64,000 nt of DNA from a phage. This document shows positions 1 through 64,000 of the stretch, piece after piece. The stretch lies in sequence record PX880099.1. The stretch is one strand, 5' to 3'. The position numbers and the translations under genes were made by a program. Positions within the stretch are counted from its first letter, which is position 1; every line of letters starts with the position of its first letter. The notes under the pieces are model-generated. The model was not told the origin of the DNA. It saw nothing but the letters and a program-made list of their open reading frames with translations, and ran no database searches.

Positions 1-1167
1 ACGATCATATTGGATATAAACTCGCTCCTCGGTTACTTGCACGTCTACCACATTTTTAAATGTGTAGGTCTGTTGCGTAGTGTAGAGGACACGAACGACA
101 CTCTTCTTACCTACCGGAGGCTTCTTACGAGGCTTACGGTAACGTGGTTTAGGGTTGTTAGTTGGAAGCCAACCAACAATATCCCGATCATATCCAACAT
201 GACCCCAAGTGAAATGCGTAGCCGATCCACTATCCGTAGTTCCGTCACGAAAGAGAACTTCTACGTGACCACCACAAGGGCGGTGTCCACCATTATTATA
301 GTTGTATTTTGCCGTGCGCGGGAGAATGAAGTATTCTTTAATCGCCCACTCTTCCAGATTGTCGATATTCCAAGTGAATACTGTTCCCTTAGCAACATCT
401 GTTTGACCATTGTTGAAGCGAACCTGCACGAAATCTTCCGAAGGCATAACACCTGTGTTCGGCAGATATTCAAATGCAGTATCTTCCGCTACAAACTGTT
501 CTTCCTCTTGCTCCTCAATACTTGGCACAGGCGCAGCTTCATCGTATTTCGCAGCAAACATATTTTTAAATTCTTGAGCCGTGACTTCTACAAGGCCGCG
601 ATCACCAGTAGCAGCAGAGTGTGGGCGTGGTAAATCCCCAACTTCAATATGCATTGCATCTAAGCCTGCTTGACGATCAAAGAAGATAACCTTGCGGAAT
701 TGTTTATCTTTATATTGTGGCAGTTCATACATACTTGGATCGATTGTCTTCAAACGTTCAGCATCTTCTGGCTTCCAGAAGCTTTTACCTGTTGCAAATC
801 TAAAGTCTACCAGTAGTTTAACAACATCTCCTAATGATAAACTATCTGCATCTACGAAAACGTCTTCGATTCCCAATAACCCTGATTTCTTAAGAATCAA
901 ATCTAACATGTAACCTCCTGTGGTTTGTTCTGCGTCTGGATAACGATCAACACTGGTGCTGGTTACACCGTTTATTTCACCAGTGGAGGCATTGTAGGAA
1001 ATATATGGGAAGGTCATATCGTTCATTGCAAAATCACCTGAACAGGTTGGATCATCTTCTCCCTCCCAGCCATACACCTTCACAATACCTTCACACAATT
1101 TGTCATACACACCAGCGCGACGTGCTGCTTCAGCAACTTCCTGTTTACGGGCAAATTTATTAATCAT
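1..1167 (-). CDS. hypothetical protein, N-terminal 389 codons (gene continues beyond window start)
   Basis: Reverse-strand frame open from ATG at 1165-1167 (AGGAGG upstream) to the window edge, translated by hand without a stop; absent from ORF track because no in-window stop. Confidence 0.55.
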   Translation of the reverse strand, partial: MINKFARKQEVAEAARRAGVYDKLCEGIVKVYGWEGEDDPTCSGDFAMNDMTFPYISYNASTGEINGVTSTSVDRYPDAEQTTGGYMLDLILKKSGLLGIEDVFVDADSLSLGDVVKLLVDFRFATGKSFWKPEDAERLKTIDPSMYELPQYKDKQFRKVIFFDRQAGLDAMHIEVGDLPRPHSAATGDRGLVEVTAQEFKNMFAAKYDEAAPVPSIEEQEEEQFVAEDTAFEYLPNTGVMPSEDFVQVRFNNGQTDVAKGTVFTWNIDNLEEWAIKEYFILPRTAKYNYNNGGHRPCGGHVEVLFRDGTTDSGSATHFTWGHVGYDRDIVGWLPTNNPKPRYRKPRKKPPVGKKSVVRVLYTTQQTYTFKNVVDVQVTEERVYIQYDR

Positions 1168-1717
1168 GATTCCTCCTGTTAATTGCCATAGATGCACGAG
1201 GTTCGGCTATGGCTGTTGCATAAATATATGGATGACCTTGTGGGGACAATCTTGTTCCGAATGACCCTAATTCTAAACCATTCATGTCTTCCACGTCAAG
1301 CCCTATTTCTGTTTCTACAATTCTTGTTTGGACTTTGTAGTAGGTCCAGAAGAAGTATCGCATTTCTTCGGCATACTCTTTCACTTCACCAAAGCTGGGA
1401 TAGAACTCAATCAACTCCAGCTTCAAGAAGATGTTGAAGTGAGAATCATCCAACACTTCCTCTGTGCGGTAACATGGTGTCAGGGCCATGTAGGGATGAC
1501 CAGCGATAAACTCGTAGCCATCCTTTTCCATTTGCAAGAATGATTGCTCGGCACTGGCAACATAAAACTTCCCATTAGGATGCCCCAAAGGAGCATCTTC
1601 TTTGCCAGGTGGCAGTGTGAATGCCAAAATATCTGCATCCACTAAATAAGGAACATCTAACATTTCAGCAAAGCGTCCATAACTCTGGATGGCTTCGGCA
1701 ATCACACCTGTGTTCAT
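1160..1717 (-). CDS. class II aminoacyl-tRNA-synthetase-like catalytic-core protein (function unknown)
   Basis: 185 aa; motif-2-like CYRTEE...ELIEF and motif-3-like GLELGSFGTRL; SD before ATG; start overlaps upstream stop. Confidence 0.4.
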   Translation of the reverse strand: MNTGVIAEAIQSYGRFAEMLDVPYLVDADILAFTLPPGKEDAPLGHPNGKFYVASAEQSFLQMEKDGYEFIAGHPYMALTPCYRTEEVLDDSHFNIFLKLELIEFYPSFGEVKEYAEEMRYFFWTYYKVQTRIVETEIGLDVEDMNGLELGSFGTRLSPQGHPYIYATAIAEPRASMAINRRNHD

Positions 1718-1965
1718 GACCTTCCTCCTGTGCGGAAAGCGCGTTTAGTAATGTTGGACATAATGATTAAATCTTGTAAAGTCATATCTGGGAACTGTTG
1801 TTCTAAAACTCCCTCGACAGCCCCTATAATATCTGACAATTCAACAAGTTGCATTATTTTGCAATCCTGCTCAACAGCATCAAAAAGTTCTTCTACTTCC
1901 TCTTTAATCTTTTCTATGCTGCCATAAGGTTGTTTCTTAATGTCTGTTATGTGATACCCTGCCAT
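1714..1965 (-). CDS. small protein, possibly MazG-like NTP pyrophosphohydrolase fold
   Basis: 83 aa, EEVEELFDAVEQD...LSDIIG pattern; SD before ATG. Confidence 0.3.
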   Translation of the reverse strand: MAGYHITDIKKQPYGSIEKIKEEVEELFDAVEQDCKIMQLVELSDIIGAVEGVLEQQFPDMTLQDLIIMSNITKRAFRTGGRS

Positions 1966-3558
1966 TTAACGATCCTCTCTGATTTGATTAATCTTACGAG
2001 CAAGGGCAGCTATAAGCTTATCTTCTTCAGATACAGGAGCCGTGCTCTTACCTAAACGATGCATGTCTAAAATCTCTTGAACAGTTCGGTTCCATTGCAG
2101 ACATTTAATACAACGTGTATGTGCAACATACAGAAGATTTCGTTCTGATTCTTCAAGACCTACCCACTCACCCTTCTTATCGTAATTAGAAGGGAAGTCA
2201 TTTGCAACAATAACCTGATCCCATTCCAAACCTTTTGATTTGTGGGCTGTAGTTAAAGTAACTTTAGCCGTTGGAGAGTTACGGTGCATACGTAAAGTGT
2301 ATGCAATATTATTAGCTTTACCAGAAACAACAATGTTTAAAAGTCGTTTTGCATCAGGATCTGATTCTGCACACTCTACAAATTCTTCCCAAGAAGTGTA
2401 AGGTAGAACTGTCTCATGCTTAACTTTGTCCAAATCACCTCTACGTAAAGCATTAACACTATCAACCATAGAAATGAAATCTTTGGTATCTACGTTAATA
2501 ATAATCTCTTCTCCGTTAGCGATTCGGTCCATAGCTTCGAGCAACAGGGTCAAATTCTTACGGAAAATAATGGTGTAAGGTTTACTATAATCTACCACAT
2601 CAGAATGAAAACTTCCAGTGACAGTATCATAACCTTTCCCTACCAGCGGATGCTTCAGAGGTGAGCGATCAGAAAGGATCGCATTAGCAATGTCCGCAAC
2701 TTTAGGACCAAAGCGAAAACAAGCTGTCAGAGGCAACTCAACCCCATATGTAGCCGTTTGCTTCATCATGTTCTGGCTTCCACGGAACTGATAAATACTC
2801 TGAAACTCATCACCCACAACAACAATACGTTTAGCCGATTTAGCATTGCGAAGGATAGACAGGAATGCAGGGTTAACATCCTGGAATTCATCTCCAAAAA
2901 TAATATCGTATCCTAAATCTTCTTTACTCAATTCAAAGAGTTTCACATAGGTGTCATGAGTCATAATGGTTTCTGATTTAGGATCAATACGCTCACGCCA
3001 AAGTTGCTTCGCATATTTAACAACTTCGTTAATAAGTTTTTGTTCGTTGATGTTCTTACGTTTAAGATCTGACATATGCACTTTAGGAAAATGTTTATGT
3101 CCAATATGTTCATCGTCAGAAAACTCGTATTTAGCTAAAGTTTGTTTTACCATTAACCCGATCATTGCACGAGTCAGTAGCACTTTACCATTCTTATCAA
3201 TCAAGTTCTGAATCTTGAATTTTTTGGCAATCTCACTACCAGTTCCAGCTACGTTAACATATTGACCTTCTGGACGAGACAATTTGTGTCGAAGGTTTTG
3301 TGGAAGACGCTGGTAACAGATTGAATGTAGCGTTCGGCACATAACATTAGGCGGCATTTTACGTCGAGCTTCCTCTGCCATACTTTTGTTAAACGCCAAG
3401 TATAGAATACTATCATTTGTGCCATTAGCCAACATATACAGCGTTGACGTTTTACCTGATCCAGATTTAGCTTGAATTGTAACGAAACGATTTTCTTGAT
3501 ACCCACTTTCAATAGCGTATTGTTCGTCGGTAGGTGTAAAACTCAATTGTGTAGACAC
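1966..3558 (-). CDS. UvrD/Rep-family SF1 DNA helicase
   Basis: 530 aa; Walker A AKSGSGKT, DEFQD box, VGDEFQSIYQFRGS, KSKGLEWDQV, VAHTRC; GTG start with strong SD. Confidence 0.85.
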   Translation of the reverse strand: MSTQLSFTPTDEQYAIESGYQENRFVTIQAKSGSGKTSTLYMLANGTNDSILYLAFNKSMAEEARRKMPPNVMCRTLHSICYQRLPQNLRHKLSRPEGQYVNVAGTGSEIAKKFKIQNLIDKNGKVLLTRAMIGLMVKQTLAKYEFSDDEHIGHKHFPKVHMSDLKRKNINEQKLINEVVKYAKQLWRERIDPKSETIMTHDTYVKLFELSKEDLGYDIIFGDEFQDVNPAFLSILRNAKSAKRIVVVGDEFQSIYQFRGSQNMMKQTATYGVELPLTACFRFGPKVADIANAILSDRSPLKHPLVGKGYDTVTGSFHSDVVDYSKPYTIIFRKNLTLLLEAMDRIANGEEIIINVDTKDFISMVDSVNALRRGDLDKVKHETVLPYTSWEEFVECAESDPDAKRLLNIVVSGKANNIAYTLRMHRNSPTAKVTLTTAHKSKGLEWDQVIVANDFPSNYDKKGEWVGLEESERNLLYVAHTRCIKCLQWNRTVQEILDMHRLGKSTAPVSEEDKLIAALARKINQIREDR

Positions 3559-3572
3559 GTATTTCTCCTCTC

Positions 3573-4082
3573 TTAATAAAAACTCTTGACAATCCTCATC
3601 ATTTCCTTAGCTCTGCTGGCATAAGGTTCTTTTAGATTAGGTGGCAAATGTGCATTAATGTATCCCATTTGTTTTTCCCATGTCCACTTATCTTTAAATC
3701 TTGGCATGGTATCTCCTGCTAAACTGTTTTCTTTTCGTGTTTGAATAATCCAATTACATGGAAAATGCACACCACCTTTACGGAAGGGAATATAATGTCC
3801 CAATGTGAATGCCTTATTGTTCTTTAAACGTCCAGCTAAATTAAGATTAACAATAAGACTACGAAACACATAGTATTGATAAAGATTGTCAACAGTATAT
3901 ACAGAGTAGTATGCTCTAAGTGCATTATCTCTACTAAGATTACCAACATCCAAACTGCACCAGTTTAAATTACTTGGATCATAGTTGTGATTATCAATCC
4001 ATTCTTCTCTTTCCTCAAATTCTGCATTAACAGCAGATTGCCCTGCTGTAGATACAAAAAGAGAATTTGCATCAAAGAACAT
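3573..4082 (-). CDS. hypothetical protein
   Basis: 169 aa ORF, SD AAGGAGGGAG before ATG. Confidence 0.55.
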   Translation of the reverse strand: MFFDANSLFVSTAGQSAVNAEFEEREEWIDNHNYDPSNLNWCSLDVGNLSRDNALRAYYSVYTVDNLYQYYVFRSLIVNLNLAGRLKNNKAFTLGHYIPFRKGGVHFPCNWIIQTRKENSLAGDTMPRFKDKWTWEKQMGYINAHLPPNLKEPYASRAKEMMRIVKSFY

Positions 4083-4092
4083 ACTCCCTCCT

Positions 4093-4446
4093 TTAGTTTA
4101 CATCGTTTAGAGCATTACCAATCTTTAAGATAATAACATCGTTAAGGGCTTCTTCTCCATTAAGGCCAGAGAAAGCAGGAGTAACGAAAGTTACCATATA
4201 ATAATGGTCTTCTTGTAGGATTGCGATAACGCCGTCTAGTTTAACATCTCCTGTGAAACGAAAAACTTTCAACTTTTGTTCTAAAGGAAGATCTCCTTCA
4301 ACATTTAAAACCATATCTCCAACACCAAACTTTTCTGCCCCGATGTAGATGTAAGCTTGGTCCTCTTTTTTATGATAATACAGTGTTGCTTGTTTGTCTT
4401 GTAGTGTTGTGATACCAAACACATCTACATCAATAATATTTTTCAA
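4093..4446 (-). CDS. hypothetical protein (probable TTG start)
   Basis: Track ORF 4093-4503 overlaps upstream gene by 61 nt; GGAGGAG followed by TTG at 4444-4446 gives a TTGA-coupled start. Confidence 0.4.
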   Translation of the reverse strand: MKNIIDVDVFGITTLQDKQATLYYHKKEDQAYIYIGAEKFGVGDMVLNVEGDLPLEQKLKVFRFTGDVKLDGVIAILQEDHYYMVTFVTPAFSGLNGEEALNDVIILKIGNALNDVN

Positions 4447-4811
4447 AAATTCTCCTCCCAAATCCAATAATTGTCTACATAAGTAGGATGCCTTTTGTCC
4501 CACTCTTTTCTAGCCCAAGCCACGGCTGCTATCAATACATCTCCATGACAAGGTTGAGGGGAGCAGAAGCAAACTAAATCTTTCCCTTCTAGCTCTAATA
4601 AATCTTCAAGAGTGATCTTACCACAACGAATTTGCTCCCACAACCACTCTTTATACCTTTGTATAGTTGATCCTCGTGGTTCATCATCTTTTAACTTAAA
4701 AGGGTTTGCAAACTTGGAGGCTTTTAGTCCCATATGTGGCATTGCTCTACCAATATAAACAGCACCTTCTGGGATTGTTTTGCCTAAATGGTAAAAGTTT
4801 AATACCTTCAT
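4443..4811 (-). CDS. DUF4326-family protein
   Basis: 122 aa; VYIGR...ANPF...CFCSPQPCHGDVL pattern typical of DUF4326. Confidence 0.65.
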   Translation of the reverse strand: MKVLNFYHLGKTIPEGAVYIGRAMPHMGLKASKFANPFKLKDDEPRGSTIQRYKEWLWEQIRCGKITLEDLLELEGKDLVCFCSPQPCHGDVLIAAVAWARKEWDKRHPTYVDNYWIWEENF

Positions 4812-4812
4812 A

Positions 4813-5175
4813 TTAACCTAAACACATACGTGCGATCAGACCTTGAATTAGTTTATCTGCTTCTTCTCGATCATAGTCGGTATCTTCTATACCACCATCT
4901 TCGTCACGATAAACTTTACCTTCCAGGTACCCAGCATCGATCAAACCAATAATCAAATCGAACTGCCAACAAGAATTACCGAAAGGACGTTTTCCACTGA
5001 AACTGTCTTCTTCTTCCCAAAGTGTAGAGAGCAGTCGTCTGAAATATTCACGCACAGTAACAGTGCCAAGATCATCGTCTTCAAAAACAACATCTAAAGC
5101 ATCTGGTTCAGCTTTATCTACAACAGGCACATAACGTTGACCATTAATAACAACATCTACAATCGTTTCTCTCAT
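4813..5175 (-). CDS. hypothetical protein
   Basis: 120 aa ORF, SD GAAGGAGG before ATG. Confidence 0.55.
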   Translation of the reverse strand: MRETIVDVVINGQRYVPVVDKAEPDALDVVFEDDDLGTVTVREYFRRLLSTLWEEEDSFSGKRPFGNSCWQFDLIIGLIDAGYLEGKVYRDEDGGIEDTDYDREEADKLIQGLIARMCLG

Positions 5176-5531
5176 TTTTCCTCCTTCTTGTATTCTAAGA
5201 ACATGTCAACTTCATAAGCTGCCCGTTCATTAAATTTACTAGGATCTACTAAAATAAAAAGTTGTTTATTTATATCTTGAAACTCTTTTACTACAATGTA
5301 AAGGTGTTTCTTACAAGAGAAGCCTGTTGCTTGATAAGCATCGCCCCAATCATCCACACCTTTTAATGTTTCTACATACTTACATTTTATTTTATCTTTA
5401 CCGTCTTGGTAAAGTGCTTCACCTCCGAACCATGTGAAGAATTTAGTGCGATCTGCCCCAACCTTAAAGCCGTCACGAGCAAAAACACCAGTAGAGGCTA
5501 ATAACAGCAAGGCAAACAGCACTTTTCTCAT
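5172..5531 (-). CDS. secreted protein with N-terminal signal peptide
   Basis: MRKVLFALLLLASTGVFA signal-like N-terminus; ATG at 5529-5531 with GAGGAG SD (track start is an upstream GTG). Confidence 0.55.
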   Translation of the reverse strand: MRKVLFALLLLASTGVFARDGFKVGADRTKFFTWFGGEALYQDGKDKIKCKYVETLKGVDDWGDAYQATGFSCKKHLYIVVKEFQDINKQLFILVDPSKFNERAAYEVDMFLEYKKEEK

Positions 5532-5839
5532 CACATCTCCTCGTCGGACTTCAAGGCTTTAGAGAATACTACATTAAACATTTCACCGCAACCATTATTA
5601 ACATAATACATGATGTAATTATCATCTTCGTCTACAGGCGCACGATACTCCAATTCATAACTATACAGATTAGAATTACTTGTGCAACCTTGTGGATACC
5701 AAAAGTAAAGTTCACCACAAGATTCTACCCATTTAAGACCAGTCCGATCTTCAAACACCAATGTAGAAGGGTTTTCTGAATCTTTCACAGCTTCTTCATA
5801 CTGTTGATGTACCATAACTGCTAATGATAATGTACTCAT
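5531..5839 (-). CDS. hypothetical protein
   Basis: ORF with GGAGG SD; start re-picked to ATG (MSTLSL). Confidence 0.5.
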   Translation of the reverse strand: MSTLSLAVMVHQQYEEAVKDSENPSTLVFEDRTGLKWVESCGELYFWYPQGCTSNSNLYSYELEYRAPVDEDDNYIMYYVNNGCGEMFNVVFSKALKSDEEM

Positions 5840-6012
5840 CACGCCTCCAAATAGTGTTTACAAATGACAAAACGCCATGTTTGTTTATAATAGTCTCTTT
5901 TTTCAAGAGCCTCTTTGTAAGAGGGTATACGTTGCGACAGAAGCATCCATTCACAATCTGCACCCATTCTTCCATAAAGCGCGTAACGGATGTTACTTTG
6001 TTTATCTCCCAT
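5839..6012 (-). CDS. small hypothetical protein (57 aa)
   Basis: Hand-translated ORF MGDKQSNIRYALYGRMGADCEW..., AAGGAGG SD; below track length cutoff. Confidence 0.4.
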   Translation of the reverse strand: MGDKQSNIRYALYGRMGADCEWMLLSQRIPSYKEALEKRDYYKQTWRFVICKHYLEA

Positions 6013-6055
6013 AAATGCCTCCTTAATCTTGTTTACAAGTATACCCTCTAATTAG

Positions 6056-6253
6056 TTACACTTTTTCCCAAGTACCAAAAGCACAGGAAGGGTAGATTCC
6101 AACTTGAGGGTTTCCGTTATCATCTTTGAAAGTAAAACTGTTGTTGTCTTTATCAAGAACTGTAGAATAAATCTTACCAACAGTAACGCAGTTGGAAGCT
6201 TGACCCAGTTCAGTAAGAGTAAGACATTTCATTTTCTGTTTCTTTGTAGCCAT
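6056..6253 (-). CDS. hypothetical protein
   Basis: 65 aa ORF, SD AAGGAGAC before ATG. Confidence 0.5.
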   Translation of the reverse strand: MATKKQKMKCLTLTELGQASNCVTVGKIYSTVLDKDNNSFTFKDDNGNPQVGIYPSCAFGTWEKV

Positions 6254-6335
6254 TTATAAAGTCTCCTTAGTAAGTGAATCTTTATTCTCCACAAAGAGCT
6301 TTGCACATGTCAAGTAACTCTTTGTGAGATTAATC

Positions 6336-6605
6336 TTAATGATTGATGATGTTGATGACGATCTTAGTTTCAACCTTAGCCCAACAGGAATCTGCTTCAT
6401 TAAAACGACTATTTGCAATGTATTCTCCTGCACGAGAACCTGTTAAGCAAACTGCACCTGTATCTGTAGCTAAGTAGTAGTCCCGTTCTTGTTCATTTAC
6501 TTCTGAGTTGTAGTAATAGAAAACAGACATAGGTTCAATTTCAGATAAACGGTATAACTTTGGAACAGGGGATTTCTCGATAAACTCAACAGAAGTTTTA
6601 CTCAT
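6336..6605 (-). CDS. hypothetical protein
   Basis: 89 aa ORF, SD AGGAGAA. Confidence 0.5.
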   Translation of the reverse strand: MSKTSVEFIEKSPVPKLYRLSEIEPMSVFYYYNSEVNEQERDYYLATDTGAVCLTGSRAGEYIANSRFNEADSCWAKVETKIVINIINH

Positions 6606-6799
6606 TTGTTTTCTCCTAGATCTAAACTAATTAAGAAGTCACGAAGGATGATCATTTGTTCTGTAGACAATGATAATACACCTTCTCCATAAATATCACC
6701 AGACCATTCAGCAGTTAGATCTAGTGTACCAGTACCAGGAAACCAATCAATAGTGATCTGATTACCATTAGAGTCAGGTAGTATTTCACTGACTAACAT
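6602..6799 (-). CDS. hypothetical protein
   Basis: Start re-picked to internal ATG (MLVSEIL) which has a strong SD AATAGGAGAG; track start lacks SD. Confidence 0.45.
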   Translation of the reverse strand: MLVSEILPDSNGNQITIDWFPGTGTLDLTAEWSGDIYGEGVLSLSTEQMIILRDFLISLDLGENK

Positions 6800-6915
6800 A
6801 ACACACTCTCCTATTATTGTTCTTGATCTTACGATCATCTACCGATAAGAACAAGTACTTAAATCTCTGTTCTTCGAACATCTAACGATAGAGATTAATC
6901 TATTACATAATCTAT

Positions 6916-6972
6916 ACTCGCTATCGCTCGACCCTTCGGGGTTAGGGTAGCATATTTTTTGAAAAAAGTCAA
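6916..6972. repeat. conserved 57-bp element, copy 1 (ACTCGCTATCGCTCG - hairpin - TAGGGTAGCATATTTTTTGAAAAAAGTCAA)
   Basis: About 88 percent identical to 43085-43141; internal hairpin ACCC-TTCG-GGGT differs in sequence but not position from copy 2. Confidence 0.6.
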
Positions 6973-7292
6973 CACTTATTTTTGGTAAGTAGATAAATCA
7001 ATTGTTCACCTGCTTCTGGTGCATATAGTGCTTTAGTATCGAAGTCAAAGAAGTGAGTGACTCCTGTTACTTTGGATGCCTGAATAGATAATCGTGCAAG
7101 CTTAAGCAGATTATCCATTTCTGCAATCTTTGCACGAAACACTGCACGTGTAGCGTCAAAAGCTGCATGTGGCATGTATTTACGATTTAGACTACTACGT
7201 TTAAATTTACGATAATCTGCAATGATCTTGTTACGTTCTTTGTTCAAGTGCTTTACCAGTGCAGTGTATACATGTGGTTCTTTGTTAGCCAT
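6969..7292 (-). CDS. hypothetical basic protein
   Basis: Start re-picked to ATG (MANKEPH) preceded by GAGGAG. Confidence 0.5.
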   Translation of the reverse strand: MANKEPHVYTALVKHLNKERNKIIADYRKFKRSSLNRKYMPHAAFDATRAVFRAKIAEMDNLLKLARLSIQASKVTGVTHFFDFDTKALYAPEAGEQLIYLLTKNKC

Positions 7293-7497
7293 TGTTAATC
7301 TCCTCTTCATATGTTGGTAGTGCATGGTATGCGATCACAGGTGCCAAGTCAAAATAAAAATGACCATTGATAACAGCTATCGTGCCATTGCGTGTTTTGT
7401 TAACTTCACAAAATCCCTTCTTGCCGTTTGCCATGATTACAAGCCACTCTCCGATAGGAACATCCTCGGTACCAGATACTTTAATCCATCCACTCAC
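7285..7497 (-). CDS. hypothetical protein (GTG start)
   Basis: 70 aa ORF, AGGGGAAG SD before GTG. Confidence 0.45.
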   Translation of the reverse strand: MSGWIKVSGTEDVPIGEWLVIMANGKKGFCEVNKTRNGTIAVINGHFYFDLAPVIAYHALPTYEEEINNG

Positions 7498-7751
7498 TTT
7501 ACTTCCCCTTTGTAATCGGACACTATACCAGGTCTTACTTTTGCCTTAAGATGTTTCAACTCTACCATAGGAGTTGCCACTTGTATAGGGCTAACTTCAA
7601 CCTTGTAGATAGTATATTCATAAGTCGCATATTTACCGATGGAATGCAAATACTTAATTGCGTGTTCAGGGGAATCTGCTTCAACATACCCTAAATCTTT
7701 CGTAGTACGACCTTCGGTATCGCCTTCAGTGGTTACGTGATAAAGTGTCAT
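7494..7751 (-). CDS. hypothetical protein
   Basis: 85 aa ORF, SD GAAGGAGG. Confidence 0.5.
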   Translation of the reverse strand: MTLYHVTTEGDTEGRTTKDLGYVEADSPEHAIKYLHSIGKYATYEYTIYKVEVSPIQVATPMVELKHLKAKVRPGIVSDYKGEVK

Positions 7752-8071
7752 AAAACCTCCTTCTGGTTGGCTGCTTCAATCATAACGTTAAGAGTCTCCA
7801 TACCGCTTTCAACTGCTTGAGCAATCTCTTGGAACACTGTTTTCTTAAAGATGTATAAAGATCCTGCCTGTAAGCGTTGCACACAGCATAAGAGGGTTTG
7901 GTGATCCATAACAAAGTCTCCATAAGCACAATCAATTTTCCCTGTGATTGGGTTGTCTCGTGAGCGAGGATCGTATTCTAATGTGATATGCGTTACACCA
8001 GGTAAAGTAACAAACTGACAACGGATGTTGACACGTGGTGCAATTGACACGCTAAACAAACTGTTTGACAT
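7748..8071 (-). CDS. hypothetical protein
   Basis: 107 aa ORF, SD GAGGAGG. Confidence 0.5.
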   Translation of the reverse strand: MSNSLFSVSIAPRVNIRCQFVTLPGVTHITLEYDPRSRDNPITGKIDCAYGDFVMDHQTLLCCVQRLQAGSLYIFKKTVFQEIAQAVESGMETLNVMIEAANQKEVL

Positions 8072-8218
8072 TTAAACCTCCTCGTAGTAAGGCAAAGTTT
8101 TGATCAGCTGTTCTGAAGTGCCATTCTCTGTCCATGTAACCCCGTTGTCAAGAGAAACATACCCTTTCTTATCGATAAATTTACGGAGACAACCAGTGAA
8201 CTTGTTTTTGTAGATCAT
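8072..8218 (-). CDS. small hypothetical protein (48 aa)
   Basis: Hand-translated MIYKNKFTGCLRKF..., fills the gap between flanking genes, ATGA overlap. Confidence 0.4.
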   Translation of the reverse strand: MIYKNKFTGCLRKFIDKKGYVSLDNGVTWTENGTSEQLIKTLPYYEEV

Positions 8219-8649
8219 TTCTTCTTTCCTTTCTTTAATTTGTTGTGACCTTTACCCTTATAAAGCTTGTGATTACGAGCAGATGGGTTATTTTGGTTCT
8301 CCAGTCGGCTAACAGGTGTATTCCAAAGATTTCCTGCTACAAAAGATGCTGCCACAAGTTCTTCCAGGTATACAAAATCCAAAGCAGGTATCTTTGTTTC
8401 CCTCATCTTGCGTTCTACATTAGACAACACGCCTTCTTCCTTACTGTCTTCTTTTTCAATTACAGACCAACCCTCTTCCTGCCAAGCTTCCCCTCTGAAC
8501 CAAGTTTCCATGTTATAACCTTGTTCGTCGAGAATAACACCATCTCGCATCTCAAACCATTCACCACCGCAAAAATAACTGTGCTCAACACGTCTACCTT
8601 CCTTCATTGCTTCTTTAGCTTCGGTCCAAGTCAGTTTGATGTTTTGCAT
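8215..8649 (-). CDS. DUF2829-like protein (possible Tad2-type signal-sequestering anti-defence protein) with basic C-terminal tail
   Basis: N-terminal WTEAKEAMKEGRRV...GEW and later EEGWSVIE resemble DUF2829; first gene after the promoter at 8680-8707. Confidence 0.45.
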   Translation of the reverse strand: MQNIKLTWTEAKEAMKEGRRVEHSYFCGGEWFEMRDGVILDEQGYNMETWFRGEAWQEEGWSVIEKEDSKEEGVLSNVERKMRETKIPALDFVYLEELVAASFVAGNLWNTPVSRLENQNNPSARNHKLYKGKGHNKLKKGKKK

Positions 8650-8679
8650 TTGTTTTCTCCTCTTGTTTTGTATGAGTTG

Positions 8680-8707
8680 ATCTTAACAGGACTAAAAAGC
8701 ATGTCAA
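8680..8707 (-). promoter_or_regulatory. sigma70-type promoter for the minus-strand operon (TTGACA-16-TAAGAT)
   Basis: Reverse complement reads TTGACATGCTTTTTAGTCCTGTTAAGAT, same architecture as the PeSL promoters. Confidence 0.45.
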
Positions 8708-8763
8708 TACTTGATCTGAAATTATTTTCAGGTATCATATATGAACATTAACAAGAGAGGTAG

Positions 8764-9057
8764 ATGATGAACATTACTTTAGCAACTAAGAATATTTCTG
8801 AGACAATTAACGGTTTTGGTGTCATTGTAGCCTTACACGGTAACAACGAGAAATGGTTGGCTTCTTTTGAAGAGGATCGTCAGCACAACATTATTTTAGA
8901 TGCTCCTATAAAAGTTATGCATATCGTTGGTGAAAGCAAAGTGCTCACTTCCTCCCGTTCAAAAGAACAAATTACAAATGAATTAGTAAAACTGCTTGAC
9001 AATGTTCTTAACATGTTTGATAATGCACCCATCGATACAAAACGTGTCTTAATGTGA
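8764..9057 (+). CDS. hypothetical protein
   Basis: 97 aa ORF, SD AGAGAGG. Confidence 0.5.
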   Translation: MMNITLATKNISETINGFGVIVALHGNNEKWLASFEEDRQHNIILDAPIKVMHIVGESKVLTSSRSKEQITNELVKLLDNVLNMFDNAPIDTKRVLM

Positions 9058-9069
9058 GAGGAGAACCAA

Positions 9070-9357
9070 ATGTATTATTCACAAAATGAAGTAGCAAACA
9101 TTAAACTGGCAGTTGGCGATCTTATTGTGTCACCTAACTACCATTGGGATAACACAGACTTGGTTGAAGTAGTAACTCATGTTGGGTTTGAGGGTGTTGT
9201 GCTCTACACCCTGGGTGGAGGTGTTGTTGGGGAAATGGAACGTTATACAACGACCAAGAAACTGGTAAGTTCTTATCGTATGTTCTTGCATCAAGGCTCA
9301 GAAGAGTATGCAACCTTCTTGTTGAAATTGGACGCAGATCGGGAGAAGGCACGATGA
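9070..9357 (+). CDS. hypothetical protein
   Basis: 95 aa ORF, SD GAGAGGAG. Confidence 0.5.
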   Translation: MYYSQNEVANIKLAVGDLIVSPNYHWDNTDLVEVVTHVGFEGVVLYTLGGGVVGEMERYTTTKKLVSSYRMFLHQGSEEYATFLLKLDADREKAR

Positions 9358-9710
9358 AAATTGTACACGATGAAATTCAAATAGAAGAAAGTGACCTGAT
9401 GGATTTGGATGCAGCTTTGGGGAAGGTAATCTATGCAGGAATTAAAGCCTTCCGTGAGAAGGCAAACAATAGCACGTTTGTCATGATCCCCACTAAACTG
9501 ATGCGTGTTTTGTATCCAAATAGAAGTGCGCCGTATACAGATGAAGAAGAGGAGACAGGTAGAAGAGAGTGGTTAAATATTTTAGAAAAGATGGAGAATG
9601 CTTTTATTGATAGTGGTAATCCAGAAATCGTGTATACTGAAGATCAAAGGAAGGCACGGTTAGAGGGCCGTCTTTTATTCGCTAGTTATTTTGATAATCT
9701 TTGGAGCTAA
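9354..9710 (+). CDS. hypothetical protein
   Basis: 118 aa ORF, ATGA overlap with upstream stop. Confidence 0.5.
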   Translation: MKIVHDEIQIEESDLMDLDAALGKVIYAGIKAFREKANNSTFVMIPTKLMRVLYPNRSAPYTDEEEETGRREWLNILEKMENAFIDSGNPEIVYTEDQRKARLEGRLLFASYFDNLWS

Positions 9711-9712
9711 AT

Positions 9713-9889
9713 ATGTCTGAATTCTTCACAATGGCTTTCTTAGGGATCTATCTGATTATTAGTGCTGTTGGCTTAATCATGTCTCTAATAGAGGAAATGG
9801 GAATTAAGTGGAATTGTGCATTCGGTATAGCTCTTATGCTCACTCCGGTTTGGATCTACATCTGCAAAGCAGTTGAACTCATTGGTTAA
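9713..9889 (+). CDS. small membrane protein
   Basis: Hydrophobic MSEFFTMAFLGIYLIISAVGLIM...; start re-picked to ATG after GGAG. Confidence 0.45.
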   Translation: MSEFFTMAFLGIYLIISAVGLIMSLIEEMGIKWNCAFGIALMLTPVWIYICKAVELIG

Positions 9890-9899
9890 TGGAGGTAAT

Positions 9900-10238
9900 A
9901 TGTTTAGTAAAGAAATGAGAGAGGTGATCGCTACTCTGGTAGTAGATCATGGTGTTGAAGTTGAGCGTCACGTTTGGAAAGATGAGCCTCCTTTCTTTGA
10001 TTTGGCATCACGGGCTAAAAGTCACATGTATCTCCTTGAAGATGATAAGGATTTTATTCTGCGTATGCGTTATGATCGAGAGTTTAGAATTCCTCTTGAC
10101 ACAGATCCTGATGATGTAGTATTGTGGTTGGCAGAGCATTTCGCATTTAACGCTCTACATGGAAGAAGTTTTGGTAATGAACGTTGGGATACCATTTGTC
10201 GTAAACATAATATTGAACCAGAATACGGGAGTATGTAA
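9900..10238 (+). CDS. hypothetical protein
   Basis: Start re-picked to ATG (MFSKEM) after AATGGAGG. Confidence 0.5.
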   Translation: MFSKEMREVIATLVVDHGVEVERHVWKDEPPFFDLASRAKSHMYLLEDDKDFILRMRYDREFRIPLDTDPDDVVLWLAEHFAFNALHGRSFGNERWDTICRKHNIEPEYGSM

Positions 10239-10489
10239 TGTTAAGTATCAAACCTAAAATGATTACTGAAGATCAAAAAGATTACATTTATAAATGTGGT
10301 CGGGTGTGGAAAGAATACACTAAAGGTAATGAAGTTATTGTAGTTACGGAACATGCTATTTCTTTATCAGATCTTTTTGGTGATTATTTGCAAGTCATTA
10401 AAATTGGTATTGACAGAGGTTTGGTGCAGGTGTTAACATTATCCCAAGTTGAAGCAGAACACTTAGACAAAATCATTGTCGAGTTCTAA
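10238..10489 (+). CDS. hypothetical protein
   Basis: 83 aa ORF, TAATG overlap. Confidence 0.5.
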   Translation: MLSIKPKMITEDQKDYIYKCGRVWKEYTKGNEVIVVTEHAISLSDLFGDYLQVIKIGIDRGLVQVLTLSQVEAEHLDKIIVEF

Positions 10490-10502
10490 GAGGAGAAAGA
10501 AT

Positions 10503-10667
10503 ATGATCTCTTTAGAATCAATAGCTTTTAAGAAGGGGTATACCGCAGGGTTCAAGTTTGGTATGTTTAATAAAGTAAATCCATATTGTCCAATGACACA
10601 CAAAAAGGAATTCGAAGAATGGGAAGATGGATTTTCTAAAGGCTATCAGGCAAAAGGTTGGTTGTAA
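10503..10667 (+). CDS. small hypothetical protein
   Basis: Start re-picked to ATG (MISLES) after AGAGGAGAAAG. Confidence 0.45.
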   Translation: MISLESIAFKKGYTAGFKFGMFNKVNPYCPMTHKKEFEEWEDGFSKGYQAKGWL

Positions 10668-10676
10668 GGAGAGAAT

Positions 10677-10841
10677 ATGATTTTAAACTTCATCATCAAC
10701 TTGTGTTTGACATTGGGGTTACTCTGTGCAATAGTATCCCCTTTGGTTGGTGAATATTGTTCTGAACTGGCGATGTTTATAGTTCTTGGTGCGGCTATTG
10801 CTAATATGTTTGTCGCTGCGATTTGTATGTTGTGGGAATAG
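10677..10841 (+). CDS. small hydrophobic membrane protein (54 aa)
   Basis: Hand-translated MILNFIINLCLTLGLLCAIV..., SD AAGGAGAG. Confidence 0.4.
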   Translation: MILNFIINLCLTLGLLCAIVSPLVGEYCSELAMFIVLGAAIANMFVAAICMLWE

Positions 10842-10852
10842 GAGGGAAGTTT

Positions 10853-11209
10853 ATGAAAAAACTAATCTTAGCCACATTGCTGGCTACCGTAAGCTTCACC
10901 ACTTACGCTCAAAAATTTGTAGCAGTTAAAACAGATATTGGTAAAGATGTTGTGATCACAGGCAACAAGTTTTACTATACACCTGGGAATGGTGTTCTAG
11001 AAGAGTGTAAAGATGTTGAGGCATATACGGGAAAAGAAGATAACACGGAACGTCCTTTTTATTCGATTATAGCTACTTGCAAAAATGAAATAGTAGCTAT
11101 TAAACAATACAAAGATGCCCCTGGAGGAGAATACTTATTAGTCAAGAATATTAAGAGTGAAAAAACTGCAAAGTTTACAGTAATTATTTTAAAAGGAGAA
11201 ACGTTCTAA
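10853..11209 (+). CDS. secreted protein with signal peptide
   Basis: MKKLILATLLATVSFTTYA signal-like N-terminus; SD GGAGGGAAG. Confidence 0.55.
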   Translation: MKKLILATLLATVSFTTYAQKFVAVKTDIGKDVVITGNKFYYTPGNGVLEECKDVEAYTGKEDNTERPFYSIIATCKNEIVAIKQYKDAPGGEYLLVKNIKSEKTAKFTVIILKGETF

Positions 11210-12348
11210 TGAAATACACTATTTTTGGAGATGTAGCTGTTGTAAATAAGGAATATGGCGTTGAAGCTAATAAACTTCCTGCTGGAGTTTGGGTTGTCAA
11301 CTGCGATCCGCACGGTAACTACTCTTTAGTGCGTGGTGAAAGTTTCTCTCTTCCGAACACTCTTTATGGGGAAACTAAAGATCGCGCCGCACATGTTATT
11401 AAAACATTTGCTCGTCGTAGTAAAGAAGGTAAAAATACTGGGGTGTTACTGACAGGGACAAAAGGCAGTGGTAAGACGATGTTAGCTAAACTTATTAGCA
11501 TGTCTCTAATGTCCACAGAAGGTTTAGGTATTCCAACCATTTTGGTTACACAGCCTTACACAGATGCTGGCTTCTTAGAATTTATGAGTAAAATTACAGA
11601 TCGTGCTGTTGTTTTATTTGACGAATTTGATAAAGTGTACGCTAAGAAAGAAGATCAGGAAGCACTGTTGACCTTGTTGGATGGAACAGGAAGTGGGAAT
11701 AAACTTTACATCCTCACTAAAAATAGTGGTTATATCTCGGAATATTTTGTAAACCGTCCTAGTCGTATCTACTACAGTTTCAATTACGATAAACTGTCTA
11801 GTGAAACTATGTTAGATTACTTGGATAAGAACTTGGTAAATAAAAAGCACGTAGATAACTTCCAACGTTTATGGGATGTTAGCACAGAGTTGTCTTTCGA
11901 TGTTATTCAAGGCATTGTAGAAGAATTGAATTTCTATCCAAAAATGACTTTTAAAGAATGTCTTGAAATGATGGGTATTTCTTTAGGGAACGATGCTAAA
12001 TGGAATGTGGCTTCTATCGTAGCTAATGGCAAAACCTTGAAGGTGAATTGGATCAATAACTGGCACGACTTCACCCCTACTAAGTTTTTGTCGGGCGCTT
12101 GTTCCCTGAACATCTATCTACAAAGTTTGAAAGATGATGAAGTGGAAGCAATGGAAACCAACAGTTATGTTATCCTGGATGAAGATGGTGATCCACATAT
12201 TGATCTATGTGCAACGGCTGATGGTCTAACTTGTGATCTGATTGAAGGTGGTAAGATTCTGGTTATGAGCACTACACCAGGAAACACTTTGCGAGTGGTG
12301 CTGGAGCCTGTAACACAACGTTCCACTACACTTGGTAGCGTGTTCTAA
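11209..12348 (+). CDS. AAA-type ATPase
   Basis: 379 aa; Walker A GTKGSGKT, Walker B VVLFDEFDK. Confidence 0.6.
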   Translation: MKYTIFGDVAVVNKEYGVEANKLPAGVWVVNCDPHGNYSLVRGESFSLPNTLYGETKDRAAHVIKTFARRSKEGKNTGVLLTGTKGSGKTMLAKLISMSLMSTEGLGIPTILVTQPYTDAGFLEFMSKITDRAVVLFDEFDKVYAKKEDQEALLTLLDGTGSGNKLYILTKNSGYISEYFVNRPSRIYYSFNYDKLSSETMLDYLDKNLVNKKHVDNFQRLWDVSTELSFDVIQGIVEELNFYPKMTFKECLEMMGISLGNDAKWNVASIVANGKTLKVNWINNWHDFTPTKFLSGACSLNIYLQSLKDDEVEAMETNSYVILDEDGDPHIDLCATADGLTCDLIEGGKILVMSTTPGNTLRVVLEPVTQRSTTLGSVF

Positions 12349-12353
12349 TAAAG

Positions 12354-12378
12354 ATGCCCCGCAAGGGGCATTTGTTAT
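12354..12378 (+). terminator. rho-independent terminator-like hairpin
   Basis: ATGCCCC-GCAA-GGGGCAT followed by TTGTTAT. Confidence 0.5.
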
Positions 12379-12438
12379 GGAGGGATTTTAGTTATTCTTT
12401 TGTTGTAGGCTCGCACTAATAGCTAAAGGGGGGGAGGT

Positions 12439-13899
12439 GTGCCAAAAATAGTCACTTGGGAACAATATAAAACAGATATAAAACAAGCTTATCAAGGTAA
12501 GTCTTGGACTGTTGTAGATTATATTGAGCCGTGGAACGGCAATAAAACTAAACTTAGATGCATCTGTGCTCTGCATGGAGAATGGAAAACAACAAGCATA
12601 AATACCGCTAAACTAGGGAGGGGTTGTCCAGAATGCGGTAGGGAGATTATAAGTAAAGCAGTATCTATAAACAAATCAAAAACCTGGGAGCAATATAAAG
12701 AAGAAGTGCAAACCACTTACAATCAGGCAGGTAAGTTTTGGACTGTTACAGGATGGCACGGAGAATGGAAAGGATGGAATACTAAACTGGTTTGTTGTTG
12801 TGCTTTACATGGGGAGTGGAGGTCTACTTCTATATCTTCTGCGAAAAACGGGAGTGGATGCAGGAAGTGTATGGGAGAAGCAAACAGAGAAAGAACATCG
12901 ATTGCATGGGAGCAATATAAAGAAGAAGTAGAAGAAGCTTATAAAGAAAAACCCTGGATTGTTAGAGGCTATGTGGAACCGTGGAACGGTTCCCGCACTA
13001 AGTTGATTTGTGAGTGTAAGGTTCATGGTCAATGGTGCACTACCACTGTAAACAGTGCTAAACAAGGGACTGGATGCTACAGTTGTCAAAGAGAAATGAC
13101 GAAACAAAGGAATACAATGGAGGATAAACAACATGTTGAAGATTTTATAAAAGCTTGTCCTGATAATGTAGAGCGTAAATATTATCGTAGCGATAGAGTA
13201 GATAGATTAGGTCGTCAGGTTTACTGGATTGTAGAATGTCCTATATGTGCAGAGGATGATTATTGTAAAGAAGGCTTATGCGATAATAAATTTGAGATGA
13301 AGATGAGTCATTTGAAAAGGGGTGGCCTTCCTTGCCGTTGTTCTAAATATTATCATTACACTCCTGAACAATGGGCCTACCGTATGACCAAAGCTTGCCA
13401 GGAACGAGGGGATCAATTTATAGGATTCATTGATAAGGTAAGCAATAACAGCAAGTTTAAATATCTATGTAGGGAGCATGGAGAGCAAACGATCACACCT
13501 ACCGATTATCTCAATGGGAAAGGTTGTCCAGGCTGTAAGAACAGAAATATGCAAGAATTTTACATCAATATTATTCTTGATGAGTACGGAGAAGACACGG
13601 GAGCTTACAAGTTGGGGATTGCAAAGGACAGTGATATCAGGATCAAAGGGCAGAATGCAAACAACAATTACTCTATGCGCCGTATAGCATTGTTCGATCT
13701 GCCGTCCTACCAAGCTTGCAGGGCGTTAGAGAGTAAGCTAAAGTCTAAGACTGATCAGATTCTACCGTCTATTGGCTGTGTAGAACGCTTGCACATGAAA
13801 GATGGTCATAGTGAAACCTTCCTGCGCGAGGATTTGGCTATCGTCTTAAGTGCTATCAACCAAGCAGGTGGAATAATGAGAGAGGAGGAAACATGTTAG
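12439..13899 (+). CDS. cysteine-rich protein with three tandem about 70-aa modules, probable zinc-binding (GTG start)
   Basis: Module WEQYK...EPWNG..TKL.C.C..HGEW.T......G.GC..C repeated three times, then a Cys-rich C-terminal half. Confidence 0.55.
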   Translation: MPKIVTWEQYKTDIKQAYQGKSWTVVDYIEPWNGNKTKLRCICALHGEWKTTSINTAKLGRGCPECGREIISKAVSINKSKTWEQYKEEVQTTYNQAGKFWTVTGWHGEWKGWNTKLVCCCALHGEWRSTSISSAKNGSGCRKCMGEANRERTSIAWEQYKEEVEEAYKEKPWIVRGYVEPWNGSRTKLICECKVHGQWCTTTVNSAKQGTGCYSCQREMTKQRNTMEDKQHVEDFIKACPDNVERKYYRSDRVDRLGRQVYWIVECPICAEDDYCKEGLCDNKFEMKMSHLKRGGLPCRCSKYYHYTPEQWAYRMTKACQERGDQFIGFIDKVSNNSKFKYLCREHGEQTITPTDYLNGKGCPGCKNRNMQEFYINIILDEYGEDTGAYKLGIAKDSDIRIKGQNANNNYSMRRIALFDLPSYQACRALESKLKSKTDQILPSIGCVERLHMKDGHSETFLREDLAIVLSAINQAGGIMREEETC

Positions 13900-14258
13900 T
13901 TGACGTTCAAATTATGCGCAACGAAAGAATGGACTTCTTTGAAGCAGTAGAGAAACATCTGATCAGATGGGACTATGAATTTGTTCCTGCTGGATGTGGA
14001 CCAGTAGAGCATTTAGCGGAAGACGACGATGTATACATGATCATTCGTCAAGTGTACCAGACAGACCAGTGTGAAGAAACTCCCGAACTGATTTTGTTTG
14101 AGTGTAAAGATCTTGCAAAATATTTTGACTATGGCGGAAAAGAGGGTCATAATCTCTCCAGATACAATAAACGTCTACTTATCTTAGACTACATGCGGAA
14201 CAACAAACACAAACTCATCGACGCAGACGCAGTTTATGGCTACTGGTGGATGGACTAA
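13893..14258 (+). CDS. hypothetical protein
   Basis: 121 aa ORF, SD GAGAGGAGG. Confidence 0.5.
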   Translation: MLVDVQIMRNERMDFFEAVEKHLIRWDYEFVPAGCGPVEHLAEDDDVYMIIRQVYQTDQCEETPELILFECKDLAKYFDYGGKEGHNLSRYNKRLLILDYMRNNKHKLIDADAVYGYWWMD

Positions 14259-14271
14259 CAAAGGAGAAACT

Positions 14272-14451
14272 ATGGCACGTTTAGCAGATCATGAAATCTT
14301 TAAACCTATTCTGAACCACTATGATGAACTTAAAGCAGTGTTGGATTGTTATAGAGAGGATGAAGAACGTTTGGAAGTCAATCTTAAGATAGTTCTGATG
14401 AAAGCTTTTCAAGACGGGCAAGCTAAAGTTTTAGAAGGCATGAAAAAATGA
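14272..14451 (+). CDS. small hypothetical protein
   Basis: Start re-picked to ATG (MARLADHE) after AAAGGAGAA. Confidence 0.45.
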   Translation: MARLADHEIFKPILNHYDELKAVLDCYREDEERLEVNLKIVLMKAFQDGQAKVLEGMKK

Positions 14452-14990
14452 GAATAACTGATGAATATGTATTCTTCTTTTCACATAAAGATGTGTTTAG
14501 TAATTGGTATATTGCACCCTTTACAGAAACTGAACCAGGTTACAATGAGACTTTCTGTTGTGTTGAGCAATATATGATGTGGCGTAAGGCTTTGCTGTTC
14601 AAGGATCATGCGATTGCAGCAGCTATCCTTGATCACTCAACTATACGTGACAACGAGAGGAAACAAGCATACTACAAACGTATGGGTCGAGCGGTATCTG
14701 GTTTTAATAATGATATGTGGGAAGAGAACCGTGAGCGTATTGTTATGCGAGGCTTATGCTTGAAATATGTACAGAATCCAGATTTGTATGCAGACTTACA
14801 CCTTTACCAATACAAAACGTTTGTTGAAGCAAATCCTTACGATAAGGTTTACGGTATTGGAATGGGAATGTATGAACCAGGGGTGCTAAACCCTGCTACC
14901 TGGAAAGGGCAGAATCTTTTAGGCAAATATCATAATAAACTGATCGAAATACTTTTCCCAGACAAAATACCGCAAAGACGATATTTGTGA
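14448..14990 (+). CDS. NADAR-domain (YbiA/DUF1768-like) protein, candidate ADP-ribose-processing enzyme
   Basis: 180 aa; FFFSHKDVFSNWYIAPF, CVEQYMMWRKALLF, W..NRERIVMRGLCLKY.QNPDL, GIGMG...W.GQNLLGK match the NADAR pattern. Confidence 0.7.
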   Translation: MRITDEYVFFFSHKDVFSNWYIAPFTETEPGYNETFCCVEQYMMWRKALLFKDHAIAAAILDHSTIRDNERKQAYYKRMGRAVSGFNNDMWEENRERIVMRGLCLKYVQNPDLYADLHLYQYKTFVEANPYDKVYGIGMGMYEPGVLNPATWKGQNLLGKYHNKLIEILFPDKIPQRRYL

Positions 14991-15233
14991 TATTTTAACT
15001 TTTTTCATTTTTAGAACAAAGGTGTCACTTTGTAGCACAGAAATAAGGCTCCTACAGCACCGTAGAGAGCCTGTTATTTTGTCCTATACAAACCCTTGTC
15101 TTTTTCAGTTTGCATCACTAGGATTCGATCTGAGTGGGTTCCTGAAGGTTTACCAATAAGATTAAAGGTTATATCAAATTCCCACTATCTTTTATCTCAA
15201 AAATCCCTCAAATTATTTAAACTTTTTAAGAAT

Positions 15234-15418
15234 TTACAAAAGTGAAAGTTGAAAACCAAAATTTAAAGTTTAGGAAAATTATCTTAAAATGTTAGATACA
15301 AAACAAAACTCAAAAGTCAAGGAAAATTTTAAAAATTTTGCGCGCCCACAGTATTTAAAGTTTTTTTGCTTTTACAAAAATGAAAGTACAAAAGCAAAAT
15401 TTAAAGTTTACAAAAATT
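15234..15418. repeat. pair of about 48-bp direct repeats (15234-15280 and 15371-15418) in an AT-rich non-coding region
   Basis: TTTACAAAAGTGAAAGTTGAAAACCAAAATTTAAAGTTTAGGAAAATT vs TTTACAAAAATGAAAGTACAAAAGCAAAATTTAAAGTTTACAAAAATT. Confidence 0.6.
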
Positions 15419-15433
15419 TTTATGCAGGTGAAA

Positions 15434-15548
15434 ATGAGAAGAGTTCTCATATGGAAATGCAAATGATAATGATTCGCATTTAAGTTTATAAATGAGATTG
15501 ATTCTTATTTAATAAGGTAAATGACAATCATTCTCATTTAGAGAATGA
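15434..15548. promoter_or_regulatory. cluster of palindromic hairpin or operator-like sites built on ATGAGAA/TTCTCAT and AATGAnAAT..ATTCTCAT (Fur-box-like)
   Basis: ATGAGAA-GAG-TTCTCAT (15434-15450), AAATGC-N15-GCATTT (15455-15481), TCATTCTC-ATTTA-GAGAATGA (15528-15548). Confidence 0.45.
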
Positions 15549-15761
15549 CGCGCAGGGGCGGTGTTTGTCTCGCGCTCCCGTGTCCACTCGCCATGTAATA
15601 AGAATAACAGATCCAGCCAGGAAAGCAAGCGATTATTTTATCTTTACATTTCTTTACAAATATATAGCACCCAGCCTACCGGCGATCAACCTTCCAACCA
15701 GTGCCCCCTGGTATGTTAGCCCCGCCTTTACGCCGTGGGGTGGCGCTTCCTCTTCTGTATG
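15541..15761 (-). ncRNA. candidate structured non-coding transcript from a GC-rich island
   Basis: Strong minus-strand promoter at 15768-15796, then about 220 nt of GC-rich sequence with several short stems and no ORF of 60 aa or more on that strand. Confidence 0.25.
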
Positions 15762-15767
15762 TAAAAC

Positions 15768-15796
15768 AGTATAAGCCCGATCCCTGGGCTTGTCAA
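15768..15796 (-). promoter_or_regulatory. sigma70-type promoter on minus strand (TTGACA-17-TATACT)
   Basis: Reverse complement reads TTGACAAGCCCAGGGATCGGGCTTATACT. Confidence 0.5.
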
Positions 15797-15798
15797 GA

Positions 15799-16065
15799 TT
15801 ATTTTTTGTTTTCTTGCCAGGATAGGACACCTAACCAAAAATACATATCGCCCCGCGCCCCTGGTGGTATCTTGCTTTCCCCGCCGCCACTGCAAGCCCA
15901 TAGATAACCATTTGCGAACGTATCAAAATGATCTATCTCTTCCACCTTATGATCGCCCAGGTTGAGAACGGTTTCAACCTTTAAGCCCGTTGCGCTTGCT
16001 ACCTGGTGCACCGTGCCGCCTTGCCAGCCCAATGAGTGCATAAGGTGTAATGTAGTATTTGTCAT
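15799..16065 (-). CDS. hypothetical protein (GC-rich, compositionally atypical)
   Basis: 88 aa ORF with upstream minus-strand TTGCTA-17-TATTAT promoter and a GCGCC..GGCGC hairpin in the leader. Confidence 0.35.
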   Translation of the reverse strand: MTNTTLHLMHSLGWQGGTVHQVASATGLKVETVLNLGDHKVEEIDHFDTFANGYLWACSGGGESKIPPGARGDMYFWLGVLSWQENKK

Positions 16066-16173
16066 GATATCGCCCTTTCTTTGTTGTGCGCCCTGGTTGG
16101 CGCGGTAGAAAGATAATAGCCCTTTTCTTTATATATAGCAAGCAAAAAGAAAATAAAAAAGATTGAAAAATGG

Positions 16174-16230
16174 TTGACGTTAACCAGGCGGCGGCGTAGT
16201 ATTCATCTTGTAGGGCGGCAATGGTGCCGC
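16174..16230 (+). promoter_or_regulatory. PeSL-like cassette 1: early promoter plus GC hairpin
   Basis: TTGACG-N17-TAGTAT, then GCGGCA-ATGG-TGCCGC. Confidence 0.6.
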
Positions 16231-16251
16231 TCACTATTTGGAGTTAAGATC

Positions 16252-16449
16252 ATGGCAACATTGCACATTGTGGCGAAAGCTGGACAAATCAACGTAGTGG
16301 TAAACGGTTTTACTGAGTTCAGTCACCCCCAGGATGATCATGAAACGGTTTTATCTTTCATTGATTCCCTGTTAGAAATGGGAGTCATTACAGAAGACCA
16401 GCACGCTACAAAATGCAAGCGCGTTAATCAAATTGTAGGAATAGAATAA
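16252..16449 (+). CDS. small early protein
   Basis: 65 aa; start at ATG (MATLHIV); track extension is read-through of the hairpin. Confidence 0.5.
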   Translation: MATLHIVAKAGQINVVVNGFTEFSHPQDDHETVLSFIDSLLEMGVITEDQHATKCKRVNQIVGIE

Positions 16450-16455
16450 AAAGTA

Positions 16456-16515
16456 TTGACAACAAACAACAACCTGATAAGATGTATCACATAGGGCGGC
16501 GGAATGGTCCACCGC
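16456..16515 (+). promoter_or_regulatory. PeSL-like cassette 2
   Basis: TTGACA-16-TAAGAT, hairpin GCGGCGG-AATGGT-CCACCGC, conserved leader CACAACAGAAGAGAGATTATCA. Confidence 0.65.
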
Positions 16516-16540
16516 TCACAACAGAAGAGAGATTATCATC

Positions 16541-16813
16541 ATGGCATCATATAGCGCAACAATGATCGTAGCTGGCACCACTGGTAAACCTATGCGCGGT
16601 GGCGGATCTTTCGCTAATATCAATATTGACGGGCGTTTATCCCTGGACGCAGCGATCACCGTGGCGCGGGAAACATTTAAGAAAGAATGTAAATTCAATA
16701 AACAAGATTATCTCGGTTTTGCTATTGAAAAAACCGCGCGCTTTGTTGATTATAAAAGCCCGAAAATGGTTGACACTACATTAAAAGCGCAAGATGTAGC
16801 GTTTTTGCTTTAA
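16541..16813 (+). CDS. small early protein
   Basis: 90 aa ORF behind PeSL leader. Confidence 0.55.
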   Translation: MASYSATMIVAGTTGKPMRGGGSFANINIDGRLSLDAAITVARETFKKECKFNKQDYLGFAIEKTARFVDYKSPKMVDTTLKAQDVAFLL

Positions 16814-16816
16814 GGC

Positions 16817-16871
16817 TTGACATTAACGAATAATTTGTTAATATGTTACATAAAGCGGGAATAGTTCCCGC
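16817..16871 (+). promoter_or_regulatory. PeSL-like cassette 3
   Basis: TTGACA-16-TAATAT, hairpin GCGGGAA-TAG-TTCCCGC. Confidence 0.65.
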
Positions 16872-16889
16872 TATTTGTAAGGTGGTAGA

Positions 16890-17147
16890 ATGTTTTACAT
16901 CAAATTAAAAGGTCACGTGATCGCGTTCAAAGATAACGCTTTTTACAGATTAGCAAAATATGCGTTAATACATCCCCACTATGTTTATATAAGGGGGCGT
17001 GATGAAATAAATATCTTTGATCAAACAACATGCGAGAACATCGAGATCCGCAAGGTTGGCGTACGTGATTATCGTACATCTTTCTACCCTTGCAAGGATT
17101 CAGCAAGTCTTTTTAAAGTATGCCAATTGTTGAAAAAAGGTGGTTAA
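16890..17147 (+). CDS. small early protein
   Basis: 85 aa ORF. Confidence 0.5.
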   Translation: MFYIKLKGHVIAFKDNAFYRLAKYALIHPHYVYIRGRDEINIFDQTTCENIEIRKVGVRDYRTSFYPCKDSASLFKVCQLLKKGG

Positions 17148-17148
17148 T

Positions 17149-17706
17149 ATGGGCCGCGAATATGTGATCCAGTCTTGGGTAAAACATGAAGCAGATGATC
17201 CGCGCATCATTCCCGATCATCTTATCGATGAATCCACGGGATATAGTGGTGAGCAAATAGGTAACAGATTAGCACGTAGTAACGGCAACGTAAAAGCGCG
17301 TTATGTGCGCCCTGGCTGGCTGGCAAATGGTAACGCTGATTTATCCAGTGCGGAAGATGCGAGCGACGGCGCGAAAGATAATCCTTTGTACAAAGTTGAT
17401 CCAGCTTTTCGTGTCCTGGATGAATACCCCAGCAAGATAGCGGCGCTCGATCAGGCCCTGGAAAGTAAGCGCATCACCTGGACCGCTTACAACATGGCAA
17501 AAAACGTACTTGATGGTAAATTGATTCAAGCTGAAAGAAAATTAGCCAAAATTGCAGCCATAGCCCAGGAGGAAGACGAGGAGACAACGGAAGAGGAAGA
17601 GTACGAAGAGATCCCGCCGTTGTTGTGTGTTGATGCTTTTCCTGATTATCAGCCGACAGAGGAAGAAAAAAGGATCGCACTAGAAAACTTTGAAAATAGT
17701 CTTTGA
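17149..17706 (+). CDS. hypothetical protein with acidic C-terminal tail
   Basis: 185 aa; ATG after AAAGGTGG. Confidence 0.5.
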   Translation: MGREYVIQSWVKHEADDPRIIPDHLIDESTGYSGEQIGNRLARSNGNVKARYVRPGWLANGNADLSSAEDASDGAKDNPLYKVDPAFRVLDEYPSKIAALDQALESKRITWTAYNMAKNVLDGKLIQAERKLAKIAAIAQEEDEETTEEEEYEEIPPLLCVDAFPDYQPTEEEKRIALENFENSL

Positions 17707-17760
17707 CATATCGCCGCCACTGGCATAATATTTACCACGTAGGGCGGCAATGGTGCCGCT
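17704..17760 (+). promoter_or_regulatory. PeSL-like cassette 4
   Basis: TTGACA-17-TAATAT, hairpin GCGGCA-ATGG-TGCCGC. Confidence 0.65.
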
Positions 17761-17788
17761 CATAGTGAAATTATGCAAGAGGCTTACA

Positions 17789-17884
17789 ATGATTAATAAA
17801 GAAAATAGCTTGACGGTTGGAACGATTAACGCTATCATTCTAGCCGTTCCATTTTGGGTTGTAGTAGCGGCTATTATTTTCTAA
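17789..17884 (+). CDS. hydrophobic micro-protein (31 aa)
   Basis: Hand-translated MINKENSLTVGTINAIILAVPFWVVVAAIIF between two PeSLs. Confidence 0.3.
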   Translation: MINKENSLTVGTINAIILAVPFWVVVAAIIF

Positions 17885-17892
17885 AAATATTC

Positions 17893-17953
17893 TTGACAAC
17901 GTTTTTTAATCTGATAAGATGTATCACGTAGGGCGGCGGAATACTTCCCCGCC
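17893..17953 (+). promoter_or_regulatory. PeSL-like cassette 5
   Basis: TTGACA-16-TAAGAT, hairpin GGCGG(C)GGAA-TAC-TTCCCCGCC. Confidence 0.65.
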
Positions 17954-17974
17954 AAAACAAAAAAGGGTAACACA

Positions 17975-18337
17975 ATGAGCAAGCAAATCAATACTATCAT
18001 GTTTAATCTGGTATCTTTCCGCGATGATATGAAAAATTTACCACGTGAAACGGTTGATATTCATGTTTCAGCTTATCGCGCCCTTATTGACATGTTACCG
18101 CTAAAACGTGATCAACATGCCGCTAATATGATGCTTAATGCTATGCTTAAAAAGATGATTCAAACGGATCTTACTCTGGCGTATGAGTATCAAGGGCGCT
18201 TATATGCGACTTACAACAAAGCGGTACCTGGTCTGGGAAGTACCGAAGAGTTGCACGGCTTAAACCTGGATCAAAACACTTGGGATAGTATGCGCCGCGT
18301 TATGGTATGGGCCGAAAGCGGTAAAATTTACGAATAA
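17975..18337 (+). CDS. small early protein
   Basis: 120 aa ORF. Confidence 0.55.
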   Translation: MSKQINTIMFNLVSFRDDMKNLPRETVDIHVSAYRALIDMLPLKRDQHAANMMLNAMLKKMIQTDLTLAYEYQGRLYATYNKAVPGLGSTEELHGLNLDQNTWDSMRRVMVWAESGKIYE

Positions 18338-18343
18338 AAACGG

Positions 18344-18400
18344 TTGACACTGTTTAAACTTCTGGTATAGTTTATCACGTAGGGCGGCAATGGTGCCGCC
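18344..18400 (+). promoter_or_regulatory. PeSL-like cassette 6
   Basis: TTGACA-16-TATAGT, hairpin GGCGGCA-ATGG-TGCCGCC. Confidence 0.65.
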
Positions 18401-18420
18401 AACAATAAAAGGTTAACATC

Positions 18421-18600
18421 ATGGCTATCATTGCAAAAACTGAGATTATAGGTTTAGATTCGATCCTCCTGGCTTATGAGGAAACTTTAAAAATGTATGT
18501 AGTGACCTATGGTGATTATGTGCGTGAATACGAATACATTGATCTTGCTTTCGAATGTTACATTCGCCAGGTCAATAAAGCCTATAATGATTATCGTTAA
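18421..18600 (+). CDS. small early protein (59 aa)
   Basis: Hand-translated MAIIAKTEIIGLDS...; conserved ATGGCTATC start. Confidence 0.45.
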   Translation: MAIIAKTEIIGLDSILLAYEETLKMYVVTYGDYVREYEYIDLAFECYIRQVNKAYNDYR

Positions 18601-18619
18601 AAGTTTTAGTCTTATACTA

Positions 18620-18671
18620 TTGACAATGAGTGATAGTATAAGCATAATAACTTTTATCGGGAATACTTCCC
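18620..18671 (+). promoter_or_regulatory. PeSL-like cassette 7 (shortened hairpin)
   Basis: TTGACA-17-CATAAT, hairpin GGGAA-TAC-TTCCC. Confidence 0.5.
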
Positions 18672-18697
18672 ACTAACCAAAAAGAGAGAGTGACACC

Positions 18698-19063
18698 ATG
18701 GCTATTAATATCAATGTTTCCGCTTATGCTACCCTGGCTAACACGGCTAAAATTGAATTATCCAGCATTGAGGCGGTGCATATTAGCGCCCGTCGCTGGT
18801 TTCAACAGTCCTACGGTAACACATATTTTTCTTTAATGGTTGACGTTGAGATCGGCGGTAAACTGATCGAGGTGGTTAACGTTCCGTTTCAATATGGCTA
18901 TGGTGATCATTTTGATACCGTCGCCCTGGAAGAATTTAGCAAGGTTATCAACCTTGAGGGCAAGGAATTTTCACGCGGCGCGTATCTTTCCCGTTTTTGC
19001 CGTGACAATGGGATCACTGTATACAGTCATGCAAGCGATGTAAAACGTAAAAAAGATTTATAA
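18698..19063 (+). CDS. small early protein
   Basis: 121 aa ORF, MAIN start. Confidence 0.55.
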   Translation: MAININVSAYATLANTAKIELSSIEAVHISARRWFQQSYGNTYFSLMVDVEIGGKLIEVVNVPFQYGYGDHFDTVALEEFSKVINLEGKEFSRGAYLSRFCRDNGITVYSHASDVKRKKDL

Positions 19064-19069
19064 AAAGCA

Positions 19070-19128
19070 TTGACAGCACGAATAAAAAGAGTAAACTGTA
19101 TTACATAGAGAGCGGGAATAGTTCCCGC
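19070..19128 (+). promoter_or_regulatory. PeSL-like cassette 8
   Basis: TTGACA-16-TAAACT, hairpin GCGGGAA-TAG-TTCCCGC. Confidence 0.65.
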
Positions 19129-19152
19129 CTCATTCAAAGAGAGATTATCATC

Positions 19153-19392
19153 ATGGCTATTACTAAAACTTACAACGGTCACAAAAACAAAACTCACTGG
19201 AATGTAAGCCTTTGGATTAATAACGACGAATCATTATATCGGTTGGCGAAAGAATTTATCGCCGCTAATACTAATCGTAATGATGCTGCCCGTGATATGA
19301 TGTTATTCCTGGAACAAACTGGACAAGATAAAACTCCAGACGGTTTCAAGTATAGCACTACAGCGATCCGCGCCGCGATGGTTGGAATGTAA
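19153..19392 (+). CDS. small early protein
   Basis: 79 aa ORF, MAIT start. Confidence 0.55.
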   Translation: MAITKTYNGHKNKTHWNVSLWINNDESLYRLAKEFIAANTNRNDAARDMMLFLEQTGQDKTPDGFKYSTTAIRAAMVGM

Positions 19393-19401
19393 TAAAAACA
19401 G

Positions 19402-19461
19402 TTGACAACGTTTAAAATTAGTGTAAGATGTATCACATAGGGCGGGAAGTGGTTTCCCGCC
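19402..19461 (+). promoter_or_regulatory. PeSL-like cassette 9
   Basis: TTGACA-16-TAAGAT, hairpin GGCGGGAA-GTGGT-TTCCCGCC. Confidence 0.65.
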
Positions 19462-19483
19462 AACAACAGAGAGATTAAAGATT

Positions 19484-19711
19484 ATGGCTATCAATATTGT
19501 TCGCGTATCCGGCACCGTTGGCACTTCCCAGGTTATTGCAGTTGTAACAAACAAAAAGATTAATGATGTATGTGAGATCTTGAATAAGTGGGCTATTGCT
19601 AATTTTGGGGAATATGCAAGCGTCGAGTACATCGAATCCTACCAGGTGCCAACCATCAGCCTGACCGATCTCAACGTTGATCGCCTGTTATGCCTGGATG
19701 AATTAATCTGA
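19484..19711 (+). CDS. small early protein
   Basis: 75 aa ORF, MAIN start. Confidence 0.55.
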   Translation: MAINIVRVSGTVGTSQVIAVVTNKKINDVCEILNKWAIANFGEYASVEYIESYQVPTISLTDLNVDRLLCLDELI

Positions 19712-19720
19712 AAAAGATTG

Positions 19721-19776
19721 TTGACACGGGAAAGAAAAAGAGTAAACTGTATTACGTAGGGCGGCAATAGTGCCGC
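19721..19776 (+). promoter_or_regulatory. PeSL-like cassette 10
   Basis: TTGACA-16-TAAACT, hairpin GCGGCA-ATAG-TGCCGC. Confidence 0.65.
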
Positions 19777-19801
19777 TCACAACAGAAGAGAGATTATCAC
19801 G

Positions 19802-20014
19802 ATGGCTAATATCCGCACACTGTTAAAAAATGCAAGTCAAGTTTTATTTTCTGATCACGATCATTTTAATAAAGATATTACAGGCGTGAAGAATATCAAA
19901 GATGTAAAAAGTGTTATGGGTATATATTGCAATGTTAAACGTGTTGGAACGTTCGGTGATAAAGTATTGTACCAATCAGGTGATTACAATTTTACTTTGA
20001 CGATTATTTCATAA
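19802..20014 (+). CDS. small early protein
   Basis: 70 aa ORF. Confidence 0.55.
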   Translation: MANIRTLLKNASQVLFSDHDHFNKDITGVKNIKDVKSVMGIYCNVKRVGTFGDKVLYQSGDYNFTLTIIS

Positions 20015-20019
20015 AACGC

Positions 20020-20081
20020 TTGCAATACTGCAAAAATAAAGTAAACTGTATTACATCAAGGCGGCGGAATGGTCCACCGCC
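20020..20081 (+). promoter_or_regulatory. PeSL-like cassette 11
   Basis: TTGCAA-16-TAAACT, hairpin GGCGGCGGA-ATGG-TCCACCGCC. Confidence 0.6.
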
Positions 20082-20105
20082 TAACAAAGAGAAGAGGAAA
20101 ATATT

Positions 20106-20273
20106 ATGATCACTTTCGCTACCCGTGAAGCCGCTCGCAACGTTGCACGTAAAGTTAACGCCGCCAACCTGGGCGCTACGCTTAAAGCCCCTGTAAAAGA
20201 TGAATCAGGAAAATGGATCTTCCCTGGTCTACGTCATGCTGACAAGTTAGGTACTTTAAGCCTTAAAAAATAA
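20106..20273 (+). CDS. small early protein (55 aa)
   Basis: Hand-translated MITFATREAARNVARKVNAANLG...; shares its first 16 nt with the gene at 20526. Confidence 0.45.
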   Translation: MITFATREAARNVARKVNAANLGATLKAPVKDESGKWIFPGLRHADKLGTLSLKK

Positions 20274-20276
20274 TCG

Positions 20277-20313
20277 TTGACTTTTCGTTATAGCGCCTTA
20301 TAATGGGCGCTAT
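20277..20313 (+). promoter_or_regulatory. promoter with palindrome overlapping the -10 (operator-like)
   Basis: TTGACT-16-TATAAT; inverted repeat ATAGCGCC-N8-GGCGCTAT spans the -10. Confidence 0.45.
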
Positions 20314-20350
20314 AGAGAAGAGAAACCAGTCACAACAGAGAGAAAATATC

Positions 20351-20512
20351 ATGACCAATAAAGAAAAAGCCATCATTAAAGCACATTATCCACATCTAAC
20401 ATTACGTTTTAAAGCCGATGGATCTGTTATGGCCTCCAGTGGGCGCGGGTATGCTTACGGTTTACTTTACACCGCACAACAAGCGCAAGATCATTTAAAC
20501 GCAGTAAAATAA
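20351..20512 (+). CDS. small early protein (53 aa)
   Basis: ATG (MTNKEKAII) after AGAGAGA; track start is upstream read-through. Confidence 0.45.
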   Translation: MTNKEKAIIKAHYPHLTLRFKADGSVMASSGRGYAYGLLYTAQQAQDHLNAVK

Positions 20513-20525
20513 CAAGGAAACCATT

Positions 20526-20747
20526 ATGATCACTTTCGCTATTGTCGCCGTTGTTGCTGGTCAAGTTTACGTAAATGAGACATTTACTACAGAAGACAAG
20601 GCAGCAGGAGATATAACCGCCGTTTACAATGAGTGCAAGGCAGTAGAAAGGATGTTAGCGCCTTGTATGCTAATGAGTGAACGCCAGGACGGAATAACAG
20701 TATTTACTAACATTGGAACAGGGTACCAAATGGTAGTAACAAAATAA
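20526..20747 (+). CDS. small early protein
   Basis: 73 aa ORF, hydrophobic N-terminus MITFAIVAVVAG. Confidence 0.5.
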   Translation: MITFAIVAVVAGQVYVNETFTTEDKAAGDITAVYNECKAVERMLAPCMLMSERQDGITVFTNIGTGYQMVVTK

Positions 20748-20750
20748 AGC

Positions 20751-20807
20751 TTGACACCGATTTAATTTTTAGTAAACTGTTACAGGTAGGGCGGGAATAG
20801 TTCCCGC
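20751..20807 (+). promoter_or_regulatory. PeSL-like cassette 13
   Basis: TTGACA-16-TAAACT, hairpin GCGGGAA-TAG-TTCCCGC. Confidence 0.65.
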
Positions 20808-20826
20808 TCAAAAAGAGAGAAAGACC

Positions 20827-21180
20827 ATGAAAGCACAAAATGCAATTAAAGAGTACATCCTTGCCGCTATCGATTTTAATGATTACGGTATTACAACCGA
20901 AAAAGAGAAGATCGCGGAATTGATGCGCCGTTTTAATTCCGAGTACTGGTACCCTGATAACCAATCACGTTTTAATTATAGTATTGTTAAAGCACTTGCA
21001 TCATGGTTACAAGGTTTGCCATCAGATATCAATATCGCTTTCGAATATTGGGAAATTGATCGCTTGTTAACATCCTGGGGATACATTAAAGAGAATAGCA
21101 GCGATGATAAAATCCAACGAGAAAGGGAAAATTATTGGCTTTATATTGCAGGCGTGATCCTTGCTTGCTCTTATGAATGA
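20827..21180 (+). CDS. small early protein
   Basis: 117 aa ORF. Confidence 0.55.
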   Translation: MKAQNAIKEYILAAIDFNDYGITTEKEKIAELMRRFNSEYWYPDNQSRFNYSIVKALASWLQGLPSDINIAFEYWEIDRLLTSWGYIKENSSDDKIQRERENYWLYIAGVILACSYE

Positions 21181-21186
21181 TAAACC

Positions 21187-21240
21187 TTGACAATTTTACA
21201 AAACAGTTTAAATTAACAATATAGCGGCAATGGTGCCGCT
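21187..21240 (+). promoter_or_regulatory. PeSL-like cassette 14
   Basis: TTGACA-16-TAAATT, hairpin AGCGGCA-ATGG-TGCCGCT. Confidence 0.6.
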
Positions 21241-21259
21241 CATATGAAGAGGAAACAAA

Positions 21260-21406
21260 ATGAATACATCTAATCGCGCAGAAAAAATTCAATCTTCCAA
21301 GATCCGCAAAGCCTGGAACGAGGAAGTGATCCGCAAAGGCGACAAGCGTAATAAAACAAAGCGCGGGAAGAGTGACAAATATAATTGGATGGATTTAGAG
21401 GATTAA
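21260..21406 (+). CDS. small basic protein (48 aa)
   Basis: Hand-translated MNTSNRAEKIQSSKIRKAWN... Confidence 0.4.
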   Translation: MNTSNRAEKIQSSKIRKAWNEEVIRKGDKRNKTKRGKSDKYNWMDLED

Positions 21407-21414
21407 CATAACAA

Positions 21415-21440
21415 GGGCGCATCAAGCGCCCTTTCTTTTT
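21415..21440 (+). terminator. rho-independent terminator
   Basis: GGGCGC-ATCAA-GCGCCC followed by TTTCTTTTT. Confidence 0.65.
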
Positions 21441-21461
21441 ACATGTAGAGGATAAACAAAA

Positions 21462-21647
21462 ATGACTTTAAACGAGCTTAAAACAGCCTACAACGCAACA
21501 TTAAAAATAGCCGTGCGTTACCGTGATGCGTATGGTTTTATCGCGCAGGGCGTGATCCTGGGCTTTTCTGACGATGGTTTGATCTATGTTGATGCACATC
21601 ACAACAAGGTTAAACCTGAAAACGTCATTAGCATAAAATATCTTTAA
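21462..21647 (+). CDS. small early protein
   Basis: 61 aa ORF. Confidence 0.5.
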   Translation: MTLNELKTAYNATLKIAVRYRDAYGFIAQGVILGFSDDGLIYVDAHHNKVKPENVISIKYL

Positions 21648-21653
21648 AAACGG

Positions 21654-21709
21654 TTGACAGCATAACCAAGTATGATAAGATGTATCACATAGGGCGGGAA
21701 TAGTTCCCG
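21654..21709 (+). promoter_or_regulatory. PeSL-like cassette 15
   Basis: TTGACA-16-TAAGAT, hairpin CGGGAA-TAG-TTCCCG. Confidence 0.6.
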
Positions 21710-21732
21710 ACCACATAAAAGAGAAAAACATT

Positions 21733-21945
21733 ATGACCACTATCACAACAAAACAAGAAAAAATTATTACAGACATTGCCGCAGTAGCCGCTATTGCTAT
21801 TATTGGTACCTACTATGACACCGCGCGACCTTCCTCCTTACATGAGATCGCCGCCGTTGCATCAGTTGGCGTACTGTTTTACGTTGGTAAACGCTATTTA
21901 TCACCAATGATTAACAAGCTGACACCGTGGAAAAATAAAGGTTGA
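21733..21945 (+). CDS. small membrane protein
   Basis: 70 aa, hydrophobic core IAAVAAIAIIGTYY...VGVLFYVG. Confidence 0.5.
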   Translation: MTTITTKQEKIITDIAAVAAIAIIGTYYDTARPSSLHEIAAVASVGVLFYVGKRYLSPMINKLTPWKNKG

Positions 21946-21996
21946 TCCTGTTTTATATTGTGTTATAGTTATCGTGTAGGGCGGCAATGGTGCCGC
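21942..21996 (+). promoter_or_regulatory. PeSL-like cassette 16
   Basis: TTGATC-16-TATAGT, hairpin GCGGCA-ATGG-TGCCGC. Confidence 0.6.
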
Positions 21997-22016
21997 GCCC
22001 CTTTGAGGATGCAATC

Positions 22017-22301
22017 ATGCGTAAAGCTAACACCGTGCTAATGTTTTCCCTGATTAATAATGCCGCTTACTTGTCCAACATGACGCAGGAGGGTAACACA
22101 TTAACGGCAACATTCACCAATAAGCTTGACCGAGTGATCATAATCTCACTGAAAACAGTTAGTAAAGGCTTTTACTCGTTAGCTTATCATTGTATCACTG
22201 ACACCGACGAGACAAGCCAGGACTATAGCGCCCCTTTCCCTGAATCAATGGCACGGGAGATCATCGCCGCCGTTGTAAATGATGGTTTGTTTACTGCATA
22301 A
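22017..22301 (+). CDS. small early protein
   Basis: Start at ATG (MRKANTV); track extension is hairpin read-through. Confidence 0.5.
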   Translation: MRKANTVLMFSLINNAAYLSNMTQEGNTLTATFTNKLDRVIIISLKTVSKGFYSLAYHCITDTDETSQDYSAPFPESMAREIIAAVVNDGLFTA

Positions 22302-22318
22302 AATAATTCAGAAAAGGC

Positions 22319-22375
22319 TTGCAATAATTTTCAGACCGTGTATATTTAATTCATAGGGCGGCGGGAATAGTTTCC
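22319..22375 (+). promoter_or_regulatory. PeSL-like cassette 17 (degenerate hairpin)
   Basis: TTGCAA-16-TATATT, weak GGAA..TTCC stem. Confidence 0.4.
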
Positions 22376-22398
22376 TAAGCAAACGAGAGGATTACACG

Positions 22399-22518
22399 AT
22401 GAGCAAGTATACAGTAGAATACACGGTAGAAAATCCGGCAGTATCCGAAGGTAAAAAGATGACATTTGCCATCAGTATAATCGCTTTCGTTATCACTATC
22501 TTATCAATCATCTTATAA
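22399..22518 (+). CDS. hydrophobic micro-protein (39 aa)
   Basis: Hand-translated MSKYTVEYTVENPAVSEGKKMTFAISIIAFVITILSIIL. Confidence 0.35.
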   Translation: MSKYTVEYTVENPAVSEGKKMTFAISIIAFVITILSIIL

Positions 22519-22528
22519 GGTGCGTACT

Positions 22529-22690
22529 ATGAAAACAACAGACATTATCAAAGAGATCGCCCTTGCCGCTGACGTTGAGATCGAGGAAGTGATCGCGCTC
22601 AACCTTACAGAAAACGATCTGCGCAACTATGAAGCGGAAAGCGTGAAAGCAAGCGGCGCGGTCCTGGCATATAATCCGGCTAACAAGTAA
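22529..22690 (+). CDS. small protein (53 aa)
   Basis: Hand-translated MKTTDIIKEIALAADVEIEEV... Confidence 0.4.
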   Translation: MKTTDIIKEIALAADVEIEEVIALNLTENDLRNYEAESVKASGAVLAYNPANK

Positions 22691-22699
22691 GGGGATAAC

Positions 22700-22810
22700 A
22701 TGAATCCAAAAGATATGCAAGCATGGAAAGGGTACGACGATCTAAGCGCCTTGCGCAATAAGTCAAGCCGTAACCTTAGACGGTTGGAAGCAAAGAAAAA
22801 GAAAAAATAG
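22700..22810 (+). CDS. small basic protein (36 aa)
   Basis: Hand-translated MNPKDMQAWKGYDDLSALRNK...KKKKK. Confidence 0.3.
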   Translation: MNPKDMQAWKGYDDLSALRNKSSRNLRRLEAKKKKK

Positions 22811-22811
22811 T

Positions 22812-22867
22812 TTGACAAGTCCGCCTAGTCTGATAATATGTATCTTGTAGGGCGGCAATGGTGCCGC
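22812..22867 (+). promoter_or_regulatory. PeSL-like cassette 18
   Basis: TTGACA-16-TAATAT, hairpin GCGGCA-ATGG-TGCCGC. Confidence 0.65.
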
Positions 22868-22888
22868 TCACAAGAAGAGAGAAAAATC

Positions 22889-23173
22889 ATGAAAATCACA
22901 AAAAGCCTAACTAATTATGCAGCACGTCGCGGATTATGTTTAACCGTTGAAAACTTAGGGAAAGAAGACTTTTTGTGTTTTTGGGAGCTTGAAAATGATT
23001 GCGAGTGGATGTTTTCTTATTCTATCTGCGAAGATCAAAACGGTTGTTTGTTAACCTGGCGCGGTAATATCTATTTACCGGAAGAAATTAAAGAAGAGTT
23101 ACCAGGTACGATCATGACAGAGAGACAGCTTAAGGAAGTGATCAATTTTGTAGGGCAAAACATTAAAAAATAA
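22889..23173 (+). CDS. small early protein
   Basis: Start at ATG (MKITKSL). Confidence 0.5.
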   Translation: MKITKSLTNYAARRGLCLTVENLGKEDFLCFWELENDCEWMFSYSICEDQNGCLLTWRGNIYLPEEIKEELPGTIMTERQLKEVINFVGQNIKK

Positions 23174-23174
23174 T

Positions 23175-23235
23175 TTGACAGTAGGCAAACAACGTAGTAA
23201 AGTTTATTACATAGAGCGGCGGAATGGTCCACCGC
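23175..23235 (+). promoter_or_regulatory. PeSL-like cassette 19
   Basis: TTGACA-17-TAAAGT, hairpin GCGGCGG-AATGGT-CCACCGC. Confidence 0.6.
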
Positions 23236-23258
23236 TCACAACAGAAGAGAAACAAATC

Positions 23259-23429
23259 ATGATCCCGACTATGTTTTATGTATCGCGCAAAGGTCACAAT
23301 ATTTTTTGGTCTGAAGATTTAAATGAAGCTATGACGTTTGCCCGTGATCGTGTTGCTATCGGTGGCGTTAATATCACCGTGACCGATGAAAACGGCATTG
23401 AATACTATAACGGCGATGATGAAGAGTAA
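23259..23429 (+). CDS. small early protein (56 aa)
   Basis: Start at ATG (MIPTMFYV). Confidence 0.45.
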   Translation: MIPTMFYVSRKGHNIFWSEDLNEAMTFARDRVAIGGVNITVTDENGIEYYNGDDEE

Positions 23430-23473
23430 TCAACAAGGCGGGATTAATTCCGCCTATATTAAAGGGTAATACA

Positions 23474-23611
23474 ATGAAAACTTTCAACGCAACAGCCTCG
23501 ACAATTGGTTATATTATTACAGTGCAAGCCGTGGATCTGGTAGCAGCAGCAAACAAGATTAAAAAGATGATCCCGCCAGGTAGTGAATTTTCCGTTTGGG
23601 AAGTAAAATAA
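23474..23611 (+). CDS. small protein (45 aa)
   Basis: Hand-translated MKTFNATASTIGYIITVQAV... Confidence 0.35.
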   Translation: MKTFNATASTIGYIITVQAVDLVAAANKIKKMIPPGSEFSVWEVK

Positions 23612-23614
23612 ACC

Positions 23615-23676
23615 TTGACAATAATTTGTTATCTGGTAAAGTGTATTACGTAGGGCGGGGCAATGGTGCAACGCCC
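23615..23676 (+). promoter_or_regulatory. PeSL-like cassette 20 (variant hairpin)
   Basis: TTGACA-16-TAAAGT, hairpin GGGCG-N13-CGCCC. Confidence 0.5.
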
Positions 23677-23694
23677 ATTAATGAGGGTAGAATC

Positions 23695-23799
23695 ATGTTA
23701 GAGAAAATTTTCACGGTTGTAATAGTGGGCCTGGCGTTATCGGTTGGAGTGGTTGCAACTATGGCTAACATGATCCTATCTTCCCACGGTATCGGTTAA
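23695..23799 (+). CDS. hydrophobic micro-protein (34 aa)
   Basis: MLEKIFTVVIVGLALSVGVVATMANMILSSHGIG. Confidence 0.35.
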   Translation: MLEKIFTVVIVGLALSVGVVATMANMILSSHGIG

Positions 23800-23809
23800 G
23801 GTGAAACAA

Positions 23810-23971
23810 ATGATCACGAACAAAACAGGCAAAACGGAATTTTTACGCGGCTTACAAGTTGGTAAGCCTGAGATCTGGCATTGCACGAAGTCCGCGCATA
23901 ATGAAATGAAAGATTTCACCGCTACTTTACAACGTGTTAAAATATCTATTACGCAGAAAAAGCCTTATTAG
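23810..23971 (+). CDS. small protein (53 aa)
   Basis: Hand-translated MITNKTGKTEFLRGLQVGKP..., SD AAGGTGA. Confidence 0.4.
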   Translation: MITNKTGKTEFLRGLQVGKPEIWHCTKSAHNEMKDFTATLQRVKISITQKKPY

Positions 23972-24020
23972 TAGTAGAAAACGAGATCCCGCAAACCATT
24001 ATTATTGTCGAGCGTACAGC

Positions 24021-24407
24021 ATGAAAACAGAAATCATTAACGAAATCATCAACGGCTATAAAGAAGCCTTTATTTTTGCTGAATCAGCAAGGGATCATGA
24101 AGGTAATTTTATAGATGACATGACTGATTATGATTTTTCAGATCAAGCCCATCAACGGATCGCCCAGGATGTAACAGCCTTTATTAATGCTAATCTTGCC
24201 GCTATCTCTGAGGCAATGAGCGACGGCGCAACAGCCAACCAGATCGGGAATGATTTACATTTTACCCGTAACGGTCACGGCGTAGGATTTTGGGATCGCC
24301 CTGAAATATACACCACTAACACGGCGAACCGCCTAACAAATGCAGCTAAGTTTATGCCGAACGTGTCGGCTTACATTGGTGAAGATAATTTGATTTATAT
24401 TGAATAA
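24021..24407 (+). CDS. hypothetical protein
   Basis: 128 aa from ATG (MKTEIINEI); weak RBS. Confidence 0.45.
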   Translation: MKTEIINEIINGYKEAFIFAESARDHEGNFIDDMTDYDFSDQAHQRIAQDVTAFINANLAAISEAMSDGATANQIGNDLHFTRNGHGVGFWDRPEIYTTNTANRLTNAAKFMPNVSAYIGEDNLIYIE

Positions 24408-24413
24408 AAAGTA

Positions 24414-24470
24414 TTGACACAGATCGCCAGTGTGCTAATATTTACCACGTAGGGCGGCAATGGTGCCGCC
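24414..24470 (+). promoter_or_regulatory. PeSL-like cassette 21
   Basis: TTGACA-16-TAATAT, hairpin GGCGGCA-ATGG-TGCCGCC. Confidence 0.65.
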
Positions 24471-24488
24471 GATAATGAGGAAAATAAA

Positions 24489-24788
24489 ATGGAAACTATC
24501 GCTATTGTTACCGTAGAAAAACTGGTTGTTGGTGATGTGTTCGCGTTAATGGTGCCTAACAGCAGCAAACTGGGCGCTTATGAAGTGATGGACCATAAAA
24601 ATGAATCATTTGGCGACGGTTGCACAATGGCGGTAAAATCCTTAAAGGATGGAATCATCCGCCAGGCTAACTGGCACAAAGGGAATCAAGTCGGTTTAAT
24701 ATCAGCTAATTTCTTGCCAGAAGAGCAAACGTTAGACCAACTATCAGGCGGTAAGACGTTAGCCGAACTACTGGAAACAGCGATCTAA
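24489..24788 (+). CDS. small early protein
   Basis: 99 aa ORF. Confidence 0.55.
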   Translation: METIAIVTVEKLVVGDVFALMVPNSSKLGAYEVMDHKNESFGDGCTMAVKSLKDGIIRQANWHKGNQVGLISANFLPEEQTLDQLSGGKTLAELLETAI

Positions 24789-24796
24789 TCAACAAA

Positions 24797-24812
24797 GGGG
24801 CGGCAACGCCCC
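24797..24812 (+). other. GNRA-loop hairpin (GGGGCG-GCAA-CGCCCC), intergenic
   Basis: Same design as 25079-25094; no T-tract, so RNA stability or processing element rather than a classical terminator. Confidence 0.45.
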
Positions 24813-24832
24813 ACATCAGAAAGGAAAAGATT

Positions 24833-25069
24833 ATGAGTATTGCAACAGTATTAAACGCCGTTAAAACCGCTGAATCATCCGGCTTGCATGTTGAGCTTAT
24901 AGATCAACCAGGTGGCGATCTCCTTGTCCAGGTTTACCCGCCGAAAGTAGGGGATGATTATTATTGGGCTTATTCTGATACGTTCGAACAAGTAGACACG
25001 AAAGCGATCACGGCTTTTATTTTAAAAGCTATTGAAGAAAATAACTTTCATCATAACATCAATCAATAA
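24833..25069 (+). CDS. small early protein
   Basis: 78 aa ORF, SD AAAGGAAAAG. Confidence 0.55.
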   Translation: MSIATVLNAVKTAESSGLHVELIDQPGGDLLVQVYPPKVGDDYYWAYSDTFEQVDTKAITAFILKAIEENNFHHNINQ

Positions 25070-25078
25070 ACCATAAGC

Positions 25079-25094
25079 GGGGCGGTAACGCCCC
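25079..25094 (+). other. GNRA-loop hairpin (GGGGCG-GTAA-CGCCCC), intergenic
   Basis: Paralogous to 24797-24812. Confidence 0.45.
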
Positions 25095-25123
25095 ATTAAA
25101 CGCAATAGGAAGAGGATAGACGC

Positions 25124-25414
25124 ATGAAAAACATGATCGCAGTAGTTGCCCTAGTTGTTGGTATTAACGCGCCTGTACTGGCTAATGAGTTGTCAGAATC
25201 CATCACGCTAACCGATATCAACGCAATAAACCGGATCGGCGTTAATTATCGCCTATGCCTTGCCGCTAAAACTTTCCAGGACGGCACGACAGAATACCAC
25301 GGATTCGAGGGTATCCGCTGCGGTGAGCTTGCACGCGACCTTAAAGAAGATCCAGACCTTGAGGCCATACCGATGACCGTAAACGGTAAAGCTTACGTAA
25401 ACCGCCAACAATGA
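25124..25414 (+). CDS. secreted small protein (signal peptide)
   Basis: MKNMIAVVALVVGINAPVLA signal-like N-terminus. Confidence 0.55.
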   Translation: MKNMIAVVALVVGINAPVLANELSESITLTDINAINRIGVNYRLCLAAKTFQDGTTEYHGFEGIRCGELARDLKEDPDLEAIPMTVNGKAYVNRQQ

Positions 25415-25545
25415 GAAAGGTAATCATCACAATGGGGATCGTAGTAGCAACGCTGGCGCTTATCCCCTTCATGGTTGAACATGTGCTGATCAGTGTTGTC
25501 CTTGTAGTCAGTGACCTATTGGAAACGGTTGGCACCTGGTTTTAA
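25411..25545 (+). CDS. hydrophobic micro-protein (44 aa)
   Basis: Hand-translated MRKVIITMGIVVATLALIPFMVEHVLISVVLVV..., ATGA-coupled. Confidence 0.35.
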   Translation: MRKVIITMGIVVATLALIPFMVEHVLISVVLVVSDLLETVGTWF

Positions 25546-25719
25546 GATAATAAATAGGGCTTGCAATAGTCCTATTTTTTGTTATACTTATTGAACGGGC
25601 GGCACCTGGGAGCAGGTGAAGATAATCACCGGAAGATCCCGCTATATATCGATAGCTAATACCTATCAAACAACAAAACATCAAAGAGATAAACTATCAA
25701 ATCTTTACAATCCTACCTA

Positions 25720-25778
25720 TTGACACCGGATCACGCTTACATTATTATTTATCACGTAGGGCGGGAATGTTTCCCGCC
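25720..25778 (+). promoter_or_regulatory. PeSL-like cassette 22
   Basis: TTGACA-16/17-TATTAT, perfect hairpin GGCGGGAA-TGT-TTCCCGCC. Confidence 0.65.
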
Positions 25779-25796
25779 TGATTTAGGAGTCATATC

Positions 25797-26030
25797 ATGA
25801 TCGAACAAATTAAAAGCACTAAACCAAATGTTAACGGTAATGTTTCTCACTTTATCGGGGATAATGAAAGAGGTACACCGTACGCCGCCGTAACCGTTCA
25901 ACCGAACGGGGATTATTGGTTTACCGTGTACGGATCTTACTCTTTTGGACGTTCGGCACATGATAAGATCTTGCAAGTGGTTAAGCCTACTGGGAAGAAT
26001 ATCACAGCAGAAAAATTTTATAAAAAATAG
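25797..26030 (+). CDS. small early protein
   Basis: 77 aa ORF, SD AGGAG. Confidence 0.55.
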   Translation: MIEQIKSTKPNVNGNVSHFIGDNERGTPYAAVTVQPNGDYWFTVYGSYSFGRSAHDKILQVVKPTGKNITAEKFYKK

Positions 26031-26031
26031 C

Positions 26032-26089
26032 TTGCTTTATATACCCTGTTAACTTATAGTTATTGCGTAGGGCGAGCAATACAGCAAGC
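26032..26089 (+). promoter_or_regulatory. degenerate PeSL-like promoter
   Basis: TTGCTT-17-TATAGT; flanking inverted repeat GCTTGCT...AGCAAGC. Confidence 0.35.
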
Positions 26090-26108
26090 CCACAAAGAGG
26101 AAAATAAA

Positions 26109-26477
26109 ATGAGCAAATCAGCAATTAAAGCACTTGAAAAAGCACAAGAAGTGATCGCAACGTCAACCACTGGCGCAAAGGTTAATCTCGTTTGTTATCT
26201 GACAGATGAAACTATCCGTAAAAATTGGCGTAATGCTGATTTACTGGCTTGCTTATTGATTAATAGTGTCGCTAATGCTTTCCAGTGTGAAACAGCCGAG
26301 AGCCTGGAGGAAAACTTGTTTGATAATATGGATCAAGCCATTGAAACCTATATACAATCAAACCTGGATAGCTGGAACAGTAAAACATGGCCCGACAATT
26401 TACGCGATACAACTGATCAACTGATCCGCCTTGCCCTGATGGTTGAACGCGATAACGTTTACAACAGCACAAAGTAA
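26109..26477 (+). CDS. small early protein
   Basis: 122 aa ORF, SD AAGAGGAAAA. Confidence 0.55.
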   Translation: MSKSAIKALEKAQEVIATSTTGAKVNLVCYLTDETIRKNWRNADLLACLLINSVANAFQCETAESLEENLFDNMDQAIETYIQSNLDSWNSKTWPDNLRDTTDQLIRLALMVERDNVYNSTK

Positions 26478-26487
26478 GATTATACAA

Positions 26488-26507
26488 GGGCGCACTAAGC
26501 GCCCTTT
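26488..26507 (+). terminator. terminator-like hairpin
   Basis: GGGCGC-ACTAA-GCGCCC followed by TTT. Confidence 0.5.
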
Positions 26508-26542
26508 AACGTAAAGAAATGTAAATAATGCGCTATCCCCTA

Positions 26543-26571
26543 TTGACAGGGGATCGGCGTTATATTATATT
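26543..26571 (+). promoter_or_regulatory. sigma70-type promoter with palindrome over the -35
   Basis: TTGACA-17-TATATT; ATCCCCT-ATTGAC-AGGGGAT inverted repeat. Confidence 0.45.
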
Positions 26572-26616
26572 TAACTTACTGGCAGCAAACAACGAAACGA
26601 AACAAAGGACAACATC

Positions 26617-27036
26617 ATGAACATTAAATCAAATAATCCAGCTTACTCCTTCGATAACGCTTTTTGTCACGGTAGCGCCGCCAAAGGCTTCGAAATCGAT
26701 GGTAAATTGGTTATCGTGAACGTTGACGGGGAAGAGGTTGCAGTGTATCCGGTAAACGATGTTAAAAGCCGTTTACAATGCCGCATGGATGTTACCGCAT
26801 ATCAGCTTGATCCGGTCCGTGTAGTTGCCTTGGTGTTAGAGGAAGAGATCAAAGCAATGCATCACAGTAATAAGTTTATTGGTGACGCGCAGGATAATAT
26901 GAACGTTTGCCGCCATAAAGTTAATGAAGCATTGAAAGAATGCGGTTTTAAGGATCTGATGATTAAACGTGATGAAAAATTCCGCTTTCGTAATGACCTG
27001 GCAAACCGGATCTACTCAATCTATGAAGCGTTATAA
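26617..27036 (+). CDS. hypothetical protein
   Basis: 139 aa ORF, SD AAAGGACAA. Confidence 0.55.
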   Translation: MNIKSNNPAYSFDNAFCHGSAAKGFEIDGKLVIVNVDGEEVAVYPVNDVKSRLQCRMDVTAYQLDPVRVVALVLEEEIKAMHHSNKFIGDAQDNMNVCRHKVNEALKECGFKDLMIKRDEKFRFRNDLANRIYSIYEAL

Positions 27037-27051
27037 TTGACAACAAAACAA

Positions 27052-27077
27052 GGGCGCACCAAGCGCCCTTTCTTTTT
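27052..27077 (+). terminator. rho-independent terminator
   Basis: GGGCGC-ACCAA-GCGCCC followed by TTTCTTTTT; closes the PeSL gene cluster. Confidence 0.65.
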
Positions 27078-27283
27078 GCCCGAACAATATTGATAGCTTT
27101 CGCCTATGAAAAACCGACACAGAACAAAACTGAATAAATCGCGGTATCGAGCTAATCAACCAGCAAACGAATAACCATACCTCCCAGGGTTACAGGCTGT
27201 TAGAGAGCCATTTAGAGCGGTTAAAATCGATCAACAACCAACAACAAACCATCAAAAACACCCTTTTACCTCCTTTCTAGTGC

Positions 27284-27302
27284 AATGATAACCATTATCA
27301 TC
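27284..27302. promoter_or_regulatory. near-consensus Fur-box-like site
   Basis: AATGATAACCATTATCATC, 15 of 16 positions match the core of GATAATGATAATCATTATC. Confidence 0.4.
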
Positions 27303-28037
27303 TACCCATGATTATCTATGCAATATAAGCGCATAATTATAATGTTGATAATAGTTCGCAACAACTAACCAACAAACAACATAAAACAATAAGCAAACTA
27401 ATCATAATCAAAGGAATAATAGCAAGATGATTGATAACGACAAACAATCAAACCATGATGAATACTAAGCAAGATAACGATAACACGACAAAACAACCAA
27501 CTAACGAACAATAACAAACGAAACCATTAAAATAATAACTATTAGCAAAATAGTGCATGAATGAAATCATTACAAAACGAATCATTCATAGAGTCATCAT
27601 TAGCACGCTATGCCGGACACATAGCGAGCTAATAATAAGCCAACTACACCCCAACAATCATAACCATCGGTGATGGTTATTTCTTGTTACTGCGTAGCTT
27701 GCAATAATTGCAAGCGTAATGACGCTTACACTTATTGCGCTGGCTTATTATTAGCATTATATGTAATTACCAAGATCATAACATTAGCGCAATAACAATA
27801 ATCATTGTGGTAATTACGTAAGGAAACAATTAGCATGGCAATAATTATGGGGGCAATGGGAGGATGATTATCATCATTCCGATACATTGCACACTATGCA
27901 CATAATAGAATAAAAAGCAATAATTTTGGGGGCGAAATGTTACCGCCACAGGCGGGAATGTTGAGCAAGTTCTCTTAAACGTAAATAAAATCAGAATAAT
28001 CTTGATTTATTTTAGTTTTTATGTTAATAAACGTTTA

Positions 28038-28056
28038 AATAATAATCATTCTCATA
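28038..28056. promoter_or_regulatory. AATGAnAAT..ATTCTCAT motif copy
   Basis: AATAATAATCATTCTCATA. Confidence 0.35.
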
Positions 28057-28215
28057 TAAATAATAGTCTGCTTGTCATGAGCGGGATTAGTTGACAATGT
28101 TCCGTCATATGATGAGGTTGCCAAGCCATTGATAAATAAGTGTTTGTGTGATTTATAATCAGGTGGCCCACCTTGTCGCTATGTTGGCATGAGCCTTGCA
28201 TAAGTCATTGAATAC

Positions 28216-28236
28216 GAATGATAATTATTCTCATTC
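28216..28236. promoter_or_regulatory. palindromic AATGAnAAT..ATTCTCAT motif copy
   Basis: GAATGA-TAATTATTC-TCATTC. Confidence 0.4.
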
Positions 28237-28576
28237 GCATGATATTTGGGAATTGTCGCTGCGTGGACCTGACGGCCCGAAAATTCGCGTTAAGCACTTC
28301 TTACGTATGCACCATGATTTTTGCCATATCATATTGATTCTATTAGATATTCTTGCCATGATTGCCATGAAACAGGGTGTCCCGAAATAATCTCTCCCCG
28401 TAGATATTTTGGGTTACTTTTTATACAAGAGTGGGGTGTCAAAAATAATCGGTATATATGGGATAATTGATAGGAATCCCCTATGATAATTCGATTGTAA
28501 TTCCCTAAGATTGATCGTATGATGTTGGTGATTAATGATTGCCATGAAAGATGGCTAACGATGAGAGGAGATTATC

Positions 28577-28951
28577 ATGCAAGAGAGTAAAAATGTTCCG
28601 TTGAGCAGTGCAACATTGCTTCGCTTCTATAAAGCATGGATTGCCAACTATCCTGCAATGAATCGCACAACGAGTGGCTTATGTGGTTGTCTGGTAGATT
28701 ATGTAGATGATTTTGTTGGTGAGACAACTAGAGAAGAAGATAGAAGATGGCGTGATCATTTGTTGGACCGTTTGAAATATGAAATGAGGAAACAATTTAC
28801 ATGTGCAGGGTTGGACTACAATCTTCCGTTCAATGCAGATTGCATGGATTACCTTTCAGAGTGTATAAACTTGGCGTGTCATACCAACACGTTACGTCTT
28901 CAATGGGTGAAAGACAGAATTGAAGATGCAAATAATGCTTGCATTGAATAA
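28577..28951 (+). CDS. paralog family A member 1
   Basis: FYKAWI...GLCGCL...NLPF...RLQWVKDRI shared with four other genes. Confidence 0.6.
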   Translation: MQESKNVPLSSATLLRFYKAWIANYPAMNRTTSGLCGCLVDYVDDFVGETTREEDRRWRDHLLDRLKYEMRKQFTCAGLDYNLPFNADCMDYLSECINLACHTNTLRLQWVKDRIEDANNACIE

Positions 28952-29000
28952 AGATGTTTGTATAATGGATGACATAACAGATAGCCAATGAGGAGATGAA

Positions 29001-29210
29001 ATGAAGAATTTGAAAACTGTCACAATGTTCTTGACTAATCCTACACGTGTGCAAGCACTGGCTAAAGCCAGCCGTGTAGCTGTAGAATTCCAAAACTTTA
29101 AGCCGTCCGTTGTGACAGGCAGTGAAACGTGTGTTATCGATTTCATTAACGAATACTTCCGAGGGAATCCGGTTGGTCGTTACTTTATTAAGGGTCTGAA
29201 GGATGCATAG
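29001..29210 (+). CDS. hypothetical protein
   Basis: 69 aa ORF, SD GAGGAG. Confidence 0.5.
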   Translation: MKNLKTVTMFLTNPTRVQALAKASRVAVEFQNFKPSVVTGSETCVIDFINEYFRGNPVGRYFIKGLKDA

Positions 29211-29211
29211 C

Positions 29212-29433
29212 ATGAAACGCATGAAAATTCGTATTGAGAATGATGGTGGTTATAAAGGACTTACCCGTGCAAAATTCCCACTTGTGTTGGAAGCTACGGT
29301 GGAATACAGTGGGCTTGCTCATGTGCGATTCTCGAAGATGATGGAAGTGCAGGAATGGTTTTGGGACGAGATAGATGCACGAGAAGGGGAAGATTATGTT
29401 TTCTTTCCTCACGAATATGAAATTGTTTATTAA
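29212..29433 (+). CDS. hypothetical protein
   Basis: ATG (MKRMKIR) after AAGGA. Confidence 0.45.
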   Translation: MKRMKIRIENDGGYKGLTRAKFPLVLEATVEYSGLAHVRFSKMMEVQEWFWDEIDAREGEDYVFFPHEYEIVY

Positions 29434-29445
29434 AGGTTGTATGCA

Positions 29446-29685
29446 ATGATCACACCACAACAAAATGAAGCAGCAATGGATCTTCTTGATAGTTTGTATT
29501 TCGATAATTGGTACTCTGAATGTGAATGGATGAATATGCAAACTCTGAAAGAGAAGACAAAAGCGTTGATTACAGTAGATCAATTTCTTGCAGAGACGGA
29601 AAGAATGAATTATGATATGGCATCTCGCGCACGACGCGTTTCCATTTTCAATAAAATGTTAGCATTATGGGGAGGTAGAAAATGA
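29446..29685 (+). CDS. hypothetical protein
   Basis: ATG (MITPQQN); track start is TTG. Confidence 0.45.
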   Translation: MITPQQNEAAMDLLDSLYFDNWYSECEWMNMQTLKEKTKALITVDQFLAETERMNYDMASRARRVSIFNKMLALWGGRK

Positions 29686-30143
29686 GACAATTCACTATAC
29701 TGGCAGCTTATGTGCAATGTGTTCACGATTATGTTAGTGCTCATACAGGTTTGCTGGAAGTTACCAGTAAAATTGAAGGTAATATGGGTACTGTCTGTGT
29801 GCAACATACTTTATCCAATGTGCCGTTTAAAGTGTTCACTGTTGTAGCTGCCGATTACAATCGTGTAGATGTGCGTTTCTTGGATCATAATTTTCGTAAC
29901 GCACTAGATAATATCGAAGATTATCTTCCCGTGAAACCTTTGTCATTTCCACCAAGTCGTGCAAATAATGTAGTGACAAATCTTAATGAAAGAAATGTGG
30001 CTATGCACAAAAAAGTCCGTCAACTGAAAATGCTGATGGAAATGCAAGAAGAGATTGAAAAAGAACTGAAAGAAGATTTTGGTATGCTTCCAAAAGACGC
30101 TTTGAAATGGTATGATGAACTAGGAGGAGAAAGTTATGAATAA
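29682..30143 (+). CDS. hypothetical protein
   Basis: 153 aa ORF, SD GGGGAGG. Confidence 0.55.
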   Translation: MRQFTILAAYVQCVHDYVSAHTGLLEVTSKIEGNMGTVCVQHTLSNVPFKVFTVVAADYNRVDVRFLDHNFRNALDNIEDYLPVKPLSFPPSRANNVVTNLNERNVAMHKKVRQLKMLMEMQEEIEKELKEDFGMLPKDALKWYDELGGESYE

Positions 30144-30330
30144 AGGAACTACTGTATATTTAGTGACTAAGAACACCCCAGGTTGGAATCAGTGCACAAC
30201 GACTCCATATAAGATTTGTGCAACACTGGAACTAGCACAACGTGCAGAAGCGGAAGTTGATGCTATGCGATACAGCTACGGGGAGATCATTCCTTTCACT
30301 CTGGAACAAGAAGGAGCACATAGTGTTTAA
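30136..30330 (+). CDS. stand-alone copy of the family-B C-terminal module
   Basis: VYLVTK...LELAQRAEAE...YGEIIPF resembles C-termini of the four family-B genes. Confidence 0.5.
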   Translation: MNKGTTVYLVTKNTPGWNQCTTTPYKICATLELAQRAEAEVDAMRYSYGEIIPFTLEQEGAHSV

Positions 30331-30778
30331 GGTAGGGTTTACTTATAAATTCAAAAGCGTTGCTGACCAAGGAGATATGGCAACACATGACAAAGCAAAT
30401 ATTGCTGTTTGCCAAGCGATTGGAAACGAAGTTTTCAAAGTTATGAATACAGATGATAAGTATGGTCATGTTCTTGAGTTTTATATCAATGGTACCCTCT
30501 ATACAGCAGGTGTTACCCCAGGGTTTAATTCGTATACTTATTTGATTGATAACGAAGAATTTAAATATTTTGAAGAAGTAAAGGAGGAAACAATGGGTAA
30601 AGCAGAACCACAATGGCATGTTGTGATCGTAGGATCAGAGTGTGTAGATGTTTGTTCTAGTTTTGAAAAAGCTTCTGAAGTCGCTACAAAAGCTAAGAAG
30701 GACTATCCGTCGAAGACGGTTGAGATTTACGCTCGTGTTGCAGTAGCAAACGCCACAATCACTATTGATAAGGAGTAA
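30323..30778 (+). CDS. paralog family B member 1 (GTG start)
   Basis: N-terminus (M)FKVGFTYKFKS after AAGGAG; conserved C-terminal VEIYARV. Confidence 0.55.
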   Translation: MFKVGFTYKFKSVADQGDMATHDKANIAVCQAIGNEVFKVMNTDDKYGHVLEFYINGTLYTAGVTPGFNSYTYLIDNEEFKYFEEVKEETMGKAEPQWHVVIVGSECVDVCSSFEKASEVATKAKKDYPSKTVEIYARVAVANATITIDKE

Positions 30779-30783
30779 AGCCA

Positions 30784-31242
30784 ATGTTCAAAGAAGGTCA
30801 TGTCTACCGTTTCCAGGATGAGGATTATATGCGACTATATTCTACCTTTGATAACAGTATTGCGGCTATCATTGGAGAGAATTTTTTCGAGGTGTTGAGC
30901 ACTGATGCAAATGGTAATATCTTGTCAATGGTTGTAATAGGTATGAGAGATGGTATTATCACTGCTGGTGATGGGGATCGTTACATAATCAATTCTGCTC
31001 ATATAGATTATTTTGTTGACGGTGGTGTTCGTGGTGGTCGTGGAAAACCCCAAGAAGAACCTGTTGATACGACAAAAGAAGAGTGGTATGTTGTAATGAC
31101 TGATGACACCTGTATTTCTGGATTTGAAAGTTATGAAGAAGCTTTGAAAGAAGCAGCAGAGCATAAAATGGCTAATCCTACAGAAGAGGTTGAAGTTTAT
31201 AAACGTCTGGTTGTTGCTACCATCGGCGTATCTTTTGTTTAA
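30784..31242 (+). CDS. paralog family B member 2
   Basis: MFKEGHVYRFQ...VEVYKRL. Confidence 0.55.
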   Translation: MFKEGHVYRFQDEDYMRLYSTFDNSIAAIIGENFFEVLSTDANGNILSMVVIGMRDGIITAGDGDRYIINSAHIDYFVDGGVRGGRGKPQEEPVDTTKEEWYVVMTDDTCISGFESYEEALKEAAEHKMANPTEEVEVYKRLVVATIGVSFV

Positions 31243-31254
31243 AAGGGGAATGTT

Positions 31255-32040
31255 ATGTTTAAAGTAGGTTTTGTTTATAATTTCAAATCGGAAGATACCA
31301 AAAAGAATTTTGGTAAAGCTAGTATTCGTAACGCTTTCTTTGTAGGTTGCATTCAAGATAGCAAGTTTAAAGTTTTAGATGTTGATTTTCTAGGTTCTGT
31401 GTCAAAGGTGAAGGTATTAGACACAAATAAGATCATCGAAGGTAGTTCTGGGCTTTTTCCTGAAGGCTATAAGCTTGTAAGTTGTATAGATTATAGTCGT
31501 TTTGAAGAACATCCTCCTGAAGATTATGAGGATTCTCCTACAGGAGGTTGTGTCTTTGTAGAAGGTGGTGTCTATAAGTTTGCAAGTGAACAAGATCGTA
31601 AGCTTTTCGCCAATTATATTGACGGCGGACAAACGACAAACAATGTAAACCGAAAAATTTCCGATCTTATTGGAGATGATCCTTTCGTGATCACAAAGAT
31701 GGTTGGACAAGATGTAACAGCAATCCGTAGGCTTGTATGTAATACAAATCATGTAGCAGGTGAAGGTTGGTTCAAAGAAGCTTGTGCACTGCTAATCAAA
31801 AGCGATAACCCTTACTTTAAAAATATTAAAAATGCTGTTGAGCCTAAACAAGAGGAACCCGCAGCGAATTTTAAACACTATGCTATTGTTAAAGGTATGA
31901 ATGTCCAACTGGTGTCACATTCTTACGAAGAGATCGCCACAGAAGCAAAAAAGATGAAGGAAGAATACCCAATTTCTACTGTTGAGATCTATGAGCGTAT
32001 TGGTGTTGTTAGTATTGAGCCTACTGCGGTAATAAAATAA
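31255..32040 (+). CDS. paralog family B member 3 (internally duplicated)
   Basis: MFKVGFVYNFKS...GGVYKFAS...VEIYERI. Confidence 0.55.
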   Translation: MFKVGFVYNFKSEDTKKNFGKASIRNAFFVGCIQDSKFKVLDVDFLGSVSKVKVLDTNKIIEGSSGLFPEGYKLVSCIDYSRFEEHPPEDYEDSPTGGCVFVEGGVYKFASEQDRKLFANYIDGGQTTNNVNRKISDLIGDDPFVITKMVGQDVTAIRRLVCNTNHVAGEGWFKEACALLIKSDNPYFKNIKNAVEPKQEEPAANFKHYAIVKGMNVQLVSHSYEEIATEAKKMKEEYPISTVEIYERIGVVSIEPTAVIK

Positions 32041-32049
32041 GGAGCTATT

Positions 32050-32487
32050 ATGTTCAAAGCTAATGCTGTTTACTGTTTCAAAAGTAAAGCTGCCTGTGAA
32101 GCTTTCTCTGTGATCTCGGATGAAAATTTCAAAATGGCAGCTTTGATTGAAGGGTCTTGTTTCCGCGTCGAAGATGTTAGTGAATCAGGGTCTGTTTGCT
32201 CATTGACTTTATTGGACAGCGGGGATATTATTGAAGCTGGACAGTATCCGTTCAGAAGTTGGGAGATATTGTTAGCTCGCGGAGAGCGTAACTTTTTTAT
32301 GTGTGTGTCTGCGGGGGAAGTTGTGAAAGAAACTAATGATGTTTCTGTTTACAATTCTGAATTTATAAGTTATAGTGAGTATCAACATCTGGAAGGCATT
32401 GTTGGTCACTTGTTATCTCTGATTGACGTTGAATGTGACCTGCCTGAATCATTGAAAGAAGAATTGAAAGCATTAGATCTGTTATAA
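32050..32487 (+). CDS. paralog family B member 4
   Basis: MFKANAVYCFKS... Confidence 0.55.
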   Translation: MFKANAVYCFKSKAACEAFSVISDENFKMAALIEGSCFRVEDVSESGSVCSLTLLDSGDIIEAGQYPFRSWEILLARGERNFFMCVSAGEVVKETNDVSVYNSEFISYSEYQHLEGIVGHLLSLIDVECDLPESLKEELKALDLL

Positions 32488-32514
32488 TGTTTCGCACAAC
32501 GAAAGGAGAATAAG

Positions 32515-32814
32515 ATGAATCTGACCGAACAGTTACGCCGTATTGCAAAAGAAACTTCCTTCAACTTCCCTGTTGAAGAAGTGATCGAGACATGTTTTGC
32601 TGAAGCACGAGCGGGAAACTTTTCAAGGAATTTCACGCCCTCTGATTTTGGTCTGGATAATTCCCCTACCCACCCAGGGGAGATCTACAATCAGGTGAAG
32701 TGGATGGATGAAGCAGTAGCAATTCTTCGTGAGCGTGGGCTTATTGTTTATAAAGAAATGGATCTGAATGGGGCATACGAGTGGATCACTATTGACTGGT
32801 CGGAGGTGAAATAA
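32515..32814 (+). CDS. hypothetical protein
   Basis: 99 aa ORF, SD AAAGGAGAA. Confidence 0.55.
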   Translation: MNLTEQLRRIAKETSFNFPVEEVIETCFAEARAGNFSRNFTPSDFGLDNSPTHPGEIYNQVKWMDEAVAILRERGLIVYKEMDLNGAYEWITIDWSEVK

Positions 32815-33023
32815 TGGTTACTATCACATTGACAGTTACACAAGAGCAAGCAGAAGAATTACGTGATGCAGTAGCATATATGGGGCGCTCTTATTATATG
32901 CCTCATAAATCACAAGATGTTTTTGCTACAGCCGTTGAGAAAGCTTTAAACAAATACCGAGAAACTCATGCCGTTCCTAAAGTATCAGTAGAAGAGTTTG
33001 GCACTTGGCACGAAGTTCACTAA
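32814..33023 (+). CDS. hypothetical protein
   Basis: 69 aa ORF, SD GGAGGTG. Confidence 0.5.
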   Translation: MVTITLTVTQEQAEELRDAVAYMGRSYYMPHKSQDVFATAVEKALNKYRETHAVPKVSVEEFGTWHEVH

Positions 33024-33033
33024 GGAGGTTTCG

Positions 33034-33267
33034 ATGAAAGGTAACAAGATGAAAGTTAATCAGGTACCGAGCGCATACACTCTGTGGCTTGCGCGAGCGT
33101 TAAACCAGACGATCAAAAATCCTAAGAAGCCAATGAAGAGTGGGAAGAAGTTTATGTCTAAGGGCAAAACAACCTTTGGCTTCACTCGTATGTCTGTTAA
33201 GATGAAAAGACTGGGGTATAAGCCAAACTACGCTCGTTACCCTTCCGAATACAACTGGTTTGATTAA
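33034..33267 (+). CDS. small basic protein
   Basis: ATG (MKGNKMKV) after AAGGAGG. Confidence 0.5.
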   Translation: MKGNKMKVNQVPSAYTLWLARALNQTIKNPKKPMKSGKKFMSKGKTTFGFTRMSVKMKRLGYKPNYARYPSEYNWFD

Positions 33268-33282
33268 AGAGGAGAACAAAAC

Positions 33283-33567
33283 ATGAAAACATCTATTCGC
33301 GTGAAACATGATCCAAACAGCAGTTACCCATACGCGTATGTTGAACGTCATGAAGGAGACTATTACACCATAAAACGTAAAGTCCCAACTGATACAGGGT
33401 TTAACTTCGATGTTATCGCACTGGATGATCAAGGTGTTGATAATCTGGTGAACGCATTACTCGCATTGAAGGAAGTACGACATGAAAATCAGACTAAAGG
33501 TAAAGTGGCTTTCGATTCTTGTGATCGTTTAGCCGAAGAGATTGCCGAATGGCGTGACACTAACTAA
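33283..33567 (+). CDS. hypothetical protein
   Basis: 94 aa ORF, SD AAGAGGAGAA. Confidence 0.55.
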   Translation: MKTSIRVKHDPNSSYPYAYVERHEGDYYTIKRKVPTDTGFNFDVIALDDQGVDNLVNALLALKEVRHENQTKGKVAFDSCDRLAEEIAEWRDTN

Positions 33568-33582
33568 AACAGGAGAAAGATT

Positions 33583-33759
33583 ATGGCTACTTTTCAACAA
33601 CTGAAAGATGTTTCACGTTTAGTAAGAAAAATCCGAGAAGCAGACGCTGCTGTGCGAAATGCACTAACGCCAGCAGAGCGTGAAGATCTTGAAGAGGAGG
33701 TGAAAACAGCCGAGAATGCTTTTGCTGCGTATCTTTCAACACTGTATACAGGAGGTTAA
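33583..33759 (+). CDS. small protein (58 aa)
   Basis: Hand-translated MATFQQLKDVSRLVRKIREAD..., SD CAGGAGAAAG. Confidence 0.45.
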   Translation: MATFQQLKDVSRLVRKIREADAAVRNALTPAEREDLEEEVKTAENAFAAYLSTLYTGG

Positions 33760-34074
33760 ATGTCAGAAGAACTTAAAGAATTTTATCAGGCATATCATAA
33801 CTGGCTATTAGCTGGTGCTCCAGATAATAATCCTTTCTGGCATGATAAAGGGTTATGTAGCTGCCTATATCTTTGGTCTGGTGGTTATGATGACCTAAAT
33901 TATGAAATGCAAATGCAATTCCGCGAAGCAGGTTTGTCTGAAGAATACCCGTTTGATGATGGGGATTGGTTTAAATATGATTTTGCACAAAGAAACGGGC
34001 TGCTACATTTGAATGCTGCTCGTATAAAATGGGTAAAAGATCATGTCACACAGGAGGATGTGCAATGCCTATAG
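33760..34074 (+). CDS. paralog family A member 2
   Basis: FYQAYHNWL...GLCSCL...EYPF...RIKWVKDHV. Confidence 0.6.
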   Translation: MSEELKEFYQAYHNWLLAGAPDNNPFWHDKGLCSCLYLWSGGYDDLNYEMQMQFREAGLSEEYPFDDGDWFKYDFAQRNGLLHLNAARIKWVKDHVTQEDVQCL

Positions 34075-34265
34075 TGTTTGTTTTCTTGGCAATTGTTATG
34101 GTGGTTCTTTTCGCTGTATGGCTTTGGGATTTTGACCCAGGAGCCGCGCAGCAAAGAGCTACAGACTTGAAAGAACAATGTATTGTGCTCAAACATGAAC
34201 GAAATGCGGAGAAATTTCTTGACCTGGAGTGTGATCGCCTTGTAAGATACAAGCAAGATAAATAA
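34065..34265 (+). CDS. small membrane protein
   Basis: MPIVFVFLAIVMVVLFAVWLW after CAGGAGG. Confidence 0.45.
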   Translation: MPIVFVFLAIVMVVLFAVWLWDFDPGAAQQRATDLKEQCIVLKHERNAEKFLDLECDRLVRYKQDK

Positions 34266-34279
34266 CCTTGAGGTGCAAA

Positions 34280-34468
34280 ATGGTAATTGAGATTAAACTT
34301 GAATATGCTGGGGCTGTTGCCTTGATCGCACAAATGCTTGGAGCAAAGATTGAAGAAGTGTATATCAACGCCTGGAGCGTAGAGATTGATGTTCCTATGG
34401 ACAACATTGCTAATCGCTTGCTGGTGGCAGAGTGTGAACGCACCAACATAATCTACAAAGGAACATAA
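34280..34468 (+). CDS. small hypothetical protein
   Basis: ATG (MVIEIKL) after GAGGTG. Confidence 0.45.
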   Translation: MVIEIKLEYAGAVALIAQMLGAKIEEVYINAWSVEIDVPMDNIANRLLVAECERTNIIYKGT

Positions 34469-34469
34469 T

Positions 34470-34691
34470 ATGAAAATTAGAGTTTGTGATGTATTGGGTT
34501 ATGTTGGTTTTGAGAATGTTCAGATTCCTTTTGTTGTTGAAGCACATCTTGTTAGTGAGGATATGACAACATTCTTTGTTACGATAGAAGAAATGTCCAA
34601 AGTTGAGGGATGGGAGTGGTTTGAAGAAGATGTTTGGGAAGGTTGTGATTACGTATTTTTCTCTGACGAAGTGAATGTTCTTGCGGAGTAG
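34470..34691 (+). CDS. hypothetical protein
   Basis: 73 aa ORF. Confidence 0.5.
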   Translation: MKIRVCDVLGYVGFENVQIPFVVEAHLVSEDMTTFFVTIEEMSKVEGWEWFEEDVWEGCDYVFFSDEVNVLAE

Positions 34692-34693
34692 GT

Positions 34694-34900
34694 ATGTCTT
34701 GTTTTACAAAAGCAGTCTCCATATGTAAGAAACAGTATGAAAGTGATTACGGAATATTTAATATTCCAGTAGATCATACAGTGTATTGTTCATGTGGTGG
34801 CAGAATGAAGAAAACAGTGATTTATGCGGATAATGGAGATGAACTTGTTCCAGTTATGGTTTGCAAAGCTTGTCATTCTGTTAAAACATTAAAAGCGTAA
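34694..34900 (+). CDS. small zinc-ribbon-like protein
   Basis: CSCGG...CKACH cysteine pairs. Confidence 0.5.
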   Translation: MSCFTKAVSICKKQYESDYGIFNIPVDHTVYCSCGGRMKKTVIYADNGDELVPVMVCKACHSVKTLKA

Positions 34901-34996
34901 GGAGTCGGGACACCCGACGATTGGAGCTAAAAATTTTGCGTACAACCCTTTCCGCCCAACAGGGGGCGCATCGGGTAAACAAAGAGGAGAGTTTAT

Positions 34997-35395
34997 ATGA
35001 AAAAGATTATCGTAGGTTTATTGTTACTCATTGCATCTCTTGGAACAGCGAATGCATCTCAAGTTTATGAGTGTGTATCAGACGTAGTTGTTAAAAATCT
35101 GAAAGGTGAAGTGATTTCTGGTCCTAAGAAAATGGCTTCTGTTGTCATTAATAAAGACAACTCCTTTATCCTTAAAAATTCGGGTGGTGCTTTGATGAGC
35201 GGTATTCTTCAAAACACAGGAGGAAAGAGTAAAGATGGAAGTTCTATGTACGGTTCACAGCAGTTTATTGGCACTACCGAAGTTGTGATGATGCGCACAG
35301 AGTATCGAGATACTTTAGCTTGGTTTGCATTTCTAAAAAATGATAAAACAATAACGAATGTTCTTACTCTAGAAGCTGATTGTACGCAACGATAA
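34997..35395 (+). CDS. secreted protein (signal peptide)
   Basis: MKKIIVGLLLLIASLGTANA. Confidence 0.55.
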   Translation: MKKIIVGLLLLIASLGTANASQVYECVSDVVVKNLKGEVISGPKKMASVVINKDNSFILKNSGGALMSGILQNTGGKSKDGSSMYGSQQFIGTTEVVMMRTEYRDTLAWFAFLKNDKTITNVLTLEADCTQR

Positions 35396-35403
35396 GGGGA
35401 TTT

Positions 35404-35850
35404 ATGACTAAAGTGAGGCATTACGCTGTAAACTGCAACGATGCTTGGCGTTTGTGTCCTGATGATCCGACAGAAGGCACATTTGTAAGATATGAGGATT
35501 ATAAAGAGTTATCGGATGCTGTGATCGCATTGTTAACTGATATCCGTTCACGTTATCCAGGACAAGATTTCACTTGCCCTCACATCAAACTTCTTGCTTG
35601 TCTGGTAGAAGGTGAGAAAGAAGTGGAAGATGGCTTCAAGCGTGTAGAGTATCAAGGTGAAACTTTAGAGGTTCCTGAATTTGTTAATTATATTGCAACA
35701 GATTCGAGTGGCGAGCGTTATGGCTACAGCCATAAGCCAGAGATTCCTGATTGGATTCCCGCTTGGAGATATTCCGTTAGGACCGGAGACTATATCTTCC
35801 TTGGTGTAGGTAGTAGTAAGGATTGGCGTTTCTCTTTGACAGAGGTTTAA
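35404..35850 (+). CDS. hypothetical protein
   Basis: ATG (MTKVRHY) after AAGGGGA. Confidence 0.5.
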   Translation: MTKVRHYAVNCNDAWRLCPDDPTEGTFVRYEDYKELSDAVIALLTDIRSRYPGQDFTCPHIKLLACLVEGEKEVEDGFKRVEYQGETLEVPEFVNYIATDSSGERYGYSHKPEIPDWIPAWRYSVRTGDYIFLGVGSSKDWRFSLTEV

Positions 35851-35854
35851 TAAT

Positions 35855-36118
35855 ATGGAAGAAACATTACCAGCAGCATATCGTTTGAATGATGAGCGTA
35901 TTTGGGAGTGGACCGACGTTTCTTGTTTTTACCCTGAAATAGTTCAGTATTGGCGAGCGAAAGGGTGTGTTGTAGTTATCAACCCTTGTGGACCAGTGGA
36001 TGAAGATTGCTTGTATCTCGATGGAAAGTGGCACAGTTATTGTCGCTGGCCTTTTGAGTGGATGTGTAAAGAAGATCTCCCAGAGGGTTGGGAGTATCCA
36101 AAAGCAAATAGGAGATAA
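35855..36118 (+). CDS. hypothetical Cys/Trp-rich protein
   Basis: 87 aa ORF. Confidence 0.5.
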   Translation: MEETLPAAYRLNDERIWEWTDVSCFYPEIVQYWRAKGCVVVINPCGPVDEDCLYLDGKWHSYCRWPFEWMCKEDLPEGWEYPKANRR

Positions 36119-36119
36119 T

Positions 36120-36482
36120 ATGTCTAAAGATTTTGTTGAAGTGTTTGTCAAAGATGAAGAAACTGGTTTAGGCACGGGTTTCATTTGTGAAGAAACTTTT
36201 AAACGTGAACAAGAAAAAGCTATCCTTATGCGAAACTATGATCATGCACTAGAACAATGGAAAAATGCAGAACAAAAATGCAAAAACCTTTATGCAGAAA
36301 ATAGAAAACTACAAGATCAAATGGAGTTGTTAGCTATCAGTTTACGATCTCTCATTTTGGCTGTAGAAGATGGTTTTAAAAATCCAGATGGTTTTCCTGT
36401 GAGCGATATTGAACATGATTTGTATCTTGCTCGTGGTGCTTACTTTTATGTTAAACAGAAGTCTGTAGAAGGAGAGAAGTGA
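36120..36482 (+). CDS. hypothetical protein, coiled-coil-like
   Basis: ATG (MSKDFVEV) after AGGAGA. Confidence 0.5.
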   Translation: MSKDFVEVFVKDEETGLGTGFICEETFKREQEKAILMRNYDHALEQWKNAEQKCKNLYAENRKLQDQMELLAISLRSLILAVEDGFKNPDGFPVSDIEHDLYLARGAYFYVKQKSVEGEK

Positions 36483-36679
36483 TGGAAGAAAAACTGGAAC
36501 GTATTATCGAGTTAGCCATGTCTATTGGCTACGACGATTGTTTTCTCCAAACTATTGGAGAAACACAGAACGATTACGACTCTTGGGTGAAAGAGTTGGA
36601 AGAACTCAAAACTTCCTTGATTGCTGACTTTGCTGAAGCAGAGGATAAAGCGGATCGTTACAACTATCTGTGTCGATAA
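36479..36679 (+). CDS. hypothetical protein
   Basis: 66 aa ORF, SD GGAGAG. Confidence 0.5.
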   Translation: MMEEKLERIIELAMSIGYDDCFLQTIGETQNDYDSWVKELEELKTSLIADFAEAEDKADRYNYLCR

Positions 36680-36683
36680 ACCT

Positions 36684-36712
36684 TGACATTTCTTTTATGT
36701 ATGGTATACATA
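36684..36712 (+). promoter_or_regulatory. sigma70-type promoter
   Basis: TTGACA with A/T-rich -10 region (TATACA/TACATA) 15-17 bp downstream. Confidence 0.4.
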
Positions 36713-36740
36713 CATTATCAACACAGATAAGGAGAGAAAA

Positions 36741-37085
36741 ATGATTAAACTCTTATGTGCAGAGTCTTCTGTCGAGTTCCTTAAAGAGGGTAAGCAGTAT
36801 CTAGCTTCCCAAGTTATAGATAATCCAGGTTTGTTTTATATTACAGACGAAGAAGGGGATACCCTGTGTATCTCTTTGATTATGGATTGTGGTCGGTTTC
36901 ATGTAATTGAGGATGACACTATTCGTCTCTTTGAGGTTTCCTACACAAAAGACAATGGTCCTGTCCGTAAATATCAAATTCCAGCAAAATCCGCCTTTAA
37001 CGCATGTGTACGATTAGGTCAAATCTACGGGGACGATAAAGATTGTCGTGAAGATGTATTTATCAACGTGATCGAGGTAAAATAA
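36741..37085 (+). CDS. hypothetical protein
   Basis: 114 aa ORF, SD AAGGAGAG. Confidence 0.55.
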   Translation: MIKLLCAESSVEFLKEGKQYLASQVIDNPGLFYITDEEGDTLCISLIMDCGRFHVIEDDTIRLFEVSYTKDNGPVRKYQIPAKSAFNACVRLGQIYGDDKDCREDVFINVIEVK

Positions 37086-37411
37086 TGAAAACAAGTAAAG
37101 ATTTGATGGAGTTTTATAAAATTTATCTAGCATGGATTGATGTTGGTGCTCCTGATGGTAAACCTTTTCGGCGGGATTGTGGTTTGTGTGCCAACTTGTT
37201 CGATTATGTGCACAGAGGTAATTACAACCCCATTATAACAACCTTGTCAGATGAAATGCACGCACAGTTTTACCATAAAGGGTTGAATCAAGGACTCCCT
37301 TTCAATGAGAACTACGATGCATATGTCTTAGAGTCAGATGCAGATGCCTGTCACCTGAACGTGGACAGAATTAATTGGGTAAGAGATCGTATTGCAGAGG
37401 AGGATGAATAA
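37085..37411 (+). CDS. paralog family A member 3
   Basis: FYKIYLAWI...GLCANL...GLPF...RINWVRDRI. Confidence 0.6.
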   Translation: MKTSKDLMEFYKIYLAWIDVGAPDGKPFRRDCGLCANLFDYVHRGNYNPIITTLSDEMHAQFYHKGLNQGLPFNENYDAYVLESDADACHLNVDRINWVRDRIAEEDE

Positions 37412-37638
37412 TGTCGGATTATAACTGGTATGAACTTGAAGCTGTTTGTCAGTTTTATGATTCAATAGTTCTACGTGATCCAATCTGTCAAGAATTGAGT
37501 CGCCGTGCAAGTGCATTGGCAATCCGTGTTAAAATAAATGGTTGGAACCCAGACTTGGAAAAAGAGTTGGAATTTCTCTTAGAAACAACACGTGTCTTCC
37601 ACAAAGTGTTCCCTGAATGGTTTGAGATGGAAGAATGA
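37411..37638 (+). CDS. hypothetical protein
   Basis: 75 aa ORF, SD GAGGAGGA. Confidence 0.5.
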   Translation: MSDYNWYELEAVCQFYDSIVLRDPICQELSRRASALAIRVKINGWNPDLEKELEFLLETTRVFHKVFPEWFEMEE

Positions 37639-37856
37639 TCATGTGGATTGTGCGTCTTAAGTATGATGGCCCTAATCCTTGGGTGAGAACAGTTTGCGGA
37701 TGTGATACTAAAGAGTCAGCAGATAAAGCTGGAAGAATGATAAGTGCCTTTTATAATAGTAAACCTCTTTGTTTAGAAATGTCTGGTGTGGTTTGTATGA
37801 GCATGTTCGAATACTACTCTTATGAGATCAAAGAACACCAAGGAGAATGGAAATAA
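37635..37856 (+). CDS. hypothetical protein
   Basis: 73 aa ORF, ATGA-coupled. Confidence 0.5.
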   Translation: MIMWIVRLKYDGPNPWVRTVCGCDTKESADKAGRMISAFYNSKPLCLEMSGVVCMSMFEYYSYEIKEHQGEWK

Positions 37857-37860
37857 ATCG

Positions 37861-37889
37861 TTGACAGAAGGATCTGTCTTTGTCATAAT
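37861..37889 (+). promoter_or_regulatory. sigma70-type promoter with GACAGA..TCTGTC palindrome
   Basis: TTGACA-17-CATAAT. Confidence 0.45.
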
Positions 37890-37918
37890 CATCTCATCGA
37901 AACAAAGAGGAGAAAATC

Positions 37919-38332
37919 ATGAAAAAGTTTATTTGCACCCGTTCCACTAACAGTGATATCCTTGTAGGTAAGGTTATCAAAGGAGAACTCTTCCATGCAA
38001 ACGGTAAGAAATATATTCTGCTGAAAGATTCTTTCAACGGGGAATATCCGCGCTGCACTTTCTTCAATTACAACACTCCGTTTGCTTTAGAAGGAGATGC
38101 TTGGGAATGGGCTGAACTCAATCCTTGTTGTGAGGAAGAAGAATCTATGTTCTTAGGTTTAAACGTTTACCGTGTAGATTACACCATGTGCGGAGCGGAA
38201 CATTCTGTTCGCGTAGAAGCCGAATCCAAACTACAAGCACCTTTCAAGGCAGGATTGACTTTGGGTCATTGTTTGGCAAACATTGAAGATGTTGTGATCC
38301 AAAGAGTTGTTTTAGAGAAAGAGGCTATTTGA
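37919..38332 (+). CDS. hypothetical protein
   Basis: 137 aa ORF, SD AGAGGAGAAAA. Confidence 0.55.
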   Translation: MKKFICTRSTNSDILVGKVIKGELFHANGKKYILLKDSFNGEYPRCTFFNYNTPFALEGDAWEWAELNPCCEEEESMFLGLNVYRVDYTMCGAEHSVRVEAESKLQAPFKAGLTLGHCLANIEDVVIQRVVLEKEAI

Positions 38333-38384
38333 GAGAAGACGGCACAATATTTAAATATAAAGATTAACCACAAAGGAGATAGAT

Positions 38385-38684
38385 ATGCAAGTTGAAGACC
38401 TGATCAAAATTTTGAATGAAGCCAAAGAGAAAGGTGCTATCAAGGACTGGAAACGTGAAACAAGTGAAGACCTATCTCACTGTTGCCGAGAATTTTACAT
38501 CGAAGGTATTGCTAACGATCATTATACTATTGAATGGTATATTAACTTAATGACTCTTAAACACGGTTCATTTGAGGTTTGGTTTGATGACATTGATGTA
38601 AATGGTTTTCATCCTGGCTATAAAATCGCTATGCAGTTATCTTATCGTAGAGAAGTTGTAGCACATTTGGGTTTACATAACTAA
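38385..38684 (+). CDS. hypothetical protein
   Basis: 99 aa ORF, SD AAAGGAGA. Confidence 0.55.
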   Translation: MQVEDLIKILNEAKEKGAIKDWKRETSEDLSHCCREFYIEGIANDHYTIEWYINLMTLKHGSFEVWFDDIDVNGFHPGYKIAMQLSYRREVVAHLGLHN

Positions 38685-38694
38685 GGAGAAAAGA

Positions 38695-39018
38695 ATGCAA
38701 GCAGTTGTTAACGAAGCTATTATGAACTTATCCTTCTTGTTAGCTGGTTTAGGAGGTGTTCTCATAGGTTTGGCTCTTATCTGGTGTATTCGTCGATTAA
38801 TCGGGTACCGACAAAAAGGTGTTTCATGTTTTGTATCTTACAATTTTACAACTGCTTACAGCAATGAGGTTGGATCTGGTAATGCTCAAGCATTTTTACC
38901 AACATATCCTCCTACGGTGGAAGATATTCGAAACTTGGAAGTAGAACTTATGGGACTAAGTGATAACTATACATCTCTCGTTATTCAAAATATTTTTCGA
39001 CTAAAACAGGAGGCGTGA
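38695..39018 (+). CDS. membrane-anchored hypothetical protein
   Basis: N-terminal hydrophobic LSFLLAGLGGVLIGLALIWCI. Confidence 0.5.
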   Translation: MQAVVNEAIMNLSFLLAGLGGVLIGLALIWCIRRLIGYRQKGVSCFVSYNFTTAYSNEVGSGNAQAFLPTYPPTVEDIRNLEVELMGLSDNYTSLVIQNIFRLKQEA

Positions 39019-39231
39019 ATGAAGGCACATTACCCTCATCCCTTTGATCCTAAAAACAAAGCCGTAATTCTTCGTCAGTGGCAACGGGTTTGTCGTACTA
39101 AATGTCCAATTAATAGCCAACACAATGTGGACAAGGACTATCTTGGGACATTTGTTGAATACACTTACATAGACAAAAACAAGCGTAAACAACATGTCGA
39201 GGAATACTGTTTAAGAGTAGAATGGCTGTAA
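39019..39231 (+). CDS. hypothetical protein
   Basis: 70 aa ORF, SD CAGGAGG. Confidence 0.5.
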   Translation: MKAHYPHPFDPKNKAVILRQWQRVCRTKCPINSQHNVDKDYLGTFVEYTYIDKNKRKQHVEEYCLRVEWL

Positions 39232-39243
39232 ATAATAAATACC

Positions 39244-39272
39244 TTGACAAGTGTTTATTCGTTTTGTAAAGT
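39244..39272 (+). promoter_or_regulatory. sigma70-type promoter upstream of the recombinase gene
   Basis: TTGACA-17-TAAAGT. Confidence 0.45.
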
Positions 39273-39301
39273 GAGAATACAGCAATGGTTTAGGAGTGGT
39301 T

Positions 39302-39973
39302 ATGAAAAAGTTTGTTGTTTACAGTCGTCTTTCTAAACAGAAAAAAGGTGAGGCACAATATGGTATGGAGAGCCAAGAGAATGATATCCGTTACTTCTTA
39401 GACTCTGTGCCTGATGCGGAAGTTATTGGTCAATTTTCTGAATACTATTCTGGTAAGGGCGATTGGAAGCAACGTAAGGAACTGGTTAAAGCGGTTGAAA
39501 TGTGTAAAGCTACCGGAGCAACTTTATTGGTAGCTAAAGTTGACCGCTTGGGTCGTAACAACGCCTCCGTAGCAACTCTTCTGGAGATGATCGATGTTAA
39601 GATAGCCATCATGCCAGACGCAGATAAAATGGTTATACAGCTTCTATCTGTTCTGGCTGAACAAGAAGTTAGAGGTATTGCTGATCGTATTAAAAAGGGT
39701 CTTGCTGTAGCAAAAAGTAAAGGTGTTTTATTAGGTAGTGCTAATCCTAAAACTGCCGCTGCACGTAGAAAAGGAAAAATGGAATACAACTCTGTTAAAG
39801 CAGACGCTTTTGCAGAGACATTCCGTGAACGCTTGGAGATCCTTAGAGATTTAAATACACCTTACAAAACTATTGCTGAAAAATTCAATAGTAAGAAAAT
39901 AGCAACAGCACGTGGTGGTAAATGGGATGCTAAAACTGTTTCTCGTTTGTGTGCCAGACTTAACATTAAATAG
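39302..39973 (+). CDS. serine recombinase (resolvase/invertase family)
   Basis: 223 aa; VVYSRLSKQ catalytic-serine region, LLVAKVDRLGRN, C-terminal HTH-like segment; ATG after AGGAG. Confidence 0.6.
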   Translation: MKKFVVYSRLSKQKKGEAQYGMESQENDIRYFLDSVPDAEVIGQFSEYYSGKGDWKQRKELVKAVEMCKATGATLLVAKVDRLGRNNASVATLLEMIDVKIAIMPDADKMVIQLLSVLAEQEVRGIADRIKKGLAVAKSKGVLLGSANPKTAAARRKGKMEYNSVKADAFAETFRERLEILRDLNTPYKTIAEKFNSKKIATARGGKWDAKTVSRLCARLNIK

Positions 39974-39981
39974 GAGAGGAT

Positions 39982-40392
39982 ATGAAACAAGAAAATGAAT
40001 CTGTAGATCACTTAATCATGCTGTCAACCCTTTTTGCCGGATGGGACGTATTTTTTGAAAATTTGTTCAATTCTGCTACAGATGGTTCCGATTTTATGCG
40101 GCAGTTTAAACGACGAACTGTTGAGGACTATGCTTTCTATTCAGGTCGGATTGAAAAAGGTTACGAAGATACAAATACAACACTCACCATTAAAGTTTTA
40201 GATGTGATGTTTAGTGTTATAGATGCTATCGACGAAAGTCTTCCGATCCTGGACAATTGTAATACGAAAGCCTATGTTTACAAAATAGCCCGTGCTTATG
40301 TGTCTGCAAACAGTTGTCTTCTTTCCACGCAGATTGCCGTGAACAATCTTGCCAACTTGTTCGACGAAGGAGAAACTTTTTATGACAATTGA
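39982..40392 (+). CDS. hypothetical protein
   Basis: 136 aa ORF, SD AGGAGAGGA. Confidence 0.55.
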   Translation: MKQENESVDHLIMLSTLFAGWDVFFENLFNSATDGSDFMRQFKRRTVEDYAFYSGRIEKGYEDTNTTLTIKVLDVMFSVIDAIDESLPILDNCNTKAYVYKIARAYVSANSCLLSTQIAVNNLANLFDEGETFYDN

Positions 40393-40747
40393 TTTGAAGT
40401 GTAAAAGGATTCTTTTAGATTTCTATAATAATTGGTTAGAACACCTCCGTCTCTTTCCAAGAGAAAGTGGTTACGCTGATGTTGGCTTATGCCGAGGTCT
40501 ACGTATGTATATAAGTGATGAATTTCGGGCCGAGCATTCTTTAGCATATTCTGTTTATGGTATGCAATTAGCCAGTTTTGAAAACGCTGGCTTAGATACA
40601 ACTTTCCCATTTAACACAGCAAAATCTTTTGAGCAAGAGTGTAAGGAAAAACGTTGCATGTTTAATGAAAAACGTGTACAGTGGGTTAAGGATCGAGTTA
40701 AACAACTGGAACAAGAGTTGGATTTCTTCTATGATGAGGCAGAATAA
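40382..40747 (+). CDS. paralog family A member 4
   Basis: ATG (MTIDLKC) after GAAGGAGAA; FYNNWL...GLCRGL...TFPF...RVQWVKDRV. Confidence 0.55.
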   Translation: MTIDLKCKRILLDFYNNWLEHLRLFPRESGYADVGLCRGLRMYISDEFRAEHSLAYSVYGMQLASFENAGLDTTFPFNTAKSFEQECKEKRCMFNEKRVQWVKDRVKQLEQELDFFYDEAE

Positions 40748-41019
40748 TGGATAGACAAACCTTAAAAACAATGGCAGATGCCACTAATTCCCCGTACTTT
40801 GAAAAAGTAAGTAAATTGGTAGCTCAAGCCGCAGAGGAAGGATATTATAACATAAACATCCACAACCCAAGTCTTATACTAGAAATGCCAAGTGATAAGA
40901 AGATACAAGAAAGTATCTGTGAAGGTATTGTTAGTTACTGGCGCGAGCGTGGGTGTGGTGCAAACATGGCTTTAGACAGTGCAAACATTGTAAGATATAT
41001 AAATATTTCTTGGGGGTGA
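40747..41019 (+). CDS. hypothetical protein
   Basis: 90 aa ORF. Confidence 0.5.
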   Translation: MDRQTLKTMADATNSPYFEKVSKLVAQAAEEGYYNINIHNPSLILEMPSDKKIQESICEGIVSYWRERGCGANMALDSANIVRYINISWG

Positions 41020-41023
41020 TTTT

Positions 41024-41635
41024 ATGATTCAATGCACTCATATCCAAATTACTTGGAGAGATGAACTTTACCATTTGGGACAATTTACTGTAGGGGAAAC
41101 ATACCCTATCATTAAACATAATCCTAACATCGCAAACTTTGACAGGATGGTTCTTGTTGAGGACGATCTAGGTCAAACTTATTCTTTAGATCTAAAATAT
41201 CCGTTTTCTTACGGCTACGATTGGATCGTTACTTTTGAAGACGTGGAGGAAAATAAAACAATGAACGAAAAAAATTCTTGGTATTATCGTTGTGAACTGC
41301 CGCCAGTAGGTGAAAAGGTTATCTTTGTTCCTGATTTGGAAAGATATTCTTGGGACAGTTCTTATTCTGTTCCTAAAGAAGGCACCGAAGTTGAAGTTAT
41401 TGCACATCGCACAACTTCGCATGGTAACGATGTAGCAGTTGTTTTCTGGGATGATGAAGGCGCTGCTTGTGCAGGTGGCTTTGTTGCAGGTAATTTTGAA
41501 CCCCTGCCAGATCCTTTGAAGGAGGCAATTTTAGGCGTAGCTTCTTTTGGACTCTCTTACACATCTGCACAGGAGATCGTAGAAGGTATTTTAAACGGTA
41601 CCGTTCCAAACGAAATTTTCAAACAGATTAAATAA
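41024..41635 (+). CDS. hypothetical protein
   Basis: 203 aa ORF. Confidence 0.55.
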   Translation: MIQCTHIQITWRDELYHLGQFTVGETYPIIKHNPNIANFDRMVLVEDDLGQTYSLDLKYPFSYGYDWIVTFEDVEENKTMNEKNSWYYRCELPPVGEKVIFVPDLERYSWDSSYSVPKEGTEVEVIAHRTTSHGNDVAVVFWDDEGAACAGGFVAGNFEPLPDPLKEAILGVASFGLSYTSAQEIVEGILNGTVPNEIFKQIK

Positions 41636-41640
41636 CAGTT

Positions 41641-41668
41641 GCACCCCGTTCTTCGGGGTGTTATTGTA
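41641..41668 (+). terminator. terminator-like hairpin
   Basis: GCACCCCG-TTCTT-CGGGGTG followed by TTATTGTAT. Confidence 0.5.
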
Positions 41669-41686
41669 TACGTAAAGGAGGAGATA

Positions 41687-42025
41687 ATGTATTACACTGA
41701 AGACTACATACTGTATAACTTTTTTAAAGGCTGGTTGAAATGGGCTGAACAAGCTCCTGTCGGAGATTGTGTTTTTCCTTGGGATTCTCGTCAAGGTTTG
41801 TGTCGTTGTTTGGAAGATTGGCTTATAACCACAAACTACAACTCAGAAACTAAGAAATCTACATCACAGAGACTAAAAATGTTATTTGAAGAAGATGGTT
41901 TAGATCCGATTTATCCTTTCGGTGAGGAAAGTTTCCACAATGGTCTTTTCCTTGGCACTCAACATTATGATAAAGATCGTGTAGATTGGGTAAAAGAAAA
42001 GGTAGCACAGTATGAATGGGGTTAA
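41687..42025 (+). CDS. paralog family A member 5
   Basis: ATG (MYYTEDY) after AAGGAGGAG; FFKGWL...GLCRCL...IYPF...RVDWVKEKV. Confidence 0.55.
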   Translation: MYYTEDYILYNFFKGWLKWAEQAPVGDCVFPWDSRQGLCRCLEDWLITTNYNSETKKSTSQRLKMLFEEDGLDPIYPFGEESFHNGLFLGTQHYDKDRVDWVKEKVAQYEWG

Positions 42026-42215
42026 GAATTATCACCGCTGGTTAGAAAGCTATCTTAAGAAATGTGAACTTGGTGTTCCAGGTTATACTTACGACACGGA
42101 CGAGATTCTTGATGAAATGGAAGTTTGGTTTAAAGAGCCTCGTGAACTATTGGCAAATATTCTAATGGCTTGGGATGGTACGGCACAAAGCATCGGAGGA
42201 GGTAGAAATGAGTAA
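42012..42215 (+). CDS. hypothetical protein
   Basis: 67 aa ORF. Confidence 0.45.
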   Translation: MNGVKNYHRWLESYLKKCELGVPGYTYDTDEILDEMEVWFKEPRELLANILMAWDGTAQSIGGGRNE

Positions 42216-42342
42216 GAAATTGTTTAATATTCGTGAGAACCGTGATGGATCGTTCTCTGTAGTCAATGAGTTTAACGTTTCGGTTGGGACTTTTATTACT
42301 AAACGTCAAGCAGAACAAGTAAGAGATACTTTAAACAAGTAA
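42208..42342 (+). CDS. small protein (44 aa)
   Basis: Hand-translated MSKKLFNIRENRDGSFSVVNEF..., SD GGAGGAGG. Confidence 0.4.
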   Translation: MSKKLFNIRENRDGSFSVVNEFNVSVGTFITKRQAEQVRDTLNK

Positions 42343-42359
42343 GTTTTTAAGGGGGACTT

Positions 42360-42779
42360 ATGTTAGGTAACATCAAAGCTTTTTTCAAACGTATTGTTGA
42401 AGGAAGTCCAACAGAAGGTGCATTAGGAAGATCTCTAACAGGAGAACCCCTTGCCATAATTTCTATCAGTCGGCATGGTGGATATTCCATTCGACAAACA
42501 CCTTTAGGTATAGAAGGTAGTATGCTTTCTTGGACAATATCTCAAGTTGGTGATAACAGACTTGCAGCTATAGCGTTACTTCGTGGGGAGTATGACTATT
42601 GTTTATCAGCATCTTGTAAAAAGCACCTCATAGAGCACATTAGAGACAGAGTAGAAAGAGAAGGCGGATACTTCTTCGAAACTAAGAGAAACGAACAAGG
42701 AACTCTTGACTTCACTAAGGTTTACTGGGACAATCATACTCGTCAAACTGTTGAACAACTTCTGGAGGAAAGATGTTAA
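42360..42779 (+). CDS. hypothetical protein
   Basis: 139 aa ORF, SD AAGGGGGA. Confidence 0.55.
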   Translation: MLGNIKAFFKRIVEGSPTEGALGRSLTGEPLAIISISRHGGYSIRQTPLGIEGSMLSWTISQVGDNRLAAIALLRGEYDYCLSASCKKHLIEHIRDRVEREGGYFFETKRNEQGTLDFTKVYWDNHTRQTVEQLLEERC

Positions 42780-42982
42780 AAGCTTTTGCTGTATACTCTA
42801 CTGTAGGATTCTTTTATTGGATTATAGTTATTGTCGGATGTTGGTTAGGTTCTTGTGTTGTGATGGGAGAATGGTTAACATACAATGTATTCGAATGGGA
42901 TGTAGTTTGTAGATCATTACTTGTTATATGGACTGCTATTGTTTGTTGGATAACTGTTAGTCTAACATTAGATCTATATTGA
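42773..42982 (+). CDS. small membrane protein
   Basis: Hydrophobic FAVYSTVGFFYWIIVIVGCWLGSCVVMG. Confidence 0.5.
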   Translation: MLKAFAVYSTVGFFYWIIVIVGCWLGSCVVMGEWLTYNVFEWDVVCRSLLVIWTAIVCWITVSLTLDLY

Positions 42983-43084
42983 TTAATAGATGGTAGATAG
43001 ATGATCATAGTTTATCTACCTTCACTTACGTTTCATACCTCACTATCGTGAGTAACATGAAACATTATTATATAGAAATCTACT

Positions 43085-43141
43085 ACTCGCTATCGCTCGT
43101 AAACATATGTTTAGGGTACCATACTTTTTTGAAAAAGTCAA
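43085..43141. repeat. conserved 57-bp element, copy 2
   Basis: ACTCGCTATCGCTCG - AAACAT/ATGTTT hairpin - TAGGGTACCATACTTTTTTGAAAAAGTCAA; matches 6916-6972. Confidence 0.6.
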
Positions 43142-43275
43142 TGGTGACTCACCTATCAATTATCTGTTTAAGATAAGTCTTACCTATCAATCTAACTCTT
43201 AACTAGTATTGCACCTATAGTAAGACTATTCCTATAGTTATTAACCCTCTTCTTCTGTAGAATGTAATTAGATCC

Positions 43276-43304
43276 TTGACAAACTCACAAAACTTGTGTT
43301 ACAT
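43276..43304 (+). promoter_or_regulatory. sigma70-type promoter
   Basis: TTGACA-17-TTACAT. Confidence 0.4.
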
Positions 43305-43342
43305 TGTGTCTCACAGGTGAATAATACCGAACAGGAGGAAGA

Positions 43343-43558
43343 ATGAGTTCCAATTTTCTATACAAAGCAAAAGATTCACGAGATGGAGAGAACCATTGGT
43401 GGTTGATCACAGAAGATGGTGTTATCATCCTACCGTGGGACGGAGAGACGAAAGTTCAAATATTAGAGAAAGTAAAAGGTGTTAGTTTTAATGTTAGTCA
43501 TGACATAACAACTTTCAAAGCTTTTGCTGTGAATCCTAGTCTTGTTGCTGAATGGTAA
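43343..43558 (+). CDS. hypothetical protein
   Basis: 71 aa ORF, SD CAGGAGGAAG. Confidence 0.55.
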   Translation: MSSNFLYKAKDSRDGENHWWLITEDGVIILPWDGETKVQILEKVKGVSFNVSHDITTFKAFAVNPSLVAEW

Positions 43559-43571
43559 TCCAGGAGAAAAT

Positions 43572-43790
43572 ATGACTAAAATGTATGCAGCCGTTGATAA
43601 GCTGGATGGGTCTGATTCTGTTTTTATTTTGAATAAAATGGGTGTCTTAGTTTATGCCCGAACTTCTCAAAACATAGAACACCAAGTGGAAGCAGCACAA
43701 ATTTTAGAGCAAATAACCCCTCCATACCTATACTCAAATGTTGAGCGTTTTAACGATGCACTTGGTTTGACGTTAATAGCGGAATGGTAA
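43572..43790 (+). CDS. hypothetical protein
   Basis: ATG (MTKMYAAV) after CAGGAGAAAA. Confidence 0.5.
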   Translation: MTKMYAAVDKLDGSDSVFILNKMGVLVYARTSQNIEHQVEAAQILEQITPPYLYSNVERFNDALGLTLIAEW

Positions 43791-43792
43791 TA

Positions 43793-43978
43793 ATGGCGAA
43801 AATGTTGGAAATTGATAATGTCGTAACAATCAACTTTACGTCCATACCTTGCCCCTATTGTGGTGGTGCAGGATATGTTATGGCGGATGTAGGTCAAATT
43901 TACGAGTGTAACCCGTGCAAAACCACAGGCTATATCGAAATAGAATCAGAGGAGAAACACTATGAGCCAAAACGCTAA
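43793..43978 (+). CDS. small zinc-ribbon-like protein
   Basis: CPYCGG...CNPCK. Confidence 0.5.
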   Translation: MAKMLEIDNVVTINFTSIPCPYCGGAGYVMADVGQIYECNPCKTTGYIEIESEEKHYEPKR

Positions 43979-44411
43979 AGAAAAAGAAGTAATCACGGTA
44001 ATCCGTCAGATGGAAGGTGCCGAAAACAACGCTTTTGTTACTAAGATTCTTCTTAATATCTTTGAAGATATTATTTTAAACAATCCTGGTCATAAAGATT
44101 ATCAGTATGATGTTATGATGGGTGCTTTGCTTGAGATTAACAAAAACACTTTTGCTGAATATGAGCAACACATGCTTTTACCAGAGGAAGATCAGGATTA
44201 TTTGTTATCTGGTGCTTTAAGTGCACAAGAAAATTTCTACCACGTTCTTAATATGGCTTATGCAGATGAACTTGCTGTTTCCCTTGAAGAGCGTATTCAA
44301 ATGGTTCGTGATGTGATGAATGAACAAATCCAAGAAGTTGAAGACTTGGTAGCAGAACCTTTAGCAGAAATTCGTGCAGCTATTGAAAAACAAAAAGGAA
44401 CTCAATCATGA
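43962..44411 (+). CDS. hypothetical protein
   Basis: 149 aa ORF, SD AGAGGAGAAA. Confidence 0.55.
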   Translation: MSQNAKEKEVITVIRQMEGAENNAFVTKILLNIFEDIILNNPGHKDYQYDVMMGALLEINKNTFAEYEQHMLLPEEDQDYLLSGALSAQENFYHVLNMAYADELAVSLEERIQMVRDVMNEQIQEVEDLVAEPLAEIRAAIEKQKGTQS

Positions 44412-44575
44412 TGCAAGTAGGTGATGTGGTTTGCCTTAAAGGTGCAAACAAACAAATGACAGTAATAGAAAGTTATGGTGAATCTTGTAAAGTAACTTGG
44501 TTCGATGAAAACGGGGAATTGCAACACGCCATATTCGATCAAAAAGCTTTGAGGAAGGTTGAAGAAAAAGAATGA
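44408..44575 (+). CDS. YodC/DUF2158-like small protein (55 aa)
   Basis: Hand-translated MMQVGDVVCLKGANKQMTVIESYGE... Confidence 0.45.
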   Translation: MMQVGDVVCLKGANKQMTVIESYGESCKVTWFDENGELQHAIFDQKALRKVEEKE

Positions 44576-44835
44576 GCCATCCGTCAATATTTTTCTGTTT
44601 TGTAGATCTTGAAAACGAGTCTTTAATCGTTGATAGTGAGGGTTACTTCACTTATTGGGAATCCGAGCACGAAACTATAAGTGTAGTGAAAGAAATTATG
44701 CAAACCAATCCAAGCCTACCAGCGCATAAGTACGGTATTGCAAAAGTGTTTGTTACTAAAACAGAGTACACAAAAGAGCGAAGCACTTTGTACCATAATA
44801 TTGAAGTGATTCACTATTTCAAAGATGTTATTTAG
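44572..44835 (+). CDS. hypothetical protein
   Basis: 87 aa ORF, ATGA-coupled. Confidence 0.5.
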   Translation: MSHPSIFFCFVDLENESLIVDSEGYFTYWESEHETISVVKEIMQTNPSLPAHKYGIAKVFVTKTEYTKERSTLYHNIEVIHYFKDVI

Positions 44836-44843
44836 GAGGTTAT

Positions 44844-45452
44844 ATGGAAGAGAAGATTTGGGATGGTAAAGATCCTTTAGAAGTTGGACACGTAGCGCGT
44901 GTCAAAAAATCTACTACGGGTCCTGGTTTTTCTGGTTTGTATCATATACCAGAAGAAGGTCAGCACGTTACAATTTTGGCTCGTGACAAACAAAACGGAG
45001 CAACGCCTGTGTGGATTGTTCGTTGGTATGACAAAGATCTTAACATTTGCTTGTCACCTATTATGGCTCATTTGCTGGAAGCCCCTTGCTCTGAAGAAGC
45101 TCTCATTTTTGTTTCTGCTTTTCAGAAAGCCACAGGTTTAACATTAGATGCAAAAGATGTGCAAAAAGCACTTGACATTATTGAGGAAGACAACGATACT
45201 ACATCTAACGACGAACTGGTTGAAGTTACAATATTATCTTCAGCAGATATCCGAGAGATTGAGAATTGTGATTTTCCAATCACATTTAAAATGTCGCAGA
45301 AAGACGTGCAGTCATCTGGAAGTTGTTTTGGCATACCTCGTTGGTTTTTTGATTCTATCAAAAATTCTACTACAGAGGGATCAGACTATGATCAAGATGA
45401 CATGCTTTGGTTCTTAAAAAACCGAGAGATTGTTCTCTCACCACTTAAGTAA
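44844..45452 (+). CDS. hypothetical protein
   Basis: 202 aa ORF, SD TAGGAGGTT. Confidence 0.55.
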   Translation: MEEKIWDGKDPLEVGHVARVKKSTTGPGFSGLYHIPEEGQHVTILARDKQNGATPVWIVRWYDKDLNICLSPIMAHLLEAPCSEEALIFVSAFQKATGLTLDAKDVQKALDIIEEDNDTTSNDELVEVTILSSADIREIENCDFPITFKMSQKDVQSSGSCFGIPRWFFDSIKNSTTEGSDYDQDDMLWFLKNREIVLSPLK

Positions 45453-45461
45453 GGAGAAATA

Positions 45462-45563
45462 ATGGTTTCATTTATCGTAGGTGTAGTTGTAGGCTATCTT
45501 ATTAACAAATATCAAGACGTTATCACGGCAAAAGTAAAAGACATTTTAGACTCATCTAAATAA
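45462..45563 (+). CDS. micro-protein (33 aa) with hydrophobic N-terminus
   Basis: Hand-translated MVSFIVGVVVGYLINKYQDVITAKVKDILDSSK, SD AAGGAGAAA. Confidence 0.35.
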   Translation: MVSFIVGVVVGYLINKYQDVITAKVKDILDSSK

Positions 45564-45572
45564 TCTATCAAA

Positions 45573-45600
45573 GCTGCATCTTCAATAGGTGCAGCCTTTT
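45573..45600 (+). terminator. rho-independent terminator
   Basis: GCTGCA-N11-TGCAGC followed by CTTTT. Confidence 0.5.
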
Positions 45601-45615
45601 AAAAGGAGATATGGC

Positions 45616-45789
45616 ATGACTAAACGCACTGATTTTAAATGTATGCATTGTGGGAAATCTTTTGGGGATCATCAAGCTCGCACATTCAACTGTCCACGTA
45701 AAGGTCGCGGAAATTTTAAAGGTTTTAATCCCGCACATGTTTATTCTCCAGATTACGATAAGCCAGAAGAAGAAAAATTTGTTATTTAA
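45616..45789 (+). CDS. small zinc-finger-like protein
   Basis: ATG (MTKRTDF) after AAAAGGAGA; CMHCGKSF...H...CPRKG. Confidence 0.45.
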   Translation: MTKRTDFKCMHCGKSFGDHQARTFNCPRKGRGNFKGFNPAHVYSPDYDKPEEEKFVI

Positions 45790-45801
45790 TAAGGAGGTCA
45801 T

Positions 45802-46083
45802 ATGGAACTCGTTCAAGAATTGTATAATGCTTTAGGAGCAAAAGGAAAAGATTGGCCCGAACATGCGCTTATTGCTATAAGAGACTCCGATGGTGAGATT
45901 AAGTTTTCAAGCGTAAGTAAAGAGCACATCGTAGAAACAAAACTGGGTATTTACATGCGTGGAACTTATTGCTTATTCAACACCAGAATGGTAGAAGCCC
46001 CTGTTATCGAGGATGGAACAAAAGGTTGCCCCACAATCGTAACAAAATCTGAATATGAGAAGTTTTTCTACGCTAAGGCTTGA
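45802..46083 (+). CDS. hypothetical protein
   Basis: 93 aa ORF, SD AAGGAGGT. Confidence 0.55.
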   Translation: MELVQELYNALGAKGKDWPEHALIAIRDSDGEIKFSSVSKEHIVETKLGIYMRGTYCLFNTRMVEAPVIEDGTKGCPTIVTKSEYEKFFYAKA

Positions 46084-46127
46084 CACAGAAACAATACTAT
46101 AGGATAGTGATCCTATCGTAGCAATAG

Positions 46128-46150
46128 AACCCGCTTCGGCGGGTTTTTTC
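46128..46150 (+). terminator. strong rho-independent terminator
   Basis: AACCCGC-TTCG-GCGGGTT followed by TTTTT; same hairpin recurs at 50869-50890 on the other strand. Confidence 0.7.
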
Positions 46151-46174
46151 ATATCTGTAGCAATAGGAGGTCGT

Positions 46175-46405
46175 GTGTTAAATAAAATCGAAGAAGGTTG
46201 TATGGCATTTTTGGTAGATAACCCGTTTCCCTTTATGGTTAAGGTCCATGTAGGAGAGTATTTAGGTTATGACGAATGGGATTGTAGTATCAATAGTGAA
46301 ATGCACCACTACCAACCAACAATACTTAAGACGGATCAAATGGCGCGTATTACAGTAGAGGATGAATTGATCATTGAGTTATACGAGAGAGCACTACACA
46401 AGTAA
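46175..46405 (+). CDS. hypothetical protein (GTG start)
   Basis: 76 aa ORF, AGGAGG before GTG. Confidence 0.45.
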   Translation: MLNKIEEGCMAFLVDNPFPFMVKVHVGEYLGYDEWDCSINSEMHHYQPTILKTDQMARITVEDELIIELYERALHK

Positions 46406-46450
46406 GCTAGAACCCACCTAAATCGAACAGAGACGCTCTAAAATAGAAAA

Positions 46451-46479
46451 GGCACCCACTTGGGTGCCTTTGTTTTATT
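46451..46479 (+). terminator. terminator at the convergence of plus and minus blocks
   Basis: GGCACCC-ACTT-GGGTGCC followed by TTTGTTTTATT. Confidence 0.6.
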
Positions 46480-46747
46480 CTTCGTTAGATTGCGTCTCAG
46501 ACGCGTTAAATTCGGTTTCAGTACAACTTGCTAGGTAACTTATATTTTGCATCACTACGACTACAGGTGTTTGAAGTTTATCTTCTAGCCCCGCAGCCAC
46601 TTGAGCCAAGGCATTATCAATATTTGATTTCCTAACGCCTGTTCCATGTCCTGTTGCCAAGTAAAGATTACCTTCCCCTTTTTGTGTAGCATTAGCAAAG
46701 TAGTAAACGTAATGTGCAAGGTAGTAATCACGGATTTCTTCAGTCAT
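46475..46747 (-). CDS. hypothetical protein
   Basis: 90 aa ORF, SD AGGAG. Confidence 0.5.
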   Translation of the reverse strand: MTEEIRDYYLAHYVYYFANATQKGEGNLYLATGHGTGVRKSNIDNALAQVAAGLEDKLQTPVVVVMQNISYLASCTETEFNASETQSNEE

Positions 46748-46758
46748 TTTATTCTCCT

Positions 46759-46781
46759 AATAAGAAAGGGGCCGAAGCCCC
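46759..46781 (-). terminator. terminator-like hairpin GGGGC-CGAA-GCCCC
   Basis: On the minus strand followed by TTTCTTATT; identical stem-loop recurs at 58868-58886. Confidence 0.5.
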
Positions 46782-46790
46782 TTGAGTGGT

Positions 46791-47606
46791 TTATTTGTTT
46801 AAGTGGTCTTCGACCATTTTAATGAAACCTTCATTGCTGAAGGCTGTTGCAGCTTTTTCTCGGTAAACAAAAACTCCACGATCTTCATAGAGAAGTGTTT
46901 CTTCGTAATTAACTCCAGGGTTAACTACAACCATTTTTGTACCCATACTAAGCGCAGGGAATAATTCCCAATTAAAATTGATAACTTGGTTTGAACATCC
47001 TACTACTACAACCAAATCTTGCATGGTCAAAGTATCGAACAAGTGAGCCATATCTGCATACAAAGGTGCAGCCTCACCAAAAAATACAACATTAGGCTTC
47101 ACCCAGTTATAATCATCTATGTTTATACTATTGTAACCAATATCTACCAGTGTTTTGTAATCTCCAGGATGCATACGGTAAACTACTTCAGGAAGATATC
47201 CGTGCACGTGAATAACAGAATCTCTGTCTACACCTGCTCGCTCTAATAGATCATCAACGTTTGTCGTCAAGTTTACTACTTGGTTAGGATATTCCTTAAA
47301 CCACTTTGCTATTTGAATATGTGCAGCATTAGGTTGTACATCTTTAAGCTCAACACGTCTTTTGTTATAAAATTCGTGTGTTTTGGCATACAAATCCATA
47401 CCGTTCTCGTCTACACCACCGACCACTGGAAGATCTGGAGATGTTCTAACACGATAACCTGCTTGGAAAGCTCCAATATCGCAGACCTCTTCTAAATCAT
47501 ATTCTTCCCATAAGGCACGACCACTATCGGTGTCTGTTCGGAATGTTCTAATCCCACTATCTGCACTTAAACCTGCACCGCTTACAAAAATCACTCGTCT
47601 TGGCAT
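46791..47606 (-). CDS. Sir2-family (sirtuin-like) NAD-dependent enzyme lacking an obvious zinc ribbon
   Basis: 271 aa; FVSGAGLSADSGIRTFR, TTNVDDL, VIHVHG, VVFFGE, VVVVGCS. Confidence 0.7.
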   Translation of the reverse strand: MPRRVIFVSGAGLSADSGIRTFRTDTDSGRALWEEYDLEEVCDIGAFQAGYRVRTSPDLPVVGGVDENGMDLYAKTHEFYNKRRVELKDVQPNAAHIQIAKWFKEYPNQVVNLTTNVDDLLERAGVDRDSVIHVHGYLPEVVYRMHPGDYKTLVDIGYNSINIDDYNWVKPNVVFFGEAAPLYADMAHLFDTLTMQDLVVVVGCSNQVINFNWELFPALSMGTKMVVVNPGVNYEETLLYEDRGVFVYREKAATAFSNEGFIKMVEDHLNK

Positions 47607-48082
47607 TCTTCCTCCTCATAATCATCATAATCTTCGTCATCCAAATCGTACACTTCGTCTTGAGAATAACTCACTTCAAAGTAAATATCAAACTCCGCAA
47701 ACAAACGTAGAATGTTGGACATGCTATAATAATTATCGTAGGCAGATTCAGCTTCATAGTAAACATAAAGCAAATGGTTAGCCTTATCATCTTCCAAATA
47801 TTTCCCGTCTGCATACGCATAGTCTGCATATGCTTTACCTGCATCTTCCACAAGAGAACGATCAAGCAGAGTAGGAAATGGTTTCTCTTTTTCTTTTAGT
47901 TTGCTCACCAACCAGTGTGCAATATCATGCCAATCTGCATCCTCTCCGCTGAAGCAGCTTGCGATTTCGCCAAACTTGGCATCTCCTAAGTCTCCGCTAA
48001 TAGTGATCATGGTTGAACTATTGTAACCACAAGTTTCGCAATTTGAACAACTGTTGTGCACATGAATTTCTACTTGAAACAT
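47591..48082 (-). CDS. hypothetical protein with Cys-rich N-terminus and acidic C-terminal tail
   Basis: 163 aa ORF, SD AGGAGGGAAT. Confidence 0.5.
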   Translation of the reverse strand: MFQVEIHVHNSCSNCETCGYNSSTMITISGDLGDAKFGEIASCFSGEDADWHDIAHWLVSKLKEKEKPFPTLLDRSLVEDAGKAYADYAYADGKYLEDDKANHLLYVYYEAESAYDNYYSMSNILRLFAEFDIYFEVSYSQDEVYDLDDEDYDDYEEEECQDE

Positions 48083-48140
48083 ATTCCCTCCTATAAAAGA
48101 AAAGCCCCCTGAAACAGGAGGCTTTGTTCAGATATCGGCA

Positions 48141-48794
48141 CTATACCAGACTTTCAAGGTATTTGTCAAGGGCTTCTTGATCACCTTGACAAACATAGCA
48201 ACGGAAGTCTTGAGCCGAAGGTTGTTTATTTTCATCCCAGTCCCAATAAACATTACCCTTATAACGTGAACCAGGAAACTCAAAAGAGGCTGTATGTGTA
48301 ATGTATCCTGGGCCACCAGTGAAATCACAGAATGAGAATTGGGGGTATGCCGCCTTTACTGCCTCAATAAACCAAGCTTTACGATCTAAAGCTTCATTGA
48401 TGCTATACGCATGTCTCTCCATTTCTTCCCACGTTTTCCAGACACTTCTTTCATCAGGAGAAAAGACAAGCCATTCTGGAAGGTAGAGAGTGTCATAGTA
48501 ATCATCATATTCGATCTCGGAGGCGCACGAGGCTGACTCCTCCAGTCTTGAGTAATCAAAAGCAGAATATACCCACCAACCATCTTCCAGTAAGGCTTTG
48601 ATAGGGACGAAGCCTTTATCAGCATATTGATCGAATTGTTTGACACGGTGGCTTGTGCAGTCTTCAAACTCACATTCTAAACGATATGACCCTTTTCGAC
48701 GAGCCTCAAGACCGTGTGTACTGAAAATAACAACACTTCCTTCACCATCATTACGATCTACTTGATAAGCAACTACTGGTTTTGAATTTGACAT
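48141..48794 (-). CDS. hypothetical protein
   Basis: 217 aa ORF, SD AAGGAGAAA. Confidence 0.55.
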   Translation of the reverse strand: MSNSKPVVAYQVDRNDGEGSVVIFSTHGLEARRKGSYRLECEFEDCTSHRVKQFDQYADKGFVPIKALLEDGWWVYSAFDYSRLEESASCASEIEYDDYYDTLYLPEWLVFSPDERSVWKTWEEMERHAYSINEALDRKAWFIEAVKAAYPQFSFCDFTGGPGYITHTASFEFPGSRYKGNVYWDWDENKQPSAQDFRCYVCQGDQEALDKYLESLV

Positions 48795-49477
48795 TATTTC
48801 TCCTTATCTAGAAGATTATTAGACAAAAACACTGCACGGGCAAAACCACGTGCTGTTAGTGATCTAAGTTGTTTTGTTTTTGCACTAGCTCCACCTAAGC
48901 TTTTCCAACCCCAGAAGCAGCCTATATGATCTACTGGTTTCTTCACTGGTTGAACAAAACCATTGCCGTGCCAAATACAAGTTTTCTTTGTATACCCATC
49001 ACGGGTAGGCATTTTAGGATGAAAGCTTCCTTCCTCTTCAAACAAATACCCACCATACTCATAAGGATCAAAGTAAAAATCGGGTTTACGCCATAAGGTT
49101 GAAAGTTTACCTACTGGGTTCTCAATCATCCAAGGAACATTATATTTGTTACCCAAAGCTTCCACTACACGAATATTAGCTAAAGCTTCATCTAATTCCT
49201 CTGTGCTACGTTCGTGTTTGCTACCACTACCTGCTAACATAGTGCAAGGTGGAAATCCAAAAATAATATCGGGTTTAGGTATCCCATAATCTTCAGGGTT
49301 GAATGTAGAATCTATCCAGGCATTCACATAGGTTATGTTTGGGTGCTCCATCCTAACCTCGTATTTACCGTGATCCCCTTCATCAGCGTTTACACAAAAA
49401 CACTTGTGACCTGCTTCGGCATAACGTAACACCATGATCCCAGATCCGTCAAACATAGACAAAACTGTTTTACTCAT
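48794..49477 (-). CDS. compact DNA (cytosine-5)-methyltransferase-like protein
   Basis: 227 aa from ATG (MSKTVL) after GGAGGGG; motif I LSMFDGSG, motif IV FGFPPC, ENPVG. Confidence 0.55.
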   Translation of the reverse strand: MSKTVLSMFDGSGIMVLRYAEAGHKCFCVNADEGDHGKYEVRMEHPNITYVNAWIDSTFNPEDYGIPKPDIIFGFPPCTMLAGSGSKHERSTEELDEALANIRVVEALGNKYNVPWMIENPVGKLSTLWRKPDFYFDPYEYGGYLFEEEGSFHPKMPTRDGYTKKTCIWHGNGFVQPVKKPVDHIGCFWGWKSLGGASAKTKQLRSLTARGFARAVFLSNNLLDKEK

Positions 49478-49865
49478 TACCCCTCCATTCAAGACAAGCC
49501 ATAACTTTACGCCAATCACTTTCTGTAAGAAAAATCTCGTTTGCTTTCTTCCACAAATCTAAATCGTGAAGGGTTGGAATACGATATGTTAGTTCACAGA
49601 ATCTATGCTCTTCTTCTGTAATATAACCAAAATGCAGAGCCACATCGTGAAACCAACACCAACCATGCATCTCTCGAACAACATGGTCATGTTGAGACAT
49701 TGTTTTATGCCGTAAACCTAACCAACAAGGAACGGATACTTTAGTAGTCTTTAATCTGTGATCAACAGTATTAGAGTATTCAATAATAGCTGTCAGTTTC
49801 AATCGTGCTTTTTCTAAATCCTCATGCGTCACTTTGAAATAACTTTCTGAAAGATATCCACACAT
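49470..49865 (-). CDS. hypothetical protein
   Basis: ATG (MCGYLSE) after GAAGGAGG; track start is TTG. Confidence 0.5.
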   Translation of the reverse strand: MCGYLSESYFKVTHEDLEKARLKLTAIIEYSNTVDHRLKTTKVSVPCWLGLRHKTMSQHDHVVREMHGWCWFHDVALHFGYITEEEHRFCELTYRIPTLHDLDLWKKANEIFLTESDWRKVMACLEWRGNE

Positions 49866-49866
49866 A

Positions 49867-50808
49867 TTAATAACCTCCTTCAAAAGGCTTTACTACATGT
49901 TGATTAGCTTTAAAACGTTCAACATAGTCGTTTTCACCCATGTTTTCATATAGTTTAGTAACAACATAAAAGTTTTCCCAAGCATATTCCCTAAACCAAC
50001 CACTAGTGATGGATGTGCAGACTTTAGATAAAGCCATTATAAAACTTTGCTTAGGGGTTGGACCTCCGATCTCTTCACCGAAAGGAATTTGTGAACGTTC
50101 CAAAGCCAAAACACACGCTTCTTCATAAACACCTAACAGGCGCACATGTTTTGGTTGAGCAAAAAACTTTTCTTTGCTGGTCATAACTTCACTTCCATCT
50201 TTCATATAAGATTTATATGCTGGAGCATCCATTACCGCGATTGCTTCATGGATAGAATCATGATCATAAACATACGGAACCTCATCACCTTTAAAGAAGT
50301 CTTTACTTTTTACGTTTAAGTTTGGATGAGAGTAAGTGTATGTTTCTTTCTCACGCAACTCATAAATACTCTTAAGATTTTCTGGGATCTTTGCGCCCAG
50401 TGATCGCATGAAATGAATATCTTTCATAGTTTTAAAGAAGTGAGGACTATCCTTTTTAAAACGATGACTCATTTTAAGAAGGTAGAGCACATCTAAAGGA
50501 GCAACAACGTGTCCAGCGTAAGTTCGACGAATATCATCAGAGTCTTCACAATAACTAATCAAAGCTTCTGTGCTATCTCCTTGAGAAGCAATATCGTATT
50601 CCAAATGTGCACCAGCTATCATTTTGACATGGCCTTTGTTCCCTTTACGTTCTACAAGTTCAACAAACTCATCTTGAGAGAACATTTTTGATAATTCTTC
50701 CCACTCTTGTTCTGTACACAGGTAATCTAGATCTACACAAGGGCGATACAAGTCTTTTCCCATGTCCATAGCATGAATTTGTAATGCACGGCTACCAATT
50801 AACACCAT
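49867..50808 (-). CDS. hypothetical protein, fold unassigned
   Basis: 313 aa ORF, SD GAGGAGAAA; N-terminal IGSRAL...DLD loosely reminiscent of a nucleotidyltransferase motif. Confidence 0.5.
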   Translation of the reverse strand: MVLIGSRALQIHAMDMGKDLYRPCVDLDYLCTEQEWEELSKMFSQDEFVELVERKGNKGHVKMIAGAHLEYDIASQGDSTEALISYCEDSDDIRRTYAGHVVAPLDVLYLLKMSHRFKKDSPHFFKTMKDIHFMRSLGAKIPENLKSIYELREKETYTYSHPNLNVKSKDFFKGDEVPYVYDHDSIHEAIAVMDAPAYKSYMKDGSEVMTSKEKFFAQPKHVRLLGVYEEACVLALERSQIPFGEEIGGPTPKQSFIMALSKVCTSITSGWFREYAWENFYVVTKLYENMGENDYVERFKANQHVVKPFEGGY

Positions 50809-50838
50809 AATATTTCTCCTCTATTGGTTGATAGGTTA

Positions 50839-50868
50839 AGTTTATCAAGCTTCCAGATTCCTGTCAAT
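50839..50868 (-). promoter_or_regulatory. sigma70-type promoter (TTGACA-17/18-TAAACT) on minus strand
   Basis: Reverse complement TTGACAGGAATCTGGAAGCTTGATAAACT just downstream of the terminator. Confidence 0.45.
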
Positions 50869-50890
50869 AAAAAACCCGCCGAAGCGGGTT
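50869..50890 (-). terminator. rho-independent terminator (ACCCGC-TTCG-GCGGGT plus T-run)
   Basis: Same sequence as the plus-strand terminator at 46128-46150. Confidence 0.65.
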
Positions 50891-50898
50891 ATTATTTA

Positions 50899-51171
50899 CT
50901 AACACATTGAGGAAGAAGAGATCCAAACACCTCTTGTGGTTAAACCATTTTCATCCAACTCTACACCATAATCTTCACAAATGAAATCAATATAGTGATC
51001 TGCGGCTGGCGTTCCTGTAGGGTAATAAGTTTCTCCGTTACCGTAGTCACCTATCCAAGCTTGTTCCTGGAACTGTTCACAAAGTTCTTCAATTTCCTTA
51101 CGAAACTTTCTTTGTGCTTGTTCCATCTCTTTAACTTTCTTTTTTATCAGCAGTTCGCCTTCAGATTCCAC
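50899..51171 (-). CDS. paralog family C member 1, small acidic protein (GTG start)
   Basis: C-terminus GVWISSSSMC shared with two neighbours. Confidence 0.5.
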   Translation of the reverse strand: MESEGELLIKKKVKEMEQAQRKFRKEIEELCEQFQEQAWIGDYGNGETYYPTGTPAADHYIDFICEDYGVELDENGLTTRGVWISSSSMC

Positions 51172-51180
51172 AATCTCTCC

Positions 51181-51399
51181 TTAACAGCTACTACTGTGCC
51201 AAACGCCTTGAGAATTAACGACGAAACCATCATCACCTTCACCATAACAAGAAGAGGATTGCCAATCTTCAAAACAGATTGCGTCATTTTCTAAACTAAG
51301 ACCAAAACCAGCATCTTCAGCTTCTTTTGTAAGTTCGTCCACTAAAGCCATAATAGCTTGGGCTTTTTCAGTTAATTCTTCAACATTACGATCACTCAT
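51181..51399 (-). CDS. paralog family C member 2, small acidic protein
   Basis: ATG (MSDRNVEE) after GGAGGAG; C-terminus GVWHSSSC. Confidence 0.5.
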   Translation of the reverse strand: MSDRNVEELTEKAQAIMALVDELTKEAEDAGFGLSLENDAICFEDWQSSSCYGEGDDGFVVNSQGVWHSSSC

Positions 51400-51674
51400 T
51401 AGTATTTCTCCTCCGGTTGGAAAACTGAACGACAAGCCCACATACTAGCTTCTTTTAAATGTTTAATAGCACAACGGATTTGATCAATACGTTCGTATGC
51501 AAGATCTAATTCTTTTTCTGTGCCGTCAAAAGACCCATGATATGCTTCACAATACTCTTCCTCTAAAGCTTTGAAGATTAAACCTAAACGCTCTTCTGCA
51601 TCTTTAATAGCGTTAACCTTGCCAATCTTATCGTCAGTATGCGCCTTATAACCTTTGATATCTTCGATTCCCAC
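51399..51674 (-). CDS. hypothetical protein (GTG start)
   Basis: GTG after TAGGAGG; track start is TTG. Confidence 0.4.
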   Translation of the reverse strand: MGIEDIKGYKAHTDDKIGKVNAIKDAEERLGLIFKALEEEYCEAYHGSFDGTEKELDLAYERIDQIRCAIKHLKEASMWACRSVFQPEEKY

Positions 51675-51685
51675 TTTACCTCCTA

Positions 51686-51883
51686 TTAACAACTTAAAGA
51701 AGATGGATGCCAATTTGTTCCAGTATTCTCATTTTCATCTTCTGGATCATAATAACCACCCATCCCATATTCAGGGGAGAAACGGAAACCTTTACCAGTC
51801 TCATCTGCTAACTGCTCTGCTTCCGCTAAAGCCTCATAAGCTGCTTTTACGGCTTCTTCTACTGTTTTAAACTTGGTCGTCAT
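51686..51883 (-). CDS. paralog family C member 3, small acidic protein
   Basis: C-terminus NWHPSSLSC; SD GGAGAGGAG. Confidence 0.5.
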   Translation of the reverse strand: MTTKFKTVEEAVKAAYEALAEAEQLADETGKGFRFSPEYGMGGYYDPEDENENTGTNWHPSSLSC

Positions 51884-52157
51884 AAAATTTCTCCTCTCCT
51901 AAAGACATGTTGACATGAAATGCACGATATGTAAATTCGTTGTCCGTTGTGTTTGAATAAAACTCAAATTGAACAACACCGTCTTGAGAAGACAGATACA
52001 TGCCAATTTGAACTGTTCCTTCTGGTACCAGGTAAGCATACTCTGGACGTAGTGTTACATTGTAAAAATAAAGTTCCCCAACACCCATTTCATCCCAAGC
52101 TTCCCAAGCGGTAACGAAGTTACTTTCAAAACTTGTTACTGATCCGAACTCTGCCAT
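51867..52157 (-). CDS. hypothetical protein
   Basis: 96 aa ORF, SD GAGGAGG. Confidence 0.5.
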   Translation of the reverse strand: MAEFGSVTSFESNFVTAWEAWDEMGVGELYFYNVTLRPEYAYLVPEGTVQIGMYLSSQDGVVQFEFYSNTTDNEFTYRAFHVNMSLGEEKFYDDQV

Positions 52158-52648
52158 AAAACCTCCTCAATCTTGTAGTTTGACTCCATCTCCAACACAT
52201 TTCCACGAACGTCTCTCCGAAGAAAGGCATAAGCTTTATTAGGTATTGTAGACTCATATTTAACCATATCTGGCACAGCAAAAGATACTACTACTCCTGC
52301 TGGGCTTCTGTCAAGAGCCTTATTAATATTTCTAAGGATATCGTTAGCCAAGATTTCTGCCAATTCTCCAAGAACAGTTTCGGTTATATCTTTATATCCC
52401 ATTAAGTATTTGTTGATATCTTTCATCTCTGTATTGTTCAGAGTATAGTCCAAAGGATAGAAATTCAAAGCGGAGTCACTTTTATGTGTCCACATGAAAT
52501 GCACCCGATCCGAGCAGAATCGTAACCCTCTGTGAAGAATATCTTCTACAACAGGGAGAATTTCTTTTGTCACATCATTAACCATGTTGTAATCTAAGAT
52601 TTCTGCCAAGTTTGTTCTTTGTTCACCACGTTTACGTTTAGGAATCAC
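52136..52648 (-). CDS. hypothetical protein (GTG start)
   Basis: 170 aa ORF. Confidence 0.45.
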   Translation of the reverse strand: MIPKRKRGEQRTNLAEILDYNMVNDVTKEILPVVEDILHRGLRFCSDRVHFMWTHKSDSALNFYPLDYTLNNTEMKDINKYLMGYKDITETVLGELAEILANDILRNINKALDRSPAGVVVSFAVPDMVKYESTIPNKAYAFLRRDVRGNVLEMESNYKIEEVLWQSSDQ

Positions 52649-53219
52649 TTGTTATTGCCCTCATTACCAAAGGTCGTAGAAAATCGTAAATCTCTTGTTT
52701 TGTTTTCCCACGAATGTTTAAACAAGGAACATTATTGGCTTTAGCTATCTTCCAAGCCGTAGCTGTTCCACCTTTTGCATCTCCATGTTTATCAGTATTA
52801 GCACAAGCCAACAAGAAACATGATGGAGCAGGATTCTCCAAATCTCTACCTAACACTTGATGCACATTACGTTGGTGCAATTTTCTAGCACCCTGCTTAA
52901 GCTTTTCATAGGCTGGGTGAACATCTTTGATCCATTGCACAGAGATAGCATAGTTCATTGTATCTGGTTTTGCAAGAACAATAACATCCCCTGGAATCTG
53001 ATTACCTTTGAAATTTTCCCAAGGAACATAAATCTCCTTGTTAGTAGGATTTTCAGACTCTTGGACACCTGTTTCAAAAGCAGAATCACTACCCTCTGCC
53101 TTCCCAGACCTTAATTTAAACCCAAGGTTTGAAAGCCATTTCCCTATGCCTACCATCAAAGCCCACTCTTCTTCGGATATGTCTCTACTTCCAACTCCCG
53201 TATAGAACAGTTCTGCCAT
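52638..53219 (-). CDS. DprA/SLOG-like Rossmann-fold protein
   Basis: ATG (MAELFYTGVGSR) after GAGGTG; TGVGSRDIS and LRSGKAEGSDSAFETG resemble the DprA nucleotide-binding core. Confidence 0.4.
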   Translation of the reverse strand: MAELFYTGVGSRDISEEEWALMVGIGKWLSNLGFKLRSGKAEGSDSAFETGVQESENPTNKEIYVPWENFKGNQIPGDVIVLAKPDTMNYAISVQWIKDVHPAYEKLKQGARKLHQRNVHQVLGRDLENPAPSCFLLACANTDKHGDAKGGTATAWKIAKANNVPCLNIRGKTKQEIYDFLRPLVMRAITSDS

Positions 53220-53226
53220 AATCACC

Positions 53227-53535
53227 TCAACAAGTAATTTCAAAAGGTGTATAGGGTTCCGTATTTCTCATGATCCAAGGACTGCTAGGATTGCTCGGAT
53301 CATAAGGACCGAAAGGTTTTATGGTAGGTTGTGTTTCTTTCTTCTGAATCTCTTCAAAAATACGACGAAGTTCAGAATATTCTTGATCCACCATAAGATT
53401 CGGTGCATCTGATTCTACAGCTTGCAGGTTATTTTCCTTAAAAACAACCTCACGAACAAGATTAACATCCTCTGTTTCTAAGATAACTTCTTTACGGATA
53501 TTACCTACACTTTGAATAATTGTAATCTTATACAT
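53227..53535 (-). CDS. hypothetical protein
   Basis: 102 aa ORF, SD GAGGAGG. Confidence 0.5.
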   Translation of the reverse strand: MYKITIIQSVGNIRKEVILETEDVNLVREVVFKENNLQAVESDAPNLMVDQEYSELRRIFEEIQKKETQPTIKPFGPYDPSNPSSPWIMRNTEPYTPFEITC

Positions 53536-54278
53536 TAATCCTCCTCAAGAGTTGAATAAAATTGAAGACCACCGTCCATATCGAAATAAGCAAATGTTAA
53601 GTTATTATTGAACACAGATCCAGTATCCATATAAACACGATTCGCATTGATAATAGGTGTTTTTACATAAGAGTGTCCATGAAACACATAATCCACACCC
53701 ATCACAACAGGAAGTTTCATTCCCTCTTTAGCACAGTCTACCATGTCTCTGTCCCACATAAGTGCTTCAGCAAAACGGTTTTCCTGTGTTTTTGTCATCT
53801 TCAAAATGTATTCTGGAATATCTGTTACAGGGAGATATTCCAAAGAAGATGGATACCCACCATGAATAAACGCAAGTTTCATGCCTCTGTAGTTAACAAT
53901 GAGAACAACAGGTAAATCTTCTGTCATCATTGCTAAGGCTGTAGCTCCTTCTTCACCACATTCTTCAAGGACCGTATATCCTCCATTTTGATACCAACAC
54001 TCGAAGTAGCTACGATCTCCTTCCAGCATACCTTTAATCATCATATCTTCATGATTTCCACGAACAGCGTAGCGATTGTGTTTACGAGTAAATTCTAAAA
54101 CACAACGAAAGTTTTGCTTTCCACGGTCAGTAAGATCTCCTAAAGATACAACTACATCTGTATCTCGGATACCTAACTTTGCCTTTCCTTTTTCATACAA
54201 ATTATAACAACCGTGTAGATCTCCAATTATAAAAAGATCTTGATCGCTTTTAACAGTAATTTCTCTGTGTATGATCAC
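53535..54278 (-). CDS. Ser/Thr protein phosphatase (calcineurin-like metallophosphoesterase)
   Basis: GDLHG, GDLTDRG, GNHE motifs; GTG start after GAGGAGGA. Confidence 0.8.
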   Translation of the reverse strand: MIIHREITVKSDQDLFIIGDLHGCYNLYEKGKAKLGIRDTDVVVSLGDLTDRGKQNFRCVLEFTRKHNRYAVRGNHEDMMIKGMLEGDRSYFECWYQNGGYTVLEECGEEGATALAMMTEDLPVVLIVNYRGMKLAFIHGGYPSSLEYLPVTDIPEYILKMTKTQENRFAEALMWDRDMVDCAKEGMKLPVVMGVDYVFHGHSYVKTPIINANRVYMDTGSVFNNNLTFAYFDMDGGLQFYSTLEED

Positions 54279-54604
54279 TTATCCTCCTCAAAATCTAAGA
54301 AAATAAAAATATTTACCTTTCCTTCAATCTCTTGTTCTAAAACAAGATCGGCAAATTCTGCATAAGCTTTCTCTTCAACTTTTTCAATATGTTCTGCGGC
54401 ATCTTTAAAAGGTGTATCCCCATCCACCTTTACTAATAAGAAAAGAGATCGCATTTCGACGCTTTTACTGTTACGAGGAAGGAAATCTACAGCTTCAACA
54501 ATTCTCCAACCCAAATAGCCAGGGGTTTTATGAATCTCCCCTAAATACTTTTCTAAGATTTTACGACCCTCGTCGATAAGGGCTTGTTCTGTAGTAATTT
54601 CCAT
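54275..54604 (-). CDS. hypothetical protein
   Basis: 109 aa ORF, SD GAGGAGGAAGG. Confidence 0.5.
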   Translation of the reverse strand: MEITTEQALIDEGRKILEKYLGEIHKTPGYLGWRIVEAVDFLPRNSKSVEMRSLFLLVKVDGDTPFKDAAEHIEKVEEKAYAEFADLVLEQEIEGKVNIFIFLDFEEDK

Positions 54605-54614
54605 TCCTTCCTCC

Positions 54615-55205
54615 TCAAATTATTAACGAAACCGCATGACTAAATCTTGGTTCAGATATAACCTCTGCTACAGTCACATATGTATCGTGCAGCCAAAAAG
54701 ATTCTACTCTACAAACACAAATACCGTTGATAATGAAATCTACACAGGATTTATTATTTTCGCACACCTGTTGACTATAAACAACCCCTAAAGAGTCATA
54801 AAGTGATCTCACTGTTGCTATCATTTCATCTGTTTCGTCTTCCTGTGAAACAAAGAAAACGAATACAGACAAGTTATTAGCGAAAGTATTGCTATTCTCT
54901 ACTTCAACCGACTTACAAGGTAAAAAGGAGTAATATTTACCGCTAGGTATCAATTTCGCCTCAACCTGGTTAAGTATGCTTTGAGATGGTTTTGTTACAT
55001 AAAAAAGATTTTCTGTTGGGTTTTCAACATTACTCCTTACTATGCAACGAGTGGGGTTCGAAGGATCAAAAACATGATCGAAATCGACACACACAGGTAA
55101 GTTAACAACTTTAAACTTTTTGCTAAGAATGCTTACTGCTGTAAAAATCAAACCAGCATTTATTTTGCCAGTGAAAGTTGAACGCATAACTACTCCTCGG
55201 ATCAT
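54615..55205 (-). CDS. hypothetical protein
   Basis: 196 aa ORF, ATGA-coupled. Confidence 0.5.
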   Translation of the reverse strand: MIRGVVMRSTFTGKINAGLIFTAVSILSKKFKVVNLPVCVDFDHVFDPSNPTRCIVRSNVENPTENLFYVTKPSQSILNQVEAKLIPSGKYYSFLPCKSVEVENSNTFANNLSVFVFFVSQEDETDEMIATVRSLYDSLGVVYSQQVCENNKSCVDFIINGICVCRVESFWLHDTYVTVAEVISEPRFSHAVSLII

Positions 55206-55396
55206 TCTACCAAAGAGAATTCCGCCTCTTCCAGGTAGATTACAGACCTTGTTGCATGATATTTAACGCTCCAGAAATTACCTTCGCGCCGTAAAAGTAT
55301 CTCATTCACATCAAGATTGCTTAGAAAAACCATATAACTTAAAGCTTGTTGACGCGTTGAGAATTGTTTCTCTAAAAGTTCTTCTCCGCTCTGCAT
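55202..55396 (-). CDS. hypothetical protein
   Basis: 64 aa ORF, SD AAGGAGGG. Confidence 0.5.
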   Translation of the reverse strand: MQSGEELLEKQFSTRQQALSYMVFLSNLDVNEILLRREGNFWSVKYHATRSVIYLEEAEFSLVE

Positions 55397-55407
55397 AATC
55401 CCTCCTT

Positions 55408-55434
55408 AAAATACTCCCTCCGAAAAGGGAGTAT
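55408..55434 (-). terminator. terminator-like hairpin
   Basis: ATACTCCC-N8-GGGAGTAT; followed on minus strand by ATTTTAAGG. Confidence 0.4.
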
Positions 55435-55441
55435 AAGTATA

Positions 55442-55645
55442 TCACGTAGTTGTTATGTTGTCTTCTTGGATACTAGAATCCACTTCTGCAAACATATCTT
55501 CTGCACTGTAATTATTTCCAGTCCAGCGTGATAAAAGGACAGCACCAATCTCTTTTGCATGAGATTCGGACTCCGCATAAACGTTAGTCCCAGTGTCACC
55601 TTTTTTCTTTTCATGTGCATAAATGCAGTAATAATTGTAAGCCAT
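55442..55645 (-). CDS. hypothetical protein
   Basis: 67 aa ORF. Confidence 0.5.
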   Translation of the reverse strand: MAYNYYCIYAHEKKKGDTGTNVYAESESHAKEIGAVLLSRWTGNNYSAEDMFAEVDSSIQEDNITTT

Positions 55646-55881
55646 TAGTCTTCCCAGTCATTGTCCTCGGTAGAGTGAACCAAAGCTCGCACGATACCAC
55701 CGTAATCTACTGCCTGATTTGCAGCATGTTCGGCATAAACTTCAATGGCTTTTTTGAAGAAAAGAGCAGTAGCTGCTTCAATATTATCCATTTCGCCATC
55801 TACATCAGTAGAAAGTGAAAGGTTGAGGCTTTCATCTACTTCATCAAAATCAATAGCCACTGTCATAATTAGTTTACCCAT
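55645..55881 (-). CDS. hypothetical acidic protein
   Basis: 78 aa ORF, SD AAGGAGTG. Confidence 0.5.
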   Translation of the reverse strand: MGKLIMTVAIDFDEVDESLNLSLSTDVDGEMDNIEAATALFFKKAIEVYAEHAANQAVDYGGIVRALVHSTEDNDWED

Positions 55882-55893
55882 AGTTCACACTCC

Positions 55894-56403
55894 TTAAACA
55901 AAATAAAATGGTTGAGAGAGGCCCAAACGATTCTTTGGGTCGTATACATACCAAGCGTATGCTGTCTTATCTGTTCCACCTGCAACAAACGAAGGCCGTT
56001 CTGAAAGGACTATAAGGTTCGTTGGTGGATTCTTTTGATGGAACTCTCGTCGTTTCTTTGACTCCAAGAAGCCCAACCGAAGAAGATAAATACAAACATC
56101 CGCCTCTTTTAAGCTCTTTTCCAAGAACTCCATTGCTAACTTGAATGGAGGATTTGTGATTATAATGTCGGGACGATTTTCCCATTCATGACTAAAATAA
56201 TCTTTACCTTCTTCAAGTTCACAATATTCTGAACCTTCAGGAAAATGGCGATAAATCGCTTCAGCTTCACCTCTACAAGGTTCTGCAAAAACCCAACCTT
56301 CTTCCTTTAGATTTTTGAAATCTATAACACTAAACAAACTATTGATTGCTTTTTGCGGTGTCGGATAATAATCGCTCGTTGGGCGATCATAATCTAATGC
56401 CAT
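55894..56403 (-). CDS. small SAM-dependent methyltransferase-like protein with NPPF motif (candidate N6-adenine or N4-cytosine DNA MTase)
   Basis: 169 aa; IIITNPPF catalytic-type motif; SD AGAGGAGA. Confidence 0.45.
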   Translation of the reverse strand: MALDYDRPTSDYYPTPQKAINSLFSVIDFKNLKEEGWVFAEPCRGEAEAIYRHFPEGSEYCELEEGKDYFSHEWENRPDIIITNPPFKLAMEFLEKSLKEADVCIYLLRLGFLESKKRREFHQKNPPTNLIVLSERPSFVAGGTDKTAYAWYVYDPKNRLGLSQPFYFV

Positions 56404-56821
56404 CTAAAATCTCCTCTTTTGTAATATTATCCAACTCTTTAAAGGATGAAATCTCATTTAATAATCCTATTTGATCAGCCTCTAGAGGATAAGTGTTTTT
56501 ATCTGTTTTTCTAGACAGAATATCTTCAACAAACTTATCAATAGCCAAAGAAGAATCATAAAATTTTAAAAGTTGGTAATCCATAGGAGATATTTTGTCA
56601 TCTCTTAGAAATATTTCTAACATGTTTTCAGGAGTATCGTGGTTTAGTTTATGTTCACCAAAAATATTAACTTCGTAAACATCTTTGCCAAACCAACGTT
56701 TTTTCTTTTCAACAGTATAGGTTTTTGCCACCAGACCATCTAAACAGTTTCTTGCCCTCTTACATGTTTGACGGTAAGAGTGGATAGCGCCTTCAACAAA
56801 CTTAGCAGGAACTTGTAACAT
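56387..56821 (-). CDS. hypothetical protein
   Basis: 144 aa ORF, SD TAGGAGA. Confidence 0.5.
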   Translation of the reverse strand: MLQVPAKFVEGAIHSYRQTCKRARNCLDGLVAKTYTVEKKKRWFGKDVYEVNIFGEHKLNHDTPENMLEIFLRDDKISPMDYQLLKFYDSSLAIDKFVEDILSRKTDKNTYPLEADQIGLLNEISSFKELDNITKEEILDGIRL

Positions 56822-56837
56822 TATTAATCTCCTATGT

Positions 56838-56861
56838 TTAAGAAATGCCCCCGAAGGGGCA
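56838..56861 (-). terminator. terminator hairpin GCCCC-TTCG-GGGGC (minus strand)
   Basis: Followed on minus strand by TTTCTTAAA. Confidence 0.5.
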
Positions 56862-56866
56862 GTTTG

Positions 56867-57559
56867 TTAAATAGCGGTTCCTTCGAAATCCGCCACATTT
56901 ACGAGATTAATATTTTCAGATTTAGAAGTCAAGTTGTTTTCTGCAACAGATTTTTCTTCAGTATCCGCCTCGTTACCTGCCACGTTACGAGGTTCTTCTT
57001 CACCGTAGGGATTACCGAATTTCAAAAGATTGATTAATTCTTCTTTGGAGAAGTTTTCTAAATCATCGTCTGTTAATTCAATAATCTCGTCTTGTTCTTC
57101 AATAAATGTTTCACCACCAGAAAAAGCATCTCGCTTTTTAGCTACTTCCATAGCCTGTTCTGGTGTTGCCCCTGCATCAAGAGCAGCTAAAGCAAAGTCT
57201 GACCCACTCCCCACTGCATAATATTCTTCATCAATCGGATATGCACGTGTTGGGTTGTTACCTTCGTGCAGGAAAATACGTCCGTCTGGATGAACAACAA
57301 GTGCAATAAACTCTTCATCTTCTTTGTCTGGATCAGAATGAATCATCAAACCAGGGACAGCATCGCGTGCTGCTTCGCACTGTAGATTTTGTTCAAACCA
57401 TTGAAAGAAAGAAAGCACGGAGGTCAGACGACCAGCACCACCTACAAGGTAATCTCCAATTTTTCGGACCTTTTTGAAATTAATAGAATCTACACGTCCA
57501 CCAAAAGTTACCTTACCATCACTCAAAATCTTATTTTTGGTTGCAATAATTGTCGTCAC
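56867..57559 (-). CDS. HslV/proteasome-beta-like Ntn hydrolase with acidic C-terminal extension
   Basis: N-terminus M-TTIIATKNKI (Thr right after initiator), KVRKIG, GGAGR, VGSGSDFALAA pattern; GTG start after GAGGAGG. Confidence 0.55.
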   Translation of the reverse strand: MTTIIATKNKILSDGKVTFGGRVDSINFKKVRKIGDYLVGGAGRLTSVLSFFQWFEQNLQCEAARDAVPGLMIHSDPDKEDEEFIALVVHPDGRIFLHEGNNPTRAYPIDEEYYAVGSGSDFALAALDAGATPEQAMEVAKKRDAFSGGETFIEEQDEIIELTDDDLENFSKEELINLLKFGNPYGEEEPRNVAGNEADTEEKSVAENNLTSKSENINLVNVADFEGTAI

Positions 57560-58059
57560 TATTCTTCCTCCTCTGTTAATGTTTTAAGAACCGCTTTCCC
57601 GCCATTCACATATTTGCAGATGTATTCTATCGCACGTAGTGTCTCTTTGTCAACAAAAATTTGATCAGACGTTGCGAGCGGGTTATTAAGAAGATCACTG
57701 CAATCACGAACAAGCAGTGCTTTCTTATTAAACAAATTACTTAAGAACAGTAACTTCGCCTCTTCTTCTGTTATATGCAGAAGGCTAGGATCGGAGCCAG
57801 CTATTCCTATTATACAATCAAACAAGCTTTCTTTACTATCAGAAAGTTCTTGAAAATGGTTTAAAAGCCAATCTTCTCCTAGACACCAACATTTAAACAT
57901 TTCCAGTTTATCTCGGAGGGTCATATTCTCTAAAGTAAGAGCAATCTCTTTTTCAATATGGTTTACACAAATTTGACGAAATTCGTTAGGTTTTACGAGT
58001 CCCGTTTGATAGCACTCATCTATACCGCTTCTTCCGATAGCTATTGTTGCTACACCCAT
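57559..58059 (-). CDS. hypothetical protein
   Basis: ATG (MGVATIA) after AAGGAGG; track start is TTG. Confidence 0.5.
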   Translation of the reverse strand: MGVATIAIGRSGIDECYQTGLVKPNEFRQICVNHIEKEIALTLENMTLRDKLEMFKCWCLGEDWLLNHFQELSDSKESLFDCIIGIAGSDPSLLHITEEEAKLLFLSNLFNKKALLVRDCSDLLNNPLATSDQIFVDKETLRAIEYICKYVNGGKAVLKTLTEEEE

Positions 58060-58094
58060 CAATCCTCCTTATAAATGGCTTCCCTGCCATGTTA

Positions 58095-58853
58095 TTAAAT
58101 AAACACTTCAGTAATCAGTTTAGACAAACGTCCACGTTTATTATCGTCCGTTGTCAGTTCAACGTATCCAATAAAATCTACAATTGGCTCACGAACACCT
58201 TCTTCATTTTCTGGATACAAAAGTTCCAAAATTTGATGCAGACCATTGCTACGTTTTTTAATTGCATATGTCTGGCGAACATCGCCTAATACAATAACAT
58301 GCGTATTAATACCTGCACGTTCAATAAGAAGTTTAAGTGTTTCTGTTGACATAAGTTGTGCTTCGTCAATAATGACGATTGTATTATCCAGGGTAGCCCC
58401 CAACAAATAGTTAGGAATATTCAATTCGATCTTACCTGATCCAATATCGTTTTCCAATTTGTTGGCTGTCATGAATTGCTGGAAAATACGTTTTGTAGAT
58501 TCATAGTGTGCTGCTAGTTTATCTGTTTTATCCCCAGACAAGAAACCAATCTGGTCATCTCCGACTTCAGTAGGGTTCTTAATAAAAAGTAGTTTACGGA
58601 AGTCTCCTGAACGAAGCATCTGCAAAGCTTTCCATAAAGCAACAGAGGTTTTACCAGTCCCTGCCGGAGCATTTACAACAGTCAGATCATTCCAAATCAT
58701 ACTTTGAACAATCTTATTTTGGTCCCCTTCAGGCATAAATTCATCTAAACGGTAATCGTCATTACCTACCGCTTTTGCTGCATAACGGCTTTCAATCTTT
58801 GCTGAATTAGCCAGTTTCTGCCGTTGTGTTTTAGCTGCGGTTTTATTTCCCAT
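58095..58853 (-). CDS. phoH: PhoH-like ATPase
   Basis: APAGTGKTSVAL Walker A, IVIIDEAQLMS Walker B; ATG (MGNKTAA) after AAGGAG; track N-terminal extension overlaps a terminator hairpin. Confidence 0.8.
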   Translation of the reverse strand: MGNKTAAKTQRQKLANSAKIESRYAAKAVGNDDYRLDEFMPEGDQNKIVQSMIWNDLTVVNAPAGTGKTSVALWKALQMLRSGDFRKLLFIKNPTEVGDDQIGFLSGDKTDKLAAHYESTKRIFQQFMTANKLENDIGSGKIELNIPNYLLGATLDNTIVIIDEAQLMSTETLKLLIERAGINTHVIVLGDVRQTYAIKKRSNGLHQILELLYPENEEGVREPIVDFIGYVELTTDDNKRGRLSKLITEVFI

Positions 58854-58867
58854 AGTAGCACTCCTTT

Positions 58868-58886
58868 TAGAAGGGGCCGAAGCCCC
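58868..58886 (-). terminator. hairpin GGGGC-CGAA-GCCCC downstream of lysozyme gene
   Basis: Identical stem-loop to 46759-46781. Confidence 0.45.
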
Positions 58887-58890
58887 TTTA

Positions 58891-59391
58891 TTAGTTGTAA
58901 GCATCTAAAGTTCCAGAAGTCAGAACTTTAATTACTCGTTCAGCACGGTTTGGCGTCTGGCTATACCATCGGCTTTTACGCATGTTTTTACCTGCTTGAG
59001 TATAATATGCATTGCTGATTAAAGTCAAGCTATTTTGAAACCCTTCAGCACCTTTTAACCCCAACTGGAAAACCATGTTGATTATTCCCAATTTACGAGT
59101 ATCACTAACCTTATCATAGATTGGTGATAAGATAGTACTGTTTTTTATGTCTCTCTTCACTTTTGCAACATCGTCAGCAAAGATTTGACGGGCTTCTTTT
59201 TCTGTGATAACTCCATTAGTCTTACGACCAAGAAGATTATCTAAGATTTGAATAGCCTTTGCTTTATCTTTTATTTTAGTCAGAAGGTGTCCTATGCCGA
59301 CTGTCCAATAACCAAGATGGTCTTGATAAACAGTAAGCTTCAGTCCTTCATCGACTCGTAGCATATCAAACTCATCTACTACTTTAGCCAT
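58891..59391 (-). CDS. T4-type lysozyme (endolysin, GH24-like)
   Basis: LRVDEGLKLTVYQDHLGYWTVGIGHLLTK, INMVFQLG, KSRWYSQTPNRAERV closely parallel T4 lysozyme. Confidence 0.85.
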   Translation of the reverse strand: MAKVVDEFDMLRVDEGLKLTVYQDHLGYWTVGIGHLLTKIKDKAKAIQILDNLLGRKTNGVITEKEARQIFADDVAKVKRDIKNSTILSPIYDKVSDTRKLGIINMVFQLGLKGAEGFQNSLTLISNAYYTQAGKNMRKSRWYSQTPNRAERVIKVLTSGTLDAYN

Positions 59392-59398
59392 TTACTTC

Positions 59399-59548
59399 CT
59401 ATTCGTCGTCTCCTACTCCGTGATCCAACTCGTTAAACAACAGATGTTCTGGAGAAGTTTCACGTTTTGGTTTCGTTTTCTTTATGTTGGACTTCAGCTC
59501 ATTTGCCAAAGCACGAGAAAAGATCTTACGTTTCTGTTTACTTTTCAT
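59399..59548 (-). CDS. small basic protein (49 aa)
   Basis: Hand-translated MKSKQKRKIFSRALANELKS..., SD GGAGTAA. Confidence 0.4.
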   Translation of the reverse strand: MKSKQKRKIFSRALANELKSNIKKTKPKRETSPEHLLFNELDHGVGDDE

Positions 59549-59553
59549 AATTG

Positions 59554-59814
59554 TTACTCCGCAATTTGAGCCATGAGATCACGCAGTTCGGTAAAACCGC
59601 CTACGTATGTTACCTCCCCGTTCACTTCAGACAGAATTTGTGGAAATGTGCGTGGAGGAACTCCGGTAAGATCAACAACTGTTTTAGTCATTGATTCTAA
59701 ATCATAGTCTTGGTCAAGACTTAAATATTCAAACTGTTTATTGCGCATAGTCAATAGTTGTTTTGACATTTCACAAAATTGACAGTTAGGTTTACCAAAA
59801 ATTACAAATTCCAT
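59554..59814 (-). CDS. nrdC: glutaredoxin-like protein (NrdC-type)
   Basis: 86 aa; CQFC active-site CxxC, GGF..LR C-terminal region. Confidence 0.7.
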   Translation of the reverse strand: MEFVIFGKPNCQFCEMSKQLLTMRNKQFEYLSLDQDYDLESMTKTVVDLTGVPPRTFPQILSEVNGEVTYVGGFTELRDLMAQIAE

Positions 59815-60656
59815 TACCTCTCCTTATTAAGTAATACTGCTAAAGACTGTTCAATACCTTTATTTAAATCTGATTTTGTAAGATAGTGACTGGTTACTAG
59901 TTGTGACTTCACCGGACGTGCTGCTGGAGCATTATAGGTTGAAGCTGATACCGCCGATATCTTAACAGGTTCTGGCATCTGTGTCAAGATCTTTTCCGCA
60001 AACTCCGCCCAAGAAATAAGATGGCTTCCTGCAAAATGGTAAGTCTTAACAGACCTTGACCAACCTGTTTTTAATACTTCAAAAATAGCTTCTGCTAAAT
60101 CTGGAGCATATGTTGGACAAGAGAACTGATCAGCAACAATAATAAAATCACGTTGTCCATCATTATAGCGAGACAACATGGTTTTTAGAAAGTTATTTCC
60201 AAATTCGCTATATACCGAGGCTGTTCGAATAATATATGCATTTGGGTTAACTCCTCGCACCATTTTTTCACCAAGTTCTTTCGTATACCCATAATTGTTT
60301 ATTGGGTTAGGTGTAGTATCTTCAAAAATAGGATGAGAATAATTAAAAATATAGTCTGTGGAAATATGCACAAAATCAATTTTAAGTTTGCTGCACACTG
60401 CCGCAATATTTGCAGGGCCATAAGCATTAACAGCCAAAGCAGTAGCAAAATCTTGTTCGGCTTTATCTACAGCCGTATAAGCGGCGCAATTAATAACACC
60501 ATCTACATAATCTTCAATAATAGCGTTTCGCACAGCTTCAAAATTTGTAATATCTACACGTTCTTTAGGATAAATTAAAGATACATTTGCAGGGGCAACT
60601 TTACGTAAAGCTTGTCCCAGTTGTCCATTACCACCCAATACCAAATATGTTAGCAT
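59814..60656 (-). CDS. rmlD: dTDP-4-dehydrorhamnose reductase
   Basis: LVLGGNGQLG Rossmann N-terminus, overall RfbD/RmlD pattern; last gene of the four-gene operon. Confidence 0.85.
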   Translation of the reverse strand: MLTYLVLGGNGQLGQALRKVAPANVSLIYPKERVDITNFEAVRNAIIEDYVDGVINCAAYTAVDKAEQDFATALAVNAYGPANIAAVCSKLKIDFVHISTDYIFNYSHPIFEDTTPNPINNYGYTKELGEKMVRGVNPNAYIIRTASVYSEFGNNFLKTMLSRYNDGQRDFIIVADQFSCPTYAPDLAEAIFEVLKTGWSRSVKTYHFAGSHLISWAEFAEKILTQMPEPVKISAVSASTYNAPAARPVKSQLVTSHYLTKSDLNKGIEQSLAVLLNKER

Positions 60657-61216
60657 ACACCCTCGCTACGTAACTGTTGAAAAGATTTAGCCATTGCATC
60701 TTTTGTTGATAGGATAGGTTTAAAACCTTCATCAAAAATCATATCGAAGCCCCAATCGATCCCTATATCAGGATCATCCCAACGTAAACTTTGTTCACTA
60801 GAAGGGTCGTATGGAGTTGTGCATTTGTATTCAAAGATAGCATCCATACTCAAAACTATAAAACCATGTGCCAAACCAGGTGGAAGCCAAAACTGCGTAT
60901 GGTGTCGTGCACGAAGAACAACACCGTCCCAAGCACCGTAAGTAGGACTATCTTTACGTAAGTCTACAGCGAAATCCAATACTTCACCACTTACACAACG
61001 AACAAGCTTACCTTGCGGATTATTTGTTTGAAAGTGCATTCCTCGCAAAACACCGAAGTTTGATTTAGACATGTTATCTTGAACGAAAGTTTGTCTACCA
61101 ATAATATCTTCGTATTTTTGTTCATTATATGTTTCTAAAAAGAAACCACGGTCATCTTTATAAACGTCTGGTTTGATAATTACCGCACCTTCAATTTTTG
61201 TTTTTTCTACTTTCAT
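60650..61216 (-). CDS. rmlC: dTDP-4-dehydrorhamnose 3,5-epimerase
   Basis: ATG ([10 protein letters not shown]) after GGAGGGAAA; [24 protein letters not shown] cupin motifs. Confidence 0.85.
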
Positions 61217-62091
61217 TTTCCCTCCGCTAATTTGAGTAGGTATTGCCCGTACTCTGTTTTCTTCAGTGAGTTTCCATGATAGACCAAAGTCTCTAAAGAA
61301 ATCCACCCTTTTTTGAAAGCAATTTCTTCCAGGCACGCAATCTTCAATCCTTGACAGTTCTCAATAGTCTGCACGAATTGACCAGCTTCCATCAGACTGG
61401 CGTGTGTTCCTGTGTCAAGCCAAGTAAATCCTCGTCCGAGAACTTCTACTTGTAACTTCCTGTCTTCGAGGTAGCTGCGATTGATATCGGTGATCTCCAG
61501 TTCTCCACGCGCGGAAGGGGTTACTTCTAATGCACGTTGAATAACAGAGTTATCATAGAAATACAAACCTGTGACAGCATAATCTGATTTAGGATTTTCA
61601 GGTTTCTCTTCAATAGAAATAACTTGACGATTACTCCCAAATTCAACCACACCGAATCGTTCAGGATCTTTCACCAAACACCCGAAGATACAAGCTCCGC
61701 CCCAAACATCTACCATCTCACTAGCGTTAATCAGTAGTTTACCAAAGCTTTGTCCGAAGAACAGGTTGTCACCTAAAATAAGAGCAACAGAGTCTTCTCC
61801 GATAAAATCTTTACCGATGATGAAAGCGTCCGCAAGACCTCGTGGCTCGGATTGGATTGCGTAAGTGAGTTTTATCCCAAACATAGACCCATCTCCAAGA
61901 AGATGCTCAAAGTCTTCCTGATCGCCTGGTGTGGTGATGATTAAGATATCCTTAATGTCAGCCAACATCAATACCGATAAAGGGTAGTAGATCATGGGTT
62001 TGTCATACACAGGGAGCAATTGCTTGCTCACACTGCGTGTTACCGGATGAAGGCGGGTTCCACTTCCTCCCGCCAAAATAATACCTTTCAT
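61213..62091 (-). CDS. rmlA: glucose-1-phosphate thymidylyltransferase
   Basis: [18 protein letters not shown]...LGDN, full-length RmlA pattern. Confidence 0.9.
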
Positions 62092-62099
62092 AACCCTCC

Positions 62100-63092
62100 T
62101 TAAATCTTCTCACTCCACCATTGAGGGTTGTTTAAGTACCATTCAATCGTTGAGTAGAGATCTTGTTCAAATGTAGAGTTTGCACTCCAACCCAGTTCAG
62201 ACTCTATTTTAGAAGGATTGATTTCATAACGCAAGTCATGTCCTTTACGATCTTCAACAAAAGTTATCAAGTTGGAAGAAGGGTAGGTTCCTGCTTCTGG
62301 ATGTACAGCATCCATGTAGTCACAAACCATATAGATGATCTCCATATTGGTTTTGGGATTACGTGTTCCAACATTATACGTTTGACCTGGTTCTCCACCT
62401 GTTGCCACTTGAAGAATAGCTCGCGCATGATCCTCAACAAAAAGCCAGTCTCGCACCTGATCGCCTTTACCATACACCGGAATCTCTTTATTCGTCAAGA
62501 TACTTGTGATGATTTTTGGGATCAGCTTTTCTGGATGTTGATAAGGTCCAAAGTTATTGGAGCAGTTGGTTATCACAACAGGTAAACCGTAGGTACGGTA
62601 CCAAGCTTTCACAAGATGGTCAGATGCTGCCTTAGACGCACTGTACGGGCTTGAAGGGGCATAAGCTGTCTCTTCGGTAAAGGGAACGCCAGAGTCTGCC
62701 ATATCGCCGTACACTTCGTCTGTGGAGACGTGTACGAACATCTTCAGTTTATTTTTTGGGAGGAGCCTTGCAGCTTCCAATAAATTGTATGTGCCAATAA
62801 TATTGGAGTCGATGAAAACTCGTGGATTCTTGATAGAATTATCCACATGACTCTCTGCCGCTAAGTGAATGATGAAATCGGGATTGCACTCTACTACTAA
62901 ACTTTTGACCTGGGTTTCGTTTGCCAAATCTGTTATGCTTAGTTTAACGTGAGTGATATCGCCTACATTCTCAATATCTGCTGCATAGCCCATCTTATCA
63001 ACGACAAAAACTTCGTTATTGGGATCTTGACAAAGAGAGCGCACCACGGCACTCCCAATAAAACCAAGACCACCTGTTACCAGATAGCGCAT
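62100..63092 (-). CDS. rmlB: dTDP-glucose 4,6-dehydratase
   Basis: [22 protein letters not shown] catalytic triad region. Confidence 0.9.
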
Positions 63093-63101
63093 CAGTTCTC
63101 C

Positions 63102-63428
63102 TTACCAGACATGTTGAGAAATAATAGTTTCCGTTTTAATGTTATATTTTTCAAGTAGCTTTGCATAGGCTTCTTTTGCATTCTCATTCAATTGCTCAAG
63201 ATCTACAGCTATGCTTCCTTCTCCGCCTTCTAAATCAAGGCCATATATGCAATAAGACTCATCCGCATCGTAGAAAGGAGAGATGCGGCTTAAGTCAAGA
63301 CCTTCTTGTAAGAACCAGTTAAAATCTCCGTCAAATTCTTCTTCAATTCTAGGATCTTCTCCTACAGCCTCTTCCCACTTATTAAAAGGTGCACCCTGTA
63401 ACATACGCCATTCGATATCAATACCCAT
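63102..63428 (-). CDS. hypothetical acidic protein
   Basis: 108 aa ORF. Confidence 0.5.
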   Translation of the reverse strand: MGIDIEWRMLQGAPFNKWEEAVGEDPRIEEEFDGDFNWFLQEGLDLSRISPFYDADESYCIYGLDLEGGEGSIAVDLEQLNENAKEAYAKLLEKYNIKTETIISQHVW

Positions 63429-63582
63429 TTTTCATCTCCTCCTCTTCTTGAGCAGCTTTAATAATTGCTTCATAAATATCGTAAGCAATGCCTCCACAAC
63501 ATCTAGCTTCGAAAGCTATTGCTTCTGCAATGTGATCTGTTAATTCTCGTGGAATGCGAACATACTCTTTTTCACTCTCCAT
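63418..63582 (-). CDS. small protein (54 aa)
   Basis: Hand-translated MESEKEYVRIPRELTDHIAEAIAFEARCCGG..., SD GGAGG. Confidence 0.4.
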   Translation of the reverse strand: MESEKEYVRIPRELTDHIAEAIAFEARCCGGIAYDIYEAIIKAAQEEEEMKNGY

Positions 63583-63724
63583 CTTCTACCTCCAACCCTT
63601 CTTTTTCAAAGACTACTACTCGTCCCTCACCATGACAATTCAGGCAAGGAAATGTTACCATAATTTCCACTTCCATCTGTCCCGTCCCACCGCACACAGG
63701 ACAAAAAATAAGTTTTTCAGCCAC
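63572..63724 (-). CDS. small zinc-ribbon-like protein (50 aa, GTG start)
   Basis: Hand-translated (M)AEKLIFCPVCGGTGQMEVEIMVTFPCLNCHGEG..., AAGGAGG before GTG. Confidence 0.35.
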   Translation of the reverse strand: MAEKLIFCPVCGGTGQMEVEIMVTFPCLNCHGEGRVVVFEKEGLEVEDGE

Positions 63725-63933
63725 TATTCCTCCTTAATTATTTCAAATTTGGCAACACCATTTACAATAATATGACCACAAGACATAACTCCTAGCCAAG
63801 GATCGCCGTTTTTCTTCAGGCGTTTACCGAATACATCACAAAAACCATTCTTCATTTCAGAGGCTTCATAAGAAGCCCCTTTATCAAAAACGTCTTTGAA
63901 TGTGTCAATTATACCAACACATTTCAAAATCAT
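63724..63933 (-). CDS. hypothetical protein
   Basis: 69 aa ORF. Confidence 0.5.
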   Translation of the reverse strand: MILKCVGIIDTFKDVFDKGASYEASEMKNGFCDVFGKRLKKNGDPWLGVMSCGHIIVNGVAKFEIIKEE

Positions 63934-64000
63934 TCGAAGTCAAGCTCCTCATCATCAGAGAGATCTTTGTTAGCTGAATTCAATTTGTAGTTAGTTAACT
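63930..64000 (-). CDS. 3' end of a gene that starts beyond the window end
   Basis: Reverse-strand frame open from the window edge to a stop at 63930-63932 (...DDEELDFE*). Confidence 0.3.
   Translation of the reverse strand, partial: LTNYKLNSANKDLSDDEELDFE

Follow-up and report, generated by a model that had tools for sequence, protein, structure and literature searches.

A five-module CapR array joined to a GIY-YIG-fold domain: a putative homing endonuclease in a variable slot of a phAPEC8-like coliphage

The locus and its flanking signals

The 64-kb window, i.e., the whole stretch of DNA analysed here, originates from a Phapecoctavirus, a phAPEC8-like coliphage. The gene under study occupies a slot flanked by an AAA ATPase gene and an ORF of 121 aa, as also found in the Phapecoctavirus genomes examined, and encodes a putative homing endonuclease (Table 1). 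The originally predicted open reading frame with its GTG start proved exact in its coordinates, and identical coordinates are called 'endonuclease' by RefSeq in ZCKP1, ESCO13 and other phages. The protein is matched over its full length by phrog_681 'endonuclease' (E=2.5e-84), and UniProt entry A0A1D7XFK1 names it 'CapR homology domain-containing protein'. More than 20 intact, near-identical copies of the 486-aa ORF were found, while the family as a whole comprises 796 clusters at 50% identity. A second copy of the protein was not detected in the 64-kb window by tblastn.

Upstream, the gene had been credited with a terminator of its own. A terminator-like hairpin is indeed seen, and at this site each allele has a hairpin, belonging to one of two sequence types. 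Since it directly follows the ATPase stop codon, however, it is better read as the terminator of the ATPase gene, and the equivalent site is annotated as rho-independent terminator in the ASO2A record. A scan for consensus terminators did not call this plus-strand hairpin and flagged the minus-strand orientation only. Between hairpin and GTG start, no sigma-70-like promoter was found in a promoter scan. With a terminator upstream, no recognisable promoter and a 7-nt overlap with the downstream ORF, the gene thus appears operon-embedded and is not obviously autonomous. The GGAGG of the Shine-Dalgarno-like stretch sits unusually close to the GTG start.

Table 1 Features of the endonuclease locus (positions refer to the window)
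Feature	Position	Strand	Remarks
Terminator-like GC-rich hairpin ATGCCCCGCAAGGGGCAT, then TTTGTTAT	12354..12371	+	sequence and RNA fold; 6 nt past the AAA ATPase stop
Purine-rich Shine-Dalgarno-like stretch AAGGGGGGGAGG	12426..12437	+	read from sequence; immediately 5' of the GTG start
Endonuclease CDS	12439..13899	+	486 aa, GTG start; five CapR modules and T5orf172-like (GIY-YIG fold) domain; putative homing endonuclease
CapR module R1, aa 5-71	12451..12651	+	C43-x2-H46 ... C63-x2-C66; alone vs Pfam CapR E=7.9e-6
CapR module R2, aa 81-150	12679..12888	+	C121-x2-H124 ... C141-x2-C144; alone vs Pfam CapR E=1.7e-4
CapR module R3, aa 155-222	12901..13104	+	C193-x2-H196 ... C213-x2-C216; alone vs Pfam CapR E=9.9e-5
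CapR module R4, aa 257-302	13207..13344	+	C267-x2-C270 ... C299-x-C301, plus C276 and C281; alone vs Pfam CapR E=1.2e-10
CapR module R5, aa 310-368	13366..13542	+	C344-x2-H347 ... C363-x2-C366; alone vs Pfam CapR E=1.8e-9
GIY-YIG-fold (T5orf172-like) nuclease domain, aa 370-480	13546..13878	+	Y375, K391, G393, R401 and E459 invariant
7-nt overlap (ATGTTAG) of the endonuclease stop with the start of the downstream 121-aa ORF	13893..13899	+	

An array of CapR modules

Three tandem repeats of about 70 aa had been proposed for the N-terminal part of the protein, and these are clearly borne out. The repeats R1 to R3 follow each other with a period of 76 and 74 aa (228 and 222 nt), and Smith-Waterman scores between them amount to 160-195 compared with 27-30 ± 5-6 for shuffled controls (200 shuffles). 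At z = 21-32, they are thus highly significant on self-alignment, the check that the original prediction had called for. On protein level, R1 shares 51% of its residues with R2 and 52% with R3, while DNA identity among the three repeats is 66-82%; self-alignment and identity levels together indicate that the repeats are real and not recent duplicates. Among the motifs listed for them, WEQYK, TKL and G.GC..C occur in all three, whereas EPWNG is found in R1 and R3 but not in R2 (GEWKG), and HGEW in R1 and R2 but not in R3 (HGQW). A C.C motif is likewise present in each repeat (CIC, CCC and CEC), of which, however, only the second cysteine is conserved across homologues.

A second Cys-rich half, also mentioned originally, does exist, but its content had been missed: it harbours two additional CapR modules, R4 and R5, as well as a nuclease domain of GIY-YIG fold. 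R5 resembles R1-R3 with z values of 5.6-9.5 over shuffles. The homologous modules thus number five, not three. Pfam CapR (PF21817) matches the whole protein with 99.7 bits (E=1.1e-28) in five stretches, the gathering cutoff being 24.2. In the profile search that had been suggested for the repeats, each module also matches Pfam CapR alone (E 1e-10 to 2e-4), scoring 26.4 (R1), 22.1 (R2), 22.9 (R3), 41.9 (R4) and 38.1 bits (R5), so that R2 and R3 by themselves lie slightly below the cutoff of 24.2 bits.

As a DNA-binding domain that depends on Cys, CapR was first characterised in the protein of that name, a repressor of a Vibrio satellite (PLE), where mutation of four conserved cysteines abolished DNA binding in EMSA (PMC8096241). 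In phages, CapR domains recur as DNA-binding arms of putative homing endonucleases of the T5orf172 type (PMC8096241, PMC10448857). The earlier guess at recognition modules as in homing-endonuclease or regulator families was therefore apt, the founding member of the CapR domains being a repressor and its relatives putative homing endonucleases. Two conserved pairs of metal ligands are characteristic of the domain, in CapR itself with the arrangement CxxC ... 24-26 aa ... CxC (PMC8096241). R4, the best single Pfam CapR stretch, carries this canonical CxxC...CxC pattern with 28 aa between the pairs, and is strongly conserved with gp165 of the Vibrio phage ICP1; its C267, C270, C299 and C301 do not vary among 25 homologues. 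In R1-R3 and R5, a variant with conserved ligands is found instead, C-x2-H ... 15-16 aa ... C-x2-C, which differs in order and in the use of histidine. Here, C193, C213 and C216 of R3 as well as C344, H347, C363 and C366 of R5 are invariant in the same 25 homologues. By analogy to PLE CapR, the one member with known sequence-specific dsDNA binding, all five modules would bind zinc and DNA.

The C-terminal nuclease domain

The structure model of the C-terminal domain (pLDDT 91) displays the topology beta-beta-alpha-beta-alpha, in agreement with the beta-beta-alpha-beta-alpha-alpha order of the GIY-YIG fold. Among its matches in BFVD are proteins called homing endonuclease, GIY-YIG, T5 Orf172 and MUG113 (E 3e-7 to 4e-4). 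With the full protein, no match to Pfam T5orf172/MUG113 (PF10544 / PF13455) was obtained at E<=1. The domain alone scores below the T5orf172 cutoff (13.7 bits vs 20, E=0.09) in a consistent alignment of domain residues 10-95 to profile positions 3-86 of 101, and relatives reach 15-19.8 bits at the same domain position. Residues Y375, K391, R401 and E459 are invariant among homologues of 33-99% identity. In the model, Y375 is located in strand 1, R401 in helix 1 and E459 just before the last helix, all three invariant in 25 homologues; from their position in the fold, they are probably equivalent to Y6, R27 and E75 of I-TevI and to E180 of ICP1 Odn. A Vsr/PD-(D/E)XK-like C-terminus was considered for P0027 and P0028 on the basis of a motif, and was discarded as Pfam gave no confirmation.

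The same architecture is supported by homology to ICP1 gp165, which is matched in BLASTP with E=2e-30 over aa 175-479, i.e., R3, R4, R5 and the nuclease domain. This protein is annotated as putative homing endonuclease, contains four CapR stretches together with a T5orf172 match (E=0.004), and has been named among the CapR/T5orf172 homing endonuclease genes (PMC8096241). NCBIfam holds no family match for the 486-aa protein, and a sequence search of the PDB gave no meaningful match (best FtsY, E=0.48).

Allelic variation and mobility at the slot

What the original prediction had also missed is that the gene represents one among several alleles of a variable cassette. At the slot, the encoded proteins share just 33-40% identity, against 94-99% for the DNA on either side. 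Flank identity ends at 12351-12378 and returns at 13867-13883, and the gene DNA in between hardly aligns, apart from short patches of about 70-80%. Hence, a free-standing ORF combining nuclease and DNA-binding domain is placed between conserved genes with sharp boundaries, as is typical of homing genes. Homologues in the slot carry one, two or three N-terminal repeats, with R2 being nearest (64-69%) to the lone repeat of one-repeat alleles. Moreover, the alleles are mosaic: the P0013 allele is a chimera of ukendt-type repeats (85-93%) and a window-type nuclease (81%), and the alleles of phAPEC8, tuntematon, ukendt and UP17 share 90-95% identity in the nuclease but only 38-52% in the repeats. 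Modules have thus been shuffled between alleles. Among the 486-aa alleles, all 13 amino-acid changes are located in CapR modules, and none of them in R4 or the nuclease domain.

A cleanly empty slot was not found among the sampled genomes; all five retrieved alleles are homologues, P0010 is a further homologue at the same slot, and other records have a gene of comparable length there, with the annotation 'endonuclease'. The one exception without the gene is EP57, in which positions 12339-13880 are deleted and the neighbouring genes fused, in a 130-kb record with other deletions. As the slot is never cleanly empty in the sampled genomes, the classical comparison of HEG-plus with HEG-minus alleles fails, and the gene could be kept because it is useful. 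Relatives at other loci and in other genomes speak for mobility, namely homologue P0022, which is located on the opposite strand inside a tail module, and gp165 in another genus. In ZCKP1, an island of near-identity of about 3 kb (0-2 mismatches per 300 nt) is centred on the gene against a background of about 96-97%. WPEC4 and ASO2A, however, carry the same allele with no low-divergence island around it, so that this co-conversion signature is not strong evidence.

Proposed function and alternative explanations

The best explanation, with a probability of roughly 0.7, is that the gene codes for a free-standing modular endonuclease which cuts DNA at specific sites and belongs to the CapR/T5orf172 class among the homing-endonuclease-like genes of phages. 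Arranged like beads on a string, its five small CapR-type zinc-finger modules (three evident repeats and two that have diverged) would recognise an extended DNA target, and the GIY-YIG-fold domain with its catalytic-type residues Tyr375, Arg401 and Glu459 would cut nearby. Recombination repair with a co-infecting relative would then copy the cassette together with adjacent markers, and divergent alleles with one, two or three N-terminal repeats and shuffled modules would replace one another in a fixed slot. In case of Odn, a T5orf172 protein was demonstrated to cut DNA in vitro, while its E180A mutant did not (PMC8263062). Points that weigh against this explanation are the sub-threshold T5orf172 score, the lack of a cleanly empty slot among the sampled genomes, the missing island in WPEC4 and ASO2A, and the operon-embedded position of the gene.

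Alternatively, the gene might have been domesticated and no longer home, with array and nuclease being kept as useful, e.g., for cutting the DNA of rival phages or satellites in a co-infection, as known from ICP1 Odn, for degradation of host DNA, or for repression of transcription in the manner of PLE CapR. The constant occupation of the slot by a homologous gene in every sampled Phapecoctavirus genome except EP57, with no clean empty site, would agree with this, as would the intact reading frame and the nuclease residues, which stay unchanged even between highly divergent alleles. The confinement of the 13 changes to CapR modules fits selection on specificity, family precedents are at hand with CapR (PMC8096241) and Odn (PMC8263062), and homing cannot be deduced from sequence alone according to Barth et al. 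(PMC10448857). Yet, PADLOC defence models give no match for the protein, EP57 lacks the gene, which may hence be non-essential, and sharp-bounded allele replacement, the shuffling of modules and the occurrence of relatives at different loci are products of selfish cassettes. A role as pure repressor, in addition, would leave the conservation of the nuclease domain unexplained. Overall, we consider domestication rather unlikely.

Far less credit is due to the idea that the modules are RNA-binding, dsRBD-like units (alpha-beta-beta-beta-alpha) instead of DNA-binding zinc fingers, and that the protein acts on RNA. The AF2 model does give a helix, three strands and a helix per module, and the best matches of the whole model in a Foldseek search of the PDB are, weakly, the tandem dsRBD proteins TARBP2, Loqs, DRB4 and R2D2 (best E=3.5e-3, probability 0.44, TM 0.10-0.20), with Pfam DSRM_2 at E=0.069. 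None of these matches is significant, however, and with a pTM of 0.47 for the multidomain model those from Foldseek can only serve as a lead. The match to CapR, which binds double-stranded promoter DNA in EMSA (PMC8096241), in contrast, is above the curated threshold, the modules are joined to a DNA nuclease fold, and dsRBDs lack the Cys/His metal site, which together make this reading very improbable. That the repeats are due to chance or low complexity, or that the ORF is not a gene at all, is virtually out of the question: nothing was found in favour of this notion apart from the GTG start with its unusually close GGAGG, and it is refuted by the strong CapR and phrog_681 matches, the self-alignment of the repeats, the numerous intact copies and family clusters, and the confident structure models.

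Returning to the homing-endonuclease reading, a bolder version of it can be conceived, which we regard as quite speculative. The slot between ATPase gene and 121-aa ORF might be a permanently occupied 'duelling' locus, in which each sampled phage has one of several ancient, mutually divergent CapR-array nucleases. Their DNA-binding arrays, with one to three N-terminal repeats, shuffled modules and amino-acid changes restricted to the fingers, would be evolving to cut the slots or flanks of rival alleles during co-infection. If true, homing endonucleases would be engaged in an arms race among alleles instead of invading empty sites in the classical manner, and gain or loss of repeats would be a means of retuning specificity.

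Significance

The combination of CapR modules and T5orf172 domain has already been described by Barth et al. 2023 (PMC10448857), and the beads-on-a-string principle is likewise published for Vibrio phages (PMC10448857). Databases already name the protein, and the gene encodes a typical representative of a class of selfish nucleases already known from phages. Names of Phapecoctavirus phages do not occur in the supplementary tables of the Barth et al. 2023 survey, and a literature search on Phapecoctavirus homing endonucleases returned nothing specific to the gene at 12439-13899. The main value is thus one of annotation: a 'hypothetical protein/endonuclease' of phAPEC8-like therapeutic coliphages can be specified as five CapR modules plus GIY-YIG-fold nuclease, and the slot can be flagged as a recombination hot spot in phAPEC8-like genomes. 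Moreover, the natural allele series, in which modules are shuffled and the repeats number one, two or three while the flanks stay constant, represents a ready test bed for nuclease specificity set by the array.

Comparison with known systems

Among classical systems, I-TevI and the T4 Seg proteins combine the GIY-YIG catalytic fold with modular DNA binding, which in I-TevI includes a small four-Cys zinc finger, and their genes are either free-standing or intron-borne and inserted between conserved phage genes. The comparison with I-TevI has been drawn before (PMC8096241). Slx1, a structure-specific URI/GIY-YIG nuclease, acts in eukaryotic repair with Slx4 as its partner and has a RING/PHD finger; the present protein shares 11-13% identity with it, a likeness of fold only.

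Closer resemblance is found in Vibrio systems. ICP1 Odn (gp88) is a T5orf172/GIY-YIG nuclease with conserved Arg and Glu as well, and has no His/Tyr in the first helix (PMC8263062), where the present protein holds Q405. Unlike the latter, Odn binds DNA via a RepA_N domain borrowed from the satellite and not via CapR, and its role is that of a weapon against the satellite, not of a homing gene (PMC8263062). The PLE protein CapR, a repressor of the capsid operon, founded the domain that all five modules match, and two ligand pairs are needed for its DNA binding (PMC8096241). As described there, its relationship to the endonucleases is confined to their N-terminal region (PMC8096241), whereas here five modules are joined to a conserved nuclease domain. 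The same plan, with several CapR modules at the N-terminus and a T5orf172-type domain at the C-terminus, is realised in the putative homing endonucleases of ICP1, gp165 and the paralogous gp174, gp121, gp53 and gp130 (PMC8096241, PMC10448857). Even in length, the in-frame deletion of a repeat reported for ICP1 gp174, 228 bp (PMC10448857), agrees with the repeat period of about 228 nt found here. Identity to gp165 is only 29%, and an E. coli Phapecoctavirus is compared here with a Vibrio Mohonavirus. In contrast to the ICP1 proteins, the present array comprises five modules, three of which form clear tandem repeats, and the N-terminal ligand pattern is C-x2-H...C-x2-C instead of CxxC...CxC.

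Gene and module array

The original prediction of a GTG-start ORF encoding three tandem cysteine-rich repeats is borne out: its coordinates hold (see table), every listed motif is found in the window protein, and the repeats, whose significance on self-alignment was the point at stake, reach local alignment scores of 160-195 against one another compared with 27-30 +/- 5-6 for shuffles (z = 21-32). The repeats R1 to R3 follow each other with periods of 228 and 222 nt at 66-82% DNA identity, and R1 is 51-52% identical to R2 and R3 at the protein level. Significant similarity to R1-R3 extends to segment 321-400 (z 5.6-9.5), while pairwise alignment of segment 246-320 with R1-R3 gave no similarity. 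More than 19 records of phAPEC8-like myoviruses match the 1461-nt region at 99.7-99.9% identity; they belong to the genus Phapecoctavirus (Stephanstirmvirinae) and include ZCKP1, ESCO13, Schickermooser and nieznany. UniProt and RefSeq already carry a name for this exact protein; the CDS is called 'endonuclease' in RefSeq and mostly 'hypothetical protein' by GenBank depositors. As a local peculiarity, R3 carries WEQYK in the window and WEKHK in ZCKP1, WPEC4 and ASO2A (codons 159-160), and through two nucleotide changes its first 23 nt equal those of R2 (12907-12929 vs 12685-12707), which may reflect micro gene conversion between R2 and R3.

Features of the endonuclease gene, its protein and its slot (E-values: single-module CapR scans)
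Feature	Position	Strand	Remarks
AAA ATPase gene	11209-12348		Pfam AAA; upstream neighbour
GC-rich hairpin with T-rich tail	12354-12371		after ATPase stop
Endonuclease ORF	12439-13899	+	486 aa, GTG start
R1	aa 5-71		E=7.9e-6
R2	aa 81-150		E=1.7e-4
R3	aa 155-222		E=9.9e-5
R4			E=1.2e-10
R5			E=1.8e-9
121-aa ORF	13893-14258		downstream neighbour
Divergence hot spot	14300-14900		covers 71-aa ORF and start of NADAR-domain gene (14448-14990)
tuntematon allele			332 aa, one N-terminal repeat
phAPEC8, ukendt, UP17 alleles			394-402 aa, two repeats

Pfam recognises five stretches of CapR homology domain in the window protein (PF21817, E=1.1e-28), and when segments of about 75 aa were scanned one by one, all five matched CapR, with DUF723 and DUF4379 ('probable treble clef zinc finger') as weaker alternatives. 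Reading the repeats as recognition modules of a homing-endonuclease or regulator type was essentially right, as the CapR family is known from the repressor CapR and from putative homing endonucleases; the feature is real and correctly interpreted. In PHROGs, the whole protein belongs to phrog_681 'endonuclease' (E=2.5e-84), and since phrog_559 'HNH endonuclease' is matched by the repeats too, this module type accompanies other nuclease types as well. An alignment of repeats from 30 homologues revealed that only the second Cys of the predicted 'C.C' motif is conserved, followed two or three residues on by a His and then by an invariant CxxC. R5 shows the same type of pattern (C344-x2-H347 ... 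C363-x2-C366), R4 the canonical CapR one (C267-x2-C270 ... C299-x-C301), and the putative ligand residues of both are invariant among 25 homologues. In the AF2 model, each module consists of a helix, three strands, a short helix and a final helix whose N-terminus carries the CxxC, a predicted placement that is probably compatible with a treble-clef-like site. The whole-protein model (aa 1-230) predicts alpha-beta-beta-beta-alpha modules, and its best PDB matches in Foldseek, though weak, are tandem dsRBD proteins (Pfam DSRM_2, E=0.069); this modelled likeness may be distant fold resemblance or coincidence.

C-terminal nuclease domain

Residues 367-486 gave nothing above threshold in Pfam; the 13.7 bits of T5orf172 (E=0.09) fall short of its cutoff of 20, but the alignment covers profile positions 3-86. 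A model built from an alignment of 13 homologues is confident (pLDDT 91, pTM 0.84) and has the topology beta-beta-alpha-beta-alpha ... alpha. In BFVD, this domain retrieved the identical ESCO13 protein, titled 'CapR homology domain-containing protein', as well as proteins titled 'Homing endonuclease', 'GIY-YIG domain-containing', 'Bacteriophage T5 Orf172 DNA-binding domain-containing' and 'Meiotically up-regulated gene 113', and Bro-N proteins. A profile of the domain found 796 clusters at 50% identity among 1.8 billion proteins. A Pfam scan of ten of them showed 1-5 CapR stretches in nine, several with DUF723 or DUF4379 in addition; one is without any Pfam match, and in two a sub-threshold T5orf172/MUG113 match lies exactly at the profile alignment position. 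Invariant residues are Y375 (strand 1), K391-x-G393 (strand 2), R401 (helix 1) and E459 (preceding the final helix); of these, Y375, R401 and E459 presumably correspond to the catalytic Tyr, Arg and Glu of the GIY-YIG fold. Like the T5orf172 protein Odn, the domain has neither His nor Tyr in helix 1. Odn cleaves DNA in vitro, unlike its Glu-to-Ala mutant (PMC8263062).

A mosaic allele series at one slot

The gene is followed by the 121-aa ORF and, further downstream, the NADAR-domain gene; its stop overlaps the start of the next ORF (ATGTTAG), and a scan of the stretch before the GTG found no promoter-like site. A search with 4.5 kb around the gene returned 71 phage records, 23 of which carry the window allele over at least 80% of the query; the others align in the flanks alone, yet mostly have an 'endonuclease' annotated in the gap. 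In four retrieved alleles, homologues 33-40% identical to the window protein fill the slot, and three repeats occur in the window allele only. Flank identity of 94-99% extends up to 12351-12378 and resumes at 13867-13883; therefore, the cassette comprises the intergenic spacer and the ORF minus its last few codons. Since these codons double as ribosome-binding site of the next gene, the C-terminal 'EETC' is conserved.

Module-by-module comparison revealed that the alleles are mosaics. In phAPEC8, tuntematon, ukendt and UP17 the nuclease domain is 90-95% identical, the repeats 38-52%. Of further homologues, P0013 (409 aa) is a chimera of ukendt-type repeats (85-93%) and a window-type nuclease (81%), the metagenomic P0010, located at the same slot, combines a window-like R5 (75%) with a 50% identical nuclease, and P0002 (669 aa), from a metagenomic contig, joins two tandem CapR/T5orf172 genes by read-through. 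P0022 (337 aa; positions 3001-4014 of a Logan SRR30535852 contig) lies on the opposite strand within a tail-gene module of a different phage (142 kb), flanked by a Dit-like tail gene and a 646-aa gene, and marks a different insertion site for the family. The metagenomic P0027/P0028 (665 aa) contain about eight related DUF723/DUF4379/CapR-like modules. Their C-terminus bears a motif, DFFLP...IEYDGEQHF, that may be Vsr/PD-(D/E)XK-like; this nuclease type found no confirmation in Pfam.

Compared with ZCKP1, a stretch of about 3 kb (about 11300-14300) shows 0-2 mismatches per 300 nt at a background identity of about 96-97%, a pattern that co-conversion would leave. Comparison with WPEC4 and ASO2A gave no near-identity island around the gene; all 13 amino-acid substitutions that distinguish them from the window fall in R1-R3 and R5, R4 and the nuclease domain having synonymous changes only. 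These numbers are too small for a selection test. A separate observation is the downstream hot spot, where mismatches to ZCKP1, WPEC4 and ASO2A number 46-58 per 300 nt, compared with fewer than 20 around it. In WPEC1 (PV659873.1, 161-kb record), the endonuclease DNA matches seven places (best, 65% coverage), which could be duplication or misassembly.

Proposed mechanism and possible retention

The five CapR-family modules with a GIY-YIG-fold, T5orf172-like domain and the cassette-like, mosaic allele series with variable repeat number at one slot are established. Each module would bind zinc, the array would read an extended DNA site, the C-terminal domain would cleave DNA, and the cassette would spread through break-induced recombination. 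The gene may still home or, as the main alternative, may be kept for another purpose such as inter-phage or anti-satellite competition or regulation, a caveat raised by Barth et al. for the entire class (PMC10448857). Consistent with retention, the slot is never cleanly empty among the sampled genomes. Phage EP57 (OR544956) lacks window 12339-13880, the entire cassette, and its ATPase ORF is joined in frame to the 121-aa ORF (annotated as a 501-aa CDS); as this 130-kb record also lacks 14384-14755 and 15070-15192, among several other deletions, it was not relied on as a gene-free genome and may represent either a genuine deletion mutant or a fault of assembly.

Relation to the ICP1/CapR family

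CapR, with which the V. cholerae satellite PLE represses its capsid operon, binds promoter DNA, loses binding when its CxxC...CxC cysteines are mutated, and is homologous to N-terminal regions of ICP1 proteins with a C-terminal T5orf172, taken as homing endonucleases (PMC8096241). According to Barth, Dunham and Seed, zinc fingers of the CapR, DUF723 or DUF4379 type occur in 87% of T5orf172 HEGs, often several per protein and arranged as 'beads on a string', with repeat number altered by recombination between degenerate repeats, e.g. by a 228-bp in-frame deletion in ICP1 gp174 (PMC10448857). The module family, its pairing with T5orf172, the repeat layout, domain shuffling and indels of about 228 bp mediated by repeats have all been described before (PMC8096241, PMC10448857); what is added, modestly, is the series of one-, two- and three-repeat alleles at a constantly occupied slot. 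No publication specific to this endonuclease gene emerged from a literature search, and no Phapecoctavirus names were found in the supplementary tables of the 2023 survey (PMC10448857), possibly because the nuclease domain lies under the Pfam T5orf172 threshold. Relatives were detected by tblastn in 355 phage records, 126 of them Vibrio and 125 Escherichia records; the matches include the ICP1 'putative homing endonuclease' gp165, one of five ICP1 CapR/T5orf172 proteins named (PMC8096241). Homology to gp165 is established: it matches the window protein with E=2e-30 across aa 175-479, i.e. R3, R4, R5 and the nuclease domain, and itself scores E=4.9e-63 for CapR (four stretches) and E=0.004 for T5orf172 in Pfam.

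Follow-up and report, generated by a model that had tools for sequence, protein, structure and literature searches.

A stand-alone NADAR gene of a phAPEC8-like Escherichia coli phage, a predicted AdfN-type counter-defence against DarTG1

INTRODUCTION

Bacteriophage T4 gp30.3, named AdfN, is an orphan NADAR that removes the ADP-ribose installed by DarT1 from phage DNA (Johannesman, Carlson and LeRoux; bioRxiv 2024, PMC11257639; Nat Commun 2025, PMC11825919). Two unrelated phage NADARs, AdfN^Bas32 and AdfN^Bas60, neutralize DarT1 when no phage is present and allow RB69, T5 and Bas25 to plate again on hosts with DarTG1; neither these two nor T4 AdfN helps against the thymine-specific DarTG2 (PMC11825919). 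The AdfN^Bas60 results were obtained by ectopic expression (PMC11825919), and Johannesman et al. grouped AdfN^Bas60 outside the YbiA-like NADARs. The idea that a phage NADAR acts against DarTG1 is thus no longer new (bioRxiv 2024; Nat Commun 2025). In vivo specificity differs between NADAR subfamilies and is not simply predicted by activity in vitro: the T4 NADAR and YbiA are active in vitro, yet in one study they did not rescue cells from DarT1 toxicity (PMC11125620).

In the present study we analysed a 64,000-nucleotide stretch of phage DNA, referred to below as the window. A sequence-only reading had placed a NADAR-domain gene at the end of an early operon. It proposed the gene as a counter-measure against DarTG-type defence, with a role in riboflavin-intermediate or ADP-ribose metabolism as the alternative. 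In the literature searched we found no discussion of the NADAR copy of Phapecoctavirus, the genus to which we assign the window.

RESULTS

The NADAR gene

The gene and the two features that border it are as follows.

14448-14990, plus strand: NADAR gene; predicted product a guanine-N2 ADP-ribosyl DNA glycohydrolase orthologous to AdfN^Bas60
14272-14451, plus strand: upstream 59-aa ORF (phrog_22330), from a PHROG match and annotated in near-identical records
15040-15083, plus strand: hairpin and U-tract, probable intrinsic terminator, from RNA folding and the ARNold annotation in phAPEC8

An ORF of 180 codons plus stop, running from ATG to TGA, occupies exactly 14448-14990. Its product matches the Pfam NADAR family PF08719 with 119.8 bits (gathering score 35.1; E = 1.7e-34), in an alignment that spans model positions 3-154 of 163. 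It scores 111.9 bits with TIGR02464, a domain-level model (trusted cut-off 73.7 bits) that does not separate YbiA from general NADARs. The product also falls in PHROG 1017, described as 'unknown function' (3.7e-51), and matches PDB 8bau_A (2.9e-12). The NADAR-domain ORF proposed from the letters alone is therefore borne out. The gene is kept in 71 phage records at no less than 85% nucleotide identity, and at the protein level homologues are found in 719 records. Compared with the phAPEC8 allele it shows 88% nucleotide and 89.5% amino acid identity with a dN/dS of 0.17, and is under purifying selection. The domain matches, the conservation and the dN/dS value together rule out a chance ORF: the gene is real and under selection.

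Public records label the gene 'hypothetical protein' or 'GTP cyclohydrolase II' and, in several cases, 'YbiA-like N-glycosidase'. The 'GTP cyclohydrolase II' label is a carry-over from RibA-NADAR fusions. The assignment made here has the practical value of correcting the widespread mis-annotation under the first two labels.

Predicted fold and active site

With 63 homologues as input, AlphaFold2 gave a very confident model (pLDDT 95.5, pTM 0.89). The predicted structure has the alpha+beta NADAR fold, and its significant structural matches are NADARs only. In PnNADAR the residues that bind ADP-ribose or take part in catalysis are E43, K50, K75, G78, R79, V81, Y84, D86, W89, R93, E125, D130 and W133 (Schuller et al., PMC11543638). 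By HMMER alignment to 8bau_A, whose chain numbering is that of the paper plus 2, the window equivalents (PnNADAR residue in brackets) are E40 (E43), K47 (K50), K77 (K75), G80 (G78), R81 (R79), V83 (V81), F86 (Y84), N88 (D86), W91 (W89), R95 (R93), E127 (E125), D132 (D130) and Y135 (W133). All 13 positions are thus identical or conservatively replaced. They lie in three segments.

14565-14588, plus strand: codons E40 (14565-14567) to K47 (14586-14588), motif VEQYMMWRK, from the alignment to 8bau_A
14676-14732, plus strand: codons K77 to R95, predicted loop binding the ADP-ribose pyrophosphate and adenine, from the alignment to PnNADAR
14826-14852, plus strand: codons E127 to Y135, motif EANPYDKVY, from the alignment to PnNADAR

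Four of these residues (E40, K47, G80 and W91) are invariant in 64 of 64 homologues, and E127 and D132 are each present in 63 of the 64. The equivalents of E40 and K47 are E88 and K95 in the E. coli C7 NADAR and E36 and K43 in T4 AdfN; the catalytic roles of this Glu and Lys are taken from published work (PMC11543638, PMC11257639). A glutamate at the position of Pn E125 is found in YbiA and in the general NADAR types (PMC11543638). The predicted catalytic trio of the window protein is E40, K47 and E127, that is, the Glu and Lys of the NADAR superfamily plus an acidic residue at the third position. Absence of the active-site residues had been named beforehand as grounds for abandoning the anti-DarT proposal; the catalytic glutamates are present, and so is the lysine. 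K77 corresponds by position to K115 of the C7 NADAR, which is dispensable in vitro and essential for rescue from DarT1 in vivo (PMC11543638).

Locus and transcription unit

The 4 kb around the NADAR gene is 99.8% identical to Escherichia phage phAPEC8_ev052 and to many other Phapecoctavirus genomes. On this identity the window is assigned to a phAPEC8-like E. coli phage of the genus Phapecoctavirus, Stephanstirmvirinae. The NADAR gene is the last of about 15 co-directional rightward genes, in a string whose first gene lies at a divergent junction near 8769. The NADAR ATG and the stop of the 59-aa ORF overlap (ATGA at 14448-14451), which implies translational coupling of the two, and GAAGG at 14434-14438 may be the NADAR ribosome-binding site. 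About 50 nt 3′ of the gene is the hairpin at 15040-15083 (-16.4 kcal/mol, z = -4.59; 0 of 200 shuffles fold as well); the phAPEC8 record carries an ARNold terminator at the homologous position. This hairpin probably acts as an intrinsic terminator and ends the transcription unit that holds the NADAR gene. The last place in the string, the ATGA overlap and the hairpin agree with the proposed location at the end of an operon. For early expression the evidence consists of sigma-70-like promoter matches upstream of the gene, and from these we infer that host-type promoters would drive its early expression.

The adjacent genes encode an AAA ATPase and a 486-aa protein with five CapR-homology repeats, alongside small ORFs that have no assigned function. 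No ADP-ribosyltransferase, DUF4433 or DarT-like gene was found among the neighbours scanned, so the gene qualifies as a phage-encoded orphan NADAR, one with no cognate DarT or other ADP-ribosyltransferase (ART) adjacent. No functional tie to the immediate neighbours was found. Two small ORFs 5′ of the gene are missing from the Justusliebigvirus locus; the 59-aa ORF is absent there and is therefore not an obligate partner of the NADAR.

The gene for the CapR-repeat protein (12439-13899, plus strand; Pfam PF21817, 1.1e-28; PHROG 'endonuclease') lies upstream of NADAR, as a conserved neighbour, in the two Stephanstirmvirinae genera alike. It shares only about 50% nucleotide identity with the phAPEC8 allele and differs from it in length (1461 versus 1185 nt), which indicates that the allele has been replaced.

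The ORF-poor block downstream

Downstream of the transcription unit, an ORF-poor block at 15327-16221 shows 84-85% nucleotide identity between Phapecoctavirus and Justusliebigvirus, compared with about 71-75% or no detectable identity for the flanking coding genes. The block contains four 7-1-7 palindromes (TGAGAATNATTCTCA-like), at 15435, 15464, 15493 and 15522, with an exact spacing of 29 bp (core 15432-15540). In the window they match the E. coli Fur box at up to 15 of 19 positions, and in phage 4MG one unit is a perfect Fur core, TGATAATCATTATCA. The array is kept across the rV5-like supergroup, and its conservation is seen in phAPEC8, Bas60, PHB05, Cronobacter phage CR3 and phage 4MG. [quoted passage not shown] A second cluster, with five matches to the 7-1-7 motif, is located at 27286-28233 within an array of small rightward ORFs. 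Over the whole window the motif occurs 15 times against 6.0 ± 2.3 expected, a number reached in 0 of 100 shuffles.

Scans for tRNAs and Rfam families gave no matches in the window or in the gap 3′ of the NADAR gene, ORF-poor block included, and the minus strand at 15545-15762 gave no sign of structured RNA when folded (z = 0.07). A conserved 88-aa ORF lies inside the gap at 15799-16065 on the minus strand (phrog_19316; annotated as bas60_0113 in Bas60), with its own promoter-like site at 16141-16113 and a terminator-like hairpin at 15791-15773. A strong minus-strand promoter match at 15796-15768, overlapping that hairpin, was discarded as probably coincidental.

The counterpart in Bas60

In Escherichia phage PaulScherrer/Bas60, a Justusliebigvirus, bas60_0111 (QXV83846.1) is annotated 'putative YbiA-like N-glycosidase' and is the sole NADAR match found in the record. 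Since the locus tag fits and each phi92-like record listed has one matching place, bas60_0111 is probably the tested AdfN^Bas60. The window NADAR is 56% identical to it over 172 residues (E = 3e-67), and both phages have the same gene order: AAA ATPase, CapR-repeat protein, NADAR and a long conserved ORF-poor gap. From this identity and the shared position, the window gene appears to correspond, in Phapecoctavirus, to a factor already validated by experiment against DarTG1, and to be its orthologue provided that bas60_0111 is indeed AdfN^Bas60. We had also considered Bas60-62 as phAPEC8-like phages and rejected this, as the BASEL paper describes them as phi92-like. Consequently, the window protein is a 56%-identical counterpart of the Bas60 protein and not the same protein.

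A mosaic patch within the gene

One segment of the gene departs from the rest.

14598-14747, plus strand: mosaic hypervariable internal segment, approximately codons 51-100, from sliding identity

Nucleotide identity to phAPEC8 is 71% in this segment and 93-100% in the remaining gene and its flanks. Against the phAPEC8 allele, codons 51-92 have a saturated pS of 0.80 and a pN of 0.23, compared with a pS of 0.13-0.26 outside, and among Phapecoctavirus alleles residues 52-72 fall into at least four haplotypes. Within the patch is a loop that represents an insertion compared with PnNADAR and that flanks the ADP-ribose-binding loop; the ligand-contact residues in the patch are unchanged. The pattern resembles the exchange, by recombination, of an old and diverged segment; it is not a demonstration of positive selection.

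Placement among NADARs

On PnNADAR the profile of the clade scored 140 bits, compared with 77 bits on YbiA; an E threshold as loose as 10 still gave no match to the DarG1-type 8BAT sequence. Profile and model are both nearer PnNADAR than YbiA. The PHROG 1017 clade (the 719 records) belongs to large myoviruses, namely rV5-like phages, Herelleviridae of Staphylococcus, Listeria, Enterococcus and Bacillus, and Lak phages. In PVP-SE1-like phages a homologue of 41-43% identity is located in a different module, among DNA ligase, exonuclease, RuvC-like and EndoVII genes, which is a DNA-centred setting.

Cellular relatives of 35-43% identity have a wide distribution in actinomycetes, Firmicutes, Brachyspira and Bacteroidota. 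Among 80 loci, at least 12 have the cellular NADAR next to a gene for NrtR (a Nudix-type, ADP-ribose-sensing regulator), a bacterial PARG or an ARH-type (ADP-ribosylglycohydrolase) protein, and such clusters are putative ADP-ribose-processing operons. This context favours ADP-ribose substrates and disfavours the riboflavin alternative. Such neighbours were seen in loci L022, L026, L029, L033, L039, L053, L056, L070, L077, L079 and L086 (match at about 4001-4460 in the full-length loci). The surroundings of the metagenomic homologues P0062 and P0054, inspected for an ART partner, look viral and gave no information on one.

The window protein also matches the PADLOC model PDC-M42C (E = 5.4e-35), component C of the uncharacterised 'phage defence candidate' system PDC-M42. 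The match suggests a place for cellular NADAR relatives in a candidate system of the defence or toxin-antitoxin-like kind.

Five records named 'Campylobacter phage' (MG065639, MG065645, MG065650, MG065656 and MG065689) carry a NADAR 88-99% identical to the E. coli phAPEC8-like and phi92-like copies, and the 'Acinetobacter phage' record OP562383 carries one 90.7% identical to such copies. The host labels of these records look doubtful.

Other genes in the window

A serine recombinase gene (39296-39973, plus strand; resolvase N-terminal domain, 5.4e-18) is present in this lytic myovirus genome. On the minus strand, a dTDP-rhamnose pathway set at 59814-63092 comprises RmlD-like (59814-60656), RmlC-like (60650-61336) and RmlB-like dehydratase (62100-63092) genes, with an ORF at 61213-62091 between the last two; a PhoH-like ATPase (58095-58904) and a lysozyme (58891-59391) adjoin it. 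A SIR2-family NAD+-dependent protein is encoded at 46791-47606 on the minus strand (Pfam PF02146, 1.3e-22), and no macrodomain was found in the adjacent ORFs scanned.

DISCUSSION

We believe that the window gene encodes a stand-alone NADAR ADP-ribosylglycohydrolase that serves as an AdfN-type 'orphan antitoxin' counter-defence against DarTG1, and give this reading a probability of about 0.72. During infection of E. coli that carry DarTG1, DarT1 would ADP-ribosylate the N2 of guanine in phage DNA and block replication. The phage NADAR would then bind the ADP-ribose, with K47, R81, W91 and R95 on the pyrophosphate and F86 stacked on the adenine, while E40 and E127 would position the distal ribose. 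Hydrolysis of the N-glycosidic bond between ribose and guanine would restore replicable DNA. At 56% identity, we infer, the window protein has the activity and the in vivo specificity of AdfN^Bas60.

The proposal of a counter-measure against DarTG-type defence therefore stands on the domain, the catalytic residues and a tested, syntenic AdfN^Bas60 (taking bas60_0111 to be that protein), and has to be narrowed in scope. Since the tested phage NADARs do not counter DarTG2, the predicted activity would be limited to the guanine-specific DarT1 of DarTG1. The conceptual gain is small, as orphan-antitoxin NADARs against DarTG1, that of the sister genus included, were published in 2024-2025. Our reading does predict that phAPEC8-like phages are intrinsically resistant to DarTG1-type defence. 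These phages are popular candidates for therapy and biocontrol against APEC, STEC and ESBL-producing E. coli.

It is possible, at low odds, that the enzyme is a broader base de-ADP-ribosylase that acts on guanosine and cytidine in DNA and RNA and guards against ART toxins or defences beyond or besides DarT1; pierisin/ScARP-like toxins, YarT-like toxins and PDC-M42 are candidate targets. General NADAR-family and YbiA-type enzymes remove ADP-ribose from cytidine and act on RNA, which DarG1-type and T4-type enzymes do not (PMC12945103), and the window protein sides structurally with the former and matches PDC-M42C. However, the sole functional data for the clade concern DarT1. To our knowledge, no cytidine-specific ADP-ribosylating defence has been described in E. 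coli. If the Stephanstirmvirinae NADAR were such an eraser of both bases, the recombining surface patch at about residues 52-90, variable between phages that are otherwise nearly identical, might trace an ongoing arms race with host factors or with ART defences such as PDC-M42; we regard this combined proposal as equally tentative. Broad activity would in any case extend the DarT1 explanation and does not exclude it.

We consider it improbable that the protein degrades soluble ADP-ribose derivatives, either immune signals or by-products, such as cyclic ADPR isomers, ADPr-1''P or O-acetyl-ADPr. Iyer et al. 2022 argued for this from context, cellular relatives are co-located with the ADP-ribose-sensing NrtR, and such derivatives might come from NADase-type defences of the host or from the NAD-consuming SIR2-family protein that the phage itself encodes at 46791-47606. 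The SIR2 gene, however, is 32 kb away on the opposite strand, the proposal is older than the biochemistry, and no NADAR is known to cleave such signals. Moreover, AdfN^Bas60, as tested, is sufficient for the detoxification of a toxin that modifies DNA (PMC11825919).

Least probable of all is the weakly supported riboflavin alternative of the sequence-only reading, in the form of a YbiA-like housekeeping N-glycosidase that destroys reactive riboflavin-biosynthesis intermediates or related ribosylamino-pyrimidines during infection: the TIGR02464 score, the YbiA-type glutamate E127 and the GenBank labels are in its favour, but no riboflavin gene adjoins the NADAR gene or was found among the window ORFs scanned and none is fused to it, profile and model are nearer PnNADAR, cellular relatives lie beside PARG, ARH or NrtR genes and not rib genes, one of the labels stems from RibA-NADAR fusions, and AdfN^Bas60 itself was placed outside the YbiA-like group.

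Comparison with described NADARs

An AdfN-type factor against DarTG1, as preferred here, has relatives at several distances. E. coli YbiA (PDB 2B3W) is a housekeeping protein of a LexA-controlled operon with N-glycosidase activity on riboflavin intermediates. DarG1-type NADARs (E. coli C7; G. lovleyi, PDB 8BAT) share with the window protein the fold, the E/K pair and the lysine equivalent to K77, and carry out the same reaction as that predicted for it. They differ in lying in an operon with DarT1, in having Asp at the third catalytic position (C7 D171) and in being about 230 aa long.

T4 AdfN, the founding anti-DarT NADAR, is likewise an orphan phage NADAR with the E-x6-K motif, and it counters DarTG1. 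The two proteins are only marginally alignable (hhalign probability 26%, E = 7e-4). T4 AdfN belongs to a separate 'phage NADAR' family with His at the third catalytic position (PMC11543638), and it does not remove ADP-ribose from cytidine (PMC12945103). When supplied ectopically it is effective with T-even phages alone, and by itself it does not neutralize DarT1 (Johannesman et al.). Direct kinship with T4 AdfN was considered and rejected on the hhalign result and on a phmmer search of gp30.3 against PDB, which returned nothing relevant.

PnNADAR (PDB 8BAU; Schuller et al., Mol Cell 2023) is a eukaryotic protein from Phytophthora nicotianae var. parasitica without an established physiological role. 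Compared with it the window NADAR carries an additional loop at about residues 62-70, and its 140-152 region is shorter.

The closest described system is that of Bas60. Of the two proteins it is the Bas60 one that is backed by experiment; the window NADAR is known from its sequence. The two differ in 44% of residues, the loop at 26-35 is 7 residues shorter in the window protein, and Phapecoctavirus has two small ORFs inserted between the CapR-repeat gene and NADAR. Both proteins are stand-alone NADARs of about 180 aa from Stephanstirmvirinae phages, and the motifs VEQYMMWRKA, YYKRxGR and FVEAxPYD are common to them.

Follow-up and report, generated by a model that had tools for sequence, protein, structure and literature searches.

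The window, the whole 64,000-nt stretch of sequence record PX880099.1, belongs to a phAPEC8-like Phapecoctavirus and held no tRNA or tmRNA genes. The locus that carries the palindromes described below is a conserved regulatory region without genes, flanked by genes that are of unknown function, NADAR-like or endonuclease genes. Read along the minus strand, it presents a promoter (P1), a structured RNA domain, a GTAAA-N5-GTAAA motif, a second promoter (P2), a 55-nt leader, a set of palindromic boxes, AT-rich direct repeats and a terminator (Table 1). P1, P2, the RNA domain and the box array are all unannotated and are conserved across the Stephanstirmvirinae and Vequintavirinae; present phage annotations either skip this widely conserved combination of tandem promoters and structured RNA or overlay it with spurious ORFs. 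GC content was 20-26% over 15150-15550. The GC-rich hairpin terminates the upstream operon on the plus strand, the homologous spot in phAPEC8 carrying an ARNold terminator annotation, and is likely also to form the far end of the leftward transcripts. A T-arm-like string at 15120-15140 led to nothing.

No conserved ORF was found at the locus. The first-pass annotation had allowed that the repeats might be parts of a small protein-coding gene, which is not the case: the sole ORF over them, 64 aa at 15289-15483, is interrupted by stop codons or frameshifts in phAPEC8 (97.8% DNA identity), phiWec188 and phi92. The conserved core had no match in 5,426 E. coli genomes, and a host origin was therefore rejected.

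Table 1. Features of the 15.4-kb locus and of the second box-bearing region (window coordinates; scores in bits are given for the phage-box matrix and, where available, for the E. coli-only matrix).
Feature	Position	Strand	Sequence, score or evidence
GC-rich hairpin	15047-15071		GGCTCCTACAGCACCGTAGAGAGCC; each strand has a T-rich tail
AT-rich direct repeat, copy 1 (72 nt)	15209-15280	+	Repeat-family search; blastn
Degenerate middle repeat copy	15297-15330	+	74% identity to the equivalent stretches of the two full copies
AT-rich direct repeat, copy 2 (72 nt)	15347-15418	+	82% identical to copy 1, ungapped
Putative Fur box 1	15432-15452		AAATGAGAAGAGTTCTCATAT; 23.5 (phage), 17.8 (E. coli-only)
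Putative Fur box 2	15461-15481		AAATGATAATGATTCGCATTT; 31.6 (phage), 24.4 (E. coli-only)
Putative Fur box 3	15490-15510		AAATGAGATTGATTCTTATTT; 28.4 (phage), 22.4 (E. coli-only)
Putative Fur box 4 (proximal)	15519-15539		AAATGACAATCATTCTCATTT; 30.7 (phage), 23.5 (E. coli-only)
P2 leader, conserved, non-coding	15540-15594	-	ACAUGGCGAG...GAGACAAACACC...CUGCNCGUCAUUC; ends at box 4; alignments
Promoter P2	15601-15628	-	-35 TTGCTT (15628 to 15623), 16-nt spacer, -10 TATTCT (15606 to 15601)
CpxR-type box	15643-15657	-	GTAAAGAAATGTAAA; fits GTAAA-N5-GTAAA; 14 nt upstream of the P2 -35
P1 transcript 5' domain	15676-15761	-	Covariation
Promoter P1	15768-15796	-	TTGACA, 17 nt, TATACT; 11 of 12 matches; GC-rich inverted repeat in spacer
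Putative Fur box, isolated, second large non-coding region	27283-27303		19.2 (phage), 20.9 (E. coli-only)
Equivalent of a 329-bp direct terminal repeat	27964-28292		Contains the two boxes below
Putative Fur box	28037-28057		27.3 (phage)
Putative Fur box	28216-28236		30.4 (phage)

The first-pass annotation had reported several short palindromes, and those that it quoted exist (ATGAGAA-GAG-TTCTCAT at 15434-15450, AAATGC-N15-GCATTT at 15455-15481 and TCATTCTC-ATTTA-GAGAATGA at 15528-15548). They proved to be pieces or flanks of a single 21-bp imperfect unit, AAATGAnAATnATTnTCATTT, that occurs four times with start-to-start distances of exactly 29 bp. It was also right that the motif recurs 12 kb away, with two boxes near 28 kb and a further, isolated one (Table 1). 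With a matrix derived from 39 distinct phage boxes and a cut-off of at least 19 bits, the window contained 7 sites, compared to an average of 0.045 (maximum 1) in window shuffles; 2000 shuffles of the AT-rich region yielded no site at this threshold. Weaker sites overlap the strong ones by a 6-bp shift (15455/15461 and 28210/28216), which resembles natural Fur clusters.

Between one and eight boxes were present at the matching place in 13 phage genomes examined, representing at least seven genera, whose hosts are Escherichia, Salmonella, Klebsiella, Cronobacter, Pectobacterium and Erwinia. Neighbouring boxes were spaced by 29 bp in 27 of 43 pairs, and the distance from the proximal box to the leader was constant in every relative, with no alignment gaps between them. 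The largest array, of eight boxes, is that of phiWec188; PVP-SE1, pEa55 and Av-05 have one box each at the locus, so the array as such is not essential. A first pattern scan of viral contigs with CCGGCGATNNACCTTNC returned mostly chance matches. Homologues of the conserved core were recovered from IMG/VR by nhmmer, and 13 of these 17 carried boxes; two divergent environmental homologues (L116 and L089) kept the promoters and repeats but had other repeated motifs in place of the boxes.

We considered whether the palindromes act as RNA hairpins or intrinsic terminators. Among 68 symmetric position pairs deviating from the consensus, complementarity is kept in only 4, indicating that the boxes are protein half-sites rather than hairpins, and a U-tract is absent in most relatives. 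The consensus of the 39 distinct phage boxes, AAATGAGAATCATTCTCATTT, equals the published Fur-box consensus of Xanthomonas, AATGAgAATcATTctCATT (PMC1790865). The boxes match the Fur-consensus inverted repeat, whether written as the 19-bp GATAATGATAATCATTATC or as the 7-1-7 motif TGATAATnATTATCA; the phage consensus differs from the latter only at G/T and C/A positions that are themselves variable among phage boxes. Boxes 2 and 4 each have two mismatches to the 7-1-7 motif, and the sites at 28219 and 27286 have one each. The matrices predicted sites in both directions. When the phage-box matrix was applied to 124 kb of E. coli K-12, 8 of the 9 best matches fell inside five known Fur-regulated promoter regions (ryhB, fhuA, fepA-fes, fepD-entS and fepB-entC) that make up less than 1% of that sequence. 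Conversely, a matrix built from six E. coli sites alone ranked the window's seven boxes as the top seven sites in 64 kb. Other regulators that bind AT-rich palindromes were set aside: ArgR, because its boxes are even-length with TGAAT, and Zur, because the interior of its site differs, while the Fur matrices fit; NrdR and NagC on half-site sequence or spacing.

A dimeric protein encoded by the phage might bind the boxes instead, their likeness to Fur sites being mimicry or coincidence. Compared with E. coli operators, the phage boxes are indeed more uniform in their AAA/TTT flanks and in preferring G at position 7 (0.69), and the function of most neighbouring genes is unknown. We regard this explanation as very improbable, given that phage-box and host-operator matrices predict one another's sites and that the motif is found in four unrelated lineages (Stephanstirmvirinae, Vequintavirinae, Demerecviridae and Alcyoneusvirus) whose common trait is an Enterobacterales host. 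Furthermore, tblastn with E. coli Fur as query detected no Fur homologue in Stephanstirmvirinae, Vequintavirinae or T5-like records.

The region lies between convergent genes, from which it had been concluded that it is not a conventional promoter. This was misleading, as two strongly conserved sigma-70 promoters lie just to the right on the minus strand and fire into the palindromes. P1 was recognizable in 26 of 26 homologous sequences (9-12 of 12 matches) with a spacer of varying sequence. P2 was found in 22 of the 26, again with conserved hexamers and a variable spacer. From a predicted P2 transcript start near 15594, the box array begins at +55 (approximately +222 of P1) and the boxes span 55-160 nt downstream. 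The P2 leader was tried as an ORF and rejected, since frame-shifting indels occur in it and its AUG is lost in CR9-type phages. In the Vequintavirinae the proximal box lies between weak hexamers on the opposite strand (TTGAAT, 18 nt, CAGAAT; 8 of 12 matches). A plus-strand, Fur-repressed promoter over this box is plausible only in that subfamily and is absent in the window, where the -35 reads GTAAAT.

Upstream of P2 lies a motif of the GTAAA-N5-GTAAA type, which is also present at the E. coli cpxP promoter. Across 22 sequences this motif and the -35 hexamer were separated by either 5 nt or 14-15 nt, distances that differ by one helical turn, so that the indel preserves the helical face. A second exact match to the consensus lies at 26511-26525 on the plus strand, where a TTGACA-17-TATATT promoter follows after 19 nt. 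The motif carries little information (0.35 matches expected by chance; two were reached in 7 of 100 shuffles). As a CpxR box should, it precedes its promoter and keeps to one face of the helix, and CpxR is a putative ligand; the conserved block around it is longer, TTTGTAAAGAnnTGTAAAGA, and could belong to a factor other than CpxR. In RaK2 and Muenster, jumbo phages unrelated to this one, a GTAAA-N5-GTAAA box and promoter are likewise followed approximately 95 nt later by an array of putative Fur boxes.

The 5' domain of the P1 transcript appeared to be structured. It contains a CCC/GGG stem (15739-15737 with 15722-15720), a hairpin (15715-15708 with 15701-15695) and an invariant stretch, AAGGUnGAUCGCCGGUAG. 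Six pairs showed compensatory changes, and the covariation value was 0.154 compared to 0.057 in shuffles (reached in 0 of 500). The single-sequence fold was unexceptional (z = -1.55), RNAalifold alone gave only weak consensus structures, and wobble counts for this domain were 2 versus 2. A search against Rfam 15 returned no gathering-score match in the whole window, and for 15400-15850 only chance-level matches at E up to 10. The idea of a single 215-nt RNA covering the whole core was revised once P2 and the GTAAA-N5-GTAAA box had been located within it. A supposed helix GCUAU/AUAGC overlaps the P2 -10, so that the associated G-U bias (21 versus 4) cannot be trusted as strand evidence.

The first-pass annotation had offered an origin, a packaging site or clustered sites for one regulator. 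We favor the last of these and, on the basis of the consensus match and the two-way matrix prediction, name the regulator as host Fur. We put at about one half the probability that the palindromes form an iron-responsive operator or roadblock array for host Fur. From the sequence, we infer Fur occupancy, a roadblock effect and a biological output as follows. Each 21-bp 9-1-9 site would take one Fur dimer, with sites phased at 29 bp. In an iron-replete cell, Fe2+-Fur dimers would fill the array and stop host RNA polymerase arriving from P1 and P2, and leftward transcripts would end at the boxes; in the Vequintavirinae, bound Fur may also cover the weak rightward promoter embedded in the box. 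When iron is scarce, Fur would depart and transcription would read on through the AT-rich repeats. The output of read-through would thus be iron-dependent; it might consist of an RNA, non-coding or antisense, or of the repeat region being activated. Several observations sit uneasily with this model. The boxes lie 55-160 nt past the P2 start, and not over the -35 and -10 in the usual geometry of Fur repressors, so that a roadblock, while plausible, would be a non-standard Fur mechanism. There is no nameable read-through product, since there is no conserved ORF. Finally, the presence of boxes in terminal repeats makes a purely transcriptional role less obvious, and a DNA-level role in entry, packaging or replication could be primary for those boxes.

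The same boxes might instead act as a sponge, near-consensus sites on the replicating genome titrating Fur off host operators and thereby de-repressing iron uptake and RyhB to feed the iron-requiring enzymes of the phage. All seven boxes of the window outscore natural E. coli operators even by the E. coli-only matrix (17.8-24.4 bits). A cell contains a few thousand Fur dimers, a number comparable to the product of boxes and replicating genomes, and each genome unit here has seven strong boxes, with up to eight in one array in phiWec188. A range of one to eight boxes would be expected if dosage, and not geometry, matters. However, the fixed position of the proximal box beside the P2 leader and the strict 29-bp phasing argue for a function in cis, and several phages have only one box at the locus. 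T5-like phages destroy host DNA within minutes, and de-repressing host genes would be pointless there. Titration also leaves the location in terminal repeats unexplained, and we think it distinctly unlikely.

The recurrence near 28 kb, unlike 14991-15548, coincides with a physical terminus. In the close relative Schickermooser, the start and end of the record are identical over 329 bp (100%), and this repeat maps to window positions 27964-28292; the published Schickermooser terminal repeat is 328 bp. A packaging site was accordingly dropped for 14991-15548, though its 28-kb recurrence falls within a terminal repeat. Outside the boxes the 15.4-kb and 28-kb non-coding regions had no significant similarity. 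BME3 has boxes within its 342-bp terminal repeat, and those of Muenster are 0.8 kb away from its left end, within a terminal repeat predicted by PhageTerm.

Boxes are also found in T5, and blastn ties window positions 15455-15509 directly to the terminal repeats of T5-like phages. T5 sites at 9472-9492, 9576-9596 and 9611-9631, to which the phage-box matrix gives 26.9, 34.4 and 27.9 bits, correspond to the palindromes annotated as E, G and I (AY587007, Wang et al. 2005). They lie 30-190 bp left of the 7.9% nick, the boundary of first-step transfer. Repeat Region 3 of the left terminal repeat of T5, where these palindromes occur together with direct repeat C, is the presumed injection stop signal (Davison 2020, bioRxiv 10.1101/866236). 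The T5 literature consulted on this region proposes DnaA and makes no mention of Fur or iron, and nothing relevant on Fur boxes in T5 or virulent phages was found in the literature searched.

These locations raise the possibility of an architectural element acting at the DNA level at genome ends and early-region boundaries, where a bound host protein would mark or arrest entering DNA, on the pattern of the first-step-transfer stop of T5, or, alternatively, aid the recognition of ends for packaging or recombination. The boxes inside the terminal repeats of this phage, BME3 and Muenster, and the position of the T5 palindromes beside the nick, are in keeping with such a role. The 15.4-kb array, 12.4 kb from the right end, would then mark the inner border of an early-gene block of approximately 12 kb, the interval being filled with small plus-strand genes that have repeated early-promoter leaders. 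Nevertheless, the 15.4-kb array itself is away from any terminus, this role does not account for its close coupling to the P2 leader, and a cytoplasmic repressor has no mechanism for halting incoming DNA. We know of no stepwise injection in these myoviruses, which also counts against the proposal, and we judge it improbable.

The direct repeats bear on a further alternative. The first-pass annotation was correct that direct repeats are present, described as 48 bp long and about 85% identical; the units are in fact 72 nt long and 82% identical (by blastn, 67 nt at 83.6%, E = 5e-12), and a degenerate copy between them brings the total to approximately three units of about 69 bp. Two to three tandem units with a period of 63-78 bp occupy the same place in each of the eight relatives examined. 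This arrangement, with P1 and P2 firing into an AT-rich unwinding or iteron region, might constitute a transcription-activated replication origin, in which the transcript primes replication or opens the DNA and Fur, perhaps with CpxR, gates initiation as a host accessory factor. An AT-rich candidate unwinding region with tandem direct repeats is present, and two tandem conserved promoters are aimed at it. Repeat sequence differs between subfamilies, as expected if the sites co-evolve with a phage protein, and the Vequintavirinae repeats carry palindromes containing GATC. The conserved structured 5' domain of the P1 RNA resembles primer RNAs, and the matching boxes of T5 adjoin conserved pairs of DnaA boxes.

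By contrast, DnaA boxes (TTWTNCACA) are absent from 14991-16300 and 27000-28600, no initiator gene was recognized adjacent to the locus, and 70-bp units are far longer than classical iterons. There was no inflection of GC skew at 15.5 kb, the extremes lying near 8 kb and 46 kb; however, the skew follows gene orientation, with its minimum at the divergent gene switch near 8 kb, and because it tracks transcription it is uninformative as a test for an origin. Ribonucleotide reductase needs iron, and holo-Fur would block a priming transcript when iron is plentiful, the opposite of what a simple iron checkpoint would require. An origin is thus possible on architecture, promoters directed into an AT-rich three-repeat array, but we consider it unlikely.

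Extending the host Fur reading beyond this phage, we tentatively propose, as a speculation that may well not hold, that host Fur-operator arrays are a conserved and hitherto unrecognized cis-element of large virulent Enterobacterales phages, marking terminal repeats and early-region borders in at least four lineages (T5-like, phi92/phAPEC8-like, rV5/PVP-SE1-like and RaK2-like). Fur would be used at the DNA level, perhaps as the missing injection-stop protein of T5 or as a checkpoint that makes early transcription or replication depend on iron, and the P1 transcript would represent a new family of phage RNA. These viruses appear to be wired to the iron status of the host. Fur boxes themselves are textbook material; a phased array of near-consensus sites, placed in virulent-phage DNA that holds no genes, goes beyond it. 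The array bears on two questions, the role of conserved non-coding repeat regions in large phages and the host factor that acts at the T5 stop signal. If the proposal is true, the phAPEC8, phi92 and PVP-SE1 groups of phage therapy candidates sense iron, which differs sharply between laboratory broth and infected tissue.

Among known systems, the Fur operators of Enterobacterales (ryhB, fhuA, fepA-fes and entC-fepB) share with the phage boxes the 9-1-9 or 7-1-7 inverted repeat, and the weaker overlapping sites at +6 bp are as in natural clusters. Host clusters consist of overlapping sites 3 or 6 bp apart over the -35 and -10, whereas the phage sites are discrete 21-bp units 29 bp apart and nearer to consensus than the host operators tested. 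A promoter precedes the phage sites by 55-160 nt; they belong to a virulent phage, and there is no gene for them to control. CpxR-activated promoters such as cpxP provide the parallel for the motif upstream of P2, the consensus GTAAA-N5-GTAAA being exact at 15643-15657 (minus strand) and 26511-26525 (plus strand).

Promoters aimed at an AT-rich region are known from the primary origin of T7 (promoters 1.1A and 1.1B followed by an AT-rich stretch), from T4 oriF and oriG and from ColE1 RNA II. The locus resembles these in having two tandem promoters and one transcript with a structured 5' domain; it differs in that there is no skew signal, that host-factor boxes stand between the promoters and the AT-rich 70-bp units, and that initiation is putative here. 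Repeat Region 3 of T5 is, like our locus, a long repeat-filled non-coding region, and it carries the identical box sequence. T5 separates its boxes by 35-104 bp and places them in a long terminal repeat, close to DnaA-box pairs and the 7.9% nick, whereas the 15.4-kb locus of the window is internal and without DnaA boxes. Multicopy Fur boxes can titrate Fur, as the Fur titration assay exploits, and a phage-carried Fur box read by host Fur is known from stx1, the Shiga toxin 1 locus of lambdoid prophages. The stx1 site stands alone, as one operator covering a cargo-gene promoter of a temperate phage, whereas here the putative operators form an array in a gene-free locus, and recur in terminal repeats, of virulent phages.

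The several separate palindromes that the first-pass annotation described between 14991 and 15548 are present, but all proved to be fragments of one 21-bp unit, AAATGAnAAnnnTTnTCATTT, which occurs at 15432, 15461, 15490 and 15519 (boxes 1-4) with a spacing of exactly 29 bp. The consensus of 39 distinct boxes, drawn from 15 loci including the window, was AAATGAGAATCATTCTCATTT, identical letter for letter to the published Xanthomonas consensus for boxes of the ferric uptake regulator Fur, AATGAgAATcATTctCATT (PMC1790865), and differing from the classical 7-1-7 motif TGATAATnATTATCA only where phage boxes alternate G/T and C/A. Fur identity was tested both ways. When a phage-box matrix was applied to 124 kb of E. 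coli K-12, eight of the nine best matches fell in the control regions of ryhB, fhuA, fepA-fes, fepD-entS and fepB-entC. The ninth, AATTGAGAATCATTCTGAATT (20.6 bits; map-rpsB intergenic region, 44581-44601 of the K-12 record L140), was the only top match outside the known Fur-regulated promoters examined. With a matrix built from six E. coli sites alone, the seven window boxes (boxes 1-4 and those at 27283-27303, 28037-28057 and 28216-28236) were the top seven positions in 64 kb, and seven window sites of at least 19 bits were observed versus 0.045 expected. Weaker overlapping sites at +6 bp (15455, 28210) echo natural Fur operators, in which sites cluster at 3 or 6 bp. Because only 4 of 68 deviating symmetric position pairs were still complementary, the boxes behave as protein half-sites, not hairpins. 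The sites are Fur-operator-like in every available sequence test, and we consider it highly probable that the palindromes are Fur sites. This bears out the earlier suggestion of clustered binding sites for one regulator, Fur-like by both matrix tests and very probably host Fur. No Fur homologue is encoded in phages of these groups, so the binder is most simply the host protein; that a phage-encoded protein binds the boxes is highly improbable.

The region 14400-16300 matched Escherichia phage vB_EcoM-Ro121lw at 99.9% identity, and phAPEC8 with its relatives (Phapecoctavirus, Stephanstirmvirinae) at 94-99%. In the stretches compared, records labelled as Campylobacter, Acinetobacter and Pseudomonas phages (e.g. 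MG065645, OP562383, OR584014) were 77-97% identical to their counterparts in this E. coli phage group, and such host labels look doubtful. In a distant blastn search, 15490-15775 was kept at 70-75% across Vequintavirinae and Stephanstirmvirinae, nearly always unannotated, and 15455-15509 matched the terminal repeat of T5-like phages. One to eight boxes lay at the same place in the 13 phage genomes examined (at least seven phage genera, six host genera), with the proximal box at a fixed distance from the conserved block to its right. Boxes accompanied this block in 13 of 17 IMG/VR homologues, the 29-bp spacing recurred in 27 of 43 successive box pairs, and arrays of at least three boxes were found in about 20 of the 118 further viral contigs that held one or more. 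The box and repeat feature is genuine, not a product of chance, and deeply conserved. A Fur sponge is quite an unlikely explanation for it, being hard to reconcile with the fixed geometry, with single-box phages and with the destruction of host DNA by T5.

Features of the box locus and of the Muenster left end
Feature	Position	Strand	Remarks
Upstream gene	ends 14990	+	left border of non-coding locus
GC-rich hairpin	15047-15071		annotated terminator at homologous phAPEC8 position
Conserved leader	55 nt	-	ends at Fur box 4
Promoter P2	-35 15628 to 15623; -10 15606 to 15601	-	conserved in 22/26; spacer variable
GTAAA-N5-GTAAA box	15657 to 15643	-	CpxR consensus match
Promoter P1	15796 to 15768	-	TTGACA, 17 nt, TATACT
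88-aa ORF	15799-16065	-	next well-supported gene; PHROG family member
Fur-box array, Klebsiella phage Muenster (L265)	783-904		left end (1-1400) of 20-kb predicted terminal repeat
Single boxes, Muenster (L265)	1075, 1302, 2424		

Between the upstream gene and the 88-aa ORF, about 800 bp hold no credible gene. No ORF anywhere in the stretch from P1 to box 4 was conserved in homologue alignments of the relatives compared, no Rfam family matched the core, and nothing similar was present in the E. coli genomes searched. Some records carry CDS calls here (phAPEC8_00257, 4163-4504 of the phAPEC8 record; ETECTG_CDS0001 and 0002, 128-322 and 400-618 of ETEC-TG); these run across the promoters, the leader and the Fur boxes, lack conservation as reading frames and are probably spurious. 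Unannotated on the minus strand at 15594-15796 are tandem sigma-70 promoters, P1 and P2, with a covarying structured 5' RNA domain and an invariant stretch, AAGGUnGAUCGCCGGUAG; the locus is conserved in Stephanstirmvirinae, Vequintavirinae and 17 IMG/VR contigs. In each of the 26 homologues P1 scored 9-12 of 12, and its GC-rich spacer varied. The spacer in the window (15774-15790) is a GC-rich inverted repeat, AGCCCAGGGATCGGGCT, and in most of the homologues the spacer is also GC-rich, and often palindromic, with a different sequence; the inverted repeat may be a promoter-embedded terminator or a regulatory hairpin. In the RNA domain the helix covaries (CCCC/GGGG to CCAA/UUGG and CCAG/CUGG), the hairpin exchanges A-U for G-C, and six pairs show compensatory change, giving a covariation score of 0.154, against 0.057 for shuffles (0 of 500) and no more than 0.064 for slid controls.

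The E. coli cpxP promoter served as a check on the GTAAA-N5-GTAAA motif type. Between the box and the P2 -35 element lie either 5 nt or 14-15 nt, so that the helical face is retained. The identical 15-mer, GTAAAGAAATGTAAA, recurs at 26511-26525 (+), again upstream of a sigma-70 promoter, 19 nt ahead of TTGACA-17-TATATT. The motif type also occurs in early regions of a T5-like contig (L167, about 8530) and of the RaK2-like Muenster (1037, 1410, 2305, 2539). Two divergent environmental IMG/VR contigs (L116, L089) retain P1, the RNA domain, the leader 3' end (…GUCAUUC) and AT-rich repeats; a search of both for P2 and the GTAAA box gave no match. At the Fur-box position, downstream of the core in the RNA sense, they carry other repeated motifs, AGTTACTCACCGTGACTAAC and three to four copies of ACTATCACsCCyGAAA, which suggests that a change of host brings a change of binding-site module.

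The boxes are conserved and phased, and two conserved host-type promoters point straight at them, with no gene present. We infer that Fe2+-Fur would sit on the array and block or terminate leftward transcription from P1 and P2, that transcription, whatever its role, would pass through the AT-rich repeats only in low iron, and that envelope stress would be a further input through the CpxR-type box. We give this operator or roadblock mechanism a probability of about 0.5 as the main function.

The direct repeats exist as first annotated, though not at 48 bp: they span 72 nt (15209-15280 and 15347-15418; 82% identical, blastn E = 5e-12), and a degenerate copy between them brings the count to effectively three units, each about 69 bp long. 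Two to three AT-rich direct repeats with a period of 63-78 bp lie upstream of the boxes in all eight relatives examined, with sequences that differ between Stephanstirmvirinae and Vequintavirinae. Each unit of about 70 bp in four Vequintavirinae records (L003, L007, L009, L012) combines CTCGATCGAG, a palindrome that bears GATC, with a TTTTCnAAAATCGAAAA-type palindrome and an A6T6 tract; Dam sites are thus clustered in these repeats and missing from those of Stephanstirmvirinae. The architecture would suit a transcription-activated replication origin, but DnaA boxes and a skew signal are absent, and we regard an origin as unlikely.

Early transcription units share sequences of their own. A promoter-proximal, hairpin-capable leader, CTTGTAGGGCGGCAATGGTGCCGCTCAC, heads at least eight of them (16205-16234; also 17739, 18368, 19756, 21224, 21971, 22842 and 24449), and at about 8600 in the T5-like contig a promoter is followed by the related leader CTCGTAGGGCGGCAATGACG. 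A second recurring 15-mer of this block, TGATAAGATGTATCA, lies at 16475, 17912 and 21673, with variants at 26321 and at 22831, the latter extending into the leader copy at 22842.

The motif recurrence reported some 12 kb away holds for the boxes; the two non-coding regions are otherwise unrelated. Many database records start or stop within the second region, many GenBank records of this genus being cut at different points across the surrounding 1.5-kb non-coding region (27060-28576). The first 329 bp of phage Schickermooser equal its last 329 bp, and its authors give a 328-bp terminal repeat; this sequence maps to 27964-28292, which includes both boxes of the 28-kb region. The window therefore crosses a concatemer or circularised junction, and the proposed link to genome ends or packaging stands for the 28-kb copy and falls for 14991-15548. 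In BME3, of a different genus, a 342-bp PhageTerm-defined repeat likewise has two boxes. In the RaK2-like jumbo phage the array sits within the predicted terminal repeat, 0.8 kb from the left end; on the opposite strand, a GTAAA-N5-GTAAA box and a promoter lie about 95 nt upstream of it. Many copies of palindromic ACAGTACTG follow boxes and promoters in Muenster.

In T5 the boxes coincide exactly with annotated palindromes E, G and I, accompanied by direct repeat C; they occupy the stretch taken to be the injection stop signal, 30-190 bp to the left of the 7.9% nick. Action at the DNA level, at termini and the borders of early regions as with that signal, is very unlikely to be the main function. 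A review of the T5 region proposes DnaA, with no mention of Fur or iron, and no literature linking Fur boxes to T5 or to virulent-phage non-coding regions was found in a search of non-subscription sources. Testing the Fur assignment would cost little and would be relevant to the problem of how T5 injects its DNA in two steps. Among described elements the T5 palindrome set comes closest; the sources consulted assign no factor to it. In its proposed action the phage element resembles a Fur operator cluster, but it differs in its discrete 29-bp phasing, in the position of its boxes downstream of the promoters, in having no regulated gene at the locus, and in residing in virulent phages and their terminal repeats.
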